A stretch of DNA of 42,720 bases, taken from NCBI GenBank assembly GCA_039588295.1, contig JBDHAB010000025.1, positions 1 to 42,720 on the forward strand, given 5' to 3'. Source of the DNA: Gemmatimonadota bacterium (GTDB taxonomy: Bacteria; Gemmatimonadota; Gemmatimonadetes; Gemmatimonadales; GWC2-71-9). The position numbers were made by a program, and so were the translations under genes. Positions 1-42,720 of the stretch are shown here, piece by piece. How positions within the stretch are numbered: position 1 is the first letter of the stretch; each line of letters opens with the position of its first letter. The notes beneath the pieces were generated by a model. It was given only the letters and a program-made list of their open reading frames with translations. It had not been told where the DNA came from and searched no databases.

Positions 1-1
1 C

Positions 2-1581
2 GCGAACGAGCAGCTGTTCTACACCCGTCGCGTCGGCCGCGCGCCGCAGGGTGACGCGGATTCGCGCGGTGGCTACGCCGAGTCGATCGACCAGACCACG
101 ATCCTGGGAGCCGCAAAGCTATCCGGGAAGACGTCCAACGGCTGGACGGTCGGCTTCCTCACCGCGCTCGCCGCCGAGGAGGAGGCAGACGTCGTGGACG
201 TGAACGGCGACCCGTTCGTGGACACCGTCGAGCCCCGCACCATGTACTTCGTCGGTCGCGTGGGTCGAGACTTTCGCGAGGGCCTCACCCAGGTGAGCCT
301 GTTCGGGACGGCGGTCGACCGCTCGCTGCCCGACCAGCTCGATTGGCTTCGGAGTTCGGCGTACTCGCTGGGAGCGCGGTTTGGGCATCGGTTCCACAAC
401 GACACCTGGTCGATCAGCGGCTGGGTCTCGGGGAGTCACGTACGGGGTTCCGAGACAGCTATCGAGGAGACACAGCTCTCCTCGGCGCGGTACTATCAGC
501 GTCCCGACAACGACTACGTCACATTCGATCCGACACAGACCTCGCTCAACGGATATGCCGGCCAACTGGTCGTGAACCACCAGGCTACGAGGTGAACGAC
601 GCCGGATTCCAACGTGAGGCGGACCGCACGATCCAGTTCGCCTGGATGGGCCTCAGGTGGTTCCAGCCTGGGAAGGTGTTCCGCCGGTTCGGTTTGAACT
701 TCAATCAGAACACCGTGTGGAGCTATGGGTGGGACCGGTTGGGCGCTGGCGGCAACGTGAACGCGAACTGGCAGTTTCTGAACTACTGGAGCGGCTATTT
801 GGGCATCTCGCGCAACATGGGCGGCCTGTCCACCGGTGCCCTGCGCGGCGGACCGGCATTCCGCAGACCGGGCCTATACAGCTCGTGGGGTGGCTTCAAC
901 AGCGACAGCCGCAAGCCGTTGAGCGTGGGACTGAACGGGTCGTGGTGGCTGCAGCCCGAGAGCGACTCCTGGGGATTCAACATCGGACCCAGGGTCTCGT
1001 GGCGCGCGGCGGCGAACATGGATTTCATGTTTGCGCCCCGAATGTTCCAGCAGTTCGACAGCTGGCAGTACTTCGACCAGGTAGACGCGTTCGGCGAGAC
1101 CCACTATCTGTTCAACGAAATCCGGCAGACCACGGCGGCGATGACGTTTCGTGGGAACGTCACGTTCACACCGACCCTTTCGCTGCAGATGTACGCGGAG
1201 CCTTTCGTTTCGACCGTTGACTACGAAGGGTTCCGGCAGGTCGCCGATCCCCAGGGCGAGACCTTCGCCGACCGGTTCGACGACTTCGGACCCGACCGGC
1301 TCATCGATGATGCCGGCGAGCTCGCAATCGATTTCGACAGGGACGGGACGCCCGACTACGATATCGGAAACCCCGACTTCACGTTCCTCTCGTTCCGGTC
1401 CAACGTCGTACTGCGCTGGGAGTACAACCTGGGCTCGACGCTCTTCGTCGTGTGGCAGCATGGACGCTCGGGTGACAACAGTCGTTCCGACTTCCAATTC
1501 GGCCAGGGCATCAAGGACCTGTTCGATCTCGACTCGCGCAACACGTTCGTCGTCAAGATGAACTACTGGTTCAGCCTGTAG
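2..1581 (+). pseudogene. DUF5916-family outer-membrane/secreted protein, 5'-truncated by the window edge, with an apparent frameshifting deletion near 578
   Basis: Frame 2 from the window start reads ANEQLFYTRRVGRAPQG...TILGAAKLSGKT (LFYxRRxG, typical of DUF5916) and stops at 595. Frame 1 resumes with PGYEVNDAGFQREAD and ends FRSNVVLRWEY...FVVKMNYWFSL, a beta-barrel-like C-terminus. Confidence 0.7.
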
Positions 1582-1603
1582 CAGACGGCTGGTCCGACAT
1601 CGA

Positions 1604-1650
1604 TCGTCCGTCATTCGTGGGAGGTTTGACTTCCTCCGGGTGACGGACGA
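1604..1650 (+). terminator. Long stem-loop downstream of the DUF5916 gene
   Basis: TCGTCCGTCA (1604-1613) pairs with TGACGGACGA (1641-1650), with an inner GGAGG/CCTCC stem. There is no clear U-tract. Confidence 0.4.
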
Positions 1651-1690
1651 CTCATTCCTGACCGCAATCAACACCGACGAGTGAGAGCCA

Positions 1691-2263
1691 GTGCTGGACG
1701 CCATCGCGCAAGTCATCGAACAGTCCGGGGTGCTCATGTACTTCTTGGCCCCGCTGTTCATGGTCGTCGTCGCGATTCTCCCGATCCCGGCAGAGATCCC
1801 GGCGATGCTGAACGGCATGGTGTTCGGACCAGTGGCGGGAACCGCCATCACCTGGTCCGGGGCCGTGGTCGGAGCGCTGATCAGCTTCGAGCTCGCCCGT
1901 CGGTTCGGCAGACCGCTCGCGGAGCGGTTCGCGGCCAAGCACAGACTCGCACAGGCCGATCGTGTCGTGCTCTCGGTCGGATGGCCCGGGCTCTTGGCTC
2001 TCCGATTCGTGCCCACCATCGCATTCACCCTCGTCAACTGGGCGGCAGGGCTCACGGCGATACGCCGGTGGACCTTCGCCTGGACGACCGCCCTGGGGAT
2101 CATCCCCGGCGCTGTGCTCTTCACTGTCTCAGGAAGCGGACTGAGCGCCCTCTACCGTCGGGCGCCCGCCCTGGCCGTTGCCGGAGCCATCGTGGCCGTG
2201 GTGGTGGTCGCGTGGTCCGCCAGGCGCTATCGCCGGAAGAGCGCCGACAGCATACCAGCCTGA
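1691..2263 (+). CDS. TVP38/TMEM64 (VTT/DedA, SNARE-associated) membrane protein
   Basis: Contains LPIPAE...GMVFGPVAG...SFELARRFGR and LRFVPTIAFTLVNWAAGLT...FAWTTALGIIPG; hydrophobic throughout. Confidence 0.9.
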   Translation: MLDAIAQVIEQSGVLMYFLAPLFMVVVAILPIPAEIPAMLNGMVFGPVAGTAITWSGAVVGALISFELARRFGRPLAERFAAKHRLAQADRVVLSVGWPGLLALRFVPTIAFTLVNWAAGLTAIRRWTFAWTTALGIIPGAVLFTVSGSGLSALYRRAPALAVAGAIVAVVVVAWSARRYRRKSADSIPA

Positions 2264-2279
2264 ATTCCGGCATGTTCTT

Positions 2280-2330
2280 CTCGCCACCGCCAGCCGCTTC
2301 TGGGAACCGTTGGCGGCAGTGGTGAGTTTA
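2280..2330 (+). terminator. Imperfect hairpin followed by TTTA between the TVP38 gene and the radical SAM gene
   Basis: CTCGCCAC-CGCCA...TGGCG-GCA-GTGGTGAG-TTTA. Confidence 0.35.
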
Positions 2331-2373
2331 TAGGCATTATTCGGCGCCCCACACACCGCGAGACTTAGAACGC

Positions 2374-4851
2374 ATGATCACGCTCGAGCACCGCACGCCG
2401 CTCCACGTGCCCGACCTCCATTTCTTCGAGGACCACGGCATCTCATACGCGGTCGACCACGCTGCCCCCAACTGGATCGCAACCGACGCCAGCGGCCGAA
2501 CGCTCCTCGATAGCATTGTCGAGTACGGAGCGCCTCCGACCTTTGGCAACCTCGTCGCCACGTACGCCGCAACGCACGGCCTCGAAGCGGGAAAGGCCTG
2601 GGTGCACGTCCACGATTTCCTGACGGCACTGAACCGGGCGGGAATGGTGTCGGACCGACCAATCACGGCCGATCCCTATCCTGGCAGGGCGCAGCTGGTA
2701 CAGCCCGAGGGACTCCGCGAGTTGTGGATCCAGGTCAACAACGCCTGCAACCTGACCTGCGTACACTGCCTGGTGTCCTCCGGACCGGGGAAAGAGGCAG
2801 GCCTGCCTCCGGAGCAGCTCAAGCAGCTGGTGACGCGGGCCGCGCATCTCGGGCTCGAGCGCCTCTTCCTCACCGGCGGCGAGCCGTTCGTACGCAAGGA
2901 TATCTTCGACCTCATTCGCCACGCCACCGACAAGCACGGCCTCGAGGTCATCGTTCTCACCAACGCCACCGTGTTCCAGGGATCGATCCGAGATAACCTC
3001 GCGACACTCGACCGCGAGGCCGTGCGATTCCAGGTTTCCATTGACGGCGCGCGCCGCGCCACCAACGACCGCATTCGCGGTGCGGGGACATTCGACAAGG
3101 CGCGCGCGGGCGCGCAGCTGCTGACCGAACTCGGGTTCGACCTCTCGCTCTCCACCGTGGTCGCCGCGGACAATCTCTGCGAGCTACCGGAACTGCCGAC
3201 CCTCGCCCAATCGGTGGGGGCGCGCAGTCACCACCTCATGTGGGCGCATCGTCGAGGACGTGCGGCGGCAAGCCGCAACGGGTTCTTCCCAGAGGTACCC
3301 GCACTGCTCGCGGGACTGCGCGACGCGGTCGCCGCCGCGGAAGTGGCCGGAGTGGAACTCGACAATCTCGAAAGCGTCAAGCGACGGGTGAACGGCGTGC
3401 CCGGCGTGAAGTACGACTTGGGCAACGGGGGTTGGGACTCCTTGGGCCTGTACGTAGACGGCAAGGCCTACCCCACGGCCGCGCTGGTGAACGAGCCGCG
3501 ACTACTGTGCGGTGATGCCACCCGCCAGGATCTCGCGGAGATTCTCACATCCTCGGCAGTCGTTCGGCAACTGCGGGAGGCAACCGTCGCCCGCAAGCCG
3601 TCGATGGCCAACGACCCGTTTCGCTTCCTCACCGGCGGCGGTGATTGGGAACACGCATTCTGGGCCAGCGGCGATCCGCTGGGCGACGATCCGTATTACC
3701 CGATCACCGCACATCTCGTGCGCCACGTGATGACCACACTGGGACGCGAGAAGCTCGCTCGTCGCAACACACGCTCCGGGTACGACGCGCCGCGCGTACT
3801 CCACGCGATGGGCCAGGGGGCGATCGCCTGCGGGACGGCGGACGGCGCCGCCGCCGAACGGCCCGTGCTCACGCTGCACTCGAACTGCGTGCTCTCGTTC
3901 GACGTCGACAAGCCGCGCGCCAAGATGCGCGAGTTCTACGGGCAGGCCGCCGAACAGCCGCAGGCCGAGCTTTGCTGCCCGACCAGGTACAACGATTCGG
4001 CCGTCGGGCACATCCCTCAGGAGGTGCTCGACCGCTTCTACGGCTGCGGCTCGCCGATGAGCAGCGCCAATATTACTGAAGGCGAGACGGTGGTAGATCT
4101 GGGGAGCGGGGCGGGCATTGACGTCTTCATCGCCGCCAAGCTGGTCGGACCGTCGGGCCGGGCCATCGGGATCGACATGACCGACCGCATGCTCGAGGTC
4201 GCCCGCGAGAACCAACCGAAGGTCGCCGCGGCGTTGGGCTATGACGTCGTCGAGTTCCGCAAGGGGTTCCTCGAGGACATTCCCGTCGAGAGCCGGTCGG
4301 TCAATCTCGTGACGTCGAACTGCGTGGTGAACCTCTCACCCGACAAGCCGCGCGTGTTCGAGGAAATCTGGCGGGTGCTCGAGAACCACGGTCGCATCGT
4401 CATCTCCGACATCGTCAGCGAGTGGGAGGTCCCGCCGCATCTCAAGGTCAACCCGCAGCTGTGGGGCGAATGCCTCGTGGGAGCGCTCACACAGGACGAG
4501 TTCCTCGCTCAGCTCGAGCAGGCCGGGTTCTACGGGCTGACGACCCTGACCCGCACCTATTGGAAGGAGGTCGAGGGGCACGCCTTCTTCTCGCTTACCA
4601 TCGAGGGATACAAGTACGAGAAAGCCGACGGATGCGTGTATCGAGGACACCGCGCCGTGTACCTCGGTCCGGGGAAAGCGATCGCGGACGAGGAAGGCCA
4701 CCTGTTTCCCCGGAACGAACCCTATGAGGTCTGTACGGACACGGTGGAGAAGCTGCAGCGCACGCCGTACCGGGAGATGTTCGTGATCCTGGAGCCTGGG
4801 GAGAATGCAGCAAGCTACGCGTGCTGCGAGCGCGACGGCGAATGTTGCTGA
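2374..4851 (+). CDS. Fusion of PqqD/RRE-like, radical SAM, degenerate SPASM and ArsM/AS3MT-like SAM-dependent methyltransferase domains
   Basis: CNLTCVHC (2746-2769), LTGGEP, LTNAT and QVSIDG mark the radical SAM core. The C-terminal half has [41 protein letters not shown] and the AS3MT-type tail GHRAVYLGP...DEEGHLF...VCTDT, ending [10 protein letters not shown]. Confidence 0.85.
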
Positions 4852-5735
4852 GGGCTCCGCGTGAGCCCTAAGTAGATCGCGCCCAGGGTGAGGACGGCGC
4901 CACCAGCTTGCACCACGGTGGTGGGCCGCCCGAACAGCAGGAGGTCCCACACGAAGGCAAGCGTCGGCTGCAAGAGCAGCGTCAAGCCAGCCCGCGAGGC
5001 GTCCACCTGCGGCAGCGCCGTCGCAATGAGCACCCACCCCGCCACCTGGGGCACCAGGGCGTAGGCCACCAGGATCCAAAAGGTGGACCAGTCCGGAATC
5101 CGGAAGCTTTCACCCTCGAGTCGTACGGTCACGGCGAGCAACCCGGCCGCGATGAGCGAGAGGATCGCCATCGTAGCGATCGGATCTGCCTTGCCCGCGC
5201 CCGCCTGCGCACGCCGGAGGCTCAGCAGATAGGACGCGTAGCACAGGGCCGTGAGCAAGCCAAACCCCACGCCAACGCGATACGCGGCATCCAGCGCGTT
5301 CCAGTCGATCCCGAACACGAGAAACAGCCCCACCATGGCGATCGGCACGGCAACGCCCAGGCGCCACGTCATGCGTTCCCCCAAGAGGAGGATGCCAAAG
5401 CCTGCGAGGAAGAACACTTGAAAATTGGCCAGAATCGTGGCCAAGCCCGGGCCAATGAGCAGGATGCTCCGGTGCCACACAGCCAGATCCAGCGCCAGGA
5501 ACGCCCCGGCCACGGCACTCATGATTAGGTGGCGCCGACCCGCGCTCCAGCGCCCTCGTCGTGCGATCACGACGGCCCCCAGTACGAGGCCGCCGAACAA
5601 CAGTCGGTAGAACCCCGCCGGCGTTGGCCCCACCCGAGCGATGTTCACCAACACGGGCGCGAAGCTGATGAGCACCGCCCCCGCGGTCAGTCGGAGCAGC
5701 GGACCTCGCGCGGTCCGGAAGGCACGACCGATCAT
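4815..5735 (-). CDS. DMT/EamA family transporter
   Basis: About 10 TM segments in two EamA-like repeats (GLATILANFQVFF; LLLQPTLAFVW). Its 3' end overlaps the radical SAM gene by 37 bp. Confidence 0.9.
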   Translation of the reverse strand: MIGRAFRTARGPLLRLTAGAVLISFAPVLVNIARVGPTPAGFYRLLFGGLVLGAVVIARRGRWSAGRRHLIMSAVAGAFLALDLAVWHRSILLIGPGLATILANFQVFFLAGFGILLLGERMTWRLGVAVPIAMVGLFLVFGIDWNALDAAYRVGVGFGLLTALCYASYLLSLRRAQAGAGKADPIATMAILSLIAAGLLAVTVRLEGESFRIPDWSTFWILVAYALVPQVAGWVLIATALPQVDASRAGLTLLLQPTLAFVWDLLLFGRPTTVVQAGGAVLTLGAIYLGLTRSPQQHSPSRSQHA

Positions 5736-5859
5736 GACACCAAACTAGCCTCACCACCTACCAACTGCTGCAGAACCGTAGGTGGCGACCGTCAGTCCCC
5801 ACTTCTAGCTTTCTCGCAACCCACGCGTCTCCGTACGAACTCCAACCAGGACTCCCACG

Positions 5860-8346
5860 ATGAACCGTCTCACGTCAGCCGCGATCGTGTTACTGGGCGC
5901 CGCCGGCATCAGCGCCTGCGCTACCGGGCGGGCACAGACCGCGCCCTCACCACAGCGGGGCGCCCAAGAGTCACGCGACGACACCAAGGAAAAGATCAAG
6001 CCGTACAAGGAAGTGATTACGGATGAGGCCGTGTCGGATTCCGGCATGTTCCTGATCCATCGTATCGATGAGAAGCTCTTTTACGAGATCCCGCACAACA
6101 TGTTCGATCGCGAGATGCTCGTCGTATCGCGCAGGGCCCGGACGGCGACGAACATCGGATACGGGGGCGAGAAGAACAACACGCAGACGGTGCGCTGGCA
6201 GCGACACAACAAGAAGGTGTTGCTGCGCAGCGTTTCCTACACCAACGTGGCCGCGGATTCACTGCCGATCTACGAAGCGGTGCGCAACGCCAACTTCGAG
6301 CCGATCGTTCACGCGTTCGACATCGCCGCGTTCGCCATCGATTCGGCAACATCGGATACCACGGCGATCGTCATCGAGGCCACCGACCTGTTCACGTCGG
6401 ACGTTCCCGTCTTCGGGCTCAATCGCTTCACCCGCGAGCGGTACAAGATCCGCACGCTCGACAAGGATCGATCGTTCATCAATTGGGCAAAGAGCTTTCC
6501 GCAGAACATCGAGGTTCGGGTCGTGATGACGTACAACGCCCAGGAACCGCCCTCCAACTCCACGACCGGCACGATCTCGCTGGAGATGAATCACTCGATG
6601 ATTCTCCTGCCGGAGCGGCCGATGATGGCACGAATCGCCGACGCGCGGGTTGGGTTCTTTGCGGTACAACAGACGGATTACGGTCGGGCCAATCAGAAGG
6701 TCAAGACTCGCCGCTACGTCGCCCGCTGGCGCTTGGAGCCCAAGGACACGGCGGCGTTCCGCCGCGGTGAGCTGGTCGAGCCGATCAAGCCGATCGTGTA
6801 CTACATCGATCCGGCGACACCGGAGAAGTGGCGCCCTTACCTGAAGCAGGGCGTGGAGGACTGGAACGTTGCATTCGCCGAGGCCGGCTTCAAGAACGCG
6901 ATCATCGCCAAAGACCCGCCCTCGGCAGAAGAGGATCCGGAGTTCAGCCCGGAGGACGTGCGCTATTCCGTCATCCGCTGGTTTCCGTCATCCGTGCAGA
7001 ACGCGTACGGGCCACACACCAGCGACCCTCGAACCGGCGAGATCCTCGAGAGCGATATCGGCTGGTTCCACAACGTGCTGAACCTGCTCCGCAACTGGTA
7101 TTTCATCCAGACTGCGGCAGCCAACCCGGCCGCGCGACGGATTGAGTTCGACGACCAGGTCATGGGAGAGCTCGTTCGCTTCGTCGCGGCGCATGAGGTG
7201 GGTCACACCCTCGGACTGCCGCACAACATGAAGGCGAGCTCCGCGTATCCCGTGGATTCCCTCCGGTCCGCGAGCTTCACCTGCACGATGGGAACCGCAC
7301 CATCCATCATGGATTACGCTCGCTTCAACTACGTGGCCCAGCCGGAAGACGAAGGTGTCTGCTTCCTGCCGGGCATCGGACCCTATGACAAACACTCGAT
7401 CCGGTGGGGCTACCGACCGATTGTGGACGCCACGTCCCCCGATCAAGAGCGAGCGACGCTGGATGCGTGGATTCGTGAGCGGTACGGCGATCCGACCTAC
7501 CACTACGGTGGCGGGAGCGGCACGGATCCGACGTCACAGACCGAGGCCTTGGGGGACGACGCCATGCAGGCGAGCGAGTATGGTATCGCCAACCTGAAGC
7601 GCATTCTCCCCAACCTGATCGCGTGGTCCTATCAAGAGATGGAGGGCTACGACGAGCTGCAGGAGCTGTACAGCCAAGCGCTGGGGCAGTGGAATCGGTA
7701 CATGGGACACGTCGCGACAAACATCGGCGGCGTGGTGCAGACCCCGAAGACGTACGGACAGGACGGGCCGGTGTACCAGTTCGTGTCCGAAGATGTTCAG
7801 CGGCGCGCCATGCAGTTCTTCACCGAGCAGGCGTTCACACCACCCACCTGGATGATCGACGAGGATATTCTCCGTCGCATCGAAAACGTCGGGACCGTCG
7901 ACCGCATGCGGGGTATTCAGGTCTCCGTCGTGAACCGCATCCTCGATCCCGGCCGGATGCAGCGGCTGATCGAGGCCGAGGCGCGAAACGGCAGCGACGC
8001 GTACACCCTCGGTGAGATGCTGGGTGACCTGCACGGCGCCGTATGGAGCGAGCTGCGCAGGGGAGGCTCCATCGACGTGTATCGCCGTAACCTGCAGCGG
8101 GGCTACCTCGAGCGGATGGAATGGCTCATGAACGAGGAGCCCGGACCCGTGCCGGCCTTCGCCCGGGCTTTCGTCACCAACGTGGACGTGCCGCAGTCCG
8201 ATATTCGCCCGTTCGTGCGCGGCGAACTGGAGACGCTGAAACGGCAGATCCGCGCGGCACTGGGTCGGAATCCCGATCGCACCACGCGACTCCACCTGCA
8301 GGACGCAATCGTGCGGATCGACGCGATTCTGGACCCGAAAGACTAG
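5860..8346 (+). CDS. Zinc-dependent metalloprotease lipoprotein (DUF5118/DUF5117/DUF4953 architecture)
   Basis: Lipobox ISAC, metzincin motif HEVGHTLGLPHN, Met-turn SIMDY and KPIVYYIDPATP. Confidence 0.92.
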   Translation: MNRLTSAAIVLLGAAGISACATGRAQTAPSPQRGAQESRDDTKEKIKPYKEVITDEAVSDSGMFLIHRIDEKLFYEIPHNMFDREMLVVSRRARTATNIGYGGEKNNTQTVRWQRHNKKVLLRSVSYTNVAADSLPIYEAVRNANFEPIVHAFDIAAFAIDSATSDTTAIVIEATDLFTSDVPVFGLNRFTRERYKIRTLDKDRSFINWAKSFPQNIEVRVVMTYNAQEPPSNSTTGTISLEMNHSMILLPERPMMARIADARVGFFAVQQTDYGRANQKVKTRRYVARWRLEPKDTAAFRRGELVEPIKPIVYYIDPATPEKWRPYLKQGVEDWNVAFAEAGFKNAIIAKDPPSAEEDPEFSPEDVRYSVIRWFPSSVQNAYGPHTSDPRTGEILESDIGWFHNVLNLLRNWYFIQTAAANPAARRIEFDDQVMGELVRFVAAHEVGHTLGLPHNMKASSAYPVDSLRSASFTCTMGTAPSIMDYARFNYVAQPEDEGVCFLPGIGPYDKHSIRWGYRPIVDATSPDQERATLDAWIRERYGDPTYHYGGGSGTDPTSQTEALGDDAMQASEYGIANLKRILPNLIAWSYQEMEGYDELQELYSQALGQWNRYMGHVATNIGGVVQTPKTYGQDGPVYQFVSEDVQRRAMQFFTEQAFTPPTWMIDEDILRRIENVGTVDRMRGIQVSVVNRILDPGRMQRLIEAEARNGSDAYTLGEMLGDLHGAVWSELRRGGSIDVYRRNLQRGYLERMEWLMNEEPGPVPAFARAFVTNVDVPQSDIRPFVRGELETLKRQIRAALGRNPDRTTRLHLQDAIVRIDAILDPKD

Positions 8347-8390
8347 CGGCCTCTGGTTGTCCGTTCTCCGTAGCCCTGCTCGAACGGGGG

Positions 8391-10391
8391 TTACGGAGCG
8401 CGGACGGCCCGCTCCACCTCGACTCGCGCCTCATTGTAGCACGCACCGCCACCGACTTCACTCACGGTCGGAGGACACACCGCGGTCGCCGTCTGACCGT
8501 TCATGGACGCGGCGCGCCACGCCCCCTTGGGTATCACGACGACCCCGCGACGGACCCCTACAGCCACACGTGCCACGCAAGCCACCGCTCCTAGATCGTT
8601 GAACACACGCACCGGATCGCCGTTCGCGATCGAGCGGTCCGCCGCGTCGGCCGGGTGGATCTCCACATACAACTCGGGCAGCGCGTATTCACCCATCGAG
8701 CTGTTCACGGTGCGGGAGGTCGCGGGACTCACCAGCGCGAGCGGGTAGCGTTCGTCCGTCAGCGAACGATACGCGTACGGCTCCGGTCCAAGCACACTCG
8801 GCACCAGGTGGATCTTCCCGTCCGCCGTGAGCGGATGCACGGTCTCAAACATCACCGGTGTCGTCCCGGGAAAGTCGTACTCCAACCACATCGAACCATG
8901 ACTCGGATCCGCACCGTCCATCGACAACGCACGGAGCGCCGCCTGCTCTGCCTCCACCGGATCCCACTGGAAAGCCTCGTCTGCGAATCCCATGGCCCGG
9001 CCCAGGAGGGCGAATACTTCGAGGTTTGATTTCGACTGACCCAGCGGCTCGACGACGGGGCGCACCGGGCCAACGCCGTAGCTGCCGTACGAGACCCGCA
9101 GGTCGATGTGCTCGAGGAACGTGGTGGCGGGAAGCACGATATCGGCGTACGGAGCCGTGTCGGTCATCACCTGATCGAACACGACCGTGAATAGATCGTC
9201 GCGGGCGAGCCCGCGTAGCACCGCGTTCTGATCGGGCACGGTCGCCGCCGGATTACAGTTGTACACGACCAGCGCTTTGACCGGCGGCTCGACCCCGTCG
9301 GTCAGCACCTCGCCGAGCTTGGTCATGTTGACGACCCGACTCGTCCATTCCAAGGCACCGAGTGCCGCTCTGCGATCCAGTCGCGCCGCTCCATTATTGC
9401 TCAGCGTGTACCCGCCTCCACGAACACCAAACTTGCCCAGGAGTGCAGGCATCGCGAGGATGGCGGCGACGGCGTGGCCCCCGTTGCGATTCCGTTCCAC
9501 ACCCCAGCCGCATCGCATGACCGCCGGCGTGGACTCAGCGAACACCCGGGCCACACGCTCGATGTCCCCGGCCTCCACGTCGGCCTCGCGCGCCGCGCGT
9601 TCGAGTGGCCAGGCCGCGGCCCGCTCGAGGAGCGGCTCGAGATCGACCGCGTGGCGTTCGAGGAAGGACCGGTCCAAGGACCCCCAGTCGCGCCACAGGT
9701 TGATCATCGATAGCGCAACCGGCAGATCGGTTCCGGGAAGGACCGGGAGGTGCAGGTCCGCCTCGTTCGCGGAGAAGTTGCGCCGCGGGTCCACCACGGC
9801 AACGAACGCCCCTCGTTCCCGCGCGGCGCGAAGATAGGGAACGAGGTGGATGTTCGACGCCTTTGGGTTCGCTCCCCAGACGATGATGCACTTGGCATGG
9901 ACGTAGTCCTGGAAGGCCACACCCGGCATCTTGCCGTACATCCCCAGTGCGACCATGGTCGTGGGCACGGCGCACAGCGTCTTCACGAGCCTCGAGGCTC
10001 CGAGCCGGGCGAAGAACAGATCGTCCAGATAGCCGTCGGTCAGGACCCCGTTGGAACCTCCGTAGTGATAGGGCAGGATGGCCTCTCCGCCCCACCGCTC
10101 CCGAATCTCGCGGAACCGGCTGACGATCTCACCAATGGCGTCGTCCCACGTGATCGGTGCAAAGTCTCCGGCGCCTTTGCGACCGACGCGGCGCAACGGG
10201 GAGAGCAATCGCAACTCGCCGTGCACCCGTCGGTCGAACCCGCGCACTTTGGAGCAGATGAAGCCGTTCGTGACGGGATTGAGTGAGGTACCCGCGATCT
10301 CGGTGATCCGTCCGTCGCTGACGCTCACTTCGAGTGAGCAGGCGTCGGGGCAGTCGAGCGGACAAGTGGTGTGGAGACGGGTGGGAGGCAT
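8391..10391 (-). CDS. Molybdopterin (bis-MGD) oxidoreductase catalytic subunit, YoaE-like, cytoplasmic
   Basis: N-terminal CPLDCPDAC...GFICSK Fe-S motif, ITWDDAI, WGANP, MTDTAPYADIVLPATTFLE and a C-terminal IHPADAA dinucleotide-binding domain. No Tat signal. Confidence 0.9.
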   Translation of the reverse strand: MPPTRLHTTCPLDCPDACSLEVSVSDGRITEIAGTSLNPVTNGFICSKVRGFDRRVHGELRLLSPLRRVGRKGAGDFAPITWDDAIGEIVSRFREIRERWGGEAILPYHYGGSNGVLTDGYLDDLFFARLGASRLVKTLCAVPTTMVALGMYGKMPGVAFQDYVHAKCIIVWGANPKASNIHLVPYLRAARERGAFVAVVDPRRNFSANEADLHLPVLPGTDLPVALSMINLWRDWGSLDRSFLERHAVDLEPLLERAAAWPLERAAREADVEAGDIERVARVFAESTPAVMRCGWGVERNRNGGHAVAAILAMPALLGKFGVRGGGYTLSNNGAARLDRRAALGALEWTSRVVNMTKLGEVLTDGVEPPVKALVVYNCNPAATVPDQNAVLRGLARDDLFTVVFDQVMTDTAPYADIVLPATTFLEHIDLRVSYGSYGVGPVRPVVEPLGQSKSNLEVFALLGRAMGFADEAFQWDPVEAEQAALRALSMDGADPSHGSMWLEYDFPGTTPVMFETVHPLTADGKIHLVPSVLGPEPYAYRSLTDERYPLALVSPATSRTVNSSMGEYALPELYVEIHPADAADRSIANGDPVRVFNDLGAVACVARVAVGVRRGVVVIPKGAWRAASMNGQTATAVCPPTVSEVGGGACYNEARVEVERAVRAP

Positions 10392-10500
10392 GCGGCAAGA
10401 TAGCGTTGGGGGTCCAGCAGGAGCTACACGGCACCCGCACTCCGCTGTCCGTTACGCGAACCCACAGGCGCCGGACAGCGGAGGAGGATGCGACTCGAGA

Positions 10501-10899
10501 TTATGGTTCCTGCTCTACCCTGCTTCCAGAAAGCTCCCCCGAATCGAACCCCAGCGCCCACGTGCCCGTGTACGTGTTGCCGACGAACGTCAAGGTTATG
10601 ACGAGATCCTCACCGCCCGCGTCGCCGAAGATGGTCATGACCTGACCCTCGACGGATACAGAGTAGATCTCGACGGGAGGAGGACCCGTGGTCGGCTCGA
10701 CCATGCCCGTGTACGAGCCGGGTTCGCCCCGAATCACGATCCGCCCATTGATCATCTGGCCTTCGAAGGATGCCTCGAAGTTGTAGACACCCACGGGATC
10801 CAACACCCGGGGCGCTGGAGCCTCGGCACCTCCGCGAGCCGAACAGGCACTCCCCACAAGGACCGCGCCGAGCACGAGAACGGATAGCGGTTTCGTCAC
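10501..10899 (-). CDS. Hypothetical lipoprotein (small, beta-strand-rich)
   Basis: GTG start after a GAGGAG RBS, hydrophobic signal with lipobox GSAC, and an acidic mature region. Confidence 0.75.
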   Translation of the reverse strand: MTKPLSVLVLGAVLVGSACSARGGAEAPAPRVLDPVGVYNFEASFEGQMINGRIVIRGEPGSYTGMVEPTTGPPPVEIYSVSVEGQVMTIFGDAGGEDLVITLTFVGNTYTGTWALGFDSGELSGSRVEQEP

Positions 10900-11035
10900 A
10901 ACGTCTCCTCGTCGACTGTGGTGGTCAGCTTATCATCCGAGACGGGTGTACGGAAGAGAAGCTGTCGCGCGCTCGACCCGACAACCACCCGGCTCGAGCG
11001 TGCGCACACCTCCGTCTCATCGCACAGATCTCGAC

Positions 11036-11704
11036 CTAGCGGTTCCGGACCTTGCTGCGAACGTGTAGCCGGACCTCCTCCCGGACCTCAGTCCGCAGAC
11101 GATGGATCTGGTCTGAGAACTCGGTGCAGGCAGTGCCCGCCGAGCCGGACGCCACGGTCACGCTGGTCGCTTCACCGCTCCCCGCGACGACCGCCACCTC
11201 CGCAACCCCTGGCATATGCTCGCACGGCAGGTCCTCCTTTGCCAGGAAGAGGCCCAGTTCCTGATCGGCCCCTACCACCCCGACCGATCCAAACCGGACG
11301 AGCCCGCTCGTGTCCGAAATACACTGCATCGCGTGTTTGACGCCCCCGACGGGACCCCTACGGTCGAACGCATCCGGATCCAAATGGATGCTGCACTCTG
11401 AAAGTTTCTCGAGATCGGCCTCGTCCACGGACGCCAGCTCGATCCTGATACTGTCAACCGTGCCCGGTTTGTGGCGCTCGATGACCACTGCGTCGAGCTT
11501 CCCCACCTTGTCGCCCTCGATGTAGGCGGGCACGAATCCCAAATGCATGGTGACGGGGTTGGGGCTGTGCTCGAGGCTATCGGCCCAGGCTTCTATCTGG
11601 GCCTTCAGTTTCCCCGCGTTACGGACGCCCCACACCACCCCAAGCCCGACCACCACCACGAGCGGGGCTCCCACAGCCACCACGAGTCTCCGAAAGGTCG
11701 ACAT
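11036..11704 (-). CDS. Hypothetical protein with an N-terminal membrane anchor
   Basis: ATG after GAGGA, one N-terminal TM segment and a soluble domain with 4 Cys. Confidence 0.65.
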   Translation of the reverse strand: MSTFRRLVVAVGAPLVVVVGLGVVWGVRNAGKLKAQIEAWADSLEHSPNPVTMHLGFVPAYIEGDKVGKLDAVVIERHKPGTVDSIRIELASVDEADLEKLSECSIHLDPDAFDRRGPVGGVKHAMQCISDTSGLVRFGSVGVVGADQELGLFLAKEDLPCEHMPGVAEVAVVAGSGEATSVTVASGSAGTACTEFSDQIHRLRTEVREEVRLHVRSKVRNR

Positions 11705-11894
11705 AGGCCTATCCTCGAGTATCCAGAGGGTTCACACCCTAATACGACCCCGGTCCACGGGTGGTTTCAAGTCCGGATCGGAGACCTGCAGGCCCCTCGC
11801 CGACGCCGACGCGCTCCCCCTTGCGGTTCCCGGAGCGGCGCGCTTCCCTTCCAGCGGAATCCAAGGGTTCCGACCTTTGCCGCGGAGCTATGCC

Positions 11895-12557
11895 GTGTCG
11901 TTCTGCCAGGAGCAGCTCACTCGCCTCAAACCCCTGTGGGATCTGATGCTCGACCACCGGTTCCTGCGCGAGACTCGGGACGGAACGATTTCGGATGAGC
12001 GTTTTGCGGTGTGGATGCGTCAGGACTACCTGTTCGTCGAGGCCGCCATTCCGTTCATCGCGGCGCTCATCGCCAAGGCCCCACAGCATCACTGGGAGCC
12101 ACTCACCGGGGTGATCGGCGCGCTCGAGAAAGAGCTCACGCTATTCGAGGAGCGGGCAGCCGCGGTGGGGGTGACCCTCCGGGGTGCGCCGCCATCCTTC
12201 ACCAATCACGCCTACATCCAGTTCCTCCTGGCAGCCGCGTACCGCGCGTCCTACGCCGAGGGCTATACCGTGCTCTACGCTGCGGAAAAGGCCTACTTCG
12301 ACTCGTGGAGCGTGGTCCAGGCAGGCATCGACCGAGACTCGAAGTGGTACCCGTTCGTGGAGAACTGGGCCGGCGAGGCGTTTGCCCAGTACGTGGCCTA
12401 TCTCGAAGGAGAGCTCGATCGACTGGCCAACGAGGCCGGCCCCGGGGAACGAGGGCGCATGGCCGAGCTGTTCGAGTTCACCACCAAGTACGAGATTGCC
12501 TTCTGGGAGATGGCGGCAACGGGAGAGGGATGGCCGGGAATGAGGGCGAAGGGATAA
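11895..12557 (+). CDS. tenA: TenA family protein, Cys-less TenA_E-like type
   Basis: GTG start after GGAG. Contains HRFL...DGTI...WMRQDYLFV and YEIAFWEMA; LYAAEKAY stands where TenA_C has LLPC. Confidence 0.85.
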   Translation: MSFCQEQLTRLKPLWDLMLDHRFLRETRDGTISDERFAVWMRQDYLFVEAAIPFIAALIAKAPQHHWEPLTGVIGALEKELTLFEERAAAVGVTLRGAPPSFTNHAYIQFLLAAAYRASYAEGYTVLYAAEKAYFDSWSVVQAGIDRDSKWYPFVENWAGEAFAQYVAYLEGELDRLANEAGPGERGRMAELFEFTTKYEIAFWEMAATGEGWPGMRAKG

Positions 12558-12580
12558 GGGATAAGGGAGAAGGGAGAGGG
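12536..12580 (+). repeat. GGGNNAA heptamer tandem repeat with G-quadruplex potential
   Basis: GGGAATGA-GGGCGAA-GGGATAA-GGGATAA-GGGAGAA-GGGAGA-GGG, spanning the first tenA stop codon. Confidence 0.8.
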
Positions 12581-12595
12581 CTGCGACGGCTGCCT

Positions 12596-13261
12596 ATGAC
12601 GCTCACCGATCAGTGTTTCAACGCGGCGAAGCCCATCTGGGATGAGCAGCTACGACACAAGTTCGTGCAGCAACTCGGTGACGGCTCCTTGGCCGTCGAG
12701 CGGTTCAGGCGTTGGGTGCTGCAAGACTACCTCTACCTCAAGGAATTCGCGCGCATCTTTGCGTGGGCCGTGGCGAAGGCGGATCAGCTGGACTCGATGG
12801 GCTGGTACGCCAAGGTCCTCGATCTCACGCTAAACACCGAGATGGCGCTGCACCGGACGTACGCGGAGCGCTTCGGCGTTTCGCCGGAGGAGCTCGAGGC
12901 GCAGCCGATGTGGCCGACGACTCGAGCGTACACGGATTTCCTCGTGCGCACGTCCGCCGACGGCGACATGGCGGATCTCCTCGCGGCGCTGTTACCCTGC
13001 GCGTGGGGCTATGTCTACATCGCGCAGGACCTGGCGGGGCAAGACCCACCGGAAGATCAGCGATACGCCGATTGGATTGCCCAATACGCTTCCCAGGAGT
13101 TCGCCGACGCGGCGGAGTGGCTCAAGGCCGAGCTCAATCGGGTTGCTGCCGGCGCAACCGAAGAGAAGCGAAGCCGACTCATCGAGCTGTTCGTGTTATC
13201 CAGCCGCTACGAGTGGAGTTTCTGGGAGATGTGTTGGCACGGAGAGGCATGGCGTCCCTGA
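12596..13261 (+). CDS. tenA: Thiaminase II / aminopyrimidine aminohydrolase (TenA_C)
   Basis: HKFVQQLGDGSL, QDYLYL, catalytic LLPCAWGY, YADWIAQY and SSRYEWSFWEM. Confidence 0.92.
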   Translation: MTLTDQCFNAAKPIWDEQLRHKFVQQLGDGSLAVERFRRWVLQDYLYLKEFARIFAWAVAKADQLDSMGWYAKVLDLTLNTEMALHRTYAERFGVSPEELEAQPMWPTTRAYTDFLVRTSADGDMADLLAALLPCAWGYVYIAQDLAGQDPPEDQRYADWIAQYASQEFADAAEWLKAELNRVAAGATEEKRSRLIELFVLSSRYEWSFWEMCWHGEAWRP

Positions 13262-13385
13262 GCCCTCGCTCGCCGGACCCCGTCTGGCTCCGACAATCCG
13301 GGAAATCCACTCTCCTCCGACCGCGCTGGCTCCGTGCTGGTGCGGCCCGTATCGTTGCCAGGAACCCCGATAGCCGGAGCCGCCA

Positions 13386-14507
13386 ATGCAGCGTCGCACG
13401 TTTCTCCGCACGAGCCTGTCTGCCGGCGCCCTGGGCGCAGGGGGGCTTGCCCTCGCTCCCCGCCTCCACCCCGTGGCCGCGCCTCAGGCGGGTGCCTCAC
13501 CGATTCGACTCTCCTCGAACGAAAACCCACTGGGGATCTCACCAGCCGCGCGCGAGGCGATCGTCGCAGAGATGAGCGACGCCAACCGCTATCCCCGGAG
13601 GCGTGGAGAGATCATCGAGGCGCTGGCTGCCAAGCACGGCGTGGGAGGCGAGCACATCGTGCTTGGCGCGGGATCGACCGAAGTGTTGAAGATGGCGGTG
13701 CAGGCGCTGGCCTCTCCGAATGGGACCTTGATCCTCGCCGACCCAACGTACGAAGACGCACTGTTCTATGGTGCGCCGTTTCCGCTCCGGGTCGAGAAGG
13801 TCCCGCTCACTGCCGAGTACGCGCACAATCTGGATCGCATGCGTGCCCGGGCGGAAGCCGCAACGGGCAGGGTCCTGGTGTTTCTGTGCAATCCGAACAA
13901 CCCGACCGGCACACTTACACTCAGCGCGGCGATCGATGCCTGGATCCGTGAGGCGCCCCCGCACGTGCACTTCCTGGTCGACGAGGCCTATTTCGACTAC
14001 GTCGAGGACGATGCGTATTGGACGGCCCTCAGGTGGATTCCCGATCGCCCAAACGTGCTCGTCGCCCGCACCTTCTCAAAAGTCTACGGCATGGCCGGCG
14101 TCCGGTTGGGCTACGGCATCATGCATGCGAATCTCGCGCAACGGCTCAGGTCTTTCCACGTTCGCAACAACGCCAATCACTTTGCGATCGTGGGCGGCCT
14201 CGCCAGCCTGGGAGACGACGCGTTTGTCCGACAGAGTCTCGCCGTGAATGAGCGAGGGAAACAGGTTCTCTACCGGTGCCTGGACGAGCTCCAGCTCGCC
14301 TACCTGCCGAGCCACACCAACTTCGTGATGCACCGGATCACCGGCGACCTCGGGGCCTACCGTACGCGCATGCGCGAGGTGGGAATCTGGGTCGGCCGAC
14401 CGTTTCCGCCGATGCTCGATCATTGTCGGTTGTCCATTGGACTCCCGTCTGAAATGGAGACGTTTGCGGAGACGCTGCGGAAGTTCCGGCTGGACGGGAG
14501 CGTCTGA
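13386..14507 (+). CDS. PLP-dependent class I/II aminotransferase (histidinol-phosphate aminotransferase-like) with a Tat signal peptide
   Basis: MQRRTFLRTSLSAGALGAGG signal; LSSNENP, CNPNNPTG, DEAY and RTFSKVYGMAGVRLGY (PLP lysine). Confidence 0.9.
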   Translation: MQRRTFLRTSLSAGALGAGGLALAPRLHPVAAPQAGASPIRLSSNENPLGISPAAREAIVAEMSDANRYPRRRGEIIEALAAKHGVGGEHIVLGAGSTEVLKMAVQALASPNGTLILADPTYEDALFYGAPFPLRVEKVPLTAEYAHNLDRMRARAEAATGRVLVFLCNPNNPTGTLTLSAAIDAWIREAPPHVHFLVDEAYFDYVEDDAYWTALRWIPDRPNVLVARTFSKVYGMAGVRLGYGIMHANLAQRLRSFHVRNNANHFAIVGGLASLGDDAFVRQSLAVNERGKQVLYRCLDELQLAYLPSHTNFVMHRITGDLGAYRTRMREVGIWVGRPFPPMLDHCRLSIGLPSEMETFAETLRKFRLDGSV

Positions 14508-14524
14508 GCGGGAGGACTCGCCGT

Positions 14525-14806
14525 CTAGCCTCCGAACACCTCTGCCACGATGCGGGCGCGGAAATCGAAGATCGCGTTGAGCTGACGCCGAACCGGTGCG
14601 GCGGCTCCCACAGCGTGATGAGCGAGTTCCACCGTTGCGGCATGGAGCCCTTCGCGCATCTCCAACTCACCCTCGTTGAGGACGCGGAAGCCCAGCCAGC
14701 GCGGCGTGATGCGAGCGAGGTTGCGCGGCTCGGCATAGAACGAGAACACCTCCTCGACGGGCCGTGGGACGGTCTGGGATCGCACGAGCAGGAATTCAGC
14801 AGCCAT
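14525..14806 (-). pseudogene. SRPBCC-family protein with two internal deletions
   Basis: The N-terminus (QTVPRPVEEVFSFYAEPRNLARITP) and C-terminus (VRRQLNAIFDFR) share one frame. The conserved middle piece PQRWNSLITLWEPPHRF lies in another frame. The ORF is 93 aa, against roughly 150 aa expected. Confidence 0.7.
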
Positions 14807-14872
14807 GGCAGGTGTTCTCCTGGGGCAAAGATGTCCGGTTTAGAGGACGAAGCGGAACGTAGCCTGGAACCG

Positions 14873-14897
14873 TAAAGTGTTGTACGACAACATGTTA
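14873..14897. promoter_or_regulatory. 25-bp palindromic operator-like site TAA-N4-TTG-N5-CAA-N4-TTA (copy 1)
   Basis: TAAAGTGTTGTACGACAACATGTTA in the AT-rich divergent intergenic region; the same architecture recurs at 25531. Confidence 0.55.
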
Positions 14898-15017
14898 ACC
14901 TTTGGAACACATTTTGCTGTTCTCACGGGTGGAACTCGCGTCTCCCCCCGTACAAGATGTTAGGTTTCGAGGGGAGCCGAAAACGGCCTCCGGAGGAGGC
15001 CAGGCCCGGGAGGACTC

Positions 15018-16721
15018 ATGGTTACTGCGCTACTCCTTTCTTCGCTGACGCTCTCGCCGGCCGCCACGCCTGCATTCCACGCCCAGGTCCAGGCACCGGT
15101 CCAGGTGTGGTTGAACAAGCAGGGCCATATCTGGCGTGGTGATCGCGTCCGCGTGTATGCGCGTGCCGAAGTGGATGGGTATTTGCTCATCCTCCACGCC
15201 GAGCCGGACGGGCGAGTCCGAGTGCTGTTCCCATTGGACCCCTACCATGACACGTACGTTCGCGGCGACCGCGATTTCGAGATTCGCGGGCGCGGCGATC
15301 GTGAGGCATTTCGGGTATACGAATCGAGCGGTGCCGGAACGGTGTTCGCGGCATTCTCGCGCGACCCGTTCGACTTCAGCCAGTTCGTGCAGGCGGATCA
15401 CTGGGATTACCGCCTGCTCGATGCGTGGCGCGTTACCGCGGATCTCGACCCCGAGGCCGAGCTCACCGCGTTGGTCAGTGAGATGGCCGGCGGCGCGCAC
15501 TTCGACTACGACCTGACGCACTACTACGTCGGCGAGCAAGTCGCGGGCTCGAGCGGGTACTACGGCGATTACTACGGCAGTCGATACTACCGGCCGTACG
15601 TCGGCCTCAGCTTCGGCTGGTGGGACCCATGGTATTGGCGGGTCGGGTTCTCCTGGGGTCGGCCGTACCACTGGGCCTATGACCCCTGGTACGACCCATG
15701 GTGGGATCCGTACTGGTACGGGTACTACCCGATGCGCTACCGGAGCCACTACTACTACGGCTACGACCGGTACTACTACGGTGGTCGGTCCTACTACCGT
15801 TACCCACGCACGTACTACGCTGGTGGATCGACCCGCGGCCGCTACACGTTCAAGACCTGGGATCGGAGTTTCGCCGACGGCGGCATCACGGTACGGCGCC
15901 GGTACCAGCCGCGCACCACGAGTGTCGTTCGGTCGACACTGTCACAGCGGGCGACCACCCGGTTGAGCGGGCAGCCAGTGCGGACGACCAGCCGTCGGGT
16001 TGCCCCGACCGCCGACCGCACGACCGGGCGCCGCACGGCGCCGGCGAACACGCAATCCAACGGTCGCCGGGTACAGCCGTCGGGCTGGGGTATCACCGAC
16101 GGGCGGCGGACCATTCAGCCGACCGAGCGATCCCCCGACACGCGGTCCGCGGAGCGTCGCCGCGTCGACGAGTCACGGGACGCACAGGTCCAGAACGGGC
16201 GCCGGGCCACGCCGGAACAGAATGTTCGACCGGACGCCGGCGTCGAGACCCGCCGCGTTCCCAGCCCCAAGCGGGAGACCATTGAGACGCGCCGCGGGAC
16301 GAGCTCCGAAACGCGCACTCGCGCACCGGATCGCTCGAAGACGCAGGTGAAGACCCAGTCGTCGGAACGGCAGGCGACACCGAGTCGGACGACGCCGCAG
16401 CGCCGGGCGACCCCGACCCGGCAAGCCACGCCGCAGCGGTCGACGCCGAGCCGGGCCCAGCCGCAGCGCTCGACGCCGACGCGGAAGGCTACCCCAACGC
16501 GCTCGAGCCCGAGCCGGGCCCAGCCACAGCGGTCCACACCGACGCGGAAGGCGTCGCCAGCACCCCGCCAGGCACCCACCCGGCGTGCATCGCCGGCGCC
16601 CAGGGCGCCATCGCGCCCGTCGACACGATCGGCTCCACGCCCGTCGTCACGACCGTCGGCTCGGCCAGCCCCATCACGCGGCTCGTCACGATCCGGATCG
16701 GCACGGCGGCCAAAGAACTAG
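15018..16721 (+). CDS. Exported DUF4384-like protein with a Tyr/Trp-rich segment and a long Arg/Ser/Thr/Pro low-complexity tail
   Basis: GGAGG RBS and signal peptide; GDRVRVY...DGYLLILHAEPDGRVRVLFP (DUF4384-like); then W/Y-rich repeats and a basic repeat tail. Confidence 0.75.
   Translation: MVTALLLSSLTLSPAATPAFHAQVQAPVQVWLNKQGHIWRGDRVRVYARAEVDGYLLILHAEPDGRVRVLFPLDPYHDTYVRGDRDFEIRGRGDREAFRVYESSGAGTVFAAFSRDPFDFSQFVQADHWDYRLLDAWRVTADLDPEAELTALVSEMAGGAHFDYDLTHYYVGEQVAGSSGYYGDYYGSRYYRPYVGLSFGWWDPWYWRVGFSWGRPYHWAYDPWYDPWWDPYWYGYYPMRYRSHYYYGYDRYYYGGRSYYRYPRTYYAGGSTRGRYTFKTWDRSFADGGITVRRRYQPRTTSVVRSTLSQRATTRLSGQPVRTTSRRVAPTADRTTGRRTAPANTQSNGRRVQPSGWGITDGRRTIQPTERSPDTRSAERRRVDESRDAQVQNGRRATPEQNVRPDAGVETRRVPSPKRETIETRRGTSSETRTRAPDRSKTQVKTQSSERQATPSRTTPQRRATPTRQATPQRSTPSRAQPQRSTPTRKATPTRSSPSRAQPQRSTPTRKASPAPRQAPTRRASPAPRAPSRPSTRSAPRPSSRPSARPAPSRGSSRSGSARRPKN
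16437..16552 (+). repeat. 63-bp-period intragenic tandem duplication encoding RS(T/S)PSRAQPQRSTPTRKA
   Basis: CCGAGCCGGGCCCAGCC occurs at 16446 and 16509, and the GACGCGGAAGGC segment repeats with the same period. Confidence 0.8.
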
Positions 16722-16742
16722 CGTACTGTTCCGACATGACCG

Positions 16743-16771
16743 AAAGGGGGCCGATCGGCCCCCTTTTTCTT
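16743..16771 (+). terminator. Rho-independent terminator, possibly bidirectional
   Basis: AAAGGGGGCCGATCGGCCCCCTTTTTCTT: a GC-rich hairpin flanked by A and T tracts. Confidence 0.85.
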
Positions 16772-16859
16772 GCCCGCTGCGTGACGTCGAGCCTCAGCTC
16801 CCGGTGTCTTCGAGACTGGCGGCGCTTCACGGGGTTCCGTAGGTTTGCCAACACCACTC

Positions 16860-19646
16860 ATGCTCCGACGGATTCTCGACTCGCCGCTGATCAAGCTCGC
16901 CGTGTACTACGCGGGGGTGGTCGCGGCCGCGTTTCTGCTCGCTCGGCTGTTTCCGGAATTGCGGGAGGGATTATCCCTCGAGCACTTGCAGCAGCCCGGG
17001 GCGGGAGGGATCGAGGACCTCGTCAATCCGAGCGGCTCGACTGCCCAGGGGTTTTTGACCCAGCCACACGTTGGCGCCCGGACGTTGTTGGCGGTACTCG
17101 GCGGCCTCGCCCTCGTGGCACCCATCGCGTGGGTCTACATGGTGACCAAGCGGGAAGTGCGATACGACCAATCGGTCGTGCACACCATCATCATGCTGCC
17201 AATCGCGGTGACCGGAATCGTGATCATCGTCCAGTGGTCGATCCCCCTGGCATTTTCGCTGGCCGGGATCGTCGCAGCCGTCCGCTTCCGCAACACCCTG
17301 CAGGACACGAAGGACGCCGTCTACGTCTTCCTCGCGATCGGTGTCGGGCTCGCTGCCGGGGTCGAGGCACTGCCCATCGCGCTCATCGTATCTGCGTGCT
17401 TCAACTCCGTCCTCATTGTGCTCTGGCTGTTCGAGGTCGGCAACATCTACGGGCCCGAGAAACAGCAAGCACCAACCCTATCGACGACGGCGATCACGAC
17501 GGTGCCCAGCAGGAAACGCGGGTCCAAAATGCTCGACGTGTCCAAGCTGTCGTTCAAACGGGAAGAGACGGCCGAGCGGGTATCGGCTCCCGTGATCAAT
17601 CCCGAGCTGAGTCTCCTGGAGTTCCACGGCCGCGTCCTCGCACTCGCTGAGGATCCGAGCATTCCCGTGCTCGCCCGCACGCGGTTCCTCTCGATCTTCA
17701 GCTCAAACCTCGACGAGTTCTTCATGGTGCGAGTGGGTGGACTCAAGCAGGCGGTGACGGAGGGTGTGAGCAAGCGCTCGCTCGACGGACTGACGCCCAG
17801 CGAACTCCTGCAGGCAATCAACGTGAAGCTTCGGGCCTTGGTTCGTCGGCAGTACCGGTGCTTCGAGGAACTCCAATCGGACGGCCTCGCAGCCAAAGGA
17901 ATACATCTTCGACGCTTGGACGACCTGGACGAGCAGGAGCAGAGCTACCTCCGCGACTACTTCGAAGAACGGGTGCTCCCACTGCTCACCCCGAAGGCCA
18001 TCACGCTGGCCGGCGGTCATCCGTTCCCCTTCATCGAGGATCTCCTCCTGTCGCTCGCGGTCATCGTACGAGACCCCCGCACGTCACGCGACCATTTCGT
18101 GCACCTCGAAGTGTCCGACGCGCTGCCCCGCTTTATCCAGCTGCCCGACTCGCAGGACTTCGTGCCGGTCGAGGAGGCGATCCGCGCGAACGTCGGCGAC
18201 CTGTATCCCGGACGACAGGTTCTGGAGGTCCAGCCGTTTCGAATCACTCGGGCTGTCGGCCTGAAGATCGATGAGAAGACAGCGACCAACTTTCTCGAAG
18301 CGCTCGAGGATGAGCTGCGGCACCGTCCCGCGGGCGGCATTGTCCGCATCGAGGTCGAGCGTACGATGCCCTTCCCGGTGCGTGATCTCCTGCTTCGCGA
18401 GCTTCGCCGCGAAGACGAGAGCAAGGGAATCCCGCTCCAGGCCGCGGACATGTACGAAGTCGACGATATGGTCGATCTGGGTTCGCTTCGGGAGCTTGCA
18501 GAGATCTCGCGATCCGAACTCGACTACCCTCAGTTCACGCCGGCCGAGCCGATTGCCACGGAGGAATCGATCTTTTCGGTGTTGGATCGCGGGGATGTGT
18601 TGGTGCACCATCCTTATGACTCCTTCGACGCGACCACGGAACGGCTGATCGTCGAGGCCGCACGGGATCCTGACGTCGCCGCGATCAAGCTCACGTTGTA
18701 TCGACCGGGCGGACCGTCAGCGCTCGCAGAGGCACTCGTTCAAGCGGCTACGGCAGGGAAGGACGTTTCCGTCTTTGTCGAGGTGAAGGCGCGGTTCGAC
18801 GAGGAGCTCAACATCTATTGGGCCAAACAACTCGAACGGGGCGGCATCCACGTCGTCACCGGGCTCGTCAAGTACAAGACACACGCGAAGGTCGCCCTCG
18901 TCGTGAGACGGCACAACGGCCGGGTCCACCGCTATGCGCACGTCGGTACCGGCAACTACAACGCGGCGACGGCCCGCCAGTACACTGACCTCGGCCTGCT
19001 GACAGCGGACGAGACCATCTGTGCAGATGTGAACCACCTGTTCAACGAGCTGACCGGTTCCGCGCGTGCGCCGGCGGGAGATTTTCCGCAGCTGTTGGTG
19101 GCGCCCACGAACATGTTGCAGCATTTCGTGGAGCTGATCGATCGTGAGGCGGAGCACGCCCGCGCGGGACGACCAGGGCATATTCGTGCGAAGATCAACG
19201 GACTTGCCGACGGCGAAGTGATCGAGGCGCTGTACCGCGCCTCTCAGGCAGGCGTGAAGATCGACCTTGTAGTGCGCGGCATTTGCTCGCTCCGGCCCGG
19301 CGTGGCCGATCTTTCGGAGAACATCCGGGTGGTGAGTGCGCTCGGGCGGTACTTGGAGCATGCACGCATCTTCTACTTCGCGAATGGCGGTGCGGCCGAG
19401 TACTTCATCGGCTCAGCCGATTGGAGACCCCGAAATCTTCGACGGCGGGTGGAGGTCGTCGCGCCGGTGCGTGACCCGGAGGCGCGGCGGCGGCTCGACC
19501 ACATTCTCGAGGTAGAGCTGACCGACCCCACCGCCTGGCAGCTCCAGGCCGACGGCTTGTACGAGTCGGCCCCCGGTGGGGGTCCCGACGCGCGAAGCGC
19601 ACAACAGCAGTTTATGGACGAGAGTGCGGCTGGGGTGCCGGTCTAG
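16860..19646 (+). CDS. ppk1: Polyphosphate kinase 1 with an N-terminal DUF4956 membrane domain
   Basis: N-terminal LAFSLAGIVAAVRFRNTLQDTKDAVYVFLAIGVGLAAG (DUF4956). From about 17590: INPELSLLEF, SSNLDEFFMVRV, HHPYDSF, EVKARFDE, KTHAK, TGNYN, LEHARIF and SADWRPRNL. Confidence 0.88.
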   Translation: MLRRILDSPLIKLAVYYAGVVAAAFLLARLFPELREGLSLEHLQQPGAGGIEDLVNPSGSTAQGFLTQPHVGARTLLAVLGGLALVAPIAWVYMVTKREVRYDQSVVHTIIMLPIAVTGIVIIVQWSIPLAFSLAGIVAAVRFRNTLQDTKDAVYVFLAIGVGLAAGVEALPIALIVSACFNSVLIVLWLFEVGNIYGPEKQQAPTLSTTAITTVPSRKRGSKMLDVSKLSFKREETAERVSAPVINPELSLLEFHGRVLALAEDPSIPVLARTRFLSIFSSNLDEFFMVRVGGLKQAVTEGVSKRSLDGLTPSELLQAINVKLRALVRRQYRCFEELQSDGLAAKGIHLRRLDDLDEQEQSYLRDYFEERVLPLLTPKAITLAGGHPFPFIEDLLLSLAVIVRDPRTSRDHFVHLEVSDALPRFIQLPDSQDFVPVEEAIRANVGDLYPGRQVLEVQPFRITRAVGLKIDEKTATNFLEALEDELRHRPAGGIVRIEVERTMPFPVRDLLLRELRREDESKGIPLQAADMYEVDDMVDLGSLRELAEISRSELDYPQFTPAEPIATEESIFSVLDRGDVLVHHPYDSFDATTERLIVEAARDPDVAAIKLTLYRPGGPSALAEALVQAATAGKDVSVFVEVKARFDEELNIYWAKQLERGGIHVVTGLVKYKTHAKVALVVRRHNGRVHRYAHVGTGNYNAATARQYTDLGLLTADETICADVNHLFNELTGSARAPAGDFPQLLVAPTNMLQHFVELIDREAEHARAGRPGHIRAKINGLADGEVIEALYRASQAGVKIDLVVRGICSLRPGVADLSENIRVVSALGRYLEHARIFYFANGGAAEYFIGSADWRPRNLRRRVEVVAPVRDPEARRRLDHILEVELTDPTAWQLQADGLYESAPGGGPDARSAQQQFMDESAAGVPV

Positions 19647-19698
19647 CGAGGCATCATACTGGCGCCACGCACCGCTCAGCGCGAGTGAGCGCGGTGTC

Positions 19699-21168
19699 TT
19701 ACCGGGCGAGATTCACGTTGAGAAACTCCGGCTCGCCAGTGACCTCGCGGTCGACCACAGGGGCGAGCCACTCCGGCACCACCACGTCGACCTCCGGCGA
19801 AGCAAGCTCGATCTCTGCGAGAAACAGCTCGCGGTCGAGGAACTCATCGAGTTCCCAGGTAAAAGCGCCGTCGGGTACGTAGTATCGCCGCTTGGTGACT
19901 CGTCGTCCCTCGGTCAGCGGCCAGAGCCGCTCGAAGACCTCCTGCGACGCTGCTTCCTCCACCTCGGTCCGGACCAACCCCTCACCCAGCTTCACCGTTC
20001 GAAAGTAGTGCACGCCGTTCTTGCCACGTGTGCGTCGCACACGCTCGAGGAGTCGAGTTCCGGGCAGCCAACCCTGGTCGACGTCGACCTTGTCGGCCGT
20101 CTCGATGACCTTGGGAAGCCGGGTGAGCAGATACTTGCGTTCCACCTCGACGCCCTCATCGGGACGTTCGGGGGTCACCAGCGCTTGGAGCACGAGCGTG
20201 ATATCGCGATCCAGCAGCATCGTTTGGTCCTGGCGCCAGGCACAGAACCTCGCGAAGGTCTCCTCCTGTGCCTCTCGGCAGAGCTTCGTGAGCGCCAGCA
20301 TGCCGGGCGTCGCATTCCGCCGCAGGATGCGTCGCCGCTCGCGCGTGTCGAGTCCCTCTTCCTTCTGGAGCTTGCTCAAACGTCGGGCATGTTCTGCGGC
20401 CGCTCGCTCGCTGGTCACCACGAACTCCTCCTCCACGACCTGGGCGTCGTGCAGCTCCCCAAGCACGGTTTGGAGATCCTTCAGCTGCCGCACAGCCGTC
20501 TTCGCCGGTGGAACTCGATCAACCACGAGCTCGAGCAGGTACCGCAATCGTTTGGCGCTGATGCGGGCGGAGTGCACGGCTGCTTCGTCGCGCGCGGACC
20601 GGATTTCCCTCCCCCGCTCTCGAAGCGTTGCGGCATGGTCCTCTACCAGCGCACGCAGCGCGCCAGCGAACGTCAGGCGCGTGCCGTCTCCTCCCAGCGG
20701 TTGTTCCGCCGCTGCGGCGAGGCGCTGCCGCAGGCTTCGATCGAGTCGTGCGAAGTCCTGTCGCACCGCACGCACGCTGGCATTGTACTCGCGCTGTTGC
20801 GTCTCCTCGAGTCGCTCGAGGAACCAGTTGGCGCCGACCCGCTGCGTGGGAGTGAGGTCCGATCGCCTGCCTTTGACCCAGAGAACTTGCACTTCCGCGT
20901 CACGCGCCGTGTTAGTCGCGCGCGTGAGATCCCGCAGCCGGCGGCGGAGTTTGTTCGGTACCTGGTGCTCCACGTACGGGCGGAACGCCCGCAGCACGCT
21001 TCGCAACCGGCGGAGGGCGACCCGGAAGTCGTGGAGCGCATCCTCGTCCGCGGCGTCCTTCAGGCGACGGCGCGCCTGCCTGGCGTCATCCAGCAGTGCC
21101 ACACCGATGGTATCGACGGCTTCGACCGGGGTGCGACCGAGGAGACCTCGTGAGTACCTAGGCACCAT
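19699..21168 (-). CDS. CHAD + CYTH domain protein
   Basis: CHAD motifs ALHDFRVALRRLR and HSARISAKRLRY...LGELHD; CYTH motif EVERKYL...KRRY...WELDEF...AEIEL. The ATG at 21168 overlaps the sixA 3' end; the exact start is uncertain. Confidence 0.88.
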   Translation of the reverse strand: MVPRYSRGLLGRTPVEAVDTIGVALLDDARQARRRLKDAADEDALHDFRVALRRLRSVLRAFRPYVEHQVPNKLRRRLRDLTRATNTARDAEVQVLWVKGRRSDLTPTQRVGANWFLERLEETQQREYNASVRAVRQDFARLDRSLRQRLAAAAEQPLGGDGTRLTFAGALRALVEDHAATLRERGREIRSARDEAAVHSARISAKRLRYLLELVVDRVPPAKTAVRQLKDLQTVLGELHDAQVVEEEFVVTSERAAAEHARRLSKLQKEEGLDTRERRRILRRNATPGMLALTKLCREAQEETFARFCAWRQDQTMLLDRDITLVLQALVTPERPDEGVEVERKYLLTRLPKVIETADKVDVDQGWLPGTRLLERVRRTRGKNGVHYFRTVKLGEGLVRTEVEEAASQEVFERLWPLTEGRRVTKRRYYVPDGAFTWELDEFLDRELFLAEIELASPEVDVVVPEWLAPVVDREVTGEPEFLNVNLAR

Positions 21169-21673
21169 CACTCCCCAGTGCCCGGAGGTGTTTCGGCGCC
21201 AACAGCCAGCGGATGACCCCTTTCCCCGGTCCAACCCTACCCACGAACTCCACCAGACATGCCGCTCCCTTCTTGAGCGATATCCCAGGGCTGCGCGACT
21301 GGGTCGTGAGCCACGAAACCAACAGGCTCAGGTCCGGCTCGTGACCGACGAGCGCCACCGTCCCGAGGTCGTGGTGTTTCCGTAACCACGCGATGACAGC
21401 ATTCGGCTCCGATCCCGGCGTCAGGATCGGGACCGACTCCACCGTTGCATCGGGGTACGCAGCGCTGAGGATCGTGGCCGTCTGCACAGCCCGTGTGAGG
21501 GGGCTGGTGGCGAGGAGATCGATGCGCGGTACCACCGTGGTGAGCCCCCCCGCCGCTTCCTTCATGCGGCGTGCGCCCTCTGGTGTGAGCGGGCGCTGCT
21601 CGTCGGTCTGCCCGGTACGTGCAAACACCTCTCGATCTTCCGCAATGGCATGACGTACAACGAGCACACGCAT
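21158..21673 (-). CDS. sixA: Phosphohistidine phosphatase SixA
   Basis: VVRHAIA, RPLTPEG, TSPLTRAVQTA and LVGHEPDL. Confidence 0.9.
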   Translation of the reverse strand: MRVLVVRHAIAEDREVFARTGQTDEQRPLTPEGARRMKEAAGGLTTVVPRIDLLATSPLTRAVQTATILSAAYPDATVESVPILTPGSEPNAVIAWLRKHHDLGTVALVGHEPDLSLLVSWLTTQSRSPGISLKKGAACLVEFVGRVGPGKGVIRWLLAPKHLRALGSDGA

Positions 21674-21682
21674 CGAACTAGC

Positions 21683-23851
21683 TCACACTGACGTGTCGAC
21701 GGATTGCTCGTCCTCGTGCGGTTGGCGAAGGATGGGACGAAACGGAGGATGAACCTTGGTTTGTTTCCGCGCCGCCCGACGGGCGAACTTCTGGAGCACC
21801 ATCTGCGAACGCACCGCCTTCTCCTCTTCGCCTCGCGTTCGTCTCACGTACGTCCCGTCGGCCTGCAGCATCCGCGCCTTGACGTTGTCGGTCAGCTGGA
21901 CCGCCATGATCTCCTCGACGATCCGCGTCTTGAGTCGGGCGTCAACAATGGGAAACATGAGCTCGATGCGCCGGAAGAAATTGCGGGGCATCCAGTCTGC
22001 GCTCCCGAGGAAGATCTCTGGATCGCCAGCGTTCTCGAAGTAGAAGATGCGCGAGTGCTCGAGAAACTTGTCGACGATGCTGACCACACGGATGTTCTCC
22101 GAAAGACCCGGCAGGCCCGGACGCAGGCAGCATGGTCCGCGAATGATCAACTCGATCTGGACGCCAGCCTGCGAGGCCTTGTACAGTTGGTCGATGACGG
22201 AATGCTCCACGAGCGCATTCATCTTCACCATGATGCGCGCTGGCTTTCCCTCCTCCGCGTGGCTCCGTTCCCGCTTGATCAGCTCGACCACGCGTTCGCG
22301 CAGCAAGACCGGGGCAAGGTCGAATCGACGCCACTCCTGGGCCCGTGAATACCCCGTGAGCAGGTTGAATAGCGCGGTCGCATCCTCGCAGAGGTCCGGG
22401 TCGGCCGTGAACAGACCCAAGTCGGTGTAGGTACGAGCAGTCACCGGATTGTAGTTGCCGGTCGACAGGTGGAGATACCGTCGGATGCCACCCTGCTCCC
22501 GCCGGACGACGAGCGCCGCCTTGCAATGGGTCTTGAGCCCCACCACTCCGTAGACCACGTGAACCCCTGCCTGCTCGAGCGACCGCGCCCACCCAATGTT
22601 GTTCTGCTCTTCGAACCGCGCCCTGAGTTCAACGAGTGCCGTGACCTGCTTCCCGTTCTGGGCCGCCCGGATGAGCGCCGAGATGATCGCGCTGGGGGCA
22701 CTCGTACGATAGAGCGTCTGCTTGATGGCGAGCACATTGGGGTCGTCAGCTGCGTGCTCGACGAAATCGGACACGGCACCAAACGACTCGTACGGGTGAT
22801 GAACCATCACGTCCTGCTGGCGGATGACGTCGAAGATGTCGCGGTCCTGCACGAAGGCGGGTACGACACGAGGCATGAGCGGCTCGTCCTTGAGCTCTCT
22901 GAATCCGTCGATGTCGTGCAACCGCCAGAAGGCGGTGAGATCAATGGGACCTTCGATGCGGTATACGTCACCCGATCCCAACTCGAGCGCCGTGCTCAGC
23001 ATCTGCGCAAACTCTTCAGAAGCGTCCGCGGAGATCTCGAGCCGCACCGGGTCGCTCCGCAACCGCTGCCGCAGACTCTCCTCGATCATCTCCAGCAGGT
23101 CCTCCGCCGCTTCCTCCTGAATCGTGAGATCGGTATTGCGCGTCACCCGGAAGATGGTGGAACCGAGCACTCGGAACCCGCCGAACAGCGATTGCACATG
23201 TTCGATAATGAGATCTTCGAGCAGCAGGTAGCGAACGTGGTCGGCGCCCTGCGAAACGACGACGAGGCGATCGAGGACCGCCGGTACCTGCACCACGGCG
23301 GGCAGGGGCTCGGCATCCGGGTCATCGGAGGCCTGTACGAGCAGCGCAATATTGAGGCTCTTGTTGTGCACGTGGGGAAACGGGTGACCGGGGTCGATCG
23401 CCAGCGGCGTCAGCACCGGATAGATGCTGGCCTGAAACAACTGATCGACCATCTCGCGTTCCTCCGGTGTGAGCTCCCCATACTGCATCCGCGTCACCCC
23501 GGCCGTGTGCAGCCCAGGGAATACCTCCTCCCGCAACACGCGGTACTGCTCGCCGACGAGTTCGTGCGCTCGTGGATCGATCGCAGCCAACTGCTCCGCC
23601 GGGCCCATGCCATCGGCCCCGTAGTCCTGGGGCTCGACGCCGGCGTGAACCTGTTCCTGCAGTCCAGCCACACGGACCTCGAAGAACTCATCAAGATTCG
23701 AGCTGAAGATGGCGAGGAATTTGAGCCGCTCGAGCAACGGGTTCGTCGCATCCTGCGCCTCTTCCAGCACCCTGGCATTGAACTCCAGCCAGCTCAGCTC
23801 GCGATTGATGTACTGCTCAGACGGAAACTTCGGTTTTGGACGCTTGCCCAT
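21683..23851 (-). CDS. ppk1: Polyphosphate kinase 1
   Basis: YINRELSWLEFNARVL, SSNLDEFFEVRV, HHPYESF, KQTLYR, KTHCK, TGNYN, FLEHSRI and SADWMPRN. Confidence 0.97.
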   Translation of the reverse strand: MGKRPKPKFPSEQYINRELSWLEFNARVLEEAQDATNPLLERLKFLAIFSSNLDEFFEVRVAGLQEQVHAGVEPQDYGADGMGPAEQLAAIDPRAHELVGEQYRVLREEVFPGLHTAGVTRMQYGELTPEEREMVDQLFQASIYPVLTPLAIDPGHPFPHVHNKSLNIALLVQASDDPDAEPLPAVVQVPAVLDRLVVVSQGADHVRYLLLEDLIIEHVQSLFGGFRVLGSTIFRVTRNTDLTIQEEAAEDLLEMIEESLRQRLRSDPVRLEISADASEEFAQMLSTALELGSGDVYRIEGPIDLTAFWRLHDIDGFRELKDEPLMPRVVPAFVQDRDIFDVIRQQDVMVHHPYESFGAVSDFVEHAADDPNVLAIKQTLYRTSAPSAIISALIRAAQNGKQVTALVELRARFEEQNNIGWARSLEQAGVHVVYGVVGLKTHCKAALVVRREQGGIRRYLHLSTGNYNPVTARTYTDLGLFTADPDLCEDATALFNLLTGYSRAQEWRRFDLAPVLLRERVVELIKRERSHAEEGKPARIMVKMNALVEHSVIDQLYKASQAGVQIELIIRGPCCLRPGLPGLSENIRVVSIVDKFLEHSRIFYFENAGDPEIFLGSADWMPRNFFRRIELMFPIVDARLKTRIVEEIMAVQLTDNVKARMLQADGTYVRRTRGEEEKAVRSQMVLQKFARRAARKQTKVHPPFRPILRQPHEDEQSVDTSV

Positions 23852-23854
23852 GAC

Positions 23855-25498
23855 TCAACTCCGACCCTTCACCGCCCGCTGGTTCCCATGCCTCGTGCGG
23901 CTCGCCGTGCCTTGGCGACGCGGTCTCGACCACTCGAGGATCACCGGCGTGTCAAATGTCTTTTCGAACAACCCACTCTTCCGCTCGGCATCCATCAGCT
24001 CGACCTGCGGTCGGTGAGCCGCCGCAACGCGGATCCGAACCCCGTCGTCGTCGACGTAGGTCCGTATACCCGTCACCACCTGCCCGTGGGTGCGATCGAG
24101 CCCGTCGGCGACCCGAAGAATCCCGCTCAGCTGCCGCACCAGCTCACGATCCGACCGGTCCAGCCGCCCAAAGTTTTCATGCGACTTCTTCGGTGTGGCG
24201 CGGCGGTGGTAGCGGGCCACGTTGGCGATCAACTCGACCTCACCCGGCGAGAACCCGCGCAGATCGCCATGCATGATCAGGTGGTAAGCGTGCTTGTGGT
24301 GCTTCGCGTGATTGATCAGATACCCCACGTCGTGCAGCAACGCCGCGGCCTCGAGCATGTCACGACCGGCGGATGGAATCTCGAACGGCTCCCGCAGCGC
24401 ATCGAACAGCTGCACCGACAGCGCCGCAACGTGATTGCAGTGTCGCTCATTCGATCGGCACTGGCGCGCGAACTCGCGGACCCAATTCATCCGATCCGGC
24501 GCCGGTGCCCCCCGATCGGCCCCCTCGGCTCCAAGCTCCTCGATCATCGACACGAGCAGACCGTCGCGGACACCCCGGTCGTTGACGAGAATCCGCTGCG
24601 TCCCCAAGCGTTTGGCCAGCCGCGCGATCGATGCCGCCCCAGCCAAGATGATGTCAGCCCGCTTGGGATTGAGGCCACACATGCCACGACGCGCACCAAG
24701 CGGGGTTTCCAGCAGCCGATCCAGCAACCGCACCAGATCGGCCCGGGTGAAGGCGTAGCCCCGGATCTGTGTGAATCGGCCCTCCCGCTCGCACTGCACC
24801 ATCTCGCCAAGATTCGTGAACGTGCCGCCGCTGCCGATCATCAGCTCCGCAGCCATCGGCGGACGCCCAATGATTTGTTTGATCTCAAGGTCGATGGCCC
24901 GGCGCAGCTTCTTCCAGTGCCGATCCTTCAACGGATCGGACTTGACGTACTGCTCCGTGAGTCGAACCGCGCCCAGCGACAGCGAGTGCACCTGGTTGAT
25001 GGCGCCGCCGGCGGCGAGGACGACCTCGACACTCCCACCGCCAATGTCCACCACCGCAATCGACTGTTGATCGAGCTGGAAGTGCCGCGACACGCTCTTG
25101 AAGGCGAGTTGCGCTTCCTCGTCACTGGAGACGATCTCGATGCGCGCACCACACCGGCGCCGGGCCTCGCGGCGAAAAATCTGTCCGTTCGTCGCTTCGC
25201 GCACCGCGCTCGTCGCGACGACACGGAGATCCTTCACCCCGAACCCGTCCGCGATCGCCCGCATCTTGCAGAGCGCCTGGAGCGTGCGCTCCATCGGCCC
25301 ACGGCCGATCTGCCCGGACTTGTAGAGACCGCGGCCGAGCCGCGTCATCTCCCGCTCCTCGTCGAGGACACGATAGTTCCCGTCCGGCTCGACCTCCGCG
25401 ACCACGAGCCGAATCGAGTTCGTGCCCACGTCGATCGCCGCCAGTCGCGGTAACGCATGCGTTGACGGTGAATCGGTCACGGGTTGCTTCACGACCAT
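23855..25498 (-). CDS. ppx: Exopolyphosphatase Ppx/GppA with a C-terminal HD domain
   Basis: AAIDVGTNSIRL, ATSAVREA, DIGGGSVE, GVRDG, AALLHDVG and ANVARYHR. Confidence 0.93.
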   Translation of the reverse strand: MVVKQPVTDSPSTHALPRLAAIDVGTNSIRLVVAEVEPDGNYRVLDEEREMTRLGRGLYKSGQIGRGPMERTLQALCKMRAIADGFGVKDLRVVATSAVREATNGQIFRREARRRCGARIEIVSSDEEAQLAFKSVSRHFQLDQQSIAVVDIGGGSVEVVLAAGGAINQVHSLSLGAVRLTEQYVKSDPLKDRHWKKLRRAIDLEIKQIIGRPPMAAELMIGSGGTFTNLGEMVQCEREGRFTQIRGYAFTRADLVRLLDRLLETPLGARRGMCGLNPKRADIILAGAASIARLAKRLGTQRILVNDRGVRDGLLVSMIEELGAEGADRGAPAPDRMNWVREFARQCRSNERHCNHVAALSVQLFDALREPFEIPSAGRDMLEAAALLHDVGYLINHAKHHKHAYHLIMHGDLRGFSPGEVELIANVARYHRRATPKKSHENFGRLDRSDRELVRQLSGILRVADGLDRTHGQVVTGIRTYVDDDGVRIRVAAAHRPQVELMDAERKSGLFEKTFDTPVILEWSRPRRQGTASRTRHGNQRAVKGRS

Positions 25499-25530
25499 CC
25501 CCTGCCACCCTCCCGCACTGCCGAAGGACC

Positions 25531-25555
25531 TAAACTATTGTTATACAACAATTTA
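25531..25555. promoter_or_regulatory. 25-bp palindromic operator-like site TAA-N4-TTG-N5-CAA-N4-TTA (copy 2), upstream of the ppx-ppk1 operon
   Basis: TAAACTATTGTTATACAACAATTTA. Confidence 0.55.
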
Positions 25556-25717
25556 GAGACACACACCGCGGGACACCGTGGCCTCCCGCGGGAGTGCGCC
25601 GCCGTCGCGCGGCGCCTGCAGAACTCCAGAGTATTCAATGGTGCGTCGCCGGCAGCGATTCGGCAACGGTACGGCACCAATCCCATATCGCGCGTTGGGG
25701 GGGCATGCTGCACTCAG

Positions 25718-25915
25718 TTACGTGTTGCCCTGGTCGTCCTCACCGCTGAACCGGCGATAGAGTAGGAAGGTCCCACTCGCTGCCACGACCAGGAGCAGCG
25801 CCGGGACCACGACGGACCAGAGCACGCCGCCGATTGGCGCTTCCGCCGGCAGCGTCGACGGAGCGTCCTGCGATGCGAGGATCGCGGCCGCCAGGGAGAG
25901 CCATGCAACACTCAT
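25718..25915 (-). CDS. Small membrane protein (65 aa)
   Basis: Signal-like N-terminus plus a TM segment (VLWSVVVPALLLVVAASGTFLLYRRF). ATGA overlap with the upstream 42-aa ORF. Confidence 0.7.
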   Translation of the reverse strand: MSVAWLSLAAAILASQDAPSTLPAEAPIGGVLWSVVVPALLLVVAASGTFLLYRRFSGEDDQGNT

Positions 25916-26040
25916 CGCTCGTTCCGGTTTCCCCCGGGGCGATGGCGTTTGCGCCAGGCCCAGTAGGCCAACACCAGCCCGAGCAGCGACGCAGCGTACG
26001 CGATGCTCATGCCGATCAGGGTCACGAGTCCCTTATCCAC
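25912..26040 (-). CDS. Small single-TM protein (42 aa): MDKGLVTLIGMSIAYAASLLGLVLAYWAWRKRHRPGGNRNER
   Basis: Not in the ORF track because it is under 60 aa. The GTG lies 1 nt after the symporter TGA, with GGAG upstream, and its stop overlaps the next ATG. Confidence 0.7.
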   Translation of the reverse strand: MDKGLVTLIGMSIAYAASLLGLVLAYWAWRKRHRPGGNRNER

Positions 26041-26041
26041 G

Positions 26042-27970
26042 TCAGCGCTCCGATCCCGAGTGCGAGTCGGCAGTCAACTGATCGCCATATTCCCAGTGCA
26101 GCCGTCGTTCCAGTTGCTCGAGGTAGCGGCCCTGCTTCGTCTCGTACTCGGCGGACACGGCCCGCAATTTCGGGTCGATCACCCAATACACCAGCCACCC
26201 GCCCAAGACCGCCGCAACGGTAAGCGTCAAACCGGACGGCTCCAGCAAGAGAAGCTTGGCGACTCCCACCATGAGACACGCAAACACCACAGGCGACAGC
26301 ACGATCGCAATCCAATCTTCACGGCTCCACGCATCGGCTTGTTCCGGGGTCCACGTACGCCGGATGAGCGGGCGCGACCCCGTGCGTGGCCGCTCGCGCT
26401 CGGAATCGATCAAACCACGCCGCTCCGCCTCTCGGCGGACGGGCCCCCACCAGCCGATGGGACGGGTCATGACGTAGTATGCCACGAGGTGCTCCATCGG
26501 TTCCGACTTGGTGAGCAACGTGGCGGGGAGGAACACGACCGCACCCAGTACCATGAGTAGCCAGAACTGCACCGGCTCCGACAGTTCCGGTACCACGCCG
26601 AACGACGGCAGCACCCACACGACGAGCCAGGAGATCCCCAGGTTCGCGATCCACGATGACAGGTAGCCCCACGCGTTGAACCGCCACCACACGACTTGAA
26701 GGATGTTGGGCAGCCAAATCCCCGCCATCATGAGCCAGAGGGCGAAGATCAACCATTGCGTGATCTGCTCCATCATCAGTCCATAGAAGAAGGAACCGAT
26801 GAGCAGGACGAAGGTGGCGATCCGACCCACCCAGACGAGGGTTCGCTCGTCCGCGTTCGGCCTGAGGTAACGCTGGAACAGGTCGCGTGTGAAATACAAC
26901 GCCCCGAGGTTGAGGTGACTCGAGATTGTCGAGAGATGAATGGCCAGGATTGCCGCGAAGAACACCCCCACCAACCCCGCCGGCAGAAGCTCGAAGCCGA
27001 GACGGAACCACCCGAGTTCGTACTCCGCCGCGTCGGGGATATTGGGCACCAGTACGAAAAAGGCGAGAATGCCGGCCGCCCAGAACCCGTTGCGCACCAG
27101 CGTCACGGCGCCCCCGGCCCATAACCCGTAGCTCGCGTCCCGCACCGTCTTGGCCGACTGAATTCGCTGGGCTTCGACGTACCAATCGATACTGGTACCC
27201 ATCCCGAATCCTCCGACCACGGCGATCACGAGCATCGTCAGCCACCACGCGGCAGGGAAATCGCCCGAGAGCCATCCCGTGAACGCGAGCGGATCCAGCC
27301 GCCACGCCTCGCCCATGCTCGCCAGGCGGGCAGTCACCTCAGTCGGTCCGCCAACGGCGAAGACGCCGACCAATGAGACGAGGACGATCGCAAACACCGC
27401 GACGATCCCTTGGAGGAAATCTCCCATGACCACGCCCCAGTAGCCGGCAGCGAGCGTGTACATCGCAGTGATCAACGTGGGAACGACGAGGCCGACCCAG
27501 ATCGGCCACCCGAACGCCAGGTTCCCGACCTTCCCCATGGCCATGCCCACCCAACCGAGGATGAACATGTTCATGAACACCTGCCACCCCGCGAGCCAGC
27601 CACGCAACAGCTCGGCGCCGAGCCCGCCGAACCGAAGCGTCTGCCATTCAGCCTGCGTGTACGCCAGGGATCGACGGAAGATGCGGGCTGACACGAAGGA
27701 CGCGATGGCAGTCCAAGCGGCAAAGAACGTGTACCACAGCCCTCGCAGGCCGTGGGCGTACACCGTGCCCGTCACCCACATGGGTGTATCGGTGGCGGTG
27801 TGGGTGCTGAACACCGAGGATGCAGGCAGCCACCAGGGCAAGCCTCGACCGGCAAGGAAGAAGTCGGATTCGGATCGCCGCGCGAGGCGGTAGAAGAAGA
27901 ACGCCCCTCCAACCATCAGGAGGAGAAATGCACCTGTCCACAGCCAGTCGAGGAGGGTGAATTGGCTCAC
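26042..27970 (-). CDS. Sodium:solute symporter (SSS) family protein with a C-terminal 2-TM extension
   Basis: DFFLAGRGLPWW, YTLAAGYWGVVMGDFLQ and LPAGLVGVFFAAILAIHLSTISSHLN. Confidence 0.9.
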   Translation of the reverse strand: MSQFTLLDWLWTGAFLLLMVGGAFFFYRLARRSESDFFLAGRGLPWWLPASSVFSTHTATDTPMWVTGTVYAHGLRGLWYTFFAAWTAIASFVSARIFRRSLAYTQAEWQTLRFGGLGAELLRGWLAGWQVFMNMFILGWVGMAMGKVGNLAFGWPIWVGLVVPTLITAMYTLAAGYWGVVMGDFLQGIVAVFAIVLVSLVGVFAVGGPTEVTARLASMGEAWRLDPLAFTGWLSGDFPAAWWLTMLVIAVVGGFGMGTSIDWYVEAQRIQSAKTVRDASYGLWAGGAVTLVRNGFWAAGILAFFVLVPNIPDAAEYELGWFRLGFELLPAGLVGVFFAAILAIHLSTISSHLNLGALYFTRDLFQRYLRPNADERTLVWVGRIATFVLLIGSFFYGLMMEQITQWLIFALWLMMAGIWLPNILQVVWWRFNAWGYLSSWIANLGISWLVVWVLPSFGVVPELSEPVQFWLLMVLGAVVFLPATLLTKSEPMEHLVAYYVMTRPIGWWGPVRREAERRGLIDSERERPRTGSRPLIRRTWTPEQADAWSREDWIAIVLSPVVFACLMVGVAKLLLLEPSGLTLTVAAVLGGWLVYWVIDPKLRAVSAEYETKQGRYLEQLERRLHWEYGDQLTADSHSGSER

Positions 27971-28160
27971 GGGTCGTCGCCGTTTCCACCGACAAGAACG
28001 ATCGTGGATTCTAGCGCTTCGCCCGTATCACGACAACGGTCCTTGGTCTCACCAAATAGAACGCAATAGCCGTTTGACAACGGACGGAATTGACTGCTAT
28101 GTAATCCTAGCCCAACGAAGGCTTCCTTCTAACGTTTTCGCTCTTTTGGGGGTCTCGGTC

Positions 28161-29441
28161 ATGCGGCGGTCTTCCATCCTTGCGTCAATTACCGTTCTTC
28201 CCGTGGCGGTTCTGCTACTTCCGACGGCCCAGCCGGACGTCGGGCCTACAGTGGCGGAGTCGGCGTGTGTCGACTGCCATACCGATCTCCACCCGAACAT
28301 CGTCGAAGACTGGCGCCTCAGTCAGCATGGGCAAAAGGGAATCGACTGTGCAGTATGCCACGGTAGCGATCACATGGAAGTCGAGGACGTCGAGGCCGTG
28401 CGTATTCCCACGCCGGAAACGTGTGCTATGTGCCACTCCGAACGCGTGGAGCAGTTCAAGCGCGGCAAGCACGCCTTAGCCTGGGCCGCAATGAACGCCA
28501 TGCCGACCACGCACGCGTTACCGCTGGCCATGACCCAGGGCATGCGGGGCTGTGGCGGCTGCCACAAGATCGGGCTCAAGAGCGAGGAAGATCTGGCAGC
28601 GATTCGCGGTTTCGGAGCAAGCTTCGGAACGGCCTCATGTGACGCGTGCCACACGCGTCACCTGTTCTCCGTGAAAGAGGCACAACAGCCACAAGCGTGT
28701 CAGACGTGTCACATGGGCTTTGACCATCCGCAGTGGGAGATGTACTCCACGTCCAAACACGGTGTTCGCTACCTGCTCAAACAGAACGGCACCCTCCCGG
28801 AAACCTCAGCGGCGCCGACCTGTCAGACTTGCCACATGCAGGACGGCAACCACGAAGTCAGGACCGCATGGGGCTACTTCGCGGTGCGACTGCCGCTCCC
28901 GGAGGACGAGCAGTGGGAGGCCGACCGCGCCACGATCCTTCAAGCGCTCGGCGTGCTTGATCCGGCCGGGAAACGCACCGCCCGATTGGATGTGCTCAAA
29001 ACGGTGGATGTCCTTCGGCTGACGCAGGAAGAATGGGAGCAAGAGCGGGACAAGATGCAAGGTATTTGCATGCAGTGCCACTCGATCAACTTTGCCCGTA
29101 CCGAACTGGCCAAGGGTGATGACATCATCCGGGAGGCCGATCATCTCCTCGCGGAGGCGATTCGCATTGTCGCCGGCCTGTATCACGATGGGGTATTGGA
29201 GCAGCCGGAAGGCTATGCCTATGCCTTCCCCGATTTGCTCACCTTCCAGGATGCCCCGACGCCCATCGAGCAGCGCCTGTTCGTGATGCATCTGGAGCAT
29301 CGCATGCGGGCGTTCCAAGGCGCGTTCCACGCCAACCCGGACTACTCGCTCTGGTACGGGTGGAGTGAGATGGTACGGGATCTCGCCGAGATCAAGCAAA
29401 TGGCCGAGGACATGCGGCGTCACCGCACCGGAGGCCGCTGA
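28161..29441 (+). CDS. Periplasmic octaheme cytochrome c, hydroxylamine oxidoreductase (HAO)-like family
   Basis: Signal peptide and eight CxxCH motifs (CVDCH, CAVCH, CAMCH, CGGCH, CDACH, CQTCH, CQTCH, CMQCH). HAO-type CHTRHLFS, CHMGFDHPQWEMYSTSKHG and GAFHANPDY. Confidence 0.9.
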   Translation: MRRSSILASITVLPVAVLLLPTAQPDVGPTVAESACVDCHTDLHPNIVEDWRLSQHGQKGIDCAVCHGSDHMEVEDVEAVRIPTPETCAMCHSERVEQFKRGKHALAWAAMNAMPTTHALPLAMTQGMRGCGGCHKIGLKSEEDLAAIRGFGASFGTASCDACHTRHLFSVKEAQQPQACQTCHMGFDHPQWEMYSTSKHGVRYLLKQNGTLPETSAAPTCQTCHMQDGNHEVRTAWGYFAVRLPLPEDEQWEADRATILQALGVLDPAGKRTARLDVLKTVDVLRLTQEEWEQERDKMQGICMQCHSINFARTELAKGDDIIREADHLLAEAIRIVAGLYHDGVLEQPEGYAYAFPDLLTFQDAPTPIEQRLFVMHLEHRMRAFQGAFHANPDYSLWYGWSEMVRDLAEIKQMAEDMRRHRTGGR

Positions 29442-29459
29442 GAGACGAACGACTTCCGT

Positions 29460-30338
29460 ATGATGCGCACTCGATCCCTCGGCCCCGGCGCTCCCGCCGT
29501 CTCGGTCATCGGTTTCGGGGGTATGCCACTCTCCATCCAAGGACGACCCACCACGCAAGTGGGAATGAAGGTCATCCACGGCGTGCTCGACGCCGGTGTC
29601 ACGCTCGTGGATACGGCGGACGTCTACTGCCTCGATGACGACGACATCGGGCACAACGAACGGCTGGTCGCCGAGGCACTCGCTACCTGGTCCGGAGACC
29701 GAACAAGAATCATCATCGCCACGAAGGGTGGGCTCACCCGCCCCGGTGGCGCGTGGGAGCGTGACGGCCGGCCCGACCAGCTCAGGCAGGCGTGTGACCG
29801 GTCGTTGCAAGCGCTCGGGATCGACTGCATCGATCTCTACCAGTTGCACGCCCCGGACCCAAAGGTGCCGTTCACCGAGAGCGTCGGCGCCCTGGCCGAG
29901 CTGCGGACTGAAGGCAAGATCCGGTGGATTGGGCTGTCTAATGTCTCGGTCGCGGAGATCACACAGGCTCGAACGCTCGTGGACGTGATCACGGTGCAGA
30001 ACCGGTTGAACCCGTTCTTCCGCGAGGCGATCGAGACAGGCGTGGTGCAGTACTGCGCGCAGCACGGGATCGGGTTTCTGGCATACAGCCCCCTGGGCGG
30101 CGGGCGGTTGAACAAGAAGCTGCCCGGCCACCCGACACTCCGACCGATCGCCGAGCGGCTGGGCATCTCACCGCATGCCGTGGTAATTGCCTGGGTGGCG
30201 GCCCAGGGAGCAAGCGTGATTCCGATTCCTGCCGGCCGCTCGGTGGAGCACGCGCTGGATTCCCTCCTCGCGGCAGATGCGGAGCTCTCGAAGGACGATG
30301 TCTCTTCGATCGATCAGTCGGAGTTCTCCCGCGCCTGA
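29460..30338 (+). CDS. Aldo/keto reductase
   Basis: IGFGGM, DTADVY, IATKGG, IDLYQLH, IGLSN and AYSPLGGG. Confidence 0.93.
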   Translation: MMRTRSLGPGAPAVSVIGFGGMPLSIQGRPTTQVGMKVIHGVLDAGVTLVDTADVYCLDDDDIGHNERLVAEALATWSGDRTRIIIATKGGLTRPGGAWERDGRPDQLRQACDRSLQALGIDCIDLYQLHAPDPKVPFTESVGALAELRTEGKIRWIGLSNVSVAEITQARTLVDVITVQNRLNPFFREAIETGVVQYCAQHGIGFLAYSPLGGGRLNKKLPGHPTLRPIAERLGISPHAVVIAWVAAQGASVIPIPAGRSVEHALDSLLAADAELSKDDVSSIDQSEFSRA

Positions 30339-30356
30339 TCGCGGCAAAGGGTATCG

Positions 30357-31340
30357 ATGGTGACAGCAGTCTGGCCGATCGAGCTGGACGACGTTGAAGC
30401 GGCGCGGGACCGCATTCGGCCGTATCTGGCCCCAACGCCCTTGCGCCAGTACGAGCTGCTCAGCACGGCCGTCGGCTCCGGCGTGACCGTTCTCGTCAAG
30501 CACGAGAATCACAACCCCACGAACGCATTCAAGATTCGCAACGCGATCGCTGCCATGTCGATGCTCTCGACCGACGAGAAGCGTCGCGGCATCGTCGCGG
30601 CGACCAGGGGCAACCATGGTCAGGGACTGGCGTACGCCGGACAGTTGCTCGGCGTGCCCGTGACGATTTGCGTGCCGTACGGGAATAATCCCGAGAAAAA
30701 CGCCGCGATGCGGGCCTACGGTGCGGAGCTGATCGAGGCAGGTCGAGACTACGACGAATCACTCACGAAGGTGGACGCGCTCAAGCGGGAGCGCGGCCTC
30801 GTGGGCGTGCACGGCACGAACAACCGGTATGTGATCGCGGGTGCCGGTACCATCACGCTGGAGATCCTGGAGCAGGATCCAGATGTCGATGCCATCTTCA
30901 TCGCCGTCGGCGGTGGCTCTCAGGCGGTCGGAGCGCTCACGGTACTGCGTGCCCGCAAACCCGAAGCACGGGTCTTCGCCGTTCAGGCCGCCGGTGCCCC
31001 GGCCATTTACGAGTCGTGGAAGGCAGGGCGATCACTCACGCTGGATTCGGCCGACACGTTCGCCGACGGTGTGGCAACCCGCTCGGCGTACGAGATGACC
31101 TTTCCCGCCCTGCGGGATGGCCTCGCGGGTTTCGTCACGGTGAGCGACGCCGAGATCGCGGCCGCACTGCGCCTGCTACTCGAGACGACCCACAACCTCG
31201 TCGAGGGCGCCGGCGCAGCCGGACTCGCGGGTCTCCGTTCGATGGCCGACCACGTCGCCGGTCAACGGGTCGCGATCATCCTCTCAGGCGGGAACATCGA
31301 CGCGGAGACGCTGCGGAGGGTGGTGACGGGGAAGATATGA
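30357..31340 (+). CDS. PLP-dependent threonine/serine dehydratase-like protein (fold type II, no ACT domain)
   Basis: KHENHNPTNAFKIR, ATRGNHGQG, VGGGS, TFADG, LVEGAGAA and LSGGNID. Confidence 0.9.
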   Translation: MVTAVWPIELDDVEAARDRIRPYLAPTPLRQYELLSTAVGSGVTVLVKHENHNPTNAFKIRNAIAAMSMLSTDEKRRGIVAATRGNHGQGLAYAGQLLGVPVTICVPYGNNPEKNAAMRAYGAELIEAGRDYDESLTKVDALKRERGLVGVHGTNNRYVIAGAGTITLEILEQDPDVDAIFIAVGGGSQAVGALTVLRARKPEARVFAVQAAGAPAIYESWKAGRSLTLDSADTFADGVATRSAYEMTFPALRDGLAGFVTVSDAEIAAALRLLLETTHNLVEGAGAAGLAGLRSMADHVAGQRVAIILSGGNIDAETLRRVVTGKI

Positions 31341-31423
31341 GGGGAGGGGAAAGGGATAAGCGATAAGGGAGAGGGGAAGCACCCTTGCAGTACCTCTTCA
31401 CCCTTCACCCTTCACCCTTTTTT
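31341..31423. repeat. Opposed heptamer tracts between convergent genes: GGGATAA-like on the + strand, (GGGTGAA)3 on the - strand
   Basis: AAGGGATAAGCGATAAGGGAGAGGGG (31351-31376) and CTTCACCCTTCACCCTTCACCCTTT (31396-31420). Confidence 0.75.
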
Positions 31424-31431
31424 CCTGATTG

Positions 31432-32418
31432 TCATCCCCACAGCTCCCGACTCGGCGGATACAGCACGCTTCCTTCAAATCGGATCCCGTTCGGGCGATC
31501 TTCAGCGAGCAGCAGCGGGGCGTCGAGATCGACAAACCGCGCCGCACCGCCAATGAGGGTCGCCGGCGCGATCCCGAGCGACGTCCCGACCATACAGCCC
31601 ACCATGACGCCGAGTCCGGCGTCGCGCGCCGCGTCGAGCAGGAGGAGCGCCTCCGTGAGTCCTCCAGTCTTGTCCAACTTGATGTTGATGAAGTCGTAGC
31701 GCCCCGCGAGGTTCGCGACGTCGGCACTGGTGTGGCACGATTCGTCTGCGCAGATCGGTACGGGATGCTCGATCTCCGCGAGCGCCTCATCCTGTCCCGC
31801 CGGGAACGGCTGCTCGATGAGCTCCACCCCCATCGAGGCCAGGACAGGCACGACTTCGCCGTAGACCTCGGGTGTCCACGCCTCGTTGGCGTCTGCGATG
31901 AGCCGGCAGTTGGGTGCCGCCTCGTGCACGGCACGCACCCGCGCTGCGTCACCTTCGCCCGTCAGTTTCAGCTTGAGGAGCGGTCGATCGGACACTACCC
32001 GAGCGGCGGATGCCATCTCGCTCGGTGCACCCAGGCTGATGGTGTACGCCGTGGTCAGCGGCGTAGGCTCGGGCAGTCCGGCGAGCTTCCACACCGCCTC
32101 GCCGGTTCGCTTCGCCTCCAGATCCCACAGCGCGCAGTCGAGCGCGTTGCGGGCAGCTCCGGGCGGGAGCAGCTCCTGCAGCTCCCCACGTGAGAGGCCC
32201 ATCGCGACCCGATCGGACTGCGCCTCGAGTTCGCGAACGACGTCTTGCACTGTTTCACCGTACCGCGGGTAGGGGAGGCACTCACCGCGCCCGCTGATCG
32301 CTCCATCCTCGATCACGACGACGACGACGTCGCTCACGGTCCGCGCGCCACGCGAGATCCGAAACACGCCACGAATGGGCCAGGATTCGCTGCGAGCAGT
32401 CAGGTTGGGAATGAGCAC
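31432..32418 (-). CDS. Dipeptide epimerase (L-Ala-D/L-Glu epimerase/DgcA-like, enolase superfamily)
   Basis: GECLPYPRYGE, ARNALDCALWDL, KLK, ADANE, EQP, ADES, NIKLDKTGGLTEA, MVGCM and DLDAP. The start is uncertain. Confidence 0.9.
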   Translation of the reverse strand: MLIPNLTARSESWPIRGVFRISRGARTVSDVVVVVIEDGAISGRGECLPYPRYGETVQDVVRELEAQSDRVAMGLSRGELQELLPPGAARNALDCALWDLEAKRTGEAVWKLAGLPEPTPLTTAYTISLGAPSEMASAARVVSDRPLLKLKLTGEGDAARVRAVHEAAPNCRLIADANEAWTPEVYGEVVPVLASMGVELIEQPFPAGQDEALAEIEHPVPICADESCHTSADVANLAGRYDFINIKLDKTGGLTEALLLLDAARDAGLGVMVGCMVGTSLGIAPATLIGGAARFVDLDAPLLLAEDRPNGIRFEGSVLYPPSRELWG

Positions 32419-32521
32419 CCTCCGTTGGCAACAGACCGCACAACCCATAAGCCCAAAGCATATCGTGTAGATTCCACCCGTCGACCGGACCGCCAGTCTG
32501 CAAACACTGTCCACGGCTCAG

Positions 32522-34576
32522 ATGATCAAAGCGACCCTCAGGGCTCTCCGACGACTGCACGACGGCCTACGACAGACCGAGCAAATCTACATGGTCGTGG
32601 TGGCGGTCGTGATAGGGCTCTTGGGAGGGCTCTGCGCCGTCGGGTTTCGCGAGTTCATTCAGATCGTCAATCGCATCGCGTGGCGTCAAGGTCCGTACGC
32701 CTTGGAGTACCTGGCGGGACTACCGTTTTGGTGGAAGCTCCTTGCGCCGGCCGTCGGCGGCCTGGCGGTCGGCGTCATCATTCACGCGTTCGCGCGCGAG
32801 GCCAAGGGCCACGGCGTGCCCGAGGTCATGGAAGCGGTCGCCCTTCGCGGCGGCCGCATCAGGCCTAGGGTGGTGCTCGCCAAACTGCTGGCCTCCGGGA
32901 TTTCCATCGGTTCCGGTGGCTCGGTCGGACGCGAGGGGCCCATCGTGCAAATCGGCTCGGCTCTGGGATCCACGGTCGGCCAATGGCTCGGGGTCGATCA
33001 GCGCCGGCTTCGTACGCTGGTCGGGTGTGGCGCCGCCGCCGGCATCGCCGGGACCTTCAACGCCCCCGTCGCCGGTGCATTGTTCGCCGTCGAAATCATC
33101 CTCGGCGATTTCGGTGTGAGCCAGTTCTCACCCATCGTCATCTCGTCGGTCGCGGCAACCGTCGTGAGCCGTGGCTTCCTCGGCGATTTCCCGGCGTTCG
33201 AGGTTCCCTCGTATCAGTTGGTGCACGCCTCGGAGCTATTCGCGTACGCCGGTCTCGGGATTCTCGCCGCCCTTGTCGCTCTCGCCTTTATCCGTACGCT
33301 GTATGCGTTCGAAGACGGATTCGACAGGATCCCGCTGCCACCGCCACTCCGGACGCTGCTCGGCGGCGCGCTGATTGGTGTGATCGGGATCTGGCTTCCG
33401 CACATCTTCGGCGTCGGCTATGAGGCCATCAACGAAGCGCTGAACGGTACGCTCGTGTGGCAGTTCATGGCGTTGCTTGTCGTGGTCAAGCTCCTCGCCG
33501 TCTCGATCACGATTGGATCCGGGGGCTCGGGGGGGATCTTCGCTCCATCACTGTTCATTGGAGCGATGCTCGGCGGAGCGGTCGGTACCGTCGTGCAGAA
33601 CGTCTGGCCCGTGAGCGCGGCGGGCGCAGGGGCCTATGCACTCGTGGGAATGGGTGCCGTGGTAGCCGCCGGAACACACGCACCGATCACGGCGATCCTC
33701 ATCATCTTCGAACTGACGGGCGACTACAAGATCATCTTGCCGCTCATGATCAGCTGCATCATCGCCACGTTGCTGGCGACGCGGCTGCAACAGGCCTCGA
33801 TCTACACGCTCAAACTGCTCCGCCGCGGTGTCGATATTCAACGCGGCCGTGCAGTCAATGTGCTGCAGCACGTGCCGGTGCGGGAAGCGATGCGTACCGA
33901 TATCGTCACGGTGCGTCCCGAAGACGGGGTACTCTCGCTGATCTCGGGGTTCATCGACCACGCGGGAAGCGCCCTGTTCGTGACCGACGAACACGGAACC
34001 CTGCTCGGCATCGTTACCGCGGAACAGATTCGGCCCATCATGCGGGATCCCACGGCGCTCGAGGGCCTGATCATCGCCGAAGACATCATGGTGCACGGGG
34101 AGTACCCACAGGTGACTCCGCGCGACTCCCTCGCCGATGTCATGAAGCTGCTGGGCGGGTATAGAGGAGAGATCCCGGTACTGGAAAACGGACGGATCGC
34201 GGGTGTGATCTGGCAGGAAGACGTGATCGAGCGTTACAACACCGAAGTGTTCAAGCGCGACATGGCCGGGAGCATGGTGTCCGCTGTGCGTCCCGACGCG
34301 AATGCCGAGCTGGTACCCGCGGCGCGCGACACGGTGGTTGGCGAGATTCCGATTCCGGCCAGGTTCGTCGGCAAATCCATTGGCGAGCTTCGCATCCGAC
34401 AGGAACTCGGCGTGACGGTGCTGATGGTCAAACACACTCGCGGGGACGGTCAGGGGGGTCTCACGACGACACCAACTGCCGACTACGTCTTCCAAGCGGA
34501 TGACGTCATGCTCGTGCTCGGCCCCACGGAGCAGTTGCGACACCTGCGAAGCGGGCGGATTACCTCACTCCGCTAG
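32522..34576 (+). CDS. ClC-family chloride/H+ transporter with a CBS pair and a TrkA_C domain
   Basis: GHGVPE, GREGP, FNAPVAG..FAVE, GGIFAP and SIY; two CBS domains; VGKSIGELRIR...DDVMLVLG (TrkA_C). Confidence 0.92.
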   Translation: MIKATLRALRRLHDGLRQTEQIYMVVVAVVIGLLGGLCAVGFREFIQIVNRIAWRQGPYALEYLAGLPFWWKLLAPAVGGLAVGVIIHAFAREAKGHGVPEVMEAVALRGGRIRPRVVLAKLLASGISIGSGGSVGREGPIVQIGSALGSTVGQWLGVDQRRLRTLVGCGAAAGIAGTFNAPVAGALFAVEIILGDFGVSQFSPIVISSVAATVVSRGFLGDFPAFEVPSYQLVHASELFAYAGLGILAALVALAFIRTLYAFEDGFDRIPLPPPLRTLLGGALIGVIGIWLPHIFGVGYEAINEALNGTLVWQFMALLVVVKLLAVSITIGSGGSGGIFAPSLFIGAMLGGAVGTVVQNVWPVSAAGAGAYALVGMGAVVAAGTHAPITAILIIFELTGDYKIILPLMISCIIATLLATRLQQASIYTLKLLRRGVDIQRGRAVNVLQHVPVREAMRTDIVTVRPEDGVLSLISGFIDHAGSALFVTDEHGTLLGIVTAEQIRPIMRDPTALEGLIIAEDIMVHGEYPQVTPRDSLADVMKLLGGYRGEIPVLENGRIAGVIWQEDVIERYNTEVFKRDMAGSMVSAVRPDANAELVPAARDTVVGEIPIPARFVGKSIGELRIRQELGVTVLMVKHTRGDGQGGLTTTPTADYVFQADDVMLVLGPTEQLRHLRSGRITSLR

Positions 34577-34594
34577 CACCAACGGGACCAGCCG

Positions 34595-35365
34595 ATGGGT
34601 CAGCAACGCAAGACGTGCCAACAGCAGGTGCGATCGGACGGCTCGGGCCGGTTGCACGTCGGCACGTCCGGCTGGACGTATGACGACTGGGCCGGGCGGT
34701 TCTACCCGCAAACGGTCAAGGGCGCCGATCGCCTCTCGTACTATGCAGAGCGCTTCGACACCGTCGAGGTCAACGCCACGTTCTACCGGTTGCCGTTCGT
34801 GGGCATGATCGCGGCATGGAATCGGCGACTCCGTCCGACGTTTCACCTCGTTCTCAAGGGGCCCCGGACGGTCACCCACGCGAAGAGGTTGGTGGACTGT
34901 GAGGAGCCGCTCGATCGCTTCTTCGAACGGATCGCCCCCCTGCACACGCTCCGGGTCGTGCTGTGGCAGCTACCCCCGACCCTACGCAGAGACACCGAGC
35001 GGCTCTCGGCGTTTCTCCGCCACCTGCCACGAGCCATGCGGCACGCCGTGGAATTCCGACACCCGAGCTGGTGGGACCGCGAGACGGTCGACGTCTTGAC
35101 CCGACACCGCGCCGCGTTCGTCGCAGTCAGCCACCCACGCTTGCCTGCCGACGTCATTCCCACCACGGACTTTCTCTATCTCCGGTTCCACGGCTTGGGC
35201 GGGGATCTGTATCGCTATGACTACTCGAGGAGGGAACTCCGCGAGTGGGCGGGTCGGGTCCAGCCACACGTCCGGGGTCGGGAGCTGTACGCGTTCTTCA
35301 ATAACGACTACGAAGCGCATGCCCCGCTCAACGCGATGACGCTGAAGAGACTTCTCGGCGACTAG
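34595..35365 (+). CDS. DUF72 (YecE-like) protein
   Basis: VGTSGWTYDDW, VEVNATFY, LWQLPP, AVEFRHPSW, YLRFHG and FFNND. Confidence 0.93.
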   Translation: MGQQRKTCQQQVRSDGSGRLHVGTSGWTYDDWAGRFYPQTVKGADRLSYYAERFDTVEVNATFYRLPFVGMIAAWNRRLRPTFHLVLKGPRTVTHAKRLVDCEEPLDRFFERIAPLHTLRVVLWQLPPTLRRDTERLSAFLRHLPRAMRHAVEFRHPSWWDRETVDVLTRHRAAFVAVSHPRLPADVIPTTDFLYLRFHGLGGDLYRYDYSRRELREWAGRVQPHVRGRELYAFFNNDYEAHAPLNAMTLKRLLGD

Positions 35366-35383
35366 GCCACACTCCCCTGGGCG

Positions 35384-36901
35384 CTAGGGCTGCCCGAACA
35401 CGCGAACCGGGATCGTGCTGTTCCCGCCACGGGCGCCGATCCCAAGCTGGCCCCAGTCGTTGCGACCCCAGCAGTAGGCCTCATTGGATACCGTCACCCC
35501 ACAGCTATGGCCCCCCACGGTGCCCGCCGCCGCGGTGATCGACTGGAACCTGAATCCACCCGTCACGGGGATCGGGGACGTCGAGCAAAGACGGCCGCCG
35601 CAGCTCTCAAAGGAACCGGTCGTGCCGAGTGCACCGTAACCGTTGTCACCCCAACAATACGCGACGCCGTCCGCGGTAAGGCCGCAGGTGTGTCGATCGC
35701 TGGCGTCGAGCACAGCGAACGTGAGACCACCCACGACAGACGTCGGACCACTCATGCCACCCGATGCTCCGGAGCCGAGTTGGCCCGAGCTGTTGTCTCC
35801 CCAGCAGTAGGCGTGCCCCGCAGCGGTGAGGGCACACGCGTGGTTCGCACCAGCTGCAACCGAAGCGAACTCGACTCCCCCAGCCACGGGTACTGGCATC
35901 GGTGTCGGGCTACACGGGACCAGCGCCCCTTTGACGCCGATGCACTCATCGGGAGCGTCCGCGCGTCCGAGCTGTTGCCAGTCGTTGTACCCCCAACAGT
36001 AGGCCTCACCATCGACGGTGACGCCGCAGGTGTAGTTCCACCCCGGGCTCATGGACACGAACCAGGTACCACCCGCAACGGCCTGTGGCCCGAGCCACCA
36101 CTCCTCCTTCGCTACGTCACCGAGCTGCCCGGCCCAGTGCGCACCCCAGCAGTATGCGGCAACCTCAGTCAAGCCGCACGAGTGCAGCCCGAATGACGAG
36201 ATCGTCGAGAACGAGAGCGCTCCGACCACCTGGACCGGCTGCAGGGCATCGTGCTTGGTACCACTCCCCAGTTGCATCGACCGATTCGCACCCCAGCAGT
36301 AGGCATCCTGGCCCACCAGCCCGCAGGTGAACCGACCACCTGACGTGATATGTCGATACGCCAGGTCACCGAGGACTTTGACTGGTGTTCTGCGTGTGAG
36401 ATCCGTACCGTCACCGAGCCGACCCTCGTGACCTCGCCCCCAGCAGTACGCGGATCCACCGGTAGTGATCGCGCACGTGTGGTGGCGTCCAGCGCTGATC
36501 GACCGGAACAATACGCGCACGTCGATGTCAGCCGTGTCAACCACGCCTTCCGAAGCGACAACGATGGATGCGAAGCCGAGCGCTTCGGCACGGACCAAGC
36601 CCTCCGCGGTGACGGTGACAACCCTTGGATTGGTTGTCCGGTACGCGATAGCTCTTCCCGACAGTTCCTCCCCGGCCGAGTCACGAAGCACGACGCGCAG
36701 TTGGATCGTGGCGCCCTCAAGTACCATGCTGTCGGGCGCCACCCAAACGGATGCGACCGGCTGCTCCGGCTCGTCGGGAGGGCTCCACGGCTCGGTACAC
36801 GCGGCGCAGAACGCGACGATACAGAGCAGGAGCATGCCCAGAGCTACGAGGAGCGGACGGCGGCGAGAACGGCGGTTCACGGAAAATGAGGCCGCAGGCA
36901 T
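35384..36901 (-). CDS. Lipoprotein with a bacterial Ig-like domain and RCC1/BLIP-II repeats
   Basis: Lipobox-like CAAC, an Ig-like segment (LRDSAG..LSGR..TVTAEGLV) and about seven H(T/S)C...AYCWG..GQLG repeats. Confidence 0.88.
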   Translation of the reverse strand: MPAASFSVNRRSRRRPLLVALGMLLLCIVAFCAACTEPWSPPDEPEQPVASVWVAPDSMVLEGATIQLRVVLRDSAGEELSGRAIAYRTTNPRVVTVTAEGLVRAEALGFASIVVASEGVVDTADIDVRVLFRSISAGRHHTCAITTGGSAYCWGRGHEGRLGDGTDLTRRTPVKVLGDLAYRHITSGGRFTCGLVGQDAYCWGANRSMQLGSGTKHDALQPVQVVGALSFSTISSFGLHSCGLTEVAAYCWGAHWAGQLGDVAKEEWWLGPQAVAGGTWFVSMSPGWNYTCGVTVDGEAYCWGYNDWQQLGRADAPDECIGVKGALVPCSPTPMPVPVAGGVEFASVAAGANHACALTAAGHAYCWGDNSSGQLGSGASGGMSGPTSVVGGLTFAVLDASDRHTCGLTADGVAYCWGDNGYGALGTTGSFESCGGRLCSTSPIPVTGGFRFQSITAAAGTVGGHSCGVTVSNEAYCWGRNDWGQLGIGARGGNSTIPVRVFGQP

Positions 36902-37135
36902 GGGACCCTCCGGCGGTGCCTTGTATTACAGTAACGGTCCACGTCGCCGGGCGCCAACAGCAAAACCGAGCAACGACCTCCTGCATGCATCCGCACGACC
37001 AGGGGGCGCGGTCTCCGGCCGTCGCGCCGATCCGCTGTCGGCATCTGGCTGACACGCGCCGCCGGCCGCGCCTACAGCGTGGCGCGCGTTGCACCGATAC
37101 TCTCGGGGAAGCCATTGCCGCATTGTTCGCTCGGA

Positions 37136-37573
37136 ATGATACCACACCGGGCCGAGTTCACCGTGCTCCTGGCCGACGACTGCGATGTCGCTCGAGATCG
37201 CGTCGTCACGGAACTCCGGAGCATACCGGGCGTTCGGATTGTCGCGGAGGCGGCGGATGCGCGTTCGGCAACGGACGCAATCGTCGATCACAGGCCCGAT
37301 CTCGTCATCCTCGACCTCCGCATGCCGGGTGGCGGCGGCTTGAAGGTCGTGGAATCCATCGGTGAGGTGCAGCCTCGCCCCGTCCTTATCGTGTTCTCGA
37401 ATACGCCGAATCCAGCTCATCGTGAGCGCTACACGGCGCACGGTGTGCGGTACTTCCTCGACAAGGCGTTCGACCTGCGCAGACTCCGCCAGCTGGTCCG
37501 GCACTGCGCCTCGGGCATCGGTGGGGGCGTTCCGACCAGCAGCGTTCGCGCCGACGTCAGCATCCAGGCGTAA
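37136..37573 (+). CDS. Stand-alone response regulator receiver domain
   Basis: VLLADD, PDLVILDLRMP (phospho-Asp), VFS and FLDK; no output domain. Confidence 0.8.
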   Translation: MIPHRAEFTVLLADDCDVARDRVVTELRSIPGVRIVAEAADARSATDAIVDHRPDLVILDLRMPGGGGLKVVESIGEVQPRPVLIVFSNTPNPAHRERYTAHGVRYFLDKAFDLRRLRQLVRHCASGIGGGVPTSSVRADVSIQA

Positions 37574-37678
37574 TCCCTTCCACGCACGCTTCTTGCGGAA
37601 GCTCTACCAGGCCTGAATAATTCTGTCGGATATTTCCCACAGTAGCTTCGTGCAGTGTTACGGCCCGAAGGAGGCTCC

Positions 37679-39571
37679 ATGGCCAACAACGACGGCATCT
37701 ACCGCCCCGCGCAGGAGATCATCGATGCCGCTCACGTCCGCGATTACGACGCCTTGCGTGAAGAGGCGGCCGCCGACCCCGCAGCCTTTTGGGAGCAACG
37801 TGCGCGCGACCTGGATTGGTACGAGCCGTGGCGCCAGGTCCTGGACGAGAAAGACGCACCGTTCTTCCGGTGGTTCGTCGGGGCGAAGACGAACGTCGTG
37901 CTCAACGCGTTGGATCGGCACCAAGACAACGCGACCCGCAACCGGCTCGCACTGATCTGGGAAGGCGAGGACGGAACCCTCAGGACCTTCAGTTACTTCG
38001 CACTCAACCGTGAAGTCTGTCAGTTCGCGAACGTCTTGAGGAGCATGGGCGTGGGCAAGGGGGATCGCGTGACGATCTACATGCCGCGCATTCCGGAGCT
38101 GATGATGGCGATGCTCGCGTGTGCGAAGATCGGGGCGGTCCACTCCGTGGTCTATGGTGGATTCTCCGTCGAGGCACTGGCGGAACGAATTGAAGATTCG
38201 GAGTCACGCGTGTTGATCACCGCAGATGGTGGCTATCTGCGTGGGAAGATCGTGCCGCTCAAAGAAATCGCCGATGACGCGCTGCGGCGCTGCGGTACGG
38301 TGGAACATGTGGTGGTCGTGCGTCGGACCGGTCAGGACGTCGCGATGGAATCGGAGCGCGACTACTACTACGACGAGCTCATGAGCCTTCCAGTGGCCCG
38401 CGGCAATGACCAACGCTGTGCGACCGTACAGGTGGACGCCGAGGACCCGTTGTTCCTCCTCTACACCTCGGGAACGACCGGGAAACCCAAGGCGATCATT
38501 CACACCCACGGCGGCTATCAGGTCGGCATCGCGACAACGCTCAAGTACGCGTTCGATCTCAAGCCTGAGGACCGGTGGTGGTGCGCGGCGGATCCGGGCT
38601 GGATTACGGGCCACAGCTATATCGTCTACGGGCCGCTCATCCTGGGTGCGACATCGATCATGTATGAGGGCGCACCCACGTACCCCTACCCCGACCGCTG
38701 GTGGCGCATCGTAGAAAAGTACGGCGTCACGATCCTCTACACGGCGCCGACCGCGATCCGGGGCCTGATGCGCTTCGGGGAGTCGTGGGTTAACAAGCGC
38801 GACACGTCGACGCTGCGTCTGCTCGGAACCGTTGGCGAGCCGATCAATCCCGAGGCGTGGCGCTGGTACTACGAGGTCGTCGGCAAGGGACGCTGTCCGG
38901 TCATCGACACGTGGTGGCAAACGGAGACCGGCGCGTTCATGATCACGCCGGTGCCGTCATTCCCTCTCAAGCCCGGCTCGGGCACCAAGCCGTTTCCCGG
39001 GATCCAGGCGGAGATACTCGACGACGACGGCAAGCCGGTGCCGGCCGGGGAGGAAGGCAAGTTGGTCATCACGACGCCGTGGCCGGCCATGCTGCGCGGG
39101 ATCTACAAGGATCCCGACCGCTACGTCCAGCAGTATTGGTCCACGTATCCGGGCAAGTACCTCACGGGTGATTCGGCCAAGATGGATGAGGACGGGTACT
39201 TCTGGATCATCGGTCGGATGGACGACGTGATCAAAGTCTCCGGATACCGGCTCGGCACGGCGGAAATCGAATCGGCCCTGGTCAGTCATCCGGCCGTGAC
39301 GGAGTCCGCGGCAATCGGTATTCCGCATGACGTGCGGGGCAACGTGATCTACGCCTACGTGATCCTCAAGGCGGGATTCGACGGCAGCGACGACCTGGCA
39401 AAGGAACTGATCCAGCACGTGAGCCGGGAAGTCGGACCGATCGCGAAGCCCGAGCAGATCGAGTTCGTGGACGCACTGCCGAAGACACGATCCGGCAAGA
39501 TCATGCGTCGGCTGCTCAAGGCCCGGGCGCGGGGGTTGCCGGAGGGCGACACGTCGACGCTCGAGGACTAG
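37679..39571 (+). CDS. acs: Acetate--CoA ligase (acetyl-CoA synthetase)
   Basis: AAGGAGG RBS; YTSGTTGKPK, DPGWITGHSY, VGEPINPEAW, DTWWQTETG and LPKTRSGKIMRR. Confidence 0.96.
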   Translation: MANNDGIYRPAQEIIDAAHVRDYDALREEAAADPAAFWEQRARDLDWYEPWRQVLDEKDAPFFRWFVGAKTNVVLNALDRHQDNATRNRLALIWEGEDGTLRTFSYFALNREVCQFANVLRSMGVGKGDRVTIYMPRIPELMMAMLACAKIGAVHSVVYGGFSVEALAERIEDSESRVLITADGGYLRGKIVPLKEIADDALRRCGTVEHVVVVRRTGQDVAMESERDYYYDELMSLPVARGNDQRCATVQVDAEDPLFLLYTSGTTGKPKAIIHTHGGYQVGIATTLKYAFDLKPEDRWWCAADPGWITGHSYIVYGPLILGATSIMYEGAPTYPYPDRWWRIVEKYGVTILYTAPTAIRGLMRFGESWVNKRDTSTLRLLGTVGEPINPEAWRWYYEVVGKGRCPVIDTWWQTETGAFMITPVPSFPLKPGSGTKPFPGIQAEILDDDGKPVPAGEEGKLVITTPWPAMLRGIYKDPDRYVQQYWSTYPGKYLTGDSAKMDEDGYFWIIGRMDDVIKVSGYRLGTAEIESALVSHPAVTESAAIGIPHDVRGNVIYAYVILKAGFDGSDDLAKELIQHVSREVGPIAKPEQIEFVDALPKTRSGKIMRRLLKARARGLPEGDTSTLED

Positions 39572-39811
39572 ACGACGATTTGCCGGCCAATCTGCGAGCG
39601 GCCGGCTGGCGGATCTCTGACAGGGAAACGGTCCCGTATGCCTGGTTGATGGACGGTGGCGCGCGGCCCAATTTCAGTGGGGAATACGAAGCGGCAGGAT
39701 CTCCGTTCTCGCCCTGCGCGGGAGCCAAGCACCGGGCAGCCTGTCTGAGGGCCGGCAGGTCGACAGGCGTCCATCACCCTATAGTCCATCACCCGGTAGG
39801 GTCCCAATACG

Positions 39812-41365
39812 ATGAACGGCAAGCAAGAAAGCAGTTACGACGAGGTACCCTACAAGAGCCATCCCTACCCCAACACGCATCCTCGCAACCTCGAAGCCCT
39901 CGCGGCGCTCTTCGGCATGCAGCCGCCACCCCTACCCGGCTGCCGCGTGCTCGAACTGGGTTGTGCATCCGGGGGCAATCTGATTCCTCTCGCCGACGAG
40001 TTGCCCGAGACCCAGTTGCTGGGGATCGACCTGTCGTCCCGCCAGGTTCGCGATGGACAGTCGATGATCGCCGACCTGGAATTGAGCAACATCGAGCTGC
40101 GGACAGCCGACATCAATGAGATTGACGACAGTTGGGGACAATTCGACTACATCGTGTGCCACGGCGTCTACTCCTGGGTGCCCAGCCAGGTCCAGGACAA
40201 GATTCTGGAGGTGTGCCGGGGGAACCTCGTTCCCAACGGGGTCGCGATCATCTCCTACAACACGCACCCCGGGTGGTATCTGCGGGCCGCCGTACGCGAC
40301 ATGATGCTCTACCACGTGAGCGAAATCGAGGACGCCAGGCAACGGATCGTCCAGGCGCAAGCGATGCTGGACCTGGCGGTGGAGGGGTGCGACGAAAACG
40401 AGCCGTACGGTCAGCTGCTGAAACAGGAACTCAAACGGGTTCGCGCGGTGGACGACTCGTACCTCTACCACGAGCACCTCGAGGACTACAACGAGCCGAC
40501 GCATTTTTACGAGTTCATCGAGCGCGCCCAGCAGGCCGGGTTGCAGTACTTGTCGGAATCGAACGTGAGTCGCATGCTCACGATCGATCTCCCGCCGCAC
40601 GTGCAGGACGCGCTGCGTGATGCCCCGATCATTCGCCGGGAGCAGTACCTCGATTTCATACGGAACGTGGGCTTCCGATCCACGTTGCTCTGCCACCGGG
40701 AAATCGACCTGGACCGGGAGGTACCGGACGAGCGGATCGGCCGCTCGTCTGTGCAGCTATCCTTCAAGCCCAAGTCCCTGGAGGTCGACTTCCATAGCAA
40801 CGATCCGGTGCAGTTTGACATCGCGGGAAACAAGGTCACAATGGCTGCTCCCTTGGCTAAGGCCGCCCTGGTGCACCTGGGACATACCTGGCCCGAGGCG
40901 ATCGCGGTGACGGAGCTGCGGGCGAGGGGGTTGGAGATGCTGGGCCAGCCTGCCGGAACCACTGACCCCAACCACTCCATCGATGTCTTGAATTACATGC
41001 TCCGGATCGTGCTGCAAGCGAATCTGCTGGAGGTCTATCTCCATCCGCCGAAATGTGTGTCCACGATCAGCGACCGACCGGCGGCCTCGCGGCTGGCGCG
41101 CTACCAGGCCCCGCGTCAGACATACATCACGAGCCGCTGGCACCGCACCGTCAAGCTGGACACCCTGGGCCGCTTCGTGCTGGAGCGCCTCGACGGGCAG
41201 CATGACCGCGCTGCGCTCGAGGCCGAGTTGCACGACGCGTTACAACGCGGGCTCATCACCGTTAAGCAAGAGGGTGACCAAGCGAACCATTCCGCTGAAC
41301 AGATTACGGCGATGGTCGATTGGGCCTTGCACGCGTGTGCCTCGGCCAGCCTGTTGATCGCGTGA
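39812..41365 (+). CDS. Class I SAM-dependent methyltransferase with a methyltransferase-regulatory domain (PKMT-like)
   Basis: YDEVPY...THP, VLELGCASGGNL, FDYIVCHGVYSWV, ISYNTHPGW, YLYHEHLE and EQYLDF. Confidence 0.85.
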   Translation: MNGKQESSYDEVPYKSHPYPNTHPRNLEALAALFGMQPPPLPGCRVLELGCASGGNLIPLADELPETQLLGIDLSSRQVRDGQSMIADLELSNIELRTADINEIDDSWGQFDYIVCHGVYSWVPSQVQDKILEVCRGNLVPNGVAIISYNTHPGWYLRAAVRDMMLYHVSEIEDARQRIVQAQAMLDLAVEGCDENEPYGQLLKQELKRVRAVDDSYLYHEHLEDYNEPTHFYEFIERAQQAGLQYLSESNVSRMLTIDLPPHVQDALRDAPIIRREQYLDFIRNVGFRSTLLCHREIDLDREVPDERIGRSSVQLSFKPKSLEVDFHSNDPVQFDIAGNKVTMAAPLAKAALVHLGHTWPEAIAVTELRARGLEMLGQPAGTTDPNHSIDVLNYMLRIVLQANLLEVYLHPPKCVSTISDRPAASRLARYQAPRQTYITSRWHRTVKLDTLGRFVLERLDGQHDRAALEAELHDALQRGLITVKQEGDQANHSAEQITAMVDWALHACASASLLIA

Positions 41366-41834
41366 CCCGCCTGCCCGCCGGGCGGCGTCAGCGCCTTGGG
41401 CTCATCGATATCCCGGGAAGACTCGTCCGCTCAGCGCTGTTGGACTCCGGGTGTGCCATCCTCGATGACACATCGCCGGTCTCGGTGAACGGGGAACCGT
41501 CACCGGGAGATTGACGTTCCCACTACGCAAGCGCCCGCCTCCCCGCCAGGCGGTTTCGTTTACAGCCCCGAGCATCACGCGGCGTTCTGGGCTTTCGGTT
41601 GCGTCCAGATGAAGCCCGAGCATTTCACTTCAATTGTTGCGATCCTGCGACTCTTGCGCTCACAGTGACAGTCCTTAACCATAGGCGAATGTAGACACGA
41701 CAATTCCCGTCGGTGGCCCTCCCGGCCCTGCCGCCAGACCGACGCCCTCCACCTGGACGCCCGCCCGACGACGAGACCTCCGCCACCGTGGAGTAACAGC
41801 GACCTCGGTGTTACAGCTTCGCCGGAGGGGCATC

Positions 41835-42720
41835 ATGCGCAAATCGGCGCTCCCATTCCTGCTGCTGCCGCGCGTTGGCGGCAACAGGCGGACCCGACGA
41901 TTTCTTCAAGGCTCCGCCGCCCTGATCACCTTCGCCTTGCTCGTGCCGAGTGGCTGTGGGGGCGATCAAGGTCCCCCGCCACTCACTACCGGTTCCCTCA
42001 GGGTTCGGACGGTAACCTCCGGCTCCGATCTCGACCCCGATGGCTACACCGTAACGATCGGGACAACCAGCCAGTCGATCGGGACGAACGCCAGCGTTAC
42101 CGTCAGGGATCTCTCGGTGGACACCCATGCGGTCCAGCTCTCGGGTGTCGAGCTCAACTGCGACGTCGCAGGCGCCAATCCTCGTGATGTCTCGGTGACG
42201 ACCGGCGCCACGACGGAGACCACGTTCGCAGTAGACTGCCTGGCCGCGGGCACCGTGGAAGTCACGATATCCACCAGCGGCGAGCCGGCAGATCCCGACG
42301 GCTACGCATTGTGGGCCGATGGGAGCCTGTGGGCGACAACCGGCGTCGACTCGACCGTTTCGCTCACGGTAAGTGCGGGTGATTACTCGCTGGAGCTTGG
42401 GGACCTGGCCGGGAACTGCGAACTCTCGTCGCCGACCCCTCAGGTGATTAGTGTCAGCATCGGGGCAACGGTGGCGGCGAGCTTCCAGGTAGCCTGCGAG
42501 AACCTGTTTCTCGATCAGATCGTCTTCGTCAGACAAGCCCAGCACCAGCCAAGTGATATCCACTTCGGGGACATCTACGTGATAGATCCCGACGGCGCGA
42601 ACGTGCGGCAGCTTACGAACACCCCGCAGGACGACGATCACCCGGCCGTGTCGCCGGACGGCACGAAGCTCCTGTTCGACAGTGACCGCAGCGGCGACCA
42701 CGAGATCTATGTCATGAACG
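41835..42720 (+). CDS. Secreted/lipoprotein with two tandem DPDGY beta-domains and a TolB/PD40-like propeller, 3'-truncated by the window edge
   Basis: Not in the ORF track because it has no stop. GGAGG RBS, then MRKSALPFLL...TRRFLQGSAALITFALLVPSGC, two DPDGY...NC...C units and DIYVIDPDGANVRQLT...PAVSPDGTKLLFDSDRSGDHEIYVMN. Confidence 0.85.
   Translation, partial: MRKSALPFLLLPRVGGNRRTRRFLQGSAALITFALLVPSGCGGDQGPPPLTTGSLRVRTVTSGSDLDPDGYTVTIGTTSQSIGTNASVTVRDLSVDTHAVQLSGVELNCDVAGANPRDVSVTTGATTETTFAVDCLAAGTVEVTISTSGEPADPDGYALWADGSLWATTGVDSTVSLTVSAGDYSLELGDLAGNCELSSPTPQVISVSIGATVAASFQVACENLFLDQIVFVRQAQHQPSDIHFGDIYVIDPDGANVRQLTNTPQDDDHPAVSPDGTKLLFDSDRSGDHEIYVMN

Follow-up and report, generated by a model that had tools for sequence, protein, structure and literature searches.

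The locus raises the question of what a protein could do that carries, in a single chain, a radical SAM enzyme and a domain resembling the arsenite methyltransferase ArsM. The gene lies at positions 2374-4851 of the forward strand of the window, by which we mean the whole 42,720-nucleotide stretch of Gemmatimonadota DNA that was analyzed, and its 825 codons are open with zero internal stops. A Pfam scan of the 825-aa protein placed Radical_SAM at residues 120-271 (E 1e-22) and Methyltransf_31 at residues 568-718 (E 7e-30). The initial annotation had described one uninterrupted ORF joining a radical SAM domain to an ArsM-like domain, and both the translation and the Pfam scan bear this out. The motifs that it listed are also present in the translation (CNLTCVHC at 125-132, LCCP with C534/C535, YGCG with C558, SNCV with C650 and WGEC with C700), as is the CC-x5-CC tail, which reads CC-ERDGE-CC at 817-825. 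From its N terminus, the chain comprises an RRE-like domain, the radical SAM domain, a SPASM fold free of cluster-binding cysteines, a Cys-His linker, and the ArsM-like methyltransferase.

A search of approximately 5.8 billion proteins returned 662 matches out of 7,995 candidates. The best 120 of these 662, hereafter the close homologues, are 818-845 aa long and share 69-78% identity with the query (self excluded) at 99-100% query coverage. Given that the best 120 of 662 homologues span the whole query and are full-length over both halves, we ruled out an assembly artefact and conclude that the fusion is a real family. Named homologues come from Gemmatimonadota and Acidobacteriota, and genome loci extend the fusion to Nitrospirota, Nitrospinota, Omnitrophota, and Thermodesulfobacteriota; the family is large, unnamed, and present in several phyla. 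The nearest homologues suggest a gemmatimonad origin for the window itself. We found no description of the fusion or its family in literature searches whose coverage excluded most subscription journals and supplements, and the accessible part of PMC9312934 lists the relevant terms in a table and goes no further. A search of the ESM Atlas with the fusion returned generic radical SAM/SPASM clusters only. At the gene itself, a promoter scan found no sigma-70-like promoter and terminator signals were at chance level; a sequencing-run survey listed no RNA run and 14 DNA runs with small shares.

We asked what kind of radical SAM enzyme makes up the N-terminal half. An AlphaFold2 model of the fusion, built from 112 sequences, had a mean pLDDT of 91.9 and a pTM of 0.90, and in this model the radical SAM half has the scaffold of peptide maturases, with RRE, radical SAM, and SPASM folds. 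Its best structural matches are CteB, anSME, SkfB, ChlB, SuiB, and TigE, with residues 13-460 matching CteB at Z 30.6 (rmsd 4.5, 408 aligned, 16% identity). The RRE (PqqD)-like domain, assigned from the model, the CteB match, PqqD in relatives, and conservation, covers approximately residues 1-100 (2374-2673, forward strand) and is modeled as three strands followed by three helices; P32 and W34, both on the third strand, are invariant in 120/120 close homologues. The radical SAM core (PF04055; approximately residues 114-340, 2713-3393, forward strand) contains the CxxxCxxC motif (2746-2769) and GGEP, and C125, C129, C132, and G168-P171 are likewise kept in all 120. The initial annotation had recognized RRE and SPASM remnants, and these are evident in the fold and in relatives of the fusion, where a domain scan found PqqD down to E 5e-10 and SPASM down to E 1e-12, whereas neither domain appears at Pfam E 0.01 in the whole protein. 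Scanned as isolated pieces, the SPASM region gave SPASM at E 0.0024, and no PqqD match was found in the N-terminal 109 residues.

The SPASM-fold domain (3406-3708, forward strand), recognized from its fold, its conservation, and the isolated-piece scan, is without cluster-binding cysteines. The fusion reads GGGD where relatives read GGGC, and residues 345-445 contain 1 cysteine in the fusion and 1-4 in the 120 close homologues, while 14 of the 53 more distant relatives aligned have 5-12 cysteines there and keep a normal SPASM domain. Loss of the auxiliary clusters in the fusion clade would fit a radical addition that requires only the SAM-binding cluster. We also observed that D348, D424, and H427 are invariant in the close homologues at the places of the relatives' SPASM cysteines, and they are candidates for a replacement metal site or for a structural role. 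The fusion thus shares the scaffold of residues 13-460 with CteB (5wgg), TigE (8vpo), SuiB, SkfB, and PqqE, and it differs from these RRE-radical SAM-SPASM maturases in its low identity to them (10-23%), in its lost auxiliary-cluster cysteines, and in the attached ArsM.

Two radical SAM enzymes, ArsS and ArsL, are listed as C-As enzymes in the accessible part of PMC12159101. The available portions of two further sources describe ArsS as adding a 5'-deoxyadenosyl radical to organoarsenic to give dimethylarsinoyl-adenosine, DDMAA (10.64898/2026.04.29.721666), and as working with ArsM in Synechocystis (PMC8552651). The fusion resembles the ArsM and ArsS of Synechocystis sp. PCC 6803 in pairing a radical SAM enzyme with ArsM, and it differs in that its radical SAM half, at approximately 510 aa, has RRE and SPASM folds, is fused, and is without DUF3641. 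That C-terminal domain of ArsS was not found in the fusion by Pfam, and it is present in an ArsS-ArsM fusion (P0167). Against TIGR04167, the ArsS model, the radical SAM half scored 70.6 bits over residues 111-258 only, compared with a cut-off of 300 over approximately 300 positions, and BLAST to an ArsS gave 27% identity over 140 residues. In quick radical SAM core trees, the 7 ArsS rows formed a separate long branch (99-100 SH-aLRT), and 44 rows of the fusion's family fell on one side with weak support (86, unstarred) in a quick mixture tree from which three long rows were left out. At E 0.001 the fusion was not recognized by the ArsL model (NF040542), and the RCCLKC tail of ArsL was not found in its sequence. 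We therefore rejected membership in ArsS, on the TIGR04167 score, the DUF3641 absence, and the separate branch, and membership in ArsL, on the missing model match and tail. These same results support the earlier suggestion that the radical SAM half descends from neither the ArsS nor the ArsL lineage, and our curated HMM search found no curated family that covers it.

Between the two halves, positions 3796-3903 (forward strand) encode a linker, M479-G...C486...H502-S-N-C505, that is conserved in 120/120 close homologues. Its C486...H502-S-N-C505 stretch was absent from the earlier feature list. In standalone and reversed forms of the family (see below), the linker sequence is the very C-terminus of the radical SAM protein, so we count it as part of the radical SAM half; relatives whose SPASM domain is intact mostly read H-C-x-C there (11/14). 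The C-terminal cysteines of ArsL bind arsenic and are required for its product, according to the accessible parts of two sources (10.1101/2024.02.01.577332; 10.64898/2026.04.29.721666), and by analogy C486 and C505 would be a candidate arsenic-binding arm. Residues 481-490 have the lowest internal pLDDT of the model (60), and when the RRE-like domain (1-108) was predicted in complex with the linker (464-512), to see if the latter might dock as a leader peptide does, the score was 0.20, below the mark of 0.32, and spoke neither for nor against docking.

The C-terminal half (3904-4803, forward strand) had been read as an ArsM/AS3MT-like methyltransferase, and phmmer, structure matches, and a methyltransferase tree all uphold that reading. 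The match of the fusion to CmArsM reached E 5e-39, and As(III) methyltransferases as a group matched at E 5e-39 to 2e-32, compared with 4e-6 for other methyltransferases. Residues 537-810 matched CmArsM (4fr0) at Z 28.9 (rmsd 7.0, 272 aligned) and matched human AS3MT as well, so that a class I SAM methyltransferase fold has As(III) methyltransferases as its top matches in both sequence and structure. Counting from the alignments, C558, C650, and C700 fall on C72, C174, and C224 of CmArsM, and C534, of the C534/C535 pair, falls on C46 of CrArsM. Four conserved cysteines are the rule for ArsM in the part of PMC8552651 available, and all four positions are kept in 120/120 close homologues. Because the alignment with CmArsM, CrArsM, and human AS3MT extends to residues 805-818, the AS3MT-type C-terminal domain noted earlier is present too. 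This half thus shares its fold, four cysteine positions, and C-terminal domain with the ArsM/AS3MT enzymes (CmArsM 4fr0, CrArsM 5evj, human AS3MT 8xt7), and differs from them in falling under curated cut-offs, in being fused, and in not adjoining arsR.

With respect to those cut-offs, the methyltransferase half scored 229.6-232 bits on PRK11873 (cut-off 263), 156-160 bits on NF038099 (cut-off 400), and 199-204 bits on NF040538 (cut-off 500), and since it falls below every curated ArsM cut-off we class it only as ArsM-like. An ArsM fused to a true ArsS is also below the PRK11873 cut-off, at 229.5 bits. In the methyltransferase tree, from which P0145 and P0258 were left out, the half fell among ArsMs and grouped at 85/84 with ArsMs fused to ArsS and to a third radical SAM type; the deep branches of this tree are open, so it has no firm sister group. 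The CC-x5-CC tail (4822-4848, forward strand) ends in CC in 117/120 close homologues, and given that free partner ArsMs and the ArsS-fused ArsM likewise end in CC, we regard it as a trait of the ArsM subfamily. A plain detoxifying ArsM was rejected as the identity of the fusion. The window's own genome also has a distinct arsR (L001, G000:C27:12660-13716), behind which a short arsM clears the PRK11873 cut-off at 330 bits; this pair is for detoxification.

We surveyed the forms of the family among 150 representatives at 50% clustering. These included the 825-aa form, forms with an intact SPASM domain, standalone radical SAM proteins, a fusion with an added GT2 domain (P0145), and forms of 980-1,080 aa that have an added DUF5714 and mostly are without the first ArsM cysteine; the literature searches found nothing on DUF5714. 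Three proteins (P0173, P0174, and P0181) have the reverse order, ArsM then radical SAM, and their ArsM halves form a clade of their own in the methyltransferase tree (100/99). Two others, P0225 and P0226, are family radical SAMs with an intact SPASM domain that are fused to a TusA pair and have no ArsM, a possible link to sulfur transfer. The DUF5714 forms mostly without the first ArsM cysteine and the TusA forms without ArsM suggest that the family may hold more than one chemistry. The initial annotation had set the fusion against known pathways in which the radical SAM enzyme and ArsM are separate proteins; joining to ArsM is not unique to the family, and fusions of ArsM with three further kinds of radical SAM enzyme exist, namely ArsS (P0167), the third type (P0162), and another SPASM enzyme (P0175). 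P0175 itself has a different RRE/SPASM-type radical SAM, nearest to the TIGR04463 and CefB models below cut-off, and the same kind of ArsM. That the two halves are functionally tied, as had been supposed, is supported in the homologue survey by the split, reversed, and extended forms.

The genes around the fusion suggest the pathway to which it may contribute. In the window, the fusion gene follows, by 110 bp, a gene for a VTT (TVP38/DedA-like) membrane protein (1691-2263, forward strand; PF09335, E 2e-24), and it faces an EamA gene. The VTT gene is a recurring member of the ArsS-type cassette and stands beside the fusion in many loci. On another contig, the same genome carries genes for an FAD oxidoreductase, a VTT-like protein, DUF547, TIGR04283 (232.9 bits, cut-off 182), and TIGR04282 (185.1 bits, cut-off 134), and no ArsS (TIGR04167) over cut-off was found in this genome. 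The "arsenosugar" names of TIGR04282 and TIGR04283 are NCBIfam labels, and TIGR04282 is a hypothetical equivalog. We counted neighbors by hand from tblastn searches with score thresholds that we set ourselves; many of the loci come from close kin or lie on short contigs. Among 43 fusion loci, 30 have one or more of the VTT, FAD oxidoreductase, TIGR04282-like, TIGR04283-like, DUF547, and PiT genes (weakly in one case), and a TIGR04282- or TIGR04283-like gene occurs in 11, figures that become 26/39 and 7/39 without four loci that were added after the genome tallies were known. The remaining 13 had no cassette gene nearby. ArsS was not found in any of the 43 loci, and arsR was not found in 55 loci with one ArsR query. 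Two complete operons (L065 and L066) read TIGR04282-VTT-FAD oxidoreductase-TIGR04283-DUF547-fusion-PiT, and that of L066 also has an ArsC-like gene. The fusion thus has the partners of the ArsM and ArsS pathway (TIGR04282, TIGR04283, VTT, FAD oxidoreductase, and DUF547), unlike ArsS, however, mostly without TIGR04169.

Naturally split forms bear on which half is tied to this cassette. In three genomes of the third phylum that we sampled, all without ArsS, the radical SAM half is encoded on its own, by a free gene for approximately 480 aa that overlaps a TIGR04282 gene (203 bits) in two of them and sits at a contig edge in the third. All three also carry a free ArsM that is 51-52% identical to the methyltransferase half of the fusion, and in the two split-form genomes examined this ArsM is followed by VTT and TIGR04283 (267-270 bits). 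Since the free gene overlaps TIGR04282, the radical SAM half is itself tied to the cassette; the split forms argue against ArsM alone dragging a passenger into it, and they make clear that the halves need not be fused. Past the free radical SAM gene, TIGR04282 is in turn overlapped by a gene for a glycerophosphodiester phosphodiesterase (L109:3541-4359 and L111:7740-8570, both on the reverse strand), an activity that would be consistent with glycerophospho-arsenosugar turnover. In L107, a free relative of greater distance immediately follows a TIGR04169-like gene (107.7 bits, cut-off 120), TIGR04169 being the usual neighbor of ArsS, and TIGR04282 is approximately 2.5 kb away. Our search for shorter forms returned mostly contig-cut fragments, which we set aside.

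If the fusion takes the place of ArsS, the two should seldom share a genome. Across 463 genomes from three phyla, the family occurs in 32, of which 2 also have ArsS where approximately 9.5 would be expected, with the reservation that kin are not independent. In the window's own phylum, 15 of 201 genomes have the family and 19 have ArsS, with an overlap of 0; in the second phylum the counts are 10 and 55 of 151 (overlap 1), and in the third, 7 and 70 of 111 (overlap 1), where the seed genome of each sample was selected for carrying the fusion and a missing match in an incomplete genome does not equal gene absence. Hypergeometric values of 0.21 in the own phylum, where the exclusion taken alone is weak (0.010 only among TIGR04282 carriers), 0.066 in the second, and 0.0099 in the third overstate the exclusion because of that same kinship. 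TIGR04282 is present in 76 of the 201 own-phylum genomes (both counts include the unpublished genome G153 as one row), among them all 15 family genomes and 18 of the 19 with ArsS. TIGR04169, found in 16 own-phylum genomes, is in 16/19 ArsS genomes and 0/15 family genomes. In the window's genus, four of five genomes carry the fusion; G108, the remaining one, has ArsS, and the accessory cluster occupies the same chromosomal setting. The family and ArsS occur together in G282 and G465 only: in G282 the fusion has TIGR04282/04283-like neighbors, and ArsS, together with an ArsM of its own, is near DUF547, VTT, and the oxidoreductase; in G465 neither gene has cassette neighbors.

A third radical SAM type occurs in 29 of the 201 own-phylum genomes; every one of these has TIGR04282, and neither ArsS nor the fusion was found in any of them. 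This family, also unnamed, has proteins of approximately 320 aa with a C-terminal CYTC motif (P0271; L073:14302-15285, reverse strand); in L073 it lies beside the cassette, and it is mostly followed by a metallophosphoesterase gene. In the core tree it is weakly sister to the fusion's family (83, unstarred). A further 14 of the 76 TIGR04282 genomes are without ArsS, the fusion family, or the third type. The cassette is not specific to ArsS.

Because the fusion occupies the position that ArsS has among genes for arsenic sugars, arsenosugar synthesis likely begins with it, and the same downstream genes as ArsS, together with near exclusion, point to the same intermediate. We consider it probable, on balance, that the fusion stands in for ArsM and ArsS together and gives the same DDMAA precursor. 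The PiT and ArsC-like neighbors would supply arsenite, which the ArsM-like domain would convert to dimethylarsenite, DMAs(III). C486 and C505 of the linker may then carry methylarsenic between the two sites, as the ArsL cysteines bind arsenic, and the arsenic would be joined to a 5'-deoxyadenosyl radical by the radical SAM domain, with DDMAA the likely product. In the window's genome, the unlinked TIGR04283 and TIGR04282 products could process the adduct further. The initial annotation had supposed that the product may be new, which is not our leading reading, as the fusion shares the downstream genes of ArsS and almost never co-occurs with it.

Several other readings have to be weighed against a DDMAA product. 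A C-As bond might form and the product still not be DDMAA, which we judge a minority prospect; examples would be adenosylated monomethyl-arsenic, a thio-arsenical, or an adduct that undergoes another radical step, feeding a variant arsenosugar or arsenolipid. The scaffold differs from that of ArsS, MAs(III) would fit the pair of linker cysteines no less than DMAs(III), and the relatives include proteins with TusA pairs, DUF5714, or intact SPASM clusters; the two genomes that retain both enzymes and the contrasting occurrence of TIGR04169 in the own phylum, given above, also lean this way. The downstream genes in common with ArsS and the near exclusion speak for DDMAA, however, and no fusion-specific tailoring gene recurs across clades in the neighborhoods surveyed. 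A similarly modest chance attaches to the idea that a peptide-maturase scaffold was turned into a C-As enzyme whose cysteine tail replaced the peptide and would swing methylarsenic from the attached ArsM to the radical site, and whose auxiliary clusters were dropped, with an organoarsenical product other than DDMAA. It is unlikely that the substrate is not, or not only, arsenic and is another thiophilic element (Sb, Se, or Te) or a thiol, as the missed ArsM cut-offs, the failure to find arsR near the fusion, and the below-cut-off resemblance of the relatives' DUF5714 to the metal-binding selenoprotein MbdU might suggest. Against such a substrate, As(III) methyltransferases head the matches in sequence and structure by a wide margin over other methyltransferases, the four ArsM cysteines are kept, an ArsS-fused ArsM scores the same on PRK11873, and one operon has an ArsC-like gene.

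The structural matches to CteB and its kin, and the invariant P32 and W34 on the third RRE strand, could also point to a peptide or protein maturase as the N-terminal half, with ArsM its tailoring or passenger domain. This is quite improbable, since the SPASM cysteines are lost, the free radical SAM forms are coupled to TIGR04282, and the window has no space for a precursor gene beside the ORF. Moreover, a search confined to small ATG-started ORFs close to the gene, which covered 238 such frames of 15-76 aa at 44 loci, turned up none shared across clades, and those common to close kin were only shadows of neighboring genes. Least probable of all, and barely to be expected, is a transfer of a 3-amino-3-carboxypropyl group like that of ArsL, giving an arsinothricin-type compound. 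The fusion does resemble ArsL and ArsM in being a radical SAM enzyme with an ArsM partner and a conserved cysteine tail, which recalls the RCCLKC of ArsL as its accessible description gives it, but the tail is a different one, the ArsL model does not match at E 0.001, and the partner genes are others, of glycosyltransferase type.

On the reading of a converted maturase scaffold, the fusion's family, ArsS, and the third type would give bacteria at least three interchangeable radical enzymes for one arsenic cassette, two of these unnamed. Surveys that target arsS would miss carriers, as the 76 cassette genomes of the own phylum include 18 with ArsS, 15 with the family, and 29 with the third type. 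A third C-As-forming radical SAM lineage, on a peptide-maturase scaffold, would also widen this chemistry beyond ArsS and ArsL. Since fused and naturally split forms can be compared, the single-chain fusion is a direct tool for the question of how ArsM passes reactive methylarsenite on to the radical enzyme.

The rest of the window holds several features of its own. A DUF5916 gene at 1-1581 is cut by the contig start and appears frame-shifted near 570-595, where an ORF at 194-595 stops and the Pfam match runs from approximately 586 in another frame. Two adjacent genes with TenA/THI-4 domains lie at 11547-13261. At 16845-25498 lies a cluster of polyphosphate genes, two for polyphosphate kinase 1 together with CHAD and Ppx; in the frame of the first kinase (933 aa), a DUF4956 domain precedes the kinase in frame.

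Follow-up and report, generated by a model that had tools for sequence, protein, structure and literature searches.

A SPASM domain that lacks all seven cluster-binding cysteines was confirmed in a fusion of a radical SAM enzyme with an ArsM-type arsenite methyltransferase, encoded by a single gene in a 42,720-nucleotide stretch of DNA from a Gemmatimonadota bacterium (GCA_039588295.1, contig JBDHAB010000025.1), the whole of which is referred to here as the window. Pfam and NCBIfam matches combined with a predicted model give the domain order, from the N- to the C-terminus, as an RRE-like domain, a radical SAM core, the SPASM relic, a Cys pair, and ArsM (table 1). The function of this radical SAM–ArsM fusion we infer from its context: on balance, the relic probably keeps its fold without auxiliary clusters and the enzyme probably attaches to methylated arsenite a carbon group taken from SAM, in the manner of ArsS.

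Table 1. The fusion gene, its domains and motif positions, and the adjoining genes (positions in the window).
Feature	Positions	Strand	Evidence
VTT (TVP38/DedA-type) membrane protein gene, 110-nt gap upstream of the fusion gene	1691..2263	+	PF09335
Whole fusion gene, 825 aa plus stop	2374..4851	+	ORF translation, Pfam and NCBIfam domains, full-length model
RRE/PqqD-like N-terminal domain, residues 1-100	2374..2673	+	Model and superposition
Radical SAM core, residues 105-340	2686..3393	+	PF04055
SPASM-homologous domain without cluster ligands, residues 345-445 (predicted fold)	3406..3708	+	Shared columns, model, superposition, conservation
CX9-15GX4C equivalent, G350...G363...T368 (AuxI ligand positions 1 and 2)	3415..3486	+	Alignment
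C379, sole conserved Cys remaining in the SPASM relic	3508..3510	+	Homolog columns
CX2CX5CX3C equivalent: M411, D414, T420 (AuxII positions), D424 (AuxI position)	3604..3645	+	Alignment
Y442, in the place of the seventh SPASM Cys (final AuxII ligand)	3697..3699	+	PqqE alignment and homolog columns
Segment with the Cys pair, from C486 (AIACG, in a flexible loop) to C505 (HSNCV)	3829..3888	+	Homolog columns
ArsM-type As(III) SAM methyltransferase, C-terminal domain and CC...CC tail, residues 515-825	3916..4848	+	NF008823, CmArsM 4fr0, Foldseek
EamA/DMT transporter gene, convergent	4815..5735	-	PF00892

The seven-Cys SPASM motif, given as CX9-15GX4C-gap-CX2CX5CX3C-gap-C in a section of PMC6231123, is occupied in the window protein by G350, T368, M411, D414, T420, D424, and Y442, none of the seven being cysteine. 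The motif spacing and its conserved glycine (G363) are retained, with G350 in the place of the first cysteine and T368 in that of the second. Both SPASM-like strings singled out in the initial annotation lie where it put them, at residues 348–371 (nt 3415–3486) and 411–424 (nt 3604–3645), and thus inside the range of 3415..3660 that it assigned to the domain; the domain itself (approximately 3406–3708) and Y442 (nt 3697–3699) extend past 3660. To compare columns, we aligned 150 cluster representatives with hmmsearch, 71 of which were fully covered for the all-seven count. P0145, P0148, P0149, and P0155 have cysteine in the columns of G350, T368, M411, D414, T420, and D424, which upholds the earlier reading of M, D, T, and D as standing at the four Cys positions of Cx2Cx5Cx3C, and all seven cysteines, the Y442 column included, occur in 22 of the 71 representatives. 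Because relatives hold cysteine in the same columns, the mapping onto the seven-Cys motif is, as judged from the alignment, no chance look-alike. HMMER likewise aligns residues 119–445 with residues 32–354 of PqqE (6c8v; E 4.2e-14). The Pfam SPASM model (PF13186) scores 15.3 bits over residues 353–401 against a cut-off of 21.5 (E 0.026), by itself only suggestive, and is passed by the relative P0128 with 29.1 bits over the homologous stretch. The stretch from the radical SAM triad to residue 485 holds only two further cysteines, C379 and the nonconserved C269.

The AlphaFold model (pLDDT 94.2, pTM 0.93; full-length model, pLDDT 89.8, pTM 0.88) has a pLDDT above 93 throughout the SPASM region. 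This predicted model superposes on solved SPASM folds C-terminal to the radical SAM barrel, namely those of CteB (5wgg_A; Z 30.5, rmsd 4.2 Å, 407 residues, model residues 13–460), anSME (4k38_B; Z 28.6, rmsd 3.1 Å, 329 residues, model residues 113–462 against chain residues 2–369), and PqqE (Z 22.9, model residues 110–443), the last two being the comparisons by which the initial annotation proposed to check its view that the fold is kept while the ligands are gone. That view agrees with the model, and the relic is predicted to keep the SPASM fold of CteB, anSME, and PqqE and to bind no auxiliary cluster. Viperin, BlsE, and DesII are also among the structural matches of the model (Z 19–23), and their C-terminal extensions are presumably cluster-free. 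A literature search found no precedent for a SPASM or twitch domain without cysteines.

The Cys-less state is shared by the whole family. All seven cysteines are absent from each of the 120 close homologs among the matches listed, which have G350 (120/120), threonine (98) or serine (22) at position 368, D414 (120/120), T420 (119/120), D424 (120/120), and Y442 (119/120), with a varying, hydrophobic residue at position 411. A lineage-specific decay, which the initial annotation expected to reveal itself through close homologs that keep the cysteines, is not what these columns show: the cysteines are missing throughout the family and their replacements are conserved, D414, T420, D424, and Y442 being near-invariant, and we therefore take the Cys-less state to be old and selected, with no recent decay. 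The relic matches the radical SAM core in conservation, the mean frequency of the top residue being 0.796 in the former and 0.765 in the latter. The same data bear on whether the radical SAM half might be a decayed passenger, with only the ArsM half working and the Cys-less SPASM domain as the sign of a dead module. Such a state would account for the loss of every auxiliary ligand and for the subthreshold Pfam SPASM score, but we consider it highly improbable: the core matches PF04055 with 81.2 bits (cut-off 29.5) and bears the features of the radical SAM superfamily, its CX3CX2C triad (C125, C129, C132; nt 2746–2769) is kept in 120/120 close homologs among the matches listed, its GGEP motif (G168-G169-E170-P171, residues 168–171) is invariant at G168, G169, and P171 across 80 diverse sequences, core and relic are strongly constrained across two Phyla at 66–78% identity, and the residues that stand in for the cysteines do not vary either.

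Some relatives hold all seven cysteines, while others have just the four ligands of AuxII or just the three of AuxI; among the 71 fully covered representatives, the one-cluster states comprise two AuxI-only and five AuxII-only sequences. The tree separates 41 Cys-rich rows from 58 rows without AuxI ligands (SH-aLRT 98), and the AuxII-only P0128, P0132, and P0139 branch off close to the base on the Cys-less side, pointing to a stepwise loss of the clusters in this family.

The thiols that remain are strongly conserved. Among the matches listed, C379 is cysteine in 119 of the 120 close homologs and C486 and C505 are both present in all 120, the pair also being found at a level of at least 90% in a 58-sequence alignment; the thiol-bearing segment 446–514 shows the highest conservation within the protein (mean top-residue frequency 0.903). 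The two linker cysteines had been noticed before and are indeed present, at nt 3829–3831 (C486) and nt 3886–3888 (C505), outside the range given for the domain. The accompanying suggestion that they hand arsenic from one domain to the other fits their invariance but not their distribution, as the pair also occurs in relatives without ArsM (the TusA fusions P0151 and P0156 and the stand-alone P0149, P0159, P0144, and P0168). Since these relatives carry it too, the pair belongs to the radical SAM module and did not originate as a hand-over device for the fusion; binding of a thiophilic atom by the linker cysteines is possible. C379, C486, and C505 could also coordinate a new, noncanonical auxiliary Fe-S cluster with one open iron, in replacement of the two that were lost. 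The conservation of the three thiols and of segment 446–514 would be in keeping with such a site, and within the superfamily CteB and MoaA provide examples of auxiliary sites in which three cysteines leave one iron open (as described in part of PMC6231123). However, much of the Cys-less clade at large has a residue other than cysteine at position 379 (A, T, L, G, M, among others), and residues 485–490, the C486 loop, are modeled at a pLDDT below 50, making the new cluster unlikely.

The C-terminal domain carries the four conserved cysteines with which ArsM and AS3MT proteins bind As(III), together with their fold for SAM binding. NF008823 scores 229.6 bits, below but near its cut-off of 263 and over profile positions 39–230 of 272 only; CmArsM (4fr0) matches residues 543–805 (E 8e-40), and the best Foldseek matches are ArsM and AS3MT structures. 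C534/C535, C558, C650, and C700, which we take to be the equivalents of C44/C72/C174/C224 of CmArsM, are present in 120/120 close homologs among the matches listed. In P0145 and P0155, a SPASM domain with all seven cysteines is likewise fused to an ArsM with all ArsM cysteines (NF008823, 255 and 242 bits). Given that ArsM fusions also occur with a complete set of SPASM cysteines, working on arsenic does not in itself require the clusters to be lost, and the avoidance of poisoning by arsenicals, put forward in the initial annotation as a possible driver, is not supported. The relative P0158 is additionally fused to a TIGR04283-like glycosyltransferase (134.8 bits). We found no description of a radical SAM–ArsM fusion in a literature search, and the accessible portion of PMC13188914 makes no mention of one.

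To place the fusion in its genomic context, ORFs of at least 90 aa were compared across 81 sources; the crude longest-ORF caller, applied to DNA of 65% GC, recovered the target in 61 of the 81 sources, and the neighborhood counts are thus lower bounds. The VTT gene (cluster K8, 8/81 sources) lies directly upstream of the fusion gene in seven related loci and two genes upstream in the eighth, and the EamA gene (cluster K9, 8/81 sources including the window) adjoins it in related loci. The recurrent neighbors of the fusion family are TIGR04283 (226.8 bits), a TIGR04282-like protein, a MerA-like oxidoreductase, and the VTT protein, the same company as is kept by ArsS and ArsM. No glycosyltransferase adjoins the fusion gene in the window itself; the TIGR04283/TIGR04282 pair of this genome (96% complete, with no ArsS over the cut-off) is encoded on another contig.

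Fusion and ArsS were mutually exclusive in the genomes sampled. Of 201 Gemmatimonadota genomes, 16 encode the fusion, 18 encode ArsS, and none encodes both, with the reservation that these co-occurrence counts, as well as those of the second sample, include related genomes and are hence not independent; within the genus of the window, four genomes have the fusion and one has ArsS. TIGR04283 is present in 15 of the 16 fusion-bearing genomes, the fusion lying within 3.3 kb of it in 7/16, and ArsS lies within 1.1 kb of TIGR04283 in 8/18; 32 of the 62 TIGR04283-bearing Gemmatimonadota genomes have neither ArsS nor the fusion. In the second sample, 151 genomes from the class of G201 (the genome holding locus L037, labeled Thermoanaerobaculia), ArsS was found in 0/18 genomes with the 825-aa type compared with 42/151 overall, and also in two of the six genomes having just a distant paralog of approximately 1060–1180 aa; TIGR04283, encoded by 112/151 genomes, is too common here for its co-occurrence to be informative. 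As the fusion never occurs together with ArsS in the two samples and has arsenosugar-type neighbors, the fusion family likely replaces ArsS plus ArsM. The window protein is itself not a member of ArsS (TIGR04167, 70.6 bits against a cut-off of 300, over the core only), and its radical SAM module is of a different subfamily, SPASM-derived, with an RRE-like domain, and joined with the ArsM chemistry in a single polypeptide.

The other known radical SAM enzyme that works with ArsM on trivalent arsenic, as the fusion presumably does, is ArsL (NF040542). In an ArsL-like reaction, the 3-amino-3-carboxypropyl group of SAM would be transferred to As(III), the fused ArsM would methylate the product, and EamA would export an arsinothricin-like amino acid. 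The best specific model for the ArsM part is the arsinothricin ArsM NF040538 (198.8 bits with the C-terminal domain included, compared with 156.4 for the arsenosugar ArsM model, both below their cut-offs), the adjoining EamA gene is weakly similar to carriers of amino acids or amines, and the Cys-rich CC...CC tail is reminiscent of the RCCLKC tail that binds As(III) in ArsL, in which, according to part of the same preprint, the extra cysteines bind arsenite and not a cluster (bioRxiv 10.1101/2024.02.01.577332). Yet CC...CC is a different tail, NF040542 is not among the best 25 NCBIfam matches of the window protein, and a search of its own genome with this model gave weak matches on three other contigs (≤26.8 bits) and none to the fusion gene. 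The layout also differs from that of BgArsL, for which part of PMC8552651 places CX3CX2C at residues 194–201 of 428, and with genomic company of the arsenosugar type and a family that excludes ArsS, an ArsL-like activity is rather unlikely.

Another reading takes the protein as a peptide (RiPP-type) maturase, whose RRE-like domain would bind a precursor for modification by the radical SAM and methyltransferase domains, with or without arsenic. Its nearest structures are indeed RRE-bearing RiPP maturases (CteB, SkfB, SuiB, TigE, and ChlB), and the N-terminal domain is retained, with three strands followed by three helices in the model, superposing on CteB from residue 13 and on TigE from residue 2 (predicted model). 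Pfam PqqD is matched by canonical relatives (6 of the 37 scanned) but not by the window protein at E ≤ 1, although the RRE-like fold is present in its model, and conservation is lowest in the N-terminal domain (mean top-residue frequency 0.671). Furthermore, no conserved small neighbor gene was found among ORFs of at least 90 aa in the 81 sources, the ArsM arsenic-binding cysteines are all conserved in the close homologs listed, and the auxiliary clusters that such maturases need are lost, so that we hold peptide maturation to be quite improbable.

Under the favored ArsS-like reading, the fused ArsM domain would methylate As(III), and the radical SAM module would then make the C–As bond by radical addition, most likely by a 5'-deoxyadenosylation as in ArsS, yielding an arsenosugar precursor. 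ArsS adenosylates DMAs(III) and does not need an external reductant (part of PMC13598754). Because an adenosylation of this kind would be redox-neutral at the SAM cluster, the auxiliary clusters could have become dispensable. The SPASM relic may have stayed on as a wall of the active site or a lid over it, compatible with the substrate-binding lid suggested in the initial annotation, and the arsenical would be held by the conserved thiols C486 and C505, with C379 in the clade of the window. More tentatively, the fusion may represent a third, independently evolved class of C–As-forming radical SAM enzymes after ArsS and ArsL: A peptide-maturase chassis would have shed AuxI and then AuxII, the vacated cluster pocket together with C486/C505 (and C379) would have become the arsenic site, and one polypeptide, taking arsenite to an adenosyl-arsenical, would have taken the place of ArsS plus ArsM in many bacteria of soil and sediment.

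Auxiliary clusters are the defining feature of SPASM and twitch domains, and their role is a matter of continuing debate. In its predicted model, the fusion protein shares the three-part architecture and fold of CteB, SuiB, and TigE, which have an N-terminal RRE, and the SPASM radical SAM fold of anSME (4k36-39) and PqqE (6c8v), which have no RRE; its sequence homology with these enzymes extends to the motif columns. It keeps the glycine-rich turn G421–G423 and the motif glycine G363 of SPASM enzymes but none of their seven Cys ligands; no AuxI or AuxII is expected, and ArsM is fused. In the twitch-domain enzymes SkfB, BtrN, and MoaA, SPASM is shortened to one auxiliary cluster, and some relatives of the fusion protein likewise have the ligands of only one auxiliary cluster in this fold, whereas the fusion protein has lost both and yet is predicted to keep the full-length SPASM fold, its second half included.

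The family thus holds a natural series within one fold and fusion context, from seven cysteines through AuxI only and AuxII only to none, the end state of which has been maintained by selection; with this series one can examine how the scaffold works in the absence of clusters and which kinds of chemistry depend on them. The fusion is currently annotated only as a "methyltransferase domain-containing protein." If it is an analog of ArsS, this fusion would be the means by which many uncultured Gemmatimonadota and Acidobacteriota produce organoarsenicals, and surveys of arsenic cycling based on the arsS gene would miss these fusion-bearing producers.

The 825-aa fusion protein carries, behind its radical SAM core, a domain (residues 345–445) that the initial annotation had read as SPASM-like with every auxiliary-cluster cysteine replaced. 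The two strings behind this reading lie where it had placed them, at residues 348–371 (nt 3415–3486) and 411–424 (nt 3604–3645). A family profile search over 1.84 billion proteins gave 29,052 matches at E ≤ 0.001, of which 132 also passed E ≤ 1e-30; the 150 best cluster representatives from that search were aligned to the profile. The columns of G350, T368, M411, D414, T420, and D424 are occupied by cysteine in representatives such as P0145, P0148, P0149, and P0155, and the seventh position, Y442, was placed by a HMMER alignment to PqqE (6c8v; residues 119–445, E 4.2e-14). The spacing in the window protein (G350-X12-G363-X4-T368; M411-X2-D414-X5-T420-X3-D424; Y442) fits the SPASM motif CX9-15GX4C-gap-CX2CX5CX3C-gap-C, as stated in PMC6231123. 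Given this agreement of exact columns, PqqE alignment, and spacing, the mapping is correct and reflects homology, not chance; at the level of single residues, the SPASM equivalence is predicted from the aligned sequences. Besides the radical SAM triad (C125/C129/C132), the first 485 residues contain only the cysteines C269, which is not conserved, and C379.

An AlphaFold2 model of residues 1–520, built on 80 diverse sequences, reached a pLDDT of 94.2 and a pTM of 0.93, with blocks spanning residues 340–470 at 93 or above; the full-length model (pLDDT 89.8, pTM 0.88) is weak only at residues 485–490 and 815–825. The top Foldseek matches are SkfB, CteB, SuiB, anSME, PqqE, and ChlB. Using VIA-align, the best superpositions were with CteB (5wgg_A; Z 30.5, rmsd 4.2 Å over 407 residues, model 13–460 against chain 2–450) and anSME (4k38_B; Z 28.6, 3.1 Å over 329 residues, model 113–462 against chain 2–369), followed by ChlB (Z 27.9), SuiB (Z 26.8), and PqqE (Z 22.9, model 110–443). 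These superpositions of the predicted model span the whole SPASM part, and those with CteB and TigE also include the N-terminal RRE, so that the fold is predicted to be kept, as the initial annotation had proposed.

The window protein is encoded in a single open reading frame (see table). Pfam recognizes a radical SAM core (PF04055, residues 120–271, 81.2 bits) and a class I methyltransferase (PF13847, residues 568–718, 104.2 bits), and SPASM only below threshold (residues 353–401, 15.3 vs. 21.5 bits, E 0.026). No NCBIfam model passes its own cut-off, including the ArsS model TIGR04167 (70.6 bits vs. 300). The nearest models are, for the N-terminal half, those of SPASM-type enzymes (129.6 bits for the Rv1681 family, 120.2 bits for StsB over residues 112–407, and PqqE over residues 119–440) and, for the C-terminal half, those of arsenite methyltransferases (229.6 bits for NF008823 against a cut-off of 263), with 198.8 and 156.4 bits for the specific models of arsinothricin and arsenosugar ArsM. 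CmArsM (4fr0) matches residues 543–805 (E 8e-40), and the best fold matches for this half are ArsM and AS3MT structures. The ArsM in this half is complete.

Positions of the fusion gene and its neighbors in the window
Feature	Window position	Strand	Remark
DUF5916 gene	343–1581	+	flanking
VTT gene	1691–2263		neighbor of fusion gene
Fusion gene	2374–4851	+	single ORF, 825 aa, holding the Cys-less SPASM domain
EamA gene	4815–5735		neighbor of fusion gene
Met-zincin gene (DUF4953/DUF5117/DUF5118)	5860–8346	+	flanking
Molybdopterin oxidoreductase, N-terminal Fe4S4 domain	8391–10391	-	3.5 kb downstream of fusion gene

The initial annotation had proposed checking whether the replacements are conserved, and this was borne out. 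A word-indexed search returned 662 relatives, of which the 120 listed (818–845 aa, 69–78% identity, 99–100% query coverage) come from Gemmatimonadota and Acidobacteriota MAGs. In all 120 listed, the seven SPASM positions lack cysteine, whereas the radical SAM triad, the five ArsM cysteines, C486, and C505 are kept. The replacing residues are themselves conserved (D414 and D424 in 120, T420 and Y442 in 119), and C379 is a cysteine in 119. The SPASM-homologous domain equals the catalytic core in conservation (mean top-residue frequency 0.796 against 0.765), and residues 446–514 rank highest, at 0.903. Lineage-specific decay is not the cause of the cysteine loss. Most close relatives have extra noncanonical cysteines, at position 358 in 102 of the 120 listed (glycine in the window protein) and within segment 427–434 in 68; as these vary, no obligatory cluster site is located there. 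One orthologue in another genome (G289:C7:458578–461061) has one in-frame TAG within the match, which could reflect a sequencing error, a pseudogene, or recoding.

Among the 71 representatives that fully cover the region, the seven cysteines are all absent in 35 and all present in 22; only the AuxII set (411/414/420/442) is kept in 5 and only the AuxI set (350/368/424; P0226 and P0250) in 2, and the remaining 7 show other patterns. The partial states match the known ligand split between the two clusters. At the AuxI positions, the AuxII-only relatives (P0128, P0132, P0139, P0170, and P0246) carry S/S/D, a pattern opposite to that of a twitch domain. A 99-row tree was quickly inferred by maximum likelihood from 90 representatives (coverage of residues 105–465 of 85% or more) and 9 close homologues. 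It separates 41 Cys-rich rows from 58 without AuxI ligands (SH-aLRT 98) and puts P0128, P0132, and P0139 close to the base on the Cys-less side, at weakly supported forks (85–87). Because the cysteines are present in solved SPASM enzymes from outside the family, the loss is a derived state, and most simply AuxI was lost first and AuxII later.

Poisoning by arsenicals, which the initial annotation had offered as a possible driver, is neither needed nor supported: relatives with a full-Cys SPASM domain (e.g., P0145, P0155, P0157, P0183, P0190, and P0193) are also fused to ArsM-type domains with all ArsM cysteines kept (NF008823: 255.2 bits for P0145, 242.5 for P0155), so arsenic handling alone did not force cluster loss. 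According to PMC13598754, ArsS adds a 5'-deoxyadenosyl radical to DMAs(III) and the arsenic-centred radical returns an electron to the SAM cluster, so that no external reductant is needed. Such chemistry would require no auxiliary cluster, which would be a simple reason for the loss: once recruited to this chemistry, a SPASM enzyme could shed both clusters, the domain being kept as an active-site wall. We infer an ArsS-like purpose in arsenic chemistry for the enzyme. In ArsL, another radical SAM enzyme that handles arsenic, extra cysteines can bind arsenite, not iron (bioRxiv 10.1101/2024.02.01.577332); by analogy, the candidate arsenite-binding cysteines here are C486 and C505, joined in this clade by C379. 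Cysteines of the C486/C505 type also occur in relatives without ArsM (TusA fusions P0151 and P0156; stand-alone P0149, P0159, P0144, and P0168), which suggests that the pair belongs to the radical SAM module.

Genome distribution points to a probable DISPLACEMENT of ArsS: among 201 Gemmatimonadota genomes, 16 encode the fusion (including a copy truncated at a contig end and another of 1031 aa), 18 an ArsS above cut-off, and none both. Of the five genomes in the window's genus, four have the fusion and one has ArsS. The window's own genome (96% complete) has no ArsL and no ArsS above cut-off, the top match being the fusion gene itself (73 bits). It also encodes a stand-alone second ArsM-like gene (G000:C27:13153–13716, +; 266-aa frame, 47% identity to residues 539–729). 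TIGR04283, named as an "arsenosugar biosynthesis glycosyltransferase" family, is present in 15/16 fusion genomes against 62/201 overall, and lies within 3.3 kb of the fusion in 7/16 and within 1.1 kb of ArsS in 8/18. In a second sample, 151 genomes of the class of G201 (the genome of locus L037, titled Thermoanaerobaculia), ArsS occurs in 0/18 genomes with the 825–845-aa type against 42/151 overall; the sole overlaps are 2/6 genomes with only a distant paralogue of ~1060–1180 aa. Genomes with only a DUF5714-type relative can also have ArsS (the same 2/6). The distribution can be read as the fusion displacing ArsS, but related genomes are not independent samples, 32 of the 62 TIGR04283 genomes of the first sample have neither, and in the second sample TIGR04283 is so widespread (112/151) that it is uninformative. 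The genomes with neither belong mostly to families f6 and f7, where some open frames holding a TIGR04283 match are very long, reaching 2259 aa in G061. A single unpublished genome enters each of the counts (G157, G205), and none of the results depends on it.

Within the own genome, TIGR04283 (232.9 bits) and TIGR04282 (185.1 bits) adjoin on a different contig, followed ~1.5 kb further along by a MerA-like gene; this cluster (L097; G000:C2:15000–34000, about 8754–13066, -), which lies far from the fusion gene, holds these genes, the MerA-like one an FAD oxidoreductase, and two ORFs (274 and 342 aa) without family match. In a one-genome-per-species collection, relatives turned up in 207/232 candidate stretches, and 80 loci were retained. 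Neighbor counts over 81 sources, which are minimum values given the crude ORF calling used, gave DUF2064/TIGR04282-like genes in at least 18, MerA-like FAD oxidoreductases in at least 12, PHO4 phosphate transporters in at least 10, and VTT/TVP38, EamA, and TIGR04283 (226.8 bits) in at least 8 each. The met-zincin and DUF5916 genes (clusters K2 and K4) reappear next to the fusion at several loci in Gemmatimonadota (12/81 and 11/81 sources), probably as lineage synteny.

Of 37 scanned relatives, 9 have a C-terminal DUF5714 domain (~980–1080 aa: P0133, P0143, P0150, P0152, P0161, P0163, P0164, P0171, and P0186), that of P0152 resembling the metal-binding selenoprotein MbdU (143 bits), and one, P0158, has a GT2 domain matching TIGR04283 at 134.8 bits. 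In two (P0151 and P0156), the methyltransferase is replaced by the sulfur carrier TusA, joined to the RRE–radical SAM–SPASM–Cys-pair module, a hint at a general role of the module for thiophilic elements. In their sources, family members are labeled only as "methyltransferase domain-containing protein" or with generic radical SAM names, and a full-text literature search found no paper on a radical SAM–ArsM fusion of this kind. Rather than a new category, the fusion is likely a SPASM enzyme without its clusters and an analogue of ArsS.
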